A DNA stretch of 64,000 bases. It comes from Eledone cirrhosa. Taxonomy: Eukaryota. Made by a program: the position numbers and the translations under genes. The notes beneath the pieces are model-generated. The model had not been told where the DNA came from and did not search any database. It saw only the letters and a program-made list of their open reading frames with translations. The DNA lies in NCBI GenBank assembly GCA_964016885.1, contig OZ024748.1:45756001-45820000 (forward strand), given 5' to 3'. Position 1 is the first letter of the stretch; each line of letters begins with the position of its first letter. Below are positions 1 through 64,000 of the stretch, one piece after another.

Positions 1-15189: not shown

Positions 15190-17060
15190 AGGAAGTTGTG
15201 TGTGGTTGTGAGGTGGTGGTGTGTGTGTGTGTGGTTGTGAGGTGGTGGTGTGTGTGTGTGTGGTTGTGAGGTGGTGGTGTGTGTGGTTGTGAGGTGGTGA
15301 GTGTGGTTATGAGGTGGTGGTGTGTGTGGATGTGACGGTGGTGTTATGTGTGTGGTTGTGAGGTGGTGGTGTGTGTGTTTGTGAGGTGGTGGTGTGTGTG
15401 TGGTTGTGAGGTGGTGGTGTGTGTGGTTGTGAGGAGCTGGTGGTGTGTGTGGTTGTGTGGTGGTGGTGTGTGTGGTTGTGAAGGTGGTGTTGTGTGTGGT
15501 TGTGAAGGTGGTTTTGGGTGTGGTTGTGAGGTGGTGGTGTGTGTGTTTATGAGGTGGTGGCGTGTGTGTATGGTTGTGAGGTGGTGGTGTGTGTGGTTGT
15601 GAGGTGGTGGTATGTGTGGTGGTGTGTGTGTGTGGTTGTGAGGTGGTGTGTGTGTGGTTGTGAGGTAGAGGCGTGTGTGGTTGTGAGGTGGTGGTGTGTG
15701 TGGTTGTGAGGTGGTGGTGTGTGTGGTTGTGAGGTGGTGGTGTGTGTGGTTGTGAGGTGGTGGTGTGTGTGGTTGTGAGGTGGTGGTGTGTGTGGTTGTG
15801 AGGAGCTGCTGGGGTGTGTGTTGTGTGGTGGTGGTGTGTGTGGTTGTGAAGGTGGTGTTGTGTGTGGTTGTGAAGGTGGTGGTGTGTGTGTGTGGTTGTG
15901 TGGTGGTGGTGTGTGTGGTTGTGAAGGTGGTGTTGTGTGTGGTTGTGAAGGTGGTGGCGTGTGTGTGTGGTTGTGAGGTGGTGGTGTGTGTGGTTGTGAG
16001 TTGGTGTGTGTGTGGTTGTGAGGTGGTGGTGTGTGTGGTGGTGTGTGTGGTTGTGAGGTAGAGGCGTGTGTGGTTGTGAGGTGGTGGTGTACGTGGTTGT
16101 GAGGTGGTGGTGTGTGTGGTTGTGAGGTGGTGGTGTGTGTGGTTGGGAAGGGGATGTGTGTGTGATTGTGAGGTGGTGGTGTGTGTGGTTGTGAGGAGCT
16201 GGTGGTGTGTGTGGTTGTGTGGTGGTGGTGTGTGTGGTTGTGAAGGTGGTGGTGTGTGTGGTTGTGAGGTGGTGTGTGTGTGGTTGTGAGGTGGTGGTGT
16301 GTGTGGTTGTGAAGGTGGTGTTGTGTGTGGTTGTGAGGTGGTGTTGTGTGTGGTTGTGAGGTGGTGGCGCGTGTGTGTGGTTGTGAGGTGGTGGTGTGTG
16401 TGGTTGTGAAGGTGGTGGTGTGCGTGGTTGTGAGGTGGTGGTGTGTGTGGTTGTGAGGTGGTGGTGTGTGTGGTTGTGAGGTGGTGTGTGTGTGGTTGTG
16501 AGGTGGTGGTGTGTGTGGTTGTGAGGTGGTGGTGGTGTGTGTGGTTGTGAGGTGGTGGTGTGTGTGGTTGTGAGGTGGTGTTGTGTGTGGTTGGGAAGGG
16601 GATGTGTGTGGTTTTGAAGGTGGTGTTGTGTGGTTGTGAAGGTTGTGTTGTGTGGTTGTGAGGTGCTGTTGTCCATGTTGTGAAGGTGGTGTTGTGTGGT
16701 TGTGAGGTGGTGTTATGTGTGGTTGTGAGGTGGTGGTGTGTGTGGTTGTGAAGGTGGTGTTGTGTGGTTGTGAGGTTGTGAGGTGGTGTTGTGTTCGTTG
16801 TGAGGTGGTGTTATGTGTGGTTGTGAAGGTGTTATGTGTGGTTGTGAGGTGGTGGTGTTGTGTGGTTGTGAGATGGTGGTGTGTGTGGTTGTGAACGTCG
16901 TGGTGTGTGTGGTTGTGATGGTGGTGTTTTGAAGGTGATGTTGTGAAGATGTGTGTGTGGTTGGGAAGAGGATGTGGGTGGTTATGAAGGTTTTGTTGTG
17001 TGGTTGGAAAGTCGGTGTTGTGTGTGGTTGTGAGGAAGTGGTGTGTGTGGTTGTGAGGAG
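15190..17060. repeat. GT-rich minisatellite (about 21-23 bp unit gtgtgtgtggttgtgaggtggtg)
   Basis: Direct inspection. Confidence 0.9.
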
Positions 17061-17149
17061 GTGTTGTGCGTGTTTGTGAAGGTGGGCTTTTGAAGGTGAT
17101 GCGAAATTGTGTGTGTGGTTGGGATGAGGATGTTGTGTGTAGTTTTGAA

Positions 17150-18725
17150 GGTGTTGTAGTATTGGTTATAGTGAAAATGGCAAGGGTGTTGCTTGTAGAG
17201 TTGCTGATGGTGATGGTAGTGGTAGTGATGATGATAATGGTAGTGGGGGTGGTGCTAATGGTGGTGCTAATGGTGGTAATGACAATAGTGGTAAAGGTGG
17301 CGGTGATGATGGTGTTGTTGATGGTGGTAATAGTGGTAATGGTGGTGTTGGTGCTGGTAATGGTGGTGGTGATAGTTGTAGTGATGGTAGTGGTGGTGCA
17401 GATGGTGGTGCCGTGACGGAGCTTATGGTGGCGCTAGTGCCCTTGGTGCTGTTGGTGGTGGCGGTGATGGAACCGTGGCAGAGGTTGTGTTGAAGGTAGT
17501 GACGTTGCTGATGGTGATGCTAGTGTGATACTAGGCAGTGGTGGGGGTGGTGTTGTGGTGTTAGTGTAGTGGCAGTGGTGGTGGTGTTGTTGTGGTGGTG
17601 ATGTAGTGGCAGTGGTGGTGGTGGTGTAGTGGCAGTTGTGTAGTGGAGGTGGTGTAGTAGCTGTGGTGGTGGTGGTGTAGTGGTAGCGGTGTAGTAGCAG
17701 TGGTAGTGGTGGTGTAGTGGCAGTGGTGGTAGTGGTGTAGTGGTGTAGTGGTGGTGATGTAGTAGCAGTGGTGGTGGTGGTGGTGGTGTAGTGGCAGTGG
17801 TGGTGGTGGTGTAGTAGCAGTGGTGGTGGTGGTGGTGTAGTGGCAGTGGTGGTGTAGTGGCAGTAGTGGCAGCGGTGTGGTGGTGGTGTAGTGGCAATGG
17901 TGTAGTGCTGTAGTAACAGCGGTGTTGGTGGTGTAGTGGCAGTTCTGTAGTGGTGTAGTAGCAGTGGTGGTGTAGTGGCAGTAGTGGTGGTGGTGTAGTG
18001 GTGTAGTAGCAGTGGTGGTGTAGTGGCAGTAGTGGTGGTGGTGTAGTGGCAGTAGTGGTGGTGGTGTAGTGGTGTAGTAGCAGTGGTGGTGTAGTGGCAG
18101 TAGTGGTGGTGGTGTAGTGGTGTAGTAGCAGTGGTGGTGTAGTGGAAGTAGTGGTGGTGGTGTAGTGGTGTAGTAGCAGTGGTGGTGTAGTGGCAGTAGT
18201 GGTGGTGGTGTAGTGGTGTAGTAGCAGTGGTGGTGTAGTGGAAGTAGTGGTGGTGGTGTAGTGGCAGTTTTGTAGTGGTGTAGTAGCAGTGGTGGTGTAG
18301 TGGCAGTAGTGGTGGTGGTGTAGTGGCAGTGGTGTAGTGGTGTAGTGGCAGTGGTGTAGTGGTGGTGGTGGTGGTAGTAGATGTAGTGGTGTAGTGGGGG
18401 TGATGTAGTAGCAGTGGTGGTGGTGGAGTAGTGGCAGTGGTGGTGTAGTGGCAGTGCTGTAGTGGTGGTGGTGTAGTGGCAGTGCTGTAGTGGGGGTGGT
18501 GGTAGTAGATGTAGTGGTGTAGTGGGGGTGATGTAGTAGCAGTGGTGGTGGTGGTGTAGTGGCAGTGGTGGTCTAGTGGCAGTAGTGGTGGTGGAGTAGT
18601 GGCAGTGCTGTAGTGGTGGTGGTGGTGTAGATGTAGTGGTGTAGTGGGGGTGATGTAGTAGCAGTGGTGGTGGTGGTGTAGTGGCAGTGGTAGTGTAGTA
18701 GCAGTGGTGGTAGTGGTGTAGTAGT
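17150..18725. repeat. (GTG/GTA/GCA) trinucleotide-derived low-complexity array
   Basis: Direct inspection. Confidence 0.9.
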
Positions 18726-19077
18726 GCTACTATAAGTGACGCTCAACTTCGACTAGCAGCGGGATTAGTTGGTTAGCCTTAATGACGGCATCATCTATAG
18801 AATCTATAGAATTAATTGATTTCTTTTATAGTCTGAGAATTGGTTTTTGGTGTGTGGAGGGGCGGGGGGGGGGGGGTAGGTGGTGGAAGGTAGAGGTGTT
18901 TAGGGGGAGTGGGAAAAAGGGTGTGGGGGGAATAGTGGGTGGTTGGTGATGTAGGGCTGAGGTAAGAGGGCGTATAAGCAGTGTGTGGATGTCGGGGAAG
19001 CGCTATTGTGAAATATTGTGGTTTGTTATCTTTGTTGAACAATAACACGTTAAAGCTAAGTTTTTAGAGACATATAC

Positions 19078-19133
<56 letters not shown>

Positions 19134-19883
19134 TTGACTTCATAATTCTGCTTCAAATATTATAAACCTAACTAATTTACACCTTGGAAATCAATATGTT
19201 GACTATCTTTGGTTTAGTTGACATATGATTAATGGTATACTTTTTTATTTTGTGATGCATAGATTTCGTATTTCCTAACATTGAAAATATGTAAGAACAT
19301 ACATTGAATTAAGATATGGAAAATATTATAGGTTTCTTGAAACATATATTTACTTTGATCCCCTTCTCCAAACCCCCCCCTTTCCCCCATACTATTATCA
19401 TCTGTTTTTGTAAGTGTATATGTATGAATATATGGGTAGATGGGTGTCTATATAGTTTTTTTGGTATTTATTTCTAGATATAAAAATACATATATGAGCA
19501 TGTAAATATGAATGTAAGATTGAGTGTGTATATATGATTGTACATACATATGTATGTATATGTATGTATATATATGTATTATATATGTACGTGTATGTGA
19601 ATGTGTGGTATATATATGTGTAGGTATATGTATATATGTGTGTGTATGTGTATGCTTGTATATAGGAATATATATGTGTGTATATATGTATATATGTATA
19701 TGCGTGTTTGCATGTATGTGTATATGGGTTCTGTATATATTTGTATGTCTCTCTATTTATATGTTTATCTTTGTATCTATGTGATATATGTGTGTGTGTG
19801 TGCATGTATGCATATGTATGTGTTTGTGTGTGTTTGTATGTGTGTGTGTATATATATATGTATGTATTTGCGCACACTCACAT

Positions 19884-19926
<43 letters not shown>

Positions 19927-20013
19927 GGTGTGTATGTGTGTCTGTATGTGTGTGCGTGTGTATATATGTGTATATATATATATATGTGTATGTATGTGTA
20001 TGTGTGTGTATAT

Positions 20014-20057
<44 letters not shown>

Positions 20058-20196
20058 ATATAGGTGTCTATGTGTGAATATATGTCTTTATTCGTATGTG
20101 TGTATTTATATATGTTTATATTTAGGTGTATGTATGTATGTGTATGTATGTATGTATATGTATGTGTATGTATGTATATTTGTATATGTGTGTATA

Positions 20197-20233
<37 letters not shown>

Positions 20234-20325
20234 CTTTATTATTATTGTAATATAACTTATGTGTATATGTGTATAAGTGAGGTTGTGTATGTATATATAC
20301 TATGTGTATATATAAGGGTAATGAA

Positions 20326-20364
<39 letters not shown>

Positions 20365-20460
20365 CATGTCTGTATTTTACGTGTGTGTGTATATATATGT
20401 ATATATGTGTATGTGTGTATATATGTATGTATATATGCATATATGTGTACGTGTGTGTAT

Positions 20461-20511
<51 letters not shown>

Positions 20512-20622
20512 TGGATGTTCGTATGTGTTTTCATGGTGGTATGAGTGTGGGATATATATGTTTATGTATAAGTATATGTATGTGTATGTATATATATATG
20601 AGTCTATGTGTGTGTGTGTATA

Positions 20623-20671
<49 letters not shown>

Positions 20672-21632
20672 ATGTGTTGCGCGTGTGTGTGTCCGTATTT
20701 TTATCTTTTTATATGTGTATGTGTATGTTCGTGTAAATGTATGTGTGTGTATGACAGTATAGGTATGTGTGTATGTATGTATGTGTAGATATCTCTATGT
20801 GCGCGTACATGTATGTATGTGTATGTATATCTGTATGCGTATGTACATTATATTATATGTAATATATTTTATTGTTTTTATTTTTTTATTTTTCATAATT
20901 TATAGATACATTTATATTAGGCTGTCTGGTCTGACAACCTAACACTGACCCCTCCCCCCCCCTCCCACCTAATTTCTGTATCTTGATCTTGAAATGTGTG
21001 TACCAGTGTGTTTATGTGAGTGACTTAATTTCTATTTGCTTATGATTTTATATCCACATATATAAATGTGAGTGGGGGGTGTGTGTGTGTTTGTGTGTTC
21101 GTGGTTATGTGTATATTTATATATATACGCACATGTATGTGTGATTATACTGATATGTGTGAGTATGAAAAAAATATATTTATATGCTTGACTACATAAG
21201 TATCATTGCGTATATTATCAGCGCATTAAGCTTACAGAGATATTAACCTTGAAATTTTTTATTTGCATCCATCTTTTTAGTATGCACATACATATTATAC
21301 ACACATTATTGTAAAATGCGTGTAGGGTTTTACATGTATATACACACACCAAACTGCTTTTTAACCCTTTGTGTTTTCATTGGTCAATTTTGAACTGATA
21401 TTTTGAATTGTTGTTATTATCAATAAATATACTTCATTATTTCTGAAGACGGCGTATATATGAGTTAGGTATGTATATTTAATCTTGATAATTTGTATAA
21501 TTTTGTATAATTTTGTACATAGATCTGTTAAATATGCATACCAATTATAGCACATATATACCCTAGAAACGATCGTTAAATAGTGAACTTTTTTTGTTTA
21601 ATATAAGGAATTGTTTGTTCATTATTTATTTA

Positions 21633-21718
<86 letters not shown>

Positions 21719-21904
21719 CATATATATATGTATATATATATATATATATTAATGTATATATGTATATGTGTAAGAAAGGCTAGTTCTATTTTGAGTTTCA
21801 CGTATATATTTTCTCCATTCACGTCATTGCGGCTTTCAATAAAACGCTTTCAACCGTGACAGGTAGCTGGTATACGTCTTTCTGTTTGTACACACACACA
21901 CACA

Positions 21905-22009
<105 letters not shown>

Positions 22010-22099
22010 ATAGTAAAAAATTGAACGGGAACAAAACAGAGAGGCAGTACGAACAAAGGTTTATTAGTTTCACGCTCTTGAGAGTGGGGTGGTGGTGGG

Positions 22100-22136
22100 G
22101 AACGATGTTTCGGGCACAAGCCCTTCTTCAGGTGAA
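22100..22136 (-). ncRNA. minimal Penelope-type hammerhead
   Basis: cac CTGAAGA agggc ttgt gccc GAAA ca TC g, followed on the same strand by aataaa and then (TA)n. Helix I is weak. Confidence 0.6.
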
Positions 22137-22608
22137 AAGTGTGTGGGAAGAGAGTTCCAAGGGTGTGTAGAGGAGTGGTAGAGAGACATATAGAAAAAGG
22201 GGGTGAGAGGAAACGCTACAAATGAAATTAAATATAAAAGTATAATAAAAATAAAAATAAACATGAAGTAAAACAGGTGGTGGAAGGGTGTGGGGCGTGT
22301 AGGGGTGGTGGCAGGTGGAGTGGGGAGAGGGAGGCGGGGTGTCCGAGCGGGGAGGGCTGAAGGTGTGTGTGTGTGTGTAGGTGTAAGCGTGTGTGTGTGT
22401 ATGTGAAAGTAAGAGTTGGGGGTAGAATGGTAAGTGAAGAAAGTCGGTGTGTCAGTGTGTGCGGAGGTGCGGTGGACAGGGGAGAGGATGGGTAGGTGTG
22501 AAAGTTGGAGTGAAGAGAGGGGGGGGGGTGTATTAGTAGAGGTGTTAGTGGGATGTGTGTGTGTGAGAAAGGGTGTGGGTGGAGCGGGGAGAGAAGGGTG
22601 TGGGGGCC

Positions 22609-22644
<36 letters not shown>

Positions 22645-22647
<3 letters not shown>

Positions 22648-22870
22648 CTGGGTTGCGTGTTGTGTTCTTGAGCAAAACACTTCATTTCACGTTGCTCCAG
22701 TATACTCGGCTAAAAATGAGTACCAGCAATGGCTGGGGGTTTAACCCTGCGATAGACTCGCGTCCTGTCCAGGGGGGGGGGGTCTTGTACTCTCAGTCGC
22801 TTCACGCCATGAAACCGGGATAAGCACCGGCATAATGAGTCTTCTGGCTTAAGGCAAACTTTAGACTTTA
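22645..22870 (+). mobile_element. octopus-type SINE, second family, 5'-truncated
   Basis: gttgtgttcttgagcaaaacacttcatttcacgttgctccag...gaaaccgggataagc with a ctttag tail. Confidence 0.7.
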
Positions 22871-23063
<193 letters not shown>

Positions 23064-23092
23064 GTGTGTATATATATACATATATATATACA

Positions 23093-23402
23093 TATTGTTA
23101 TACTTGGGGAGGGTCATATTTGTGTAATATTGCCAGAATTAATAACAGAACACACTCACTGTTTGGTTGGTTTTCGCTTTTCGCTTCTGTGTCTTTTATA
23201 TCGGTAATCTAACATACTCTGTCATCAATGTTGCCATTGACTGCCCGACGGTAAAAAATAATACAGATACAATATAGACACAAACACATATATATAGTTT
23301 ATATGGCAATATTACACAAATATGACCCTCCCCAAGTATAACAATATTTGTTTCGACACACGATTTCATATAAAAAACCTCGCAGAACTAATTCTTCGCC
23401 GT

Positions 23403-23403
<1 letters not shown>
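23093..23403 (+). mobile_element. TA-flanked fold-back element (no hammerhead seen)
   Basis: 23094-23135 is an exact inverted repeat of 23303-23345, then a tail. Relative at 36632-36820. Confidence 0.6.
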
Positions 23404-23751
<348 letters not shown>

Positions 23752-24172
23752 TATATAAATACATATAAATACATATACATATATATATAAATACATAATA
23801 GAAGCTTTCACCGTATTTGTTTACTAATTTTAGTCTGATAGTGCGGTTTAGAACCCTCAGAGAGATGGAAAAAGATGAGTATTGACGTACTTGTATACAT
23901 ATATATACATATGCATATACATATATATATACACATATACATATACACATATATATACATATACATATACATATATATATACATATATATATACATATAT
24001 ATTTATATATAACTATGTATATATATATATGTATATATATGTATATATATATGTATATAAGTTGAAAAAAATGAAAACGAAATTTCATTTCTCACTCTTA
24101 GTATCGCACTTACTCAAATGTAAGTATGTATGTATACGTACATACATATATGTATACAGACGTACAGTAGGA

Positions 24173-24250
<78 letters not shown>

Positions 24251-24354
24251 TATACATATATATATATACATACATACAGGTACCCATACATATATGCACG
24301 CATCAGTTTAGCGGACGCTCACTATAACGCCGCTTTGTTCGTTTGTAAACATAT

Positions 24355-24516
24355 ATATATATGTGAAATATACATATATATGTGAAATATATATATATAT
24401 GTGAAATATATATATATATGTGAAATATATATATATATGTATATATATATATATGTGAAATATATATATATATGTGAAATATATATATATATGTGAAATA
24501 TATATATATATGTGAA

Positions 24517-24548
<32 letters not shown>

Positions 24549-24662
24549 GTGAAATATATATATATATGTGAAATATATATATATATGTGAAATATATATA
24601 TATATGTATATATATATATGTGAAATATATATATATATGTGAAATATATATATATATGTGAA

Positions 24663-24733
<71 letters not shown>

Positions 24734-24745
24734 AAATATATATAT
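24355..24745. repeat. about 20-bp compound repeat gtgaa(at)n
   Basis: Direct inspection. Confidence 0.85.
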
Positions 24746-25013
24746 ATATATGCATAGGAATATGTATATGTATATATATGTATACAAGTACGTTAATACT
24801 CATCTTTTTCTATCTCTATGAGGGTTCTAAACCCTACTATCAGGCTAAAATATCTTTAGTAAAAAGATACGGTGAAAGCTTCTATAGTATATATATATAT
24901 ATATATATGTATTTATATATACATATATATATATGCAAATTTATATGTATATATATATATGTATATATATATGTCTATATGTATATATATATATGTATAT
25001 ATATATGTATATG

Positions 25014-25056
<43 letters not shown>

Positions 25057-25137
25057 GTATATATGTATATATATATATATGTATTTATATATATATGTAT
25101 ATATATATGTCTATATGTATATATATATATGTATATA

Positions 25138-25168
<31 letters not shown>

Positions 25169-25250
25169 ATGTATATGTATATATGTATATATATGTATAT
25201 ATATATATATGTATATATATATGTATATGTATATGTATATTTATATGTAT

Positions 25251-25300
<50 letters not shown>

Positions 25301-25412
25301 GTATATGTATATAGGTATATATAATTTCTTAGAAATTTAAGCCTCGAATCATTTTTTGAGGCTTAAATTTCTGAGAAATTTATGTTTATATATGAGTTTG
25401 AAATTACTTGTG

Positions 25413-25461
<49 letters not shown>

Positions 25462-25569
25462 GTGAGTGTGTATGTGTGTGTGTGTGTTGGGTGGGCGTGG
25501 AATGTTTAGGAGTGTATTACGTAGTGCAGGTGTGCTAAATATGTGTAGGAGCTTAGTCTCTCTTTAATC

Positions 25570-25651
<82 letters not shown>

Positions 25652-25974
25652 CTGTCAGTCTGTTTGTCTACATACCTACCTGTCTGTTTATCTAGCGTTC
25701 TTCCTAACTACCTACTTACCTATTTGTCTCTCTGTCTGTCTATAAAAAAAAAACACAAAATACAAAAACATCTACAGACAACACGAACACACCTAACCCC
25801 ACCATAAACACACCACCACAAACGACGAACACACCACCACCACAACCAAACGCTTCACCAACAAAACAAACACCCACACCACCACAATCGCACACCCAAT
25901 CACAAAAAGAAAACTACAAACAGAAACAGCACACATAAAAAAAAAACACATTACACATACATAAAAACAAAAAA

Positions 25975-28900
25975 CAAAGATTTGATAGAAACTGTCCGAA
26001 AGAGCCCTATTATCCAAATGGAAGGGAAAACCTTCCCCACCAACGACCCACCGCCAAACCTCAAACTGTCGGGGTAACAACCCTACAACATGAAACATTG
26101 AAAGGGACCTTTCCACATGATGTGGGCCCCTCTTGCCAAAAACCCCTTAACCGTGTCCTGCTAAAAGGATTCCCTCCCTCCCCAAACACCCCCAATCTGG
26201 ACATGGAGATCGAACAACCCGACCTCCAGGAAACGAAAAGGTAAATCTCATCACCCAATTCTAACTGGCTGATAGATATCGACTAGACTTCCCAAGTGCA
26301 CCACTGTGGACGTGGAGCAACCGCACTGGGTATTTAGATAGATTTTTAATTAGACAGAATGATAAGGAAACATTAAGCTGTCTACAAATGTACATGGTTG
26401 CCTATTCAGACCACAAATTAGTCACCTGCGTAGTCAACCTTAATAGAACACATAGACAGGGATCCAGATTCTGGAAGCTAAACATGTCGCTTCCGGCGCG
26501 TAAGGCCTACAGCAAACGGATTAAGTTAAGGGCCAGTTGACGGAGGCGATCTTCAACAACAGGTGGTGGAGCTCTCTCAAGAGAGCAATTAGAATAGAAT
26601 CGATAGCATTTAGCAAGGAAGTAGCTTTAGAAAAAACAAAACCGAAAAGGAACTGGTAGCTAAAGTAGAACAAGCACTTAGGAATGGCAGTACAGCTGAC
26701 GTGCTAGCAGCGAGAACGGCACTAGACCAGTTCTTCAACGTGAAACACGAAGGTTGTATGGTCAGAAGTAGAACACGTGCTCTAAGAAACGAGGGAGCCA
26801 AATCTGTTAGCTGGGCCCGAGTGGCAGAGGCGAAAAGTGGCAACAAATCCACAATTCGGTCATTGCAAGACTAAGATGGACGCATTCTACTTGAATCCAA
26901 GCAGATGTGCACGGCCTTCCAGTAGCATTTTGCACAACTGTTCGGGCAAAGCGGTACGTCAAGATGGATTTCAGCTCCTAATCCAACGGCGTACCACGAC
27001 TCTCGACCACGGATGCGGAGAGCTGCGAAAGGCCGATCACAGAGGGCGAAATAGAATATGCCCTAGGTCGCTATGGGAAACGCAAATCACTCGGTTTTAC
27101 ATAGGCATGGCAGACTTGTTCTCTGGCGTCCTCGAAGCGGTCTACTGCAACTGGCAGCAGAACGGGGGTATTCCCAGTTTTGTAGGCAGAGGCGTAGTAA
27201 TACTGATCAGGAAAGATGAGAACAAGGGGGATGAGATAAGAAATTTGAGGCCCATAACTCTGCCCAACACAGTATGTACTGACTCTCGAGCCGTTACTGC
27301 GGAAGTTGGAGCTGTTGCAGGGCATCCTGAACGAACCAGGACTGCGGAAAGCAGCGTCGGCCTATGTCGACGACATAACTGTATTGGTGTCGAAAACCTC
27401 GTAAATCAGGGTATCGGCAACCTATTACAGGAATACGAAACGCTGACAGGAACAAGACTAAACCCAAACAAGTCTGTCGGTTTGCAGCTCGGCACATGGA
27501 GAGGCAAACCCATGCCTTCCGACAGTGTCGTTGGATGCTGGACGGAAGGACCGGTGAAATTGCTCGGGATCTGGTTTGGTCCAGACATCCAGGTGGACAA
27601 GAACTGGAACGCGTTCACGGCGTAGGTGTTTGCACTCATCCAGAAGTGGGCTGAGGGCAAACTCTCCTTGAAAGGTCGAGCGGAGGTGGCGAACACTTAC
27701 ATAGCGTCTGTCATCTACTACTGCTTGACAGTCGTGCTTTGTCCCCGTGAATACCTCACCAAAATGGAACGCCTACTCTTCAAGTTCCTCTGGAAGAAAC
27801 AGGCTCCATTGGTGAGGAGATCCATCTCCTGTCAACACTCTTCTAACGGAGGGCTGGGCATACCGTGGCAGAAGATGTGCAAACACGTGCTGAGGCTATG
27901 CCATCTCCTGGTATTCCTGACCGGTGTACCGGTGTGGTTGTCGTTTGTGAGATGAGCTCTTCCACAACACGTCTCACTAACAGAGCTGCAGTTCTGGGTC
28001 AAGCGAAGACCAAAAATGGGCGCCCGGCACCCCGAGTGCCTCGAGGCGTTCACAGCCCTCTACCAAGCGGAAACGGCAATCAGCGGAGACTCCACTTCGA
28101 CATTCTATTGGGGATTAGTGGAGGATAAGTGTAACGACGTTGTCGGGGAAACTCTAGGCATTGAGGAAGACGAACTGACCAGGTTGTTCGGGAGGACTTT
28201 CCATCCAGGGCCTATGGATAACTTCCAGAGGTCTCTGGCCTGGCAGTGCTACCGAGGAGCTCTACCAGTTCGCGACAAAATCCACAGGCACGGACACCCT
28301 GGCAGAGATCCTGCCAAAAGGACCTATCCAAGATGCGAACAGGATATCGAAACCGTTCTGCACGCAATTGTTCAGTGCCCAGGGGTGACCGACCTGTGGA
28401 ATTATGTCGAACAGCTACTGTCACGTGTGGGACGCATCCAGTTGTCAGCCGAGTCCATAGTGAGGATCACCCCGCCGCCTTCATTTAAGAATGAATGAGA
28501 CGCGGTCTTCCCCTGTCCGGTGGCTATGGCGAAAGAGGTAATATGGTGGACGAGGTTAAAAAAACTGAGGGCAAGCACCTTTCTCTCCGGAAAACAACTC
28601 ATCACCTTCTTTAAGTACCACTTCAGAAGGAAGGTGAGAGTGGAGAGAGAGGTGCTATACCCCAGTAAATTCGCTGAAAGGTGGGTGAATGTGGCGAAAA
28701 TGGCCCGGGCGAATGGGCCTTCTCTGTACATAAACCTGTAGGTTGAGTACGATAAACAGAGGGAAGACGGGAACACCTACAAAACGTGTCCTGGTGTTGG
28801 GGGTTGTTCTATCCACGGGGTGTAAAACAACCCCGCAGTATCGTTACCCCCCCCCCCCACCATTATGGGGATTTCAATTGTTTTATTTTATATAGTTTAT

Positions 28901-28980
28901 TGTTATTTATCATTGTTAAAAATTTTATGTAAAACCCCCGCCGTCACGTCTTGTGCACCCTTGTGGCTAATAAAGAAATA
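25975..28980 (+). mobile_element. decayed, internally deleted L1/Tx1-type LINE
   Basis: Collinear with the 44535-49926 element: ORF1 end KPLNRVLLKGFPP, LADRYRLDF, SDHKLV, NLRPITL, C-terminal GPSLYINL, 3' aataaagaaa then (TACC)n. Lacks the EN N-terminus and part of RT. Confidence 0.9.
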
Positions 28981-29555
28981 TACCTACCTACCTACCTACC
29001 TACCTACCTACCTACCTACCTACCTACCCACCTACCTACCCACCTACCTACCTACATACCTTCCAACCTCCATACCTACCTACATACCTACCTACCTACC
29101 TACCTAACTACCCTACATATCTACCTACCTACCTACCAACCCACCTACCTACATACCAACCCACCCCACTCCCTCCCTCCCTCCCTCCCTCCCTCCCTCC
29201 CTCCCTACCTACCTACCTACCTACCAACCCACCTACTACCTCCTTCCCTCCCTCCCTCCCTACCTACCTATCTACCAACCCACCTACCTACCTCCCTCCT
29301 TCCTTACCTCCTTACCTACCCAGCTACCTACCTACCTACCTAGCTACCTACCTACCTACCTACCTACCTACCTACCTACCTACCTACCCACCTCCCTACC
29401 TACCCACCTCCCTCCCTACCTACCTCCCTACCTACCTCCCGCCCTACCTACTTATCTACCTCCCTAAAACCTCCCTACCTACCCAACTCCCTACCTTCCT
29501 ACCTACCTCCCTCCCTACTTTCCTATCCCCCCCCCCCTTCCCTCCCTCCCTACCT
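28981..29555. repeat. (TACC)n/(CCCT)n microsatellite
   Basis: Direct inspection. An about 65-bp tandem duplication follows at 29557-29795. Confidence 0.9.
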
Positions 29556-30216
29556 AACTCATATCCACTCCTCCCACTCTCATATTCCTCATCCCCACCC
29601 ATGTACCACCCCATATCTCTCTCGTATTCCTCTCCCCCACCCTCATATCCACTCCTCCCACTCTCATATTCCTCATCCCCACCCACGTACCACCCCTATC
29701 TCTCTCGTATTCCTCTCCCCCACCCTCATATCCACTCCTCACACTATCATATTCCTCATCCCCAACCACGTACCACCCCCTCCCTCTCTCGTATCCCCCC
29801 TCCCTCTATTCTCACCTACCCGCCCCCGCTCCACACCAACGTGCTAATGAAACGGCTTTTCTTAAATACCCCCCCTCCGAACATTCTCTCACAGCCGAAA
29901 GTTAAGTCTGTTTCGTTTAGAATCTTATTTTACCTTCAAATAAAACAAAACAACAACAAAAATCAATGCATCATAAACAAACAAACAAACAAACAAACAA
30001 ACAAATAAATAAATAAATAATTAATTAATCTTTAATGAATCTTATCGATTATCGATTGTTTAGTAAATAAATTCTTTTATTCTTTGTTTCTTTTACGGCA
30101 TTAATTCTTTAGATTACGACCCTGCTGGAGTAATGCCTCGAAAGATTTTCTAATACTTTTGTTTATGTAGACGAACGTAATTGGCAGTATCGGTAGAGGG
30201 TCGGACGCTATGCTTT

Positions 30217-30991
<775 letters not shown>

Positions 30992-31049
30992 ATATATACA
31001 TATGTATGTATGTATACATCTATATATATATGTATATATATATATGTGT

Positions 31050-31552
31050 GACCCAGTACTACCTGTCGCATGGTCGGGTCGTCGGCGACTAAACCGGCAA
31101 CTCCACCAACTTTACTTGGTGTGGAGGGTGATTTTGGACACACTGCCAGACAAAAAACAAAACCTGACAACGGGCGGAAGAACTCATAAGAGTCAACGGC
31201 CATCCATAAGTGTGTAAATATGTATATACACATGTAACACGCGGTTAAACCACTGGGAGTGAAGGACCCCTAGCCTTTGTGAGGGCATTCTTCTAGGAGA
31301 AGGTAACTCAGGAACCTGGGATAACTCCGATATAAAACATGGGGCTCAGTAGTTACCGATGATGTTGATCTTTTCTTCTTTTCGGGTTATAGCTACTGTC
31401 GCTCAGTGAGTGGGATTGGCTCAGTGCACAGTCTTTTCACACTTTAAAAAATATCTTCACGCACAGGCATTGCACGATAGAATTAATTAATTATTATTAA
31501 TAATGGTGTATCGTGCAATGGCCATACTCGATAACGAGGGGGCAGCCATCAT
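31050..31552 (+). mobile_element. short non-autonomous RTE-derived element
   Basis: Similar to 34570-35170 at both ends. 3' end ggccatactcgataacgagggggcagccatc(at)n. Confidence 0.55.
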
Positions 31553-31599
31553 ATATATATATATGATGGCTGTATATATATATATATATTTTTTTTTTC

Positions 31600-31644
<45 letters not shown>

Positions 31645-31679
31645 TTACAGTAATCAAAGTTCAGTTTAAGTCATTTATT

Positions 31680-31726
31680 TGCTTACAATTGTTTCCTCCA
31701 AACCGAGGTTTGGATTCTTCGGAGCA
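31680..31726 (-). ncRNA. type I hammerhead-like ribozyme, U4C core
   Basis: tgct CCGAAGA a-tccaaac ctcg gtttgga-g GAAA caattg TA agca. Confidence 0.65.
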
Positions 31727-31963
31727 GCTATTTATAACATACTTGACCTCCTTTTCAACCCAAGAGACACATAAAACATATGCGCATATTGATCAACAGT
31801 GGGGTGACATTCATCAAATGAAATAGCATGGCAATTTACATATAAAGTGTTACATGATAAAAATAAAATAAAATAAAATAAAATAAAAGCAAGGGTTTGT
31901 GTATATATAATATATTACCATCAAAGGTTTTATTGCATACATAACCATAAATAGTACCCTTAA

Positions 31964-31997
<34 letters not shown>

Positions 31998-32100
31998 TTA
32001 TCCCATGGTTACCCGATCAGACAGTGTCTCACAACGGGACAACTCGATTAACCCAAAATAGGGGCTGGAATGGACGTTAAACGGTGACGATGACGACGAC

Positions 32101-32153
<53 letters not shown>

Positions 32154-32161
32154 GGATGTTA

Positions 32162-32202
<41 letters not shown>

Positions 32203-32534
32203 ATAAGTAGTTCGATTCGGTGTATCAATACCAGAACACTGCCATAATACTCACGAAGTACATGTGTCCAATCTGTATTACATTACAAAAAGCAAACAGG
32301 CATCTGCATGTTTGTTATTTCATTGATTGAGTGGGCCATGGGCTGGAGGTCACTAAAATAAACGCGGTGAATCTCGTGGACAAACATGCTTTCGGAGGTT
32401 TGTCCGCGGGCCCTAGCACGGACACTGCCGCACCCTAGGTCCAGAGCACATCACCTTCTCATCTTTCTCCTTCTTTTCACCTGTCGCCCTAGAGTCCTTG
32501 ATTTTCCATTTCCTTTCCTATCATTTATGGCTTG

Positions 32535-32748
32535 GTGGATTGGCAGAATCGGTAGAGCATGGGACACCATGCTTTGCATCATTGAATTACGCCCCTTTAT
32601 GATCTGAGATCAAATCCCGCCGAGGTTAGCTTTGCCTTTCATCCTTACGGGGTCGATAAAATAAAGCACCAGTAATGCAATGGTTTCGATTTAATCGACT
32701 TTCCCTTCCCCCAAAATTGCTGACCTTGTGCCTATAATAGAAATCCTT
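32535..32748 (+). mobile_element. OK-like SINE
   Basis: Consensus match including the gatttaatcgactttccc segment. Confidence 0.8.
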
Positions 32749-33248
32749 TATTGCTTTTATAGTCCTTTCCTTTACGTTCCCACACAGTCAGATCTGCCCT
32801 TCTTTACCACTACCCCGTTTGTAATGTTATTTATACAAATGTAAATAAAACTTGAGAATTTACAAATGGTAATTCTATTTATGGAATATGTCATGTAAAT
32901 AGTTTAATAGAAAAAGGTAAAAAGAAAATTTAGATTGAGAAGAATAGAATATAAAATAGGAAAATACAAAGAAAAAGAGGGAATTGCAAGGGTTCTGGTG
33001 TCACAGAAGATTGTGGAGAGGGAGGGAGAGAAGTGAGTGATGTTCCTATGTTTTGTTGTGTTATTTACTCTCCATGTCTCTCTTAATATAAAATGCCGTT
33101 GCATTGTACCTATAATGACAACTGCCATGCAATGTCTGCCCTCTGTAAGACTAATTTTTACATTTTTACTGCCTTCAAGGATTGAGGAGTTATCGAATAG
33201 CAAATATAGGTACAGTGAGGTTTCTCTTGTACACCGATACTCTCTCTA

Positions 33249-33307
<59 letters not shown>

Positions 33308-33382
33308 ATATATATAATATCTCTGTATATATATAAATATATAAATATAAGTATTAATAAAATAGATGTTCTTTTGATCAAT

Positions 33383-33438
33383 TACATTTTATTATACATA
33401 TTTCGGATGTACAACAGTACGTCCTCATCAGACAAAAT
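33383..33438 (-). ncRNA. type I hammerhead ribozyme
   Basis: Mirror of 33556-33613. Confidence 0.8.
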
Positions 33439-33555
33439 TTAATGATACATGACATACCCTGAGATGTTAAATGGTTAATATTTAATCAAGGTAGTTTAAT
33501 CACTACCTTGATTAAATCTTAACCATTTAACATCTCAGGGTATGTCATGTATCAT

Positions 33556-33613
33556 TATATTTTGTCTGATGAGGACGTACTGTTGTACATCCGAAATATG
33601 TATAATAAAATGT
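33556..33613 (+). ncRNA. type I hammerhead ribozyme
   Basis: tatattttgt CTGATGA ggacgtac tgtt gtacatcc GAAA tatgta TA ataaaatgta. Helix I is 10 bp. Confidence 0.85.
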
Positions 33614-33748
33614 AATTGATCAAAAGAACATCTATTTTATTAATACTTATATTAATAACTCCTGAAAATTTTAACCGTTGAGTGCTTCCAATCTACTGTA
33701 AAAATCATTCTTTGACATAATCATCGAATATTGTTTAACAATTTAATA

Positions 33749-33792
<44 letters not shown>

Positions 33793-33805
33793 AATACTAA
33801 CACAA

Positions 33806-33836
<31 letters not shown>

Positions 33837-34118
33837 ACATACATACATACATACATACATACATACATACATACATACATACATACATACATACATACAT
33901 ACATACGAGATGATGGCAGATGAAGGAAATTCAAGGCGTCGGAATACAACAAACAGAAGATTTGCTTCGAAGTCACTAGACATATATGAGGAACTTGCGG
34001 TTCCAGAGTCAGGTTCGATCCACAAATAGATCGCATCTCGACCTGTTCGTCGGAGAAACAATTGTAATACGTTAATAAATTGTGTTCCGATGCATCACTG
34101 ATTCTTCGTTTTCCATAT

Positions 34119-34216
<98 letters not shown>

Positions 34217-34301
34217 TATACACACGCACATATATATATATGCGTGTATATATATATATACGATATTAAATAAATGGAAACTATATTTATAAAACCATAT
34301 T

Positions 34302-34366
34302 TATTTCATTATACATATTTCAGGGATAGCAAATTAAAATATGGCATGCCTTCGTCAGATAAAATA
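34302..34366 (-). ncRNA. type I hammerhead ribozyme
   Basis: tattttat CTGACGA aggcatgcca...ttgctatccct GAAA tatgta TA atgaaata. Confidence 0.7.
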
Positions 34367-34450
34367 CAATATATAAACAGTTTTATAAATAATTTTGACG
34401 TACCCTATTATAAACGACCATTATTTTTGGAAGCTGTCTGGATACCTGAC

Positions 34451-35245
<795 letters not shown>

Positions 35246-35336
35246 CACTCGCGCGTGATTATCGTTTGTTGTTTGTTGTGGTGACGTTTTTGTACTATCA
35301 GCTCCGAGGATTTGCAGCTCAGCTGAGATAATTACA

Positions 35337-35540
35337 CAGCCGAGGGTAAAGAATGTACCATACCACCAGTGGAAGAAGCTCAGCCGAGGGTAAAGAATGT
35401 ATCATACCACCGGTGGGAGAAGCTCAGTCGAAAGAAAAGAATGTACCATACCACCGCTGGGAGAAGCTCAGCGAGAGTAAAGAATGTATCATACCACCCT
35501 GGGAGAAGCTCAGCCTAGAGTAAAGAATGTACCATACAAC
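35337..35540. repeat. about 43-44-bp tandem repeat (about 5 units)
   Basis: agctcagccgagggtaaagaatgtaccataccacc(g)gtgggaga recurs. Confidence 0.85.
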
Positions 35541-36268
35541 TCACAGCATTAAACAATATAAAATTTTACTTTTAACTGTGATTAATGAATGTTAAATAAA
35601 GATTTTATCGACGTTTAAAATTAACCAAAAACTACAACAAATTTTAACAAACTATAAAATGTAATTTTTGTCTCCACGTTGATTTAATAGTTCGATCTGA
35701 ACAAATAAATACACTGTGATTGTATTTTTTATTATCGATAAATGGAAAAAAATCAACAAAACATTGGTCACTTGAATACTCATTCAGAATCTATTTATTG
35801 ATCGCTTGTTAAACACAATCACTCACCATTGTCAAACATATTATATAAAACACATAGCTTCTTCTAATTACTTTCTTTTACCTTCTTTCTTTCTATTTCT
35901 TTCTTTCTTTATTTCTTTATCTCTTTCTTCCTTTCCTTCCTTCCTTTCCTGGCCCGTTTCTTTTCAACTGCCTTTCCGTTGAATTTTAAAAAAATGTTCG
36001 CAAAACTAATAATCACACACACTCACACACTCTTACACACACTCACATACACTCACACACACTCACACACTCACACACACTCACACCTACTCAGCCACTC
36101 ACACTGACAACACCTACTTGCCACACACTCGTACATAAACATACACACACACACTCGTGTATACACATGCACATACAAAAAAAATATAACGCACAAAGAC
36201 ATACACACTCACACACACACACACACATATATATAGATATATACGTGTGCGTGTGTGTGCATATATCT

Positions 36269-36302
<34 letters not shown>

Positions 36303-36320
36303 ACATATATTCATATACAT

Positions 36321-36395
<75 letters not shown>

Positions 36396-36465
36396 TGCGG
36401 TATATATTGATGCAATTCAATTAAAGCACTTAGCGTACCTTTTCAGTATAGGAATCAAGGAGCAT

Positions 36466-37670
<1,205 letters not shown>

Positions 37671-37772
37671 TTTTGAATTAATATTAATAACTCCGGAAAA
37701 CAAACTGTTGAGTGCTTCCAATCTATTGTAAAACTCATTCTTTGATTTAGTCATTAAACCTTGTTTAACCTT

Positions 37773-37867
<95 letters not shown>

Positions 37868-37869
<2 letters not shown>

Positions 37870-38250
37870 AAGGCGGGTAAAATTCCCGAGATCCATGGAC
37901 GAGTTCTCTCCAGCGGTCTCTGTCCCTCATTATCGCTGCCATATCCTGCATCTCCAACAGACCAGTGTCTGTCCTTAGGGTATCAATATATGTTAACCTT
38001 GGTCTTCCTCTTCTACTGTGTCCATGTAGGGGCTCCCAAAGGAGCAGTGAGTGCAATGTCAACTCTGGATGTCGGTGAGCATGTCCAGCCAACCTCAGTC
38101 TCCTCTGTGTCACTTTTGAGCTGACTTTTGGGATGCTCCCATACAGCTCTGAGTTTTTCATCCTCAGTGTATACTGATTAATGTTCAGAGCCATCCCCAG
38201 CATTCTCGTGTAGCACCCATCCACCATCTGAGTGAGTTTCTTGGTCAGTA
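37868..38250 (-). pseudogene. 3' end of RTE-group (RTE-X-like) LINE ORF
   Basis: DGCYTRMLGMALNI...QRRLRLAGHAHRH...LLLWEP.HG.SRRGRP..TYIDTL. Related upstream fragment at 41460-41545 (+): LFIAVVESVLLY. Confidence 0.75.
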
Positions 38251-38504
38251 TATATATATATACGTGATATGTATCTGTAGAACTTCTACCTATCCTCTTC
38301 CAGCCTCCTCTCTTTTATGATGAATGACTACTGTCCGACATGTAGAAATATTCAATTATTTCTTTATCTTCATTCCCATACGTGAAACTAATAAAACTGT
38401 TGTTTTTTATTGCATTTCTGTGTTCGTCTTACTCCTCTTAAACTACACACACACAGAGTCATTTTACACACAAACACCCACCCACACACAGACACACACA
38501 CACA

Positions 38505-38553
<49 letters not shown>

Positions 38554-38691
38554 ACACACACACACATACACACACACACACACACACAGGGACACACACA
38601 CACACACACACACTCACACACACACACACACACACACACACAGGGACACACAGACACATACACACACACACACACACACACGCACACACAT

Positions 38692-38948
<257 letters not shown>

Positions 38949-38961
38949 GTATATGAATATG

Positions 38962-39055
<94 letters not shown>

Positions 39056-39091
39056 ATATAAGATCAAAAGATGGTTAAAGGAGTTCCATGT

Positions 39092-39161
39092 ATTTTATTA
39101 TGCGCATTTCAAAAACAAACATCATCATGCAATAACATTTGTGTTTTCATCAGATAAAACA
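39092..39161 (-). ncRNA. type I hammerhead ribozyme
   Basis: tgttttat CTGATGA aaacacaaat...gtttgttttt GAAA tgcgca TA ataaaata. Confidence 0.8.
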
Positions 39162-39270
39162 GGAGGACATGATATGAAGGCTAAATAACACTTGTGGATA
39201 GTGCAGTTTTAAATCAACATATCAACTACACTATCCACAAGTGTTTTTTAGCCTTCATATCATGTCCTCC

Positions 39271-39341
39271 TGTTTTATCTGATGAAAACACAAATATTAT
39301 TGCATGATGATGTTTGTTTTTGAAATGCGCATAATAAAATA
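39271..39341 (+). ncRNA. type I hammerhead ribozyme
   Basis: Same fold, palindromic helix III tgcgca. Confidence 0.8.
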
Positions 39342-39462
39342 CATGGAACTCCTTTAACCATCTTTTGATCTTATATTATGTATACTCCAGTCCTACAAAC
39401 TGTAGAGTGCTTCTTATCCGATATCTGCATTGCTTTATTGTACTACAATAAAACTCACCTCC

Positions 39463-39537
<75 letters not shown>

Positions 39538-39611
39538 ATATATATTAGTGGTGGAACACTGGAAGGTAATATCCTTAGTGGTAGAACACTCAGTCCAAGG
39601 GACGAGTTAGG

Positions 39612-39661
39612 CCATTCCGAGCTGAAGATCCGCTAAGGTGAAACAATTGTTCACAGTATGG
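39612..39661 (+). ncRNA. hammerhead with degenerate helix I
   Basis: ccattccgag CTGAAGA tcc gctaa ggt GAAA caattg TT cacagtatgg. Truncated copy at 40237-40282. Confidence 0.55.
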
Positions 39662-39699
39662 TGAACTATCTATATATTCATTATATATATATATGTATG

Positions 39700-39751
<52 letters not shown>

Positions 39752-39753
<2 letters not shown>

Positions 39754-40160
39754 GTAGGAGGTGAGTTTTATTGTAGTACAATAAAGCAATGAAGATATCG
39801 GATAAGAAGCACTCTACAGTTTGTGGGACTGGAGTATGCATAATATAAGATCAAAAGATGGTTAAAGGAGTTCAATATATTTTATTATGCGCATTTCAAA
39901 AACAAACATCATCAAACAATAATATTTGTGTTTTCATCAGATAAAACAGGAGAACATGATATGAAGGCTAAAAAAAACACTTGTTGATAGTGCAGTTTTA
40001 TGTTGATTTAAAACTGCACTATCAACAAGTGTTTTTTTAGCCTTCATATCATGTTCTCCTGTTTTATCTGATGAAAACACAAATATTATTGTTTGATGAT
40101 GTTTGTTTTTGAAATGCGCATAATGAAATATATTGAACTCCTTTAACCATCTTTTGATCT

Positions 40161-40168
<8 letters not shown>
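39752..40168 (-). mobile_element. second, oppositely oriented copy of the 39052-39466 element (hammerheads at 39879-39948 - and 40060-40130 +)
   Basis: Tail 39752-39840 is the reverse complement of 39381-39466. Palindrome 39841-40168. Confidence 0.8.
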
Positions 40169-40215
<47 letters not shown>

Positions 40216-40308
40216 GAGAGAGAGAGAGGGAGAGAGAGATCCGCTAAGGTGAAACATTTTTTGACGGTATGGTGAACTATCTATATATATATATTATTTA
40301 TATATATA

Positions 40309-40405
<97 letters not shown>

Positions 40406-40522
40406 TTAGGGTAAATATTGATGCAATTCAATTCAAGCACTCAACGTACTTATTCCACATAAGAGTGACTGAGTAAATATCGAATAAGGAAAAGCGAAGT
40501 AGTGTCAGATGTTCAAGTCTTT

Positions 40523-41131
40523 TAATAATAATGCTGTGATATATATTTCAATGGCGACAGTGGTCACACTGTTCCCTGCGCCAGTGTCGCGACATCGTCT
40601 GACACCTTTTTACATAATAAAGTTATGTTTCCGAGGCAATCCAAATTTAATCGATATGGGAACGGACGAAGTGTGTGCTCTTGGGTTCTTCGTTCATTCC
40701 CCTGTGAGTACCAATTCACCCCCACCGGTCTGTACCAATTCACCCCCACCGCGCAGGTCCGTAGGAAGTTGCCCATTAGCTACTGCAGATTTCAACGGAA
40801 TTCGCTTAGTCAGTTCCCCCTCTCAGCCAAACAATGACCCATTCAAGGCCTGTAATATAGCTTACTGCTACCCATCCCGTCAGTGGCTGTCAGTCGAAAG
40901 CCAGTGGGGTTGGGAGAATGTGAGTATCCACAGGGCTGAATTGGTACTCACAGGGGAATGGACGAAGAACCCAAGAGCACACACCTCGTCCGTTCCCATG
41001 TCGATTCAATTTGGATTGCCTCGGAAACATAACCTTAATATGTAAAAAGCTGTCTGACGATGTCGGGACACTGGCACACGGAACAGTGTGACCACTGTCG
41101 CCATTGAAATATATATCACAGCATTATTATT
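40523..41131. mobile_element. fold-back element with about 195-bp arms and long-helix-II hammerhead
   Basis: 40523-40718 is inverted with 40937-41131. Nested between the arms (40483-40522 and 41323-41362) of another tailed element. Confidence 0.75.
41049..41122 (+). ncRNA. type I hammerhead ribozyme with extended helix II
   Basis: gctgt CTGACGA tgtcgggacactggcacac ggaaca gtgtgaccactgtcgccatt GAAA tatata TC acagc. Confidence 0.75.
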
Positions 41132-41320
41132 GGATTGGCAGTATCGGTAGCGAGTCGGACACCATGCTATGACGCATTGAGTTACGGTCCTTGCCATTCT
41201 GAGTTCATATCCCGCCGAGGTTAACTTTGCCTTTCATCCTTACGGGGTCGATAAAATAAAGTACCAGTAATACACTGGGTAATTGCTGGCCTTCTGCCAA
41301 AAGTAGAGTCGATTATTATT
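41132..41320 (+). mobile_element. OK-like SINE
   Basis: Consensus match. Confidence 0.85.
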
Positions 41321-41545
41321 AAAAGACTTGAACATCTGAAACTACTTCGCTTTTCCTTATTCTATATATATATATGTCTATCAACATACGTTAACTTTGG
41401 TCTTCGTATTCCTGTGTATCCATGCAGGGGCTCCACAGTTTGAGATAGGTGTGGAAGTCGAACCTTCGTGGAGATCCGCCTCTTCATTGCTGTAGTGGAG
41501 TCTGTGCTGCTGTACACTGACCAAGAAAGTCACTCAGATGGTGGC

Positions 41546-41589
<44 letters not shown>

Positions 41590-41607
41590 AGTGTGTGTGT
41601 GTGAGTG

Positions 41608-41654
<47 letters not shown>

Positions 41655-41795
41655 GAGCTTATTTTAGTTATTGTATCGCCCTAGACGGATGTATATTGTC
41701 TGTAATGCAAAGAAATACCTATGATGTCTGATGATGGATAGTCCTGACTTCTATTTCTAATTTTTTATTTTATATATATATATATATATATATAG

Positions 41796-43250
41796 ACGCC
41801 ACAACTCTCTCCAAGAATAGTAGCAAACGTGCAGCTAAGAAGATCAGAACTGTGGGGGCTGAACATATAAATGAACAATTTGCTGTACCAGACTTTGTTA
41901 TCTTGCATTGGGAGGGCAAAATAATTCCTGCTGACCACGAGAGGCTAGGTATGCTAGTTGCTGGAACTCCGGACTTCAGAGAAGGTAAATTCCTTGGTGT
42001 TCCCATAATTCCAGATGGCACTGGAACCACCCAAGCCAAAGCATCATTTGATTCTTGTTAAAGATTGGAATGTTGATGGATCTGTGGTGGACTTGGTCTT
42101 CGACACAACTACTTCGAATTCTGGATGGAAAAATGGTACCTGCGTGAAACTAGAAGAGATGCTCAACAAAAAGGTGTTTTATTTTGCTTATCGGCACCAC
42201 GTCATGGAGCGTATCTTGTGTGAGGTGTGGCAACAACTATTCGGAGCAATGTACAGTTCGGACACCCCAGAGTTCAAGGAGTTAAAAAAAAGATGGGGTG
42301 TCACTCACGGACAAGACCAACTTTAAAACATTGAACATTGTCGACCGGAGACTCAAGCGTCTGTGTTCTGAGAACATCAAGTTCCTCCAAGATTTGCTGA
42401 CATCCGACGATGGGAAAATGAGTTCTCTTCCACGAGACGACTATCGAGAATGTGCCGAGTTGATGTTGATATTGCTTGGTGTGACCCCTCCTCGTGGAAT
42501 ACATTGGATGCTGCTTGGTGCAAATCATAACGCCCGGTGGATGTCCACACTCATCTATAGTGCAAAGATGTATGCATTTGGTGAGCGACTCAATTACGAT
42601 CAAGCTAAAATGGAAAAGTTGCGCCGGATCTGTATGTTCAATGCTCTGTTCTACGTGCGATACTGGCTGACAGCAGTCAAGTGTGCTGATACACCATCCA
42701 ATGACCTTCAATTCTACGTGGAATTCACACAGTAGAGTAAGGTTGCCATAGATCTCTCGCAGGCAGCCACTACTGCTCTGAGCAGGCATCTTTGGTACCT
42801 GACGGAGGAAGCCATTCCGCTAGCGCTGTTTTCAAGTCGGGTCCAAGAGTCCGAGAAGAAACAAATAGACCAACGTCTTGTCAAAACGAAAACGTCTGGG
42901 CCACTCGACCGTGGTGCTCCAGTATTTCCCGAGTAGAAGTCATCCACGAAGCTGCCTCATCTAATTGGAAAGAAACCAAGGCTTCTGTTCGATCTCCTTG
43001 GTCTCGACGATACTTGGCTTGAGCAGTCACCTGCAACTTGGTCATTACAAGAGTCATATCAAAATGCCTGTGCTGTTGTTCACAATATCAAGGTAGTCAA
43101 CGATCTGGCAGAGAGAGCAGTCAAGTTGATAACTGATTTTGTTGCCATCACCAAGAATGAGGAGGAGAAGCAGTGTGTTCTTCAAGTAGTCGAAGTTCAT
43201 GGTCGCAAGGTCCTGGATTAAAAAAAAAAAACTCTGAAAAAAATATGATT
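41796..43250 (+). pseudogene. frameshifted DNA transposase, hAT superfamily (hATm-like)
   Basis: Motifs across frames: ILHWEGK, VFDTTTSNSG, YRHHVME, PRDDYRE, NHNARWM, HLWYLTEE, KVVNDLAERAVKLITDF. Confidence 0.75.
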
Positions 43251-43744
43251 GGAGTTAACTTAACTGAACTTATTTCTTCCTTGTACGCCTTTATATTCAA
43301 AGCTGGTTTACTAAATATATTGGATTAATAAAATAAACAATTATTGTATGGTCATATTTGGTTTCACATTTTCATGATTTTAGGCAACCTAATCTAATTT
43401 TCACTATGATATAGGCAAAGCTCCACCTAATTTATTTTATATGAAATATGTTTTATGTTACCAAGGGGGTCATTTATAATGGGGAAATATACGAGGGGCG
43501 TTAGTAATATTGCTTTTTATAGCACTGAAAATTGCAAACTTGACTGTCACCACAGATTATGACCCTGAAGATTGCGAAAGCATGACAGTACTTGTTCAAT
43601 TAACACTTAACATTTAATATTCTACCATACTATTTCATTCTAAATCCATTATACATTTTAAAGGATTGTTAATAAAACGATAAATTAGTCAAAGTTGGAA
43701 TTCCTTTTATTAATATAACCTTCTACACACAATCATACACACCC

Positions 43745-44048
43745 AGTTTTATAAAAGGTGGGTGAAAGTTGCGAGAATGGCCCGTGTGAATGGGCCTTCT
43801 CTCTATCTCAGCCTGTAGGTGGAAAAGGAAGAAGGGAGCACCTTCTCTTTGTGCTCCCGTGGAGAAGGGTCGCACATTTTTTTTCGGGGGTGTGTGTGAC
43901 CCCAAAACGATCCCTCCCTATTGAAGACCATGTTGTTACAATTTTATTTATTACATTTTTCTTACTCGATTTATATGTAACCCCACGCCCCCCCCCCCCA
44001 TGTACATGTCCCTTTCTTTTGTGCCCTAGTGGCAAATAAACAGAAATT
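43745..44048 (+). mobile_element. 5'-truncated 3' end of L1/Tx1 LINE
   Basis: FYKRWVKVARMARVNGPSLYLSL* plus a 3' UTR homologous to 49655-49926, followed by (TCTA)n. Confidence 0.85.
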
Positions 44049-44058
44049 TATCTATCTG

Positions 44059-44127
<69 letters not shown>

Positions 44128-44534
44128 ATAATCTAGCTGTCGTCTGTTCTACAGTGTGGATGTAATTCACTTCACGCAGAAGTTTTGTTCAAATTTATTG
44201 CGGAAATTTTGTGAGTTCAAATTTAATTTTGATACAATTGTGTAGCTTGACCCCCCGTCTGAACTGTCAGGCGGTGGGTCAGCTCATCTTTACCCCTCCT
44301 AGAGGTGAAAAACCTGTTTTAAAAAATTTTGTGGCAAAAAAATTTCAATCGTCTAACAGAAATGTTAAACGCAGCGAACGAAAATAGTGGTGGGGGGACA
44401 GCGGTAAGAGTTGTAAGCTCGCACGCTTTAGTCCTCCCTTCCTTCCCAACTAACGTCATAGAGAAGGAAGGAAAAATTAAAATAAAAACAGACGGATCTA
44501 CGGAGAAAAAAATGACGAAAACACAAATCTGGAC

Positions 44535-46257
44535 ATGGATTCCAACAACGAAAAAAAAAAATTTGAAAAATTGCATGACAATACTAATAACACAAACAAA
44601 GACACAACAAACACAAAAATAATATTTGAAAATAACATCATAACAGAAAGCAAAGCAGACGACAAGATTTCATTTGCACAGACAACAAAGAAATCTTTGA
44701 CTTATATACCGGAAAATATTTCAGATGTGGCACGAAGAATCACAGACGCCAAACAATACATAAGTGAAGGAGAGAATGGTATTTTATCGGTAAAAATGCC
44801 TCAAGAATTCACCAAAGACATTGAAAGCCGAACAGTCAAGTTCCGCACCATCAACAACAGTACAAAAAAACCTGAACAGCCTTCTCAAGCAGATATCAAA
44901 ACAGTACTCACAGAAGTACTTAATGAAACCACTTTCATAAGAAAAGACAGACTGTATGGAAGCCTAGCAATTATCATGAAGAACGAATCGGCGGCAAAAA
45001 AATGTGCTTTGTCACCGATTCGTTCGAAAATTTTTACCTTTTATCCATCTTATATGGGTAAAAGAACTCAACGCATATGGCTGGATGCAATGATGCCAGA
45101 TGTGGACTACTGCTGGCTCATAGCTGGTTTCATCGATCCAGTGAATGACAACGTGATTTCCATTGGGAAAACCACAGGCAATGCGTTCAGTGGAACAGGT
45201 ATAGAGCTGGTAGTGCAAATGAAGCCTGAACGCATCGCCCAAATACCCGACAGAATCCTATTAGAGGGCCACGGGTATATAAACATTAGCGTGGAGGGGA
45301 GAAGGCCGTCCTGCCATATCTGTGCAGGCAGAGGGCACCTGAAAGCCGCTTGTCCCCAACTCAACAAAAAGAAAACCCTGGTACCAACACCAGCTCCACC
45401 ACCACCACCACAACAGATAAACAAACAACAAAACTCAGTCCCACCCAACCCGTCCCTCAGTAAAACCACACCACCACCACAACACAAACAGTCACAACAC
45501 ATTACCCCAAAACAAAATACAGGCCCACTCAACCTCTCACTCAATAAAACAACACAACCACCGCAGACACAACACACAACACAGTCTAACATAGTGACAT
45601 CCATCTCCCCCACAAAGAAAACCAACACGGAAACATTACCAGCAAACATACCTCTTCCCTCCAACACTGAAGATAACCCAACGAATTCGGAGGAAGAAAC
45701 GGAGTCCTTCAGACAGATTAAAAGGAAAAAAAGAAAACATGTGCAAAACATACAAGGCCAAACAACCCCCACCCAAATCTCAACACAATCCAACAAAACA
45801 GAAAACACCCCTCCAGTAACAAACAAAACCAAACCTGCCCCTCCCCTCTTCGAAACACTCACACCATCCGAAAAAAAGACATTACACTATACTTACATCA
45901 ACAGAAACAATAATAAATTAAATGAACTCATATACAATAATCCTTCGGTACAAACCGAAGGTGTAAACTTTGTTTCTTCGGAAAACTACCCACATTTAAA
46001 ACTAATAAAGATCCCAATGAACCTCTACCAAAAACTAAAAAAGGATTTTAAGGAGGACGTAGGACCACCCTCTGTCAAACCCATAAACCGCGTCCTACTA
46101 AACAAATTTCCCCCTCCCTTCCCCTCCCCAACACAACTCCAAACACCCCAACCCCACCACACACTGACGACCCCACACCACCACAAGACACCCCTTCACC
46201 CAACACCCCGACCCCATGGAAGTCGTGCAACCCGAACCCCGGGAAGCGGAAAGGTAG
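44535..46257 (+). CDS. LINE ORF1 (gag-like, CCHC zinc knuckle); probable frameshift near the 3' end
   Basis: CHICAGRGHLKAAC (CX2CX4HX4C) followed by a Pro/Thr/Gln-rich tail. End inferred from the homolog at 26140-26245; the ORF track instead runs to 46367. Confidence 0.8.
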
Positions 46258-46290
46258 GTCTCTACACTCTCCTTTGGCTCTGCCGCCCAC

Positions 46291-49200
46291 ATGGATGTGT
46301 TAAGAGTAGGATGTTTGAATGCACGTGGCCTGGGCTCAACTTGGAAGCAAGCAAAGCTTCTAAATGACCTCAGGTCATGTGGTATAAATGTAATGGTTAT
46401 CTGTGAGACTCGAATCAGCGTCGTGCGGCAGCTGGCCCCCACCTTCGATGACTTTGAGGTGCATGCATCTCTCTGTCAACCTGGAGGTGGGGGTGGGGTT
46501 GTCGTACTGCTGCAAAAACACCTGGGTCTTGCCGTACAGGTTGTGCACTCGGACTCGGAGAGTCGTTTGTTGGTGCTAGACGTTGGCAGTAGTGAAAGTG
46601 CGGCCTTGAGACTGGTCGCCGTCTACTCCCCTTTCGGAGCTGAACGGCCCGACTTCTTCCAGCGTTTGGAGACTTTTCTGGGAACGTCGCGTTCCCTGCT
46701 TCTAGCGGGGGATTGGAATGACATCCTAGATGCACGTTGGGTCAATGCAGGAGCATGTCCTAATAGAGGGGGGTGTAACAGCCTCAAGGGGTTACTCGAC
46801 CGTTTTAACTTGGTCGATAGATATCGACTAGATTTTCCAACTGTGCCTACCTGGACTTGGAGAAACCACAGTGGTCAATCTAGATCGTACTTAGATAGAT
46901 TCTTAGTTAGAAGTAAGGATAGGGACATATTAAGCTGTCCAGAAATGCGCACGGTTGGCTACACGGATCACAAATTAGTAACCTGCGTAGTCAATCTCGA
47001 GAAAACACATAAACAGGGTCCCGGTTACTGGAAACTTAATTTGTCTTTACCGGCAAAAGAGACTTACAGAAACCGGATTAGCAGATTAGTTAAGGAGAGG
47101 TTGACGGGTGCAATCGTCAACAACCGATGGTGGGCATCTCTCAAAAGAGAGATTAGAACAGAATCAATAAGTTATAGCAAGATGTTAGCTGCCGATAGGA
47201 ATAGAAACGAGAAAGAATTAACAGGTAAATTAGAAGAGGCAATCAAGAGCGAAGATGTGGCCAGAGTGCTGGCATCGAGGACGGCCTTGAACCGGTTTTT
47301 CGATGCAAAGCACGAAGGCTGCGTCATTCGAAGTAAAATACGTGCTCTAGGTAATGAGGGGGCCAAAGCCGTTGGCTGGGCCCGCGTGACAGAAGCTAAG
47401 AGTGGAAATCGATCCACCATCCGGTCTTTGCAAGAGGAAGATGGACGGGTGATCCGGGAGCCTAAGCAGATGTGCGAGGCCTTTCAAAGGCACTTTGCCA
47501 GATTGTTCGGGGGAGGCGAGGGTCCGAGCGGGGGCGTGGATTTCGGTCCATACCTCGACGGCCTGCCGCGTCTCTCGAGCGAAGAGGCAGAGTCCTGCGA
47601 GCGACCAATCTCGGCTGATGAGATCGGAGATGCGCTGAGCCAATGCAGCAGACGCAAATCTCCAGGTCTCGATGGTATACCTTACGAACTTTATTTAGCA
47701 ATGCCGGTCTTCTTCTCCAAACTCCTCGAAGCGGTCTACTGCAATTGGCAGCAGAACGGGAGAATTCCTTGTTCTGTAGCCAAGGGCGTAGTCACGCTGG
47801 TGAGGAAGGACGAGAACAAGGGAGATAGTATAAATAATTTTCGGCCCATAACCCTACTAAACACAGAGTTAAAGATTTTGGCCAAGGTGTTAGCAAAGAG
47901 GTTGGCGCTTGTCGTGGGTGGCCTGGTGGAAGATGCGCAGACATGTGCTATCCCATCCAGGTCCATTCACGATAACCTCCACCTCATGCGATACATCATA
48001 GAGAGGGTTGGCAACAAACCCGGCTTCGGTGGGGCCCTGATCAACTTGGATCAGTCTAAGGCCTTCGATAGGGTCGACCATGGTTACCTGGATGCGGTGC
48101 TAGCGGCGGCTGGGTTCGGTCCTGTTTTCAGAGGCTGGATCACTGCCTTACATAGCAACCACATCTGTTCTAGGATCAAGGTGAACGGCTACCTTTCGAA
48201 GCCGTTCGAAATCACAGGATCCATTCGACAGGGGTGCCCTCTCTCCTCCCTTCTGTACGTATTGACTCTCGAGCCTTTACTGAGGAAGTTGGAGTTGTTG
48301 CAGGGTATCCCCCTGGAACCAGGATTGAGCAAAGTTGTGTCGGCCTACGCCGATGACGTAACAGTAATGGTATCGACCGACTCGGAGATCGAGGCGATCG
48401 GTACCTTACTGGAGGAGTACGAAAGGTTGTCAGGAGCGAAACTGAACCGGGAAAAATCCATCGGTCTGCAACTCGGAACGTGGAGAGGCAGACCGATGCC
48501 TCCTGACGGTGTCGTCGGACACTGGACGGAGGGCCCGGTAAAGTTGCTTGGGGTCTGGTTTGGACCGGACCTCCAGGTGGAAAAGAACTGTAACGAGGTT
48601 ACGAACAATGTGTTTGCACTAACCCAGAAATGGGCCAAGTGTAAGCTGTCCCTAAAAGGCCGGGCGGAGGTGGCGAACATTTACATAGCGTCCGTCACTT
48701 ACTACCGCCTGACTGTCGTGCCTTGCCTTAAGGAAACACTCACCACCATGGAACGCATGCTCTTCCAATTTCTTTGGAAGAAGCGCCCTCCTATGGTGAG
48801 AAGATCCATCTGCTGCCAACAACCTTCGAAAGGAGGGCTGGGGATGCCGTGGTTGATGATGCGTAGGCACGCATTAAGGCTACGGCACCTACAGGTATTC
48901 CTCACTGGTCAACCGGTGTGGGCTCCGTTCGTGAAACGAGCCTTTTCGAGACTCGTCTCGCTCACCGAGCTACAGTCCTGGGTCAAGCAAAGATCCGGAA
49001 AACTGGGAGACTGGCACACTGAGTGTGCTCAGGCGCTCAGGGCTCTCTGGCAAGCGGGCCAAGCCATCGGTGGAGAATCCACCTCATCATTCTATAGAGG
49101 GCTGGTGGCTAGCAGGGGCGATGACACCCTTGGAGAGTCGCTGGACATGGAAGAAGACGAACTGGCCAGCCTGATCGGTAGGACTTTCGGCCCAGGACCA

Positions 49201-49728
49201 ATGGACAACTTCCAGAAGTCACTGGCCTAGCAGTACTACCGGGGGGCTCTACCCGTTCGAGAGAGGCTCTACAGAAACGGGCGCCCGGGCAGGGATCCCT
49301 CAAAAAATATTTGCCCTAGATGAGTGCGTCACGAAGAAACCGTTGCGCACGCATTGGTGCAATGTCCGGGCGTGGCTGATCTGTGGGGCTACGCTGAACG
49401 ACTGCTGTCGCGGGTGGCGCCGATTAAATTGACCGCCGAGTCCGTGATGACAATCAAACCTCCTCCCCTCTTCACAAAGGAAGCAAAGGCGGTTTTTCTG
49501 TGCATAATAGCCATGTTGAAAGAGGTTGTTTGGAGGATACGATTTAAAGGTCTGAGGTCAGGCAACTTCCTCTCTGGCCATAGTCTGGTCTACTTCTTCC
49601 GATATCACTTCGGAAGAAGGATAAGAATGGAGAGAGAGGTGCTTGGCCACAGGCAGTTTTATGAAAGGTGGGTGATAGTGGCGAGAATGGCTCGTGTAAA
49701 TGGGCCTTCTCTGTATACCATCCTGTAG
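46291..49728 (+). CDS. LINE ORF2: APE endonuclease + reverse transcriptase + C-terminal Cys/His domain; two nonsense mutations (49228-49230, 49321-49323)
   Basis: LNARGL, GDWN, SYLDRF, TDHKLV; KSPGLDG, FRPITLLN, LDQSKAFDRV, RQGCPLS, YADDV; CPR*..EETVAHALVQCP. Confidence 0.95.
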
Positions 49729-49959
49729 ATAAAGAAGTAAAGGAGAGGGGAGCACCTTCTCCATGTGCTCCCCGGGCAAAGGATTGCACACTTTTTCGGG
49801 GGTGTGTGCAACCCCCATCACGTCCCCTCCCTTTTGAGGTTATTTTCGATTATTTTCATGTTACACCCTTTTTACTCGATTATATGTAAACTCCCCCTTT
49901 GTTTTTAGCATCCCTTCTTTTTATGCCTTTATGGTAAATAAAGAAACCTCTCTCTCTCA

Positions 49960-50058
<99 letters not shown>

Positions 50059-50399
50059 GATATATTATTACTATATACATATATTGTATATAAACTTTCT
50101 CACCAAATAGACCGTAGCGAAACAGACATCGCAAGTCATAGAACTGCGTACATTAGTCTCTCTCTATATATATAATACAAGGCTGTCGACACTTTTGAAG
50201 TGTTATCTTTTCTTCTTTGTCACACAAGCTATAATATCATTAATGACTACACGACAATATACACACTGACACACACACACATAACATATACATGCACATA
50301 TACATACAGACACACACCTTCACACGTGCACATACTCTCTCACCCACGCACTCTGTCCATTTTACATGAATATACATTCACTCACGTACACACACACGT

Positions 50400-50446
<47 letters not shown>

Positions 50447-50453
50447 CATACAC

Positions 50454-50504
<51 letters not shown>

Positions 50505-50599
50505 CATACACATTTATATATATATATATATATATATATAGTAGAATAATCGAGAATCGGAATATCAGCCCATGAAATCACGATAAACAATATCCGACA

Positions 50600-50885
50600 T
50601 GTGTGGCAGAGAGCTCAATAATTTGGATAAAACAGAGCTATAACTATCGTTAAAATACCAACACACAGAGATCATGCCTAAAATCACCCGTGCAGCCGAA
50701 AGAGAACGACCAGGAAGATTCGGGTCACTCAAATAAAATATCAATAAATTAATAAATTAAATGAATGTAAAAAACTCACCCGGACCCGCTAGAAGGATGT
50801 TAAATCTAGCTTCTTGGGTTTCTGCAATTCCTTAATCCAATCACTATCAACCCACATAAAAGATATATAAGACTTCTAGAGAAGA
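50600..50885 (+). pseudogene. possible highly decayed Penelope-like RT fragment
   Basis: RPGRFGSLK, LASWV and LSTHIKDI*DF occur in the order of PLE RT motifs PGRFYGLPKIHK ... LPSYIKDT.DFL. Frames are broken. Confidence 0.4.
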
Positions 50886-51271
50886 GACGAACGAGGAAAG
50901 GCTTCATCAACGAGTATTTCGTCCAATAATATAGTGGGGACCCAAAGCCAAAAACACACATGGTATTCAGCAAGGGAAGGAACCCGTATATTAGCGAAAG
51001 AATTCGGTGATGTGTAAATTATGTAAGAATACAAATTATCACATATCGAATCAGAGTGCTCAACAGACGTGTTAAAATAAACAAGAGCTATTCATCAGTC
51101 AATCATTAACAGAGAACGCTTTTAGCGATACTCCGACCAACTCCCATCTCACCCAACAAACATTAGGATATACCTGAGTATAATCCCAATTATACGTTTG
51201 GGGTGCTAACTATATTGTATTTCGTGGATAGTTGGCTGTATTTTTTTATATTAGACATAATTAAATAAAAT

Positions 51272-51313
<42 letters not shown>

Positions 51314-51351
51314 ATTAAATAAATGGAAAACTATATTTATAAAACCATATT

Positions 51352-51417
51352 TATTTCATTATATATATTTCGGGGATATCATATTAACAATATGCTATGC
51401 CTTCATCAGACAAAATA
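51352..51417 (-). ncRNA. type I hammerhead ribozyme
   Basis: Mirror of 51543-51608. Confidence 0.75.
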
Positions 51418-51542
51418 CAATATAAACAGTTTTATAGATAAATATATTCGACATACCGTAATAAACATCAACTTCATTTGAAATGAAGTTGATGTTTATT
51501 ACGGTATGTCGAATATATTTATCTATAAAACTGTTTATATTG

Positions 51543-51608
51543 TATTTTGTCTGATGAAGGCATAGCATATTGTTAATATGATATCCCCGAAATATATATA
51601 ATGAAATA
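51543..51608 (+). ncRNA. type I hammerhead ribozyme
   Basis: tattttgt CTGATGA aggcatagcatatt gtt aatatgatatcccc GAAA tatata TA atgaaata. Confidence 0.75.
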
Positions 51609-51736
51609 AATATGGTTTTATAAATATAGTTTTCCATTTATTTAATATTGTAAATATACTCCAAGTATTTGTCGAGTGCTTTTATATCAGTTATAAATAT
51701 TTACTAGTTGTAACCCAACAATTTTAAATATAACTT

Positions 51737-51800
<64 letters not shown>

Positions 51801-51984
51801 TATACACGCAGATATACGATACATATACACGTCTCGTGTTCAATCGGGGGTAACCGCAGTTAGTAAGGTACTCAATGCATTAGTAGAGTGTAAGCATTAT
51901 GATTAATAGATAAATGGCTTCTACAGAATTAGAACTGTTTAATTCAAATGAAATCATTAGGAACGTTTAGTATACCTAATATAT

Positions 51985-52170
51985 AATTGTTTCTACTTTT
52001 TGGCACAAGGGCAGCAATTATCCCAGTGTATTACTGGTACTTTATTTTATCGACCCCGTAAGGTTGAAAGGCAAAGTTAACCTCGGCGGGATTTGAACTC
52101 AGAATGGCAAGGGCCGTAACTCTATGCTGCAAAGCATGGCGTCCGACCCTCTACCGATACTGCCAATCCA
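51985..52170 (-). mobile_element. OK-like SINE
   Basis: Consensus match. Confidence 0.85.
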
Positions 52171-52191
52171 CTAATGATATATACATAGAGG

Positions 52192-52262
<71 letters not shown>

Positions 52263-52603
52263 ATACACACAGGCTGAGACACGTACACACTCAAACATTC
52301 TCCTACACACAGGTTGAGAGACACACACACACACACACAGACACTCACACACTATAAGAACCCACGCATTATGGCTACATTATAAACACACCACGCATTC
52401 ACACATACACACAATCTCTCACGCACACACACTCATACATACTGGCTGGGACACACACACATGAACATACACACTCATAGATACAGGCTGAGACATACAC
52501 ACACTCACACACACTCATACATGGAGGCTGATACACACACACTCTCATACATACAGGCTGATACACACGCACTCACACACACTTACACACACACAGAGGC
52601 TGA

Positions 52604-52636
<33 letters not shown>

Positions 52637-52784
52637 GTACACACATAATCTCATACACTCACGCTCGTACAAACACACACACTCACATACATATACACAC
52701 ATACGCATACAGGCTCACACACCCCCACTCACACTCGCATCAGCACACACATATATACACTATAATAACATGTAATCTCGCTAC

Positions 52785-53382
52785 ATTCCATGCTTTGCAG
52801 CATAGAGTTACGGCCCTTGCCATTCTGAGTTCAAATCCCGCCAAGGTTAACTTTGCCTTTCATCCTTACGGGGTCGATCAAATAAAGTACCAGTAATGTA
52901 CTGGGTATTTGCTGGCCTTGTGCCAATAGTAGAAACAATTAATAACACACCACGATGGGTTGGAAGGGCGGTGGATTGGCAGTATCGTTAGAGGGTCGGT
53001 CGCCATGCTTAACAGCATAGAGTTACGGCCCTTTACGGTCTAAGTTCAAATCCTGCCGAGATTAACTTTGCCTTTCATCCTTACAGGGTCGATAAAATAA
53101 AGTACCAGTAATATACTGGATAATTGCTGGCCTTGTGCCAAAAGAAGAAACAATTAAGAACACACCACACCTAGACTATTTATTTCGTTCAGTATTTTAT
53201 CGGTGAATTGGCAGTAATGGTAGAAAGGTCGGACATGCTTTCCAGCGTAGTTACGTCCCTTTACGATCTGAGTTCAAATCCCGCCGAGGTTAACTTTGCC
53301 TTTCATCCTTACGGGGGTCAATAAAATAAAGTACCAGTAATGTACTGGGTAATTGCTGGCCTTGTGCCAAAAGCAGAAACAA
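52785..53382 (+). mobile_element. three tandem OK-like SINEs (52785-52940, 52968-53155, 53205-53382)
   Basis: gagttcaaatcccgccgaggttaactttgcctttcatccttacgggg-type core present three times. Confidence 0.85.
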
Positions 53383-53447
53383 GTGTTTTATGTAGAAATT
53401 CACGCCAAGTCAACATTTGACTTTCATCCTTTCGATGCCGATAAAAT

Positions 53448-53768
53448 AAAGTTGCACGTAAAATACTTTATATTATCGAATATAAAGTTGCAAGTAACAT
53501 ACTTTATATCATCGAATATAAAGTTGCAAGTAACATACTTTATATCATCGAATATAAAGTTGCAAGTAAAATACTTTATATTATCGAATATAAAGTTGCA
53601 AGTAAAATACTTTATATTATCGAATATAAAGTTGCTCGTAAAATACTTTATATTATCGAATATTAAGTAGCAAGTAAAATACTTTATATTATCGAATATT
53701 AAGTAGCAAGTAAAATACTTTATATTATCGAATATTAAGTAGCAAGTAAAATACTTTATATTATCGAA
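53448..53768. repeat. 36-bp tandem repeat (about 9 units)
   Basis: aaagttgcaagtaaaatactttatattatcgaatat. Confidence 0.95.
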
Positions 53769-53879
53769 TTCCCGCCACCCCACAAATTGTTGGTCTTGAA
53801 CCCCAATTATAAACGATGATTATGGAATTGGCACACACATACACACACGCACACACACGCGCACACGCGCGCGCATACA

Positions 53880-54132
53880 CACACACTCTCTCAAACTGAG
53901 AAACACCTGATGCATACACGCACACTGTCAAACTGAGAGACATAACGGACACACACACACACTGTCAAACTGAGAGACATCAGAGACACACACACACACT
54001 GTTAAACTGAGAGACATCAGAGACACACACACACACACTGTCAAACTGAGAGACATCAGAGACACACACACTGTTAAACTGAGAGACATCAGAGACACAC
54101 ACACACACACTGTCAAACTTAGAGACATCACA
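53880..54132. repeat. about 30-36-bp tandem repeat with a variable (CA)n
   Basis: ctgtcaaactgagagacatcagaga(ca)n. Confidence 0.85.
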
Positions 54133-54540
54133 CACACACACACACACATACACAATAAAAATAAAAATAACTACGTGTAAATGAAACTTCATAGCTTCTG
54201 ACATATTTCATACTGTCCATCAATGTCAAAAGCTATTGTGGTTTCATGTGACTTGGGACGTTAGGAGGTTACATAAATAACAACACCAGCTGGAATGAGG
54301 TGCGTCAATCAAAAAATTGACGTAGTTGAAGCGTGATCAATCTACACCATGTCTCCTCAAATATACATAAAGACATGATACTTCATGACTAAATTGACGC
54401 GAAGGTCACAACAGGAAATGTCGGTTAGTTTGCCAGTAACATTGCTACAAAATGATTCCTTTCAAGAGTCCTGCAAATAGGAGAAATGCTATGACAAAAG
54501 TGGCTAGAGAAGAGAATCTGGGAATGTATTTGATATATGA

Positions 54541-54688
54541 GTTTGAAATGACCCAAGGGACTACCACAATGTTTAGAGATTGAAATGACCCAAGGGTCTA
54601 CCACAATGTTTAGAGTTTGAAATGACCCAAGGGTCTACCACAATGTTTAGAGTTTGAAATGACCCAAGGGTCTACCACAATGTTTAGA
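54541..54688. repeat. 37-bp tandem repeat (4 units)
   Basis: gtttgaaatgacccaagggtctaccacaatgtttaga. Confidence 0.95.
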
Positions 54689-54724
54689 ATCACCAAGCAA
54701 AGAAGCTCACTCCATCAATATCAA

Positions 54725-54908
54725 TAATTGTTTCTACTTTTTGGCACAAGGCTAGCAATTATCCCAGTGTATTACTGGTACTTTATTTTATCGACCCCGT
54801 AATGATGAAAGGCAAAGTTAACTTCGGCGGGATTTGAACTCAGTCCGTAAAGGGATGTAACTGTGCTGCAAAGCATGGCGTCCGATCCTCTACCGATACT
54901 GCCAATCC
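54725..54908 (-). mobile_element. OK-like SINE
   Basis: Consensus match. Confidence 0.85.
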
Positions 54909-55184
54909 ATCAATATCAATAATATTCGGAAACAAAACATTCAACAATAACTAATCCCGAAACAGGTACAAATTTGGAAAACAATGTGGAAACTAAATAG
55001 AGAGAAAGTAATACATGAAAGAAAAATAGAATTTTAGTGCATACATAGGAATTGACAATGTCCGTTACAAGTATGGAAATACACTCTTGACAGGTGCAAT
55101 GTGTCCGAACACGGAAGAGTCGAACTCCCACCGTCATCGTCCCCATCTCTCTCACCCTCCCCATCTCTCTGTATAGTGAGCAAA

Positions 55185-55435
55185 TGGCGCCCCACGTGCT
55201 GGCCTCCCGACAGCCCCGGTGAACAGAATGGAAAAGGCGCTTCCCCGGAGAATGGTAAGGGAAACACGCTGGAAGTGACATTCCATCTCGCGAGGCTCAC
55301 ACCTGCGACTGGCCAGCTCAGCGCCTATGGTGGTGAATAGGGAGGTAGCCCCAGAGCCAAGGACACCTGAAGTCTCCACTGCCAAGGGCACGACCACAAA
55401 TCTGTCGGAGAGCGACCGGTACTTGGTGAAGGCAA
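55185..55435 (-). pseudogene. 3' end of CRE-like non-LTR element
   Basis: VPLAVETSGVLG...FQRVSLTILRGSAFSIL. A third tiny fragment lies at about 61413-61460. Confidence 0.65.
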
Positions 55436-56025
55436 TAAATCAAAGGTTTACGAAGGTGGGCGGAAAGGTTCATAGACTGACTGTGAAGCAGTGAGGCTAG
55501 AGCTGTGAAATTTTGCATACATTAACTTCAATTCTTTATATTAAGAACCGCATTGTTTCTTTGCAGGGATTGTTGAAAACTAAACCGAATTTGGTCTGAT
55601 GAAATGGATCTCCGTTGACGTCAACGACAAGTGTTTCAATTATTCGATATATGGAAGAATTTGCTCATGAAATAACATTTTAAATATATGACTGAGCAAT
55701 TAACAGACACGTGTACTCTTAACTGAATTCTCGAAAAGATTCAGTTTGACGAAATATGTGACAAAGCTGATGTTTTGAATAACGGATACAACCTATACGA
55801 GTGGGCTTTCAAACAGATTCCTACCACCAAATTTTAATCACAAGGAAATGATGAACCGGAGATTATGGTCAACCAGGAAGCGACGCAGTCGGCTGTAACC
55901 TGAGACCAAACGATTGCAAAGCGAACTTGTAAATCATTCGCCCATCTCATGTCCAAGAAAATATCTTTCATGTGAATATAAAAGTATAAAAGATCATTAG
56001 GGGGTATAAGTTGTCCGTTCAAAAA

Positions 56026-56466
56026 TAATTGTTTCTACTTTAGGCACAAGGCCAGCAATAACCCAGTGCATTACTGGTACTTTATTTTATCGACCCTGTA
56101 AGGCTGAAAGGCAAAGTCAACCTCGGCGGGATTTGAACTCAGATCGTAAAGGGACGTAACTATGCTGGAAAGCATGGCGTCCGACCCTCTACCGATACTG
56201 AATGTTAACTTAACGTCTTCTTCACTGATGTTCACATGAACAGCCTTCATCATCATTATAACCATTATAACTATTATTATTATCATTTGGCAGTATTGGG
56301 AGAGGGTCGGACGCCATGCTTTGGCGTATAGAGTTACGGCCCTTGCCATTCTGAGTTCAAATCCCGCTGAGGTTAACTTTGTCTTTCATCCTCACGGGGT
56401 CGATAAAATAAAGTACCAGTAATACACTGGGTAATTGCTGGCTTTGTGCCTAACGTAGAAACAATT
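56026..56466. mobile_element. divergent pair of OK-like SINEs (56026-56200 -, 56287-56466 +)
   Basis: Consensus match on both strands. Confidence 0.85.
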
Positions 56467-56678
56467 ATTATCATTATTAGTGTTATTATTATCATCTTCA
56501 CCATCAGCAACAATTTACCACTACAATTATCGCCATAATCGTCACGACTACCAGCATCAACACCACTACATACATATACACACATATATCCATATATAGA
56601 AAAACACACATATATATATATATATACATATGTATGTATGAGTGTATGTGCATATATATTTACACAAAACCTTCATAT

Positions 56679-56745
<67 letters not shown>

Positions 56746-57099
56746 CAATATCGGAGAAAGCTTTTTAGCGATACTCCGGCCAAATTCCAACTCACTCAAC
56801 AAACATTAGGAAATAAGTGATTATATTCCCAATTATATATATATATATATATGTATACATATATAATGTTCAAAATTAGATATTAAGTATCGGTGGAATA
56901 GCGGAAATTAACGAGCGACAAGGTAAACATAAAATGTCCTTCCATAGTTGTAAGGAATAACGTATTAAGGAAAGTTCTTAGGGACATAAAAACGGTCTTT
57001 TCCTTTAAAACCATCGTTAAATCGAACTAAAATGTTCCAAGGAAAACTCTATAAGAAAGACTCAATTCCATTGTACAGAGAATCTACAGTAGTGGCCAA

Positions 57100-57960
57100 A
57101 ATATTTAGGAGTAATACACGGTAGGATATCACATATGTAGCTCAGTATGGTAAAATAGTTTAATTTATGGGAGTAATACATTGTAGGATATCACATAGCT
57201 CAATGAGGTAAAAGAGTTTAATATCTGGGGGAGATATATTGTAGGATATCACATATGTAGCTCAGTGAGGTAAAAGAGTTTAATATCTGGGGGTGATATA
57301 TTGTAGGATATCATATATGTAGCTCAATGAGGTAAAAGAGTTTAATATCTGCGGGTGATATATTGTAGGATATCACATATGTAGCTCAGTGAGGTAAAAG
57401 AGTTTAATATCTGGGAGTGATATATTGTAGGATATCACATATGTAGCTCAGTGAGGTAAAAGAGTTTAATATCTGGGAGTGATATACTGTAGGATGTCAC
57501 TCCCAGATATTAAACTCTTTCATGTGATATACTGTAGGATATCACATATGTAGTACTGGGAGGTGGTAGAGTTTAATGTCTTGGAGTAATACACGTTTGG
57601 TTATCATATGTAATACAATGAGATAAAAGCGTGTAATATCTATGAAAAATATACGGTAGGATATCACATATATAGCAGAGGGGGTGGTAGAGTTTAATAT
57701 CCAGAAGTGATATATTGTAGTTATCACATATATAGCAGAGGTAGGTGGTATATATTAATATCTAGGATAAATATACTGTAGTTATCACATATATAGCAGC
57801 GGTAGGTGGTATAACTTAATATCTACGATAAATATACTGTAGTTATCACATATATAGCAGCGGTAGGTGGTATACCTTAATATGTAGGAGTGATATATTG
57901 TAATTATCACATATATAACAGAGGGAGGTAACATACCTTAATATCTAGGAGTGATATATT
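57100..57960. repeat. about 61-bp minisatellite (about 14 diverging units)
   Basis: gtgatatattgtaggatatcacatatgtagctcagtgaggtaaaagagtttaatatctggga. Confidence 0.9.
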
Positions 57961-58317
57961 GAGATGCCTTGAGAGCGTGTCTGTAGATAATTAAAAATAA
58001 AAATAAATAGATTTCTACTTTTCTTTAACCTTGAACATCTTCGAGTCGTTTGTTTTCTTTAGTATTGATTGAAATTATTCAATATAGCAAGGTGCGACTA
58101 ATGACATACCTAACATAGCAGGCAAGCAAACACCAAGCTAATAAGAAATTATCTAAATATCATACATTTTTTTAAATACTAAAAGGGATTTACCTTTATT
58201 CAACTTTCCTATGCTTCACTCAATCTCTTTTAGCTTAGCTCATTATCTGGGCTGCCTTATCAAATTTTAACCCGTTCTGCATGACTGAGAGCACGTACAC
58301 ATACCGCTAACATGGAT

Positions 58318-58348
<31 letters not shown>

Positions 58349-58394
58349 ACACACAAACACACACACGCAGACATATATATATATATATATATAT

Positions 58395-58570
58395 AGTAAA
58401 ATGGTTGACCCCGACGGCAGAGCTCAAGCCGTTTCGACGGCTATTTCTGGACCAGAAATAGCCGTCGAAACGGCTTGACCTCTGCCGTCGGCGTCAAACA
58501 TTTTCCTATTACCCACTCTACTACCCTAAGTATTGAGTACTCTGATGCGTTATGGTCCATCTGGTTCCTT
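58395..58570 (+). mobile_element. family B fold-back element
   Basis: Hairpin 58395-58508 (centre ctggaccag) plus tail. Confidence 0.7.
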
Positions 58571-58645
58571 CGGGAATAACGACAGTAAGTAAGGTACTCA
58601 ATGCATAACAGAGTATATATATATCTAATATATATGTAGCCATTT

Positions 58646-58697
58646 GGCTTCTACAGGACCAGAACTGTTTCATTCGGGAGAAATCACCAGGAAGCCC
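58646..58697 (-). ncRNA. hammerhead fold (A6G in this arm; CTGACGA in the mirror arm)
   Basis: ggcttc CTGGTGA tttc tccc gaat GAAA cag ttctggtc ctg TA gaagcc. Part of fold-back 58575-58745; decayed relative at 51850-51965. Confidence 0.55.
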
Positions 58698-58741
58698 TGA
58701 CGATTTCTCCCGAATGAAACATTTCTAGTCCAGTACAAGCC

Positions 58742-58891
<150 letters not shown>

Positions 58892-58936
58892 ATGATATAT
58901 ATATCAATGATATTAATATATATATATATATATATA

Positions 58937-58972
<36 letters not shown>

Positions 58973-59034
58973 TATATATATATATATATATCAATGATAT
59001 TAATAAATGGAAACTATATATATAAAACGATATT

Positions 59035-59095
59035 TATTCTATTATATATATTTCAAGGGTACCAAAACTTTGGTACTCCCTCATCAGATAAAATA
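59035..59095 (-). ncRNA. type I hammerhead ribozyme
   Basis: tattttat CTGATGA gggagtaccaa agtt ttggtaccctt GAAA tatata TA atagaata. Confidence 0.8.
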
Positions 59096-59255
59096 GAAAG
59101 TTTGTTTTATAAATATTGACATATCCAGGAACGAGATCTTAACAGTTCAAGTTTTACCTGTCCAGAAAACATGTCGAGTGCTTCGAATCAGTTATATATA
59201 TATATAGTTGTTGAATTTCCAACAAATTAAATAACCATTTGCTTATATAAATATA

Positions 59256-60129
59256 CGAGGTGTGCAGAAAAGTTCCAGGACTGATGTCACAAAAGATTTA
59301 TTTCAAACCCAAACTTCACACTAAGAGTTTTCTCCTTCAAAGTAACCCCCCTGGAGTATGTAACTGTAATCTTAGCTCTCTGAAGCGATCAAACTTTTTT
59401 CTTCATAATTTTATATACATGTCCTCAGTTTCAGGTCGTCAAGCAATGAGCACAGAGCAACGAACAAACGTGAAGTTTCTCGTACGGTTGGGGAAAACTC
59501 CGTCAGAAGCACTGGAATTGCTGCAGCAAGTGCATGGAGATGAGACGATGTCACGCTCGCGTAATTTTGGGTGGTGCAAGAGGTTTAAAGAAGGACGCGA
59601 GGACGTGGAAGATGACCCCAGGAGCGGAAGGCAAATGGTGCGTAGCGATCGTCGGCTGACTGTTCGACTGATGGCAAATGAACTGGGCATGAATTGGGAC
59701 AGCGTCTGGAAGATTCTCACTGAAGATTTGGACATGCGGAAAGTCTGCGCGAAGATGGTGCCAAAACTGCTGAACGATGACCAGAAGGGTCAACGCATGC
59801 AAGTGTGCCAGGACATCTTCGAGCGTCTTGAAAACGAACCAGAGTTGCTAGGGAGAGTCATCACCGGTGATGAGTCATGTATCTTCGAGTACGACCCGGA
59901 GGGGACCCGTTTTGAAGACGTGGACGACATCAAAAAGGCCGTGACGACGGAACTACGGAGGATCCCGGAAGAATCCTTCCAGGAGTGCACGCAACTGTGG
60001 CAGAAAAGGATGGAAAAGTGCATTAGACTCAAGGGGGATTACTTTGAAAGAGAAAACTCTTAGTGTGAAGTTTGGGTTTGAAATAAATCTTTTGTGACAT
60101 CAGTCCTGGAACTCTTCTAACACACCTCG
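59256..60129 (+). mobile_element. internally deleted mariner transposon
   Basis: About 95-bp inverted repeats (59256-59350 and 60033-60129), TA on both sides, mariner transposase motifs. Confidence 0.95.
59446..60063 (+). CDS. mariner transposase, in-frame deleted (HTH retained, DD34D incomplete)
   Basis: EQRTNVKF..LGK, RFKEGRE.VEDDPRSGR, KMVPKLL, ITGDES.IFEYDPE joined directly to GTRFEDV...GDYFE. Confidence 0.8.
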   Translation: MSTEQRTNVKFLVRLGKTPSEALELLQQVHGDETMSRSRNFGWCKRFKEGREDVEDDPRSGRQMVRSDRRLTVRLMANELGMNWDSVWKILTEDLDMRKVCAKMVPKLLNDDQKGQRMQVCQDIFERLENEPELLGRVITGDESCIFEYDPEGTRFEDVDDIKKAVTTELRRIPEESFQECTQLWQKRMEKCIRLKGDYFERENS

Positions 60130-60140
60130 TATATATATAA

Positions 60141-60202
<62 letters not shown>

Positions 60203-60203
<1 letters not shown>

Positions 60204-60972
60204 ATTCACAAGAATCAAAGCTATGTTCAAAGCATTTATTCACTTATAATTGTTTCATCCAAACCTAGGCTTGGAGTCTTCGGAGCATTTTTCAATGTTT
60301 GTACACATGCTTGACCCCCTTTCCAACGCAAGAGACATACAGATACATATGTATATATAGATGTACAGTGGAGTGACATATATTATATTATATTTCTGTA
60401 TAGCAATTCAAATTCAAAATCAAAATCACATTAAAAGAAAATCAAAGAAAAATTAAAATACAATCGGCAGTTAACATAGATAATGCAAGAGGATAGTTTG
60501 TTAGTCAGATGTAGTAGTTATTTTAGTTATTTTACGCGTTAGTTACACGTGGGGCATGCACGTGTGTCTCATTTATATATGATTATTGTGCGGCAGGGTG
60601 TTACATGTAATAGAAGCACTTAAAGCGGGTAAGTAAGAGTATTATGGAGGTTGTAGTGGTAAGGTATTTTTTGTATAAGATACAGAAGTATGCGTGCAGA
60701 AAAATAGTATAAAGGAGAAGCAAAAGAAAGTTATGGTTTTTGTATCCACAACCATTTTCACATTCAATAAACGTAATATAAATGCTTTGAACATAGCTTT
60801 GATTCTTGTGAATTCTATATAACTGCTCTGAAGAACAACTGATGTTATTACATTGAGCTATTGATCTTACTGGTAATAAGGTAGTAATAAATTACTGACC
60901 TTCACTGTTTAGGGTTTAAAATATATATAACTATAAAAAGTTTTAGTATATACATAACCATAAATAGTATCC

Positions 60973-60980
<8 letters not shown>
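60203..60980. mobile_element. fold-back element, CCGAAGA-hammerhead family (hammerhead 60241-60287 -)
   Basis: 60203-60238 is inverted with 60779-60815. Tail gctc...gagc. Similar to 277-790. Confidence 0.65.
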
Positions 60981-61023
<43 letters not shown>

Positions 61024-61029
<6 letters not shown>

Positions 61030-61374
61030 GAGATGAAATCGAAAATGCAACTGGAGTCTTATTTAAAAAAATATATATATATATTTATTTGGTTTCTTTA
61101 CCGGTTTCGCAGTTCTTCTGCTTTTCAAAAGGTGAGTTGAGATGGAGGGTCTGTGGTTTTTCTCACATCCGTGAGAAAACCACAGACCCTCCACCTCAAC
61201 TCACCTTTTGAAAAGCAGAAGAACTGCGAAACCGGTAAAGGAACCAAATAAATATATATATTTAAAAAAAAAAATAAGACTCCAGTTGCATTTTCGATTT
61301 CATCTCTTTTTCTTTATACTTTCACTCGTGTAGGACACCTCGGTTATTTTTCATTTTGTAAAAAAAAACATCAC

Positions 61375-61380
<6 letters not shown>
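61024..61380 (+). mobile_element. fold-back element, TTGAAAA-hammerhead family
   Basis: Palindrome 61024-61310, centre about 61169. Relative at 36848-37080. Confidence 0.75.
61204..61241 (+). ncRNA. minimal hammerhead with U3-A8 compensatory core
   Basis: cctt TTGAAAA gcag aagaa ctgc GAAA ccgg TA aagg. Mirror at 61095-61132 (-). Confidence 0.65.
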
Positions 61381-61412
<32 letters not shown>

Positions 61413-61552
61413 TAGGCTCTCCACAGCCCCGGCGGACAAAATCGAGAAGTTGTTTCCCCGTATAGAGTGGACACTGAAACACTGAATGATATAAAACAAA
61501 AATAACTTTTGGAAACATGGATTTTTAATTTTTATTATTTTATTTGGAAATA

Positions 61553-62215
61553 GGGCGGTGGATTGGCAGTATCAATAGAGAGTTGGACGTCATGCTTTGC
61601 AGCATAGAGTTACGGCCCTTTATGGTCTGAGTTCAAATCCCGCCGAGGTTAACTTTGCCTTTCATCCTTACGAGGTAGATAGAATAAAGTACCAGGCTGG
61701 CATTGGGGTCGATTTAATCGACTTTCCTCTCCCCCCAAAATTACTAGCCTTGAGACTATACGAGAGATCATTATTATTAATTGGAAATAGGACAGTGGAT
61801 TGGCAGAATCGGTAGAGAGTCGGATGCCATGCTTTGAAGCATAGAGTTACGGCCCTTTATGGTCTGAGTTCAAACCCCACCGAGATTTACTCTGTCTTTC
61901 ATCCTTACGGAGTCGATGAAATAAAGTACCAGTAACGCACTGCGGTCGATTTAATCGACTTTCCCCTCCCCCAAAAAATTGCTTGCATCGTGCTTATATA
62001 AGAAACCATTATTTTATTTGGAAAGGACGGTGAATTGGCAGTATCGGTAGAGGGTCTGACGCCATGCTTTGCAGCAAAGCGTTACAGCTCTTTATGGTCT
62101 GAGTTCAAAACCCGCCGAGGTTAACTTTGCCTTTCATCCTTACGGGGTCGATAAAATAAAGTACCAGTAATACACTGGAATAATTGCTGGCCTTGAGCCA
62201 AAAGTAGAAACGATT
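61553..62215 (+). mobile_element. three tandem OK-like SINEs (61553-61760, 61790-62010, 62027-62215)
   Basis: Consensus match, each preceded by attattt..ttggaaa. Confidence 0.85.
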
Positions 62216-63683
62216 ATTTTATTTGGAAATATAAGTAATGGATTTTTACCGTAATATGTGTAAAAAACAACAAAGGATGCTCTAAAACCTGCAAAAGAAA
62301 ATAAAATAAAAATATAAAAGATTGAAAACGAACAAGTTTTTTCCGTGCTTAGAGAAGAAGACATTTTAAATGGTCGGTAGGGTGCGTACAATTTGAGATA
62401 GCAGCAGAGGTTGTTCTAACATCGCATGACTAATCCAAACCACTGCACCAAATTCGTGTCAAAAAATAAACCACTTGCTTCCATCCTATTACACAACACT
62501 AGATATAAAAAAAAGAAAGCCCGGTTATAAACAGAGACGGCGTGGTCACACCTAGTTTCCTTTATAACGTTTGTAAAATCTATCAATGTTGTATTGTACT
62601 TTGGGCGTTGATTTCTGGTTTAAGGTCACTTCAATGTATTAATGAACAATACATGTTGTTCGTTCTATAATATACTACTACACATTAAAGAGCATTGTTA
62701 TCACGACTGAACCACATTGAATTGACTAATACTAGATAATAAAAATGAATCAAAATATAGTCTTCATGTTTGCTGTGCTTACGATTGTAAATTCACGAGT
62801 TCTATTGTAGGACCAGGAGGCAGTTTGTGTCTTTATTTTCCGTTGTTCCAGTCCACTCATCTGGCAAAACAATGAGTTGTACCTATAATTCAAGGGGCCA
62901 GTTCTGTCCCATATTGTGTTACTCTGAATTGCTCAACAAGTTCTTTGTCCCTCTGATTTGGAAAAAAATGTCTTTCGTCGGCGGTCTTCAATTTTTATGT
63001 AACTTGTGTGCAGCGAAACAATTCTTCAAAGATTCTCATCTGAATCATCATTGCAGTAAATTTATATTGGAGATTTTACTGAAGATGAATGAAAAAATAA
63101 TTTCATACTAAGAATGATAGGGGAAGGCGCAGGGAGCGGTAAATTCTGCACCCCTGTCTAAGTGGTGCATCTCAACTGCATCCAGCGAACAAGATATGGA
63201 AAGCATTGCCGTGAAGAACAGACAGCGGGACTCACTGTGTCAGTCACTCCCACCTCTCAGGTTCCTTCCTTGGCTGAGGTGCAGTCCTCTCGATTTTGCG
63301 GAGGAAAATAGCAGTTCAAGAACCGAGGACACTAAAGGCCACGTCCGTGACAGACAGGAAAATCTAACGGTCTGTCAGATCCATCTATCTAACTATAGAA
63401 AATATTGTGAGTTTTTGTCATATCTGATGCTAGGGTTTACAACCTTCTCCAGAAAAAATAGAATTGTATATCTTTCAGTTCTTTCTTACAAGGAGTAAAT
63501 CTTCAGTATTTTAAATCACTCTCAATAATCTTGGTCTTCAAGGGGATAAATTTTAGGCGGTATTACACGAGTACTAATCCACCGAGATTCGAACCTGCGA
63601 ATAATCGGATTGAATTGTGGATAATTTGCTAATTCAGTTAATTCTGACATAATAATTGAAGACATTCACATAATCAAAATATA

Positions 63684-63751
63684 TGTTTTATTATATATAT
63701 TTCGAAGGTACTGTGCTGTTTTTTCAGTACGTCCTCGTCAGATAAAATACA
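63684..63751 (-). ncRNA. type I hammerhead ribozyme (same family as 3309-3375)
   Basis: gtattttat CTGACGA ggacgtactg aaaaaacagca cagtaccttc GAAA tatata TA ataaaacat. Confidence 0.75.
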
Positions 63752-64000
63752 TGAATTGATGTATGACATACCTCAACGGTCTTGATAGTTCAATTCCAGT
63801 ATTAGTAGTTATTTATTACAACAAATCTCAACATTTATATACCACAAATAATAACATGATAAACTTAAAGTTAAAGAAGAAGAGGGTGTGGAGCGAGATA
63901 TAGGTATATGAAGGGGGTGAATATGAGGAAATGCAAGAAGAAAATAAATAAATACATACATACATAAATATTTAAATGTGTAAACAGAAGTATTAGGGAA

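Follow-up and report, generated by a model that had tools for sequence, protein, structure and literature searches.

In the window, the whole 64,000-nucleotide stretch of Eledone cirrhosa DNA that was analyzed, an asymmetric fold-back flanked by two (TA)n runs is located at positions 51308 to about 51740. It consists of two pLTR arms in opposite orientation, one of which continues into a one-sided tail (Table 1). The short arm stops at 51652, and 5 nt separate it from the ACTC that opens a small bulged hairpin, m1. The minimum-free-energy fold of the focal m1 is the same bulged stem (z -1.7). The layout of the putative hammerhead in the arms agrees with that in the Hydra rows of File S2 of Craig et al. 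2021 (PMC8557442, supplement in part); in Rfam, a hammerhead was absent among the best 150 of 229 listed matches. Two more matches to the motif descriptor, at 50610-50638 and 51055-51088 (-), lie in repeats between (TA)n runs beside the focal fold-back and may be due to chance or to other families.

Other repeats were also observed in the window. A 990-codon open frame at 46258-49230 (+) has endonuclease- and RT-like motifs and was classified by eye as an L1/Tx1-type LINE, a decayed relative of which is found at about 26259-28741. Approximately 12 copies of a SINE-like repeat of about 190 nt are present (51984-52171, 52788-53382, 56024-56469 and others), several of them as inverted pairs. The region 59246-60139 was labeled by eye as a remnant of a Mariner-like transposase with terminal inverted repeats of about 110 nt.

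Table 1. Coordinates of the focal fold-back, of hairpin copies in other families and of a motif-less control
Feature	Positions	Strand	Remarks
Hairpin copy 1 (m1)	51658..51680	+	ACUC/GAGU 4-bp stem, UC bulge, 3-bp upper stem, 4-nt loop, 3′ GCU
m1, 5′ parts	ACTC 51658-51661; upper stem 51662-51664 with 51669-51671	+	
m1, 3′ parts	bulge 51672-51673; GAGT 51674-51677; GCT 51678-51680	+	
AU-rich stretch from short end (51652) to m1	51653..51657	+	junction registers
One-sided tail between short and long end sites	51653..~51740	+	88 nt
5′-truncated pLTR arm running on into tail (long-ended arm)	51481..51652	+	
Inverted pLTR arm, ending at short site	51308..51479	-	joined to (TA)n
Putative minimal type I hammerhead	51543..51608	+	CUGAUGA 51551-51557, GAAA 51589-51592; by eye
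Mirror copy of putative hammerhead	51352-51417	-	
(TA)n target flank	51741..51805	.	second run ~51279-51307
m1 of another family	5510..5552	+	6-bp upper stem
m1 of family B	5881..5907	+	also 23524-23550, 58515-58541
m1 of 6268 family	6405..6453	+	G-C form; also 1193-1241 (-)
m1 of family related to 33658-33686 and 37690-37716 (+)	3227..3253	-	
m1	39384..39411	+	also 39808-39835 (-)
m1-like motif	40436..40475	-	imperfect upper stem
m1 of 58590 family	58593..58614	-	m2 degenerate; also 51867-51889 (-)
m1 of 60815 family	60825..60861	+	G-C form
Control, motif-less fold-back	23096..23402	+	relatives encode Neptune/Nematis-type ORF

The element that carries the fold-back

For the focal family, 637 candidates included at least 40 copies that were identical across 260 nt. 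Read-through of the long end was found in three of the 30 examined loci of this family, and the read-through copies led to a tandem unit of 4.0 kb, in which a 736-aa ORF (L032:2771-4981) is located. The ORF encodes an RT with YRDD, followed by a C-terminal GIY-YIG endonuclease (EN; IVY...YVG). It contains SDKTNN, in which DKT replaces DKG, and IRWRAF, which corresponds to the RW[KR] motif; RWR is likewise present in Hydra-1_Crog in the published data consulted (PMC8557442). By eye, the linker is CNCRDRSKC (CxCX5C) and the EN possesses CDLC (CxxC) and CKH (CxH) without CCHH. The predicted structure of the ORF (pLDDT 85) is closest to TERT. Sequence searches of Pfam and PDB with the ORF matched nothing, and the sole named protein match comes from Argonauta. 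Intact ORFs of the focal family are numerous in the genome, and the family is young.

These features agree with the Hydra clade: a putative hammerhead (by eye) is present in the pLTR, insertion is into (TA)n, and the pLTRs are tandem or inverted with a tail. The unit of about 4.0 kb is longer than the <3 kb usual for Hydra elements because of its long 3′ UTR; in the passages cited from PMC8557442, this size is a tendency and no strict criterion. Naiad/Chlamys was ruled out, since the EN is C-terminal, not N-terminal, and a hammerhead motif is present. Neptune/Nematis elements, with a CX2-5CxxC linker and a CCHH EN, were ruled out by the CxCX5C linker. A MITE or a miRNA-like hairpin element was ruled out by the read-through into an RT/EN ORF. 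Judged from their sequence, the fold-backs are the head-to-head ends of Hydra-clade Penelope-like elements (PLEs). Head-to-head pairs with full-length ORFs also exist in the focal family (G000:C7:90927941-90930335, C9:14505525-14508022 and C11:21131925-21137224), and each of their arms exceeds 4 kb.

A covarying hairpin at both ends of the tail

The earlier note had described tails with RCTC...GAGY, and in all of those that it listed the motif was found at the position given or only a few bases away. This core held; however, the bulge, the upper stem and a second copy had been missed. The consensus is RCUC-Y(stem, loop)R-UH-GAGY-RCU, in which a 2-nt bulge separates a lower stem of 4 bp from an upper stem that covaries. 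The two strands of the stem are separated by 6-24 nt (about 70 in one family), and the sequence that precedes it is A/U-rich and poor in G.

The descriptor matched 19 times in the window, against a mean of 3.2 (maximum 9) in 100 rough shuffles. A survey of 634,000 bases, comprising the window, 17 neighboring and 40 scattered 10-kb stretches, yielded 71 asymmetric fold-backs. The descriptor matched 31 of the 71, compared with 25 of 14,200 shuffled tails. Thus, the motif is far commoner than in shuffled sequence, and a chance motif was rejected. The remaining 40 include motifs missed through mutation or an internal TA run, four of the 6268 family among them, and families that are motif-less. In the matched fold-backs, the distance from the short-arm end to RCTC was -1 to 10 nt in 30 of 31 and 3 to 7 nt in 23, the tight peak by which the claim was to be judged; the short arm does stop before RCTC, as had been stated, although within about 0-10 nt and not 2-12 nt. 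The short-arm end is ill-defined at 37689 and 58615, where insertions are nested. The conserved GAGY strand lies 18-79 nt from the short end. The short end thus keeps its place relative to the 5′ foot of the stem, whereas its distance from the 3′ strand varies, which suggests that the signal is a folded structure.

Base pairing was analyzed in 72 motifs from 52 non-redundant loci, with the upper stem left out of the motif definition. Because MAFFT misplaces the 5′ strand across the variable loops, the pairs were counted by script with anchored columns. The bulge was UU in 55 motifs, UC in 9 and UA in 7. The first upper pair was Watson-Crick in 70 of 72 (C-G 46, U-A 24), the second in 43 of 67 and the third in 28 of 40, each with a permutation p < 1e-4 that ignores the relatedness of the loci. 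When bulge sizes of 0, 1, 3 and 4 nt were assumed instead, the first pair was Watson-Crick in only 1, 0, 9 and 10 of about 72. On protein trees built from the sequences collected in this analysis only, without published Hydra proteins, the first upper pair of m1 changed five times and both sides were altered every time; the second and third upper pairs showed at least seven and at least six double changes, respectively. The double change between A-U and G-C in the first lower pair, from which a conserved helix had been proposed, is real: the A-U form occurs in three separate lineages, each sister to G-C families.

The isolated hairpins are weak (z -0.5 to -1.7 in 10 folds), and in 4-5 of the 10 another, or merely partial, fold was favored. 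In upper positions 1-4, G-U was counted 13 times and A-C 7 times, a ratio by which neither strand is singled out as the folded one. Rfam gave no match at the motif among the best 150 of 229 listed; all those listed were below the gathering score and of the miRNA-like palindrome type only. The base-pair counts show that the motif is a conserved structured element with covarying base pairs across independent lineages.

In full-length copies, the order is hammerhead, short end, m1, spacer, long end, m2 and ATG. The short end is directly 5′ of m1, and the long (tail) end is directly 5′ of the second hairpin, m2. The insertion itself is without m2: in the focal family, m2 follows the tail in full-length copies (L031:2697-2718) and is missing from the focal insertion. 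In five genome families, a read-through copy was available and the long end was known; m2 was found just past the long end in four of them: the focal family, the 6268 family (L060, L067), the 60815 family (L311) and a family outside the window (L199, L201) with about 70 nt between the strands of m2. In the 6268-family copies, m2 is followed by the start of a Hydra-type ORF. The exception is the abundant 58590 family (L160-L189), in which the long end is sharp and only a reduced GCAC/GUGC hairpin, recognized after the fact, follows. By eye, two further families (L211, L198) have two copies or a variant with a 1-nt bulge. No read-through copy of the 37680 family was found among 30 loci.

Relatives were collected from metagenomes with a 16-protein alignment. 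This gave 79 loci, of which 64 included the ORF start and 50 at least 150 nt upstream; 44 of these were non-redundant. Their UTRs contained two motifs in 23 cases, one in 15 and none in 6, so that at least one was present in 38 of 44. In the controls, the motif was detected in 1 of 44 antisense UTRs, which indicates a bias to the sense strand, in 1 of 381 ORF windows and in 17 of 8,800 shuffles. These relatives have a median amino acid identity of 47% among themselves, and m2 is mostly located 12-31 nt 5′ of the estimated start codon. The motif core came from the window, so the metagenome counts test it independently; the bulge rule of the descriptor was written after motif copies had been viewed. 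In the parts of the PMC8557442 supplement consulted, the motif was recognized by eye twice at the start of the Hydra-1_Ajap consensus, with one copy at the 3′ end in each of Hydra-2_Ajap and Hydra-2_Amil, and as a variant in Hydra-1_Crog and Hydra-1_Obim. The hosts are a sea cucumber and a coral, with the variants in a sea louse and an octopus.

The motif-less family at 23096-23402 served as a control, and the ORF of its relatives has a CTNRKCIIC linker and DKS. This family (L268, L272) has a 57-nt tail and an asparagine-rich insert in its ORF. Its long end is followed by a small hairpin, perhaps a functional analogue, and by a possible ATG. No ORF was traced for the motif-less families 61026 and 4610 among 30 loci each; thus, clade specificity rests on one traced family. 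The family at 4610-4868 (L402, L419) also occurs as short head-to-tail repeats, as retrozymes do. A PLE-wide motif was rejected, since the motif was matched in 31 of the 71 fold-backs and is missing from a family of Neptune type. The "cross-family" signal of the earlier note is therefore valid within the Hydra clade but does not extend to all fold-back families. As far as examined, with one motif-less family traced, the motif is Hydra-associated.

Insertion ends and the proposed start of reverse transcription

The ends of insertions were mapped relative to the hairpins. In the genome, two sharp peaks were observed in each of eight families, and a ninth family gave long ends only. With contig ends and read-throughs removed beforehand, 16 of 21 metagenome copy ends were at -4 to +6 nt from a hairpin (GCTC), seven at m1 and nine at m2; the other five were elsewhere. 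The spacing from hairpin to end is alike at m1 and m2. The proposal of a conserved cis-element that fixes the boundary of arm and tail is supported. The 5′ junctions of the ORF-bearing copies L350, L097, L101, L124 and L132 are likewise located just before m1 or m2.

Head-to-head pairs joined a short and a long end in 69 of 70 cases, and in 74 of 80 by a second method; these counts take in repeats of window copies and loci chosen for their long end. By their coordinates, several of the six other pairs join neighboring elements or touch a locus edge. In the families 5765 and 39055, which never yielded query matches, 26 of 26 pairs were short plus long. Of 28 mapped loci in the focal family, 8 have an ORF-bearing arm that ends at the short site and 13 have one that ends at the long site, and all 10 insertions with both outer ends visible were short plus long. 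The short-ended arm extends further 5′ than its long-ended partner in L021 and L025. In L355 and L358, short-ended arms carry whole ORFs and no inverted partner was present in the examined stretch.

The junctions carry short TA-like homology. Long-end junctions fall into two registers in phase with TA (21 and 16 copies), as expected from pairing of the primer with the AU-rich sequence that precedes the stem. In the focal family, 0 of 62 ends used a perfect TA run that lies internally, and a better TA run in another family by at most 1 of 77.

Since copies end a few bases before either hairpin, the hairpins likely tell the RT where to start. The tandem bulged hairpins of the 5′ UTR are probably binding sites in the RNA, from which reverse transcription starts a few bases 5′ of the stem. 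Three roles had been offered for the motif: an RT-binding site, a guide for endonuclease cutting and a pause site. A putative RT-binding or positioning site fits best, because the inserted DNA lacks the second copy, which lies beyond the long end, and because the end keeps to the 5′ foot of the stem. The pause site is disfavored by the short-ended arms, which have whole ORFs and can reach further 5′ than their long-ended partner.

We propose the following scheme, in which protein binding, priming and the coupled use of the sites lean on the Poseidon results of Frangieh et al. 2024 (PMC11167929). In the passages cited, both strands were cut by the Poseidon protein, which initiated internally at the two sites that delimit the tail and required RNA on their 3′ side. 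The element protein would bind each hairpin, and its GIY-YIG domain would nick both strands of a (TA)n target. Each 3′-OH would then anneal to the AU-rich sequence at the base of one hairpin, for which 51653..51657 is the likely place in the focal copy, and prime its own cDNA. The two sites would be used together on opposite target strands, and the two 5′-truncated cDNAs would be joined head to head, so that the tail would correspond to the RNA between the two start sites. Priming at the 5′-UTR hairpin pair near the 5′ end of the RNA would give the abundant tiny stubs without ORF. Long-ended copies with an ORF need a template that continues into m2, which implies a tandem or circular RNA; Cervera and de la Pena 2014 put forward circular RNAs in the part of that paper used here (PMC4209133). 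Two starts set by hairpins would likely explain the long-known lopsided tail of PLEs. The step with the least support is the use of a single RNA and a protein dimer for both starts, which has nearly an even chance of being correct. The whole event would amount to built-in twin priming: a dimer on two tandem hairpins of about 20 nt in one transcript uses nicks on opposite strands of (TA)n, makes two cDNAs and produces the inverted pLTR with its one-sided tail at once, the hairpin being a portable tag that sets the RT start on any RNA. We put this full version forward tentatively, as slightly more doubtful than the shared dimer.

The main rival is that the motif guides the GIY-YIG endonuclease as DNA, in the donor copy, the cDNA or an extruded hairpin, and that cuts 5′ of m1 and m2 resolve a longer intermediate. 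It is kept alive because some copies also begin at the m1 and m2 sites, which a DNA cut could explain. In the passages cited, Craig et al. 2021 attribute the tail to EN-mediated resolution (PMC8557442), and the D. virilis EN needed the tail for recognition according to Frangieh et al. 2024 (PMC11167929). The wobble pairs (G-U 13, A-C 7) leave the strand unfixed. However, a bulged stem with 6-24 nt (about 70 in one family) between its strands needs a single strand, the products are without m2, and the long end occurs in the two TA-phased registers that primer pairing gives. We consider a DNA guide unlikely. Less probable again is processing of RNA 3′ ends, in which a nuclease or RNA cuts 5′ of the stems and the new 3′ end enters target-primed reverse transcription. 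The fixed distance to a structured motif and the hammerhead that the elements already carry are in its favor. Such a cut, however, would take the hairpin off the template, two independently cut RNAs would not give the strict pairing of short and long ends, and the Poseidon RT initiates internally on uncut RNA in the passages cited (PMC11167929).

The hairpins might serve cis-packaging or translational control only, with the ends set by AU-rich microhomology to (TA)n. The position of m2, mostly 12-31 nt 5′ of the estimated start codon, and the A/U-rich, G-poor bases 5′ of the stem are compatible with this, whereas better TA runs in the same RNA are left unused (0/62; at most 1/77 ends) and the spacing is the same at both hairpin copies; this explanation appears quite improbable. 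The poorest candidate, to which we give hardly any weight, is that m1 stalls the fold-back second-strand synthesis of a cDNA begun at the long site. It would result in short plus long pairs, and Arkhipova 2013 read palindromic junctions as self-priming in the passages cited (PMC3846280). The arms of L021 and L025, in which the short-ended one outreaches its partner 5′, and the whole-ORF short-ended arms of L355 and L358, without an inverted partner in the stretch, contradict it, and m2 would be left unexplained. A fold-back pause was thus rejected as the cause of the short end.

Comparison with known systems

PLEs are the sister group of telomerase RTs. According to the passages cited, the inverted pLTR with a one-sided tail is already known (PMC3846280, PMC8557442), and the choice of internal start sites and the origin of this structure are stated as open questions (PMC8557442, PMC11167929). 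The hairpins are not described in the passages and supplement parts of Craig et al. 2021 (PMC8557442) consulted, nor in those of PMC13282606 and of the 2026 retrozyme preprint 10.64898/2026.07.22.740005. No description was found in the open-access literature searched. Apparently, the motif is an undescribed clade-wide cis-element of a known retroelement clade. A covarying hairpin repeated at both ends makes the start-site choice of PLEs directly testable. For repeat annotation, the hairpin is also a diagnostic by which the ends and stubs of Hydra-clade elements can be recognized, and RT start sites could possibly be programmed with it as a minimal tag.

The Hydra-clade EN+ PLEs of Craig et al. 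2021 (PMC8557442, in the parts cited) share the EN, linker, hammerhead, (TA)n target and tailed inverted pLTR with the elements studied here. In contrast, the tail is about 65-160 nt here and 30-40 bp there, and the focal-family unit is 4.0 kb compared with <3 kb.

Poseidon PAc of Anolis, as described in the passages cited from Frangieh et al. 2024 (PMC11167929), is alike in its two internal RT starts that bound the tail and in the requirement for RNA 3′ of the start. Its AT-rich target is cut on both strands and a dimer is predicted, as is proposed for the elements here. In Poseidon PAc, the start lies within the ORF, in an AC-rich stem-loop, whereas in our elements the starts are in the 5′ UTR with one hairpin per site; a conserved binding motif that is repeated was not defined in the cited passages. 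For Poseidon, the start site was reported to be non-homologous to the target, whereas short TA-like homology exists at the junctions here.

Our ORF resembles telomerase in that its predicted fold is closest to TERT. In telomerase RNA, a protein-bound stem anchors TERT beside the template and, at a fixed spacing, sets the template boundary. In our elements, the hairpin is 3′ of the copied region, would set the start, and is present twice. In L1 twin priming, two target strands prime two cDNAs and an inversion results; the upstream position at which the second primer anneals is variable, and there is no overlap between the pieces. In contrast, both starts are fixed here, and both arms copy the same sequence.
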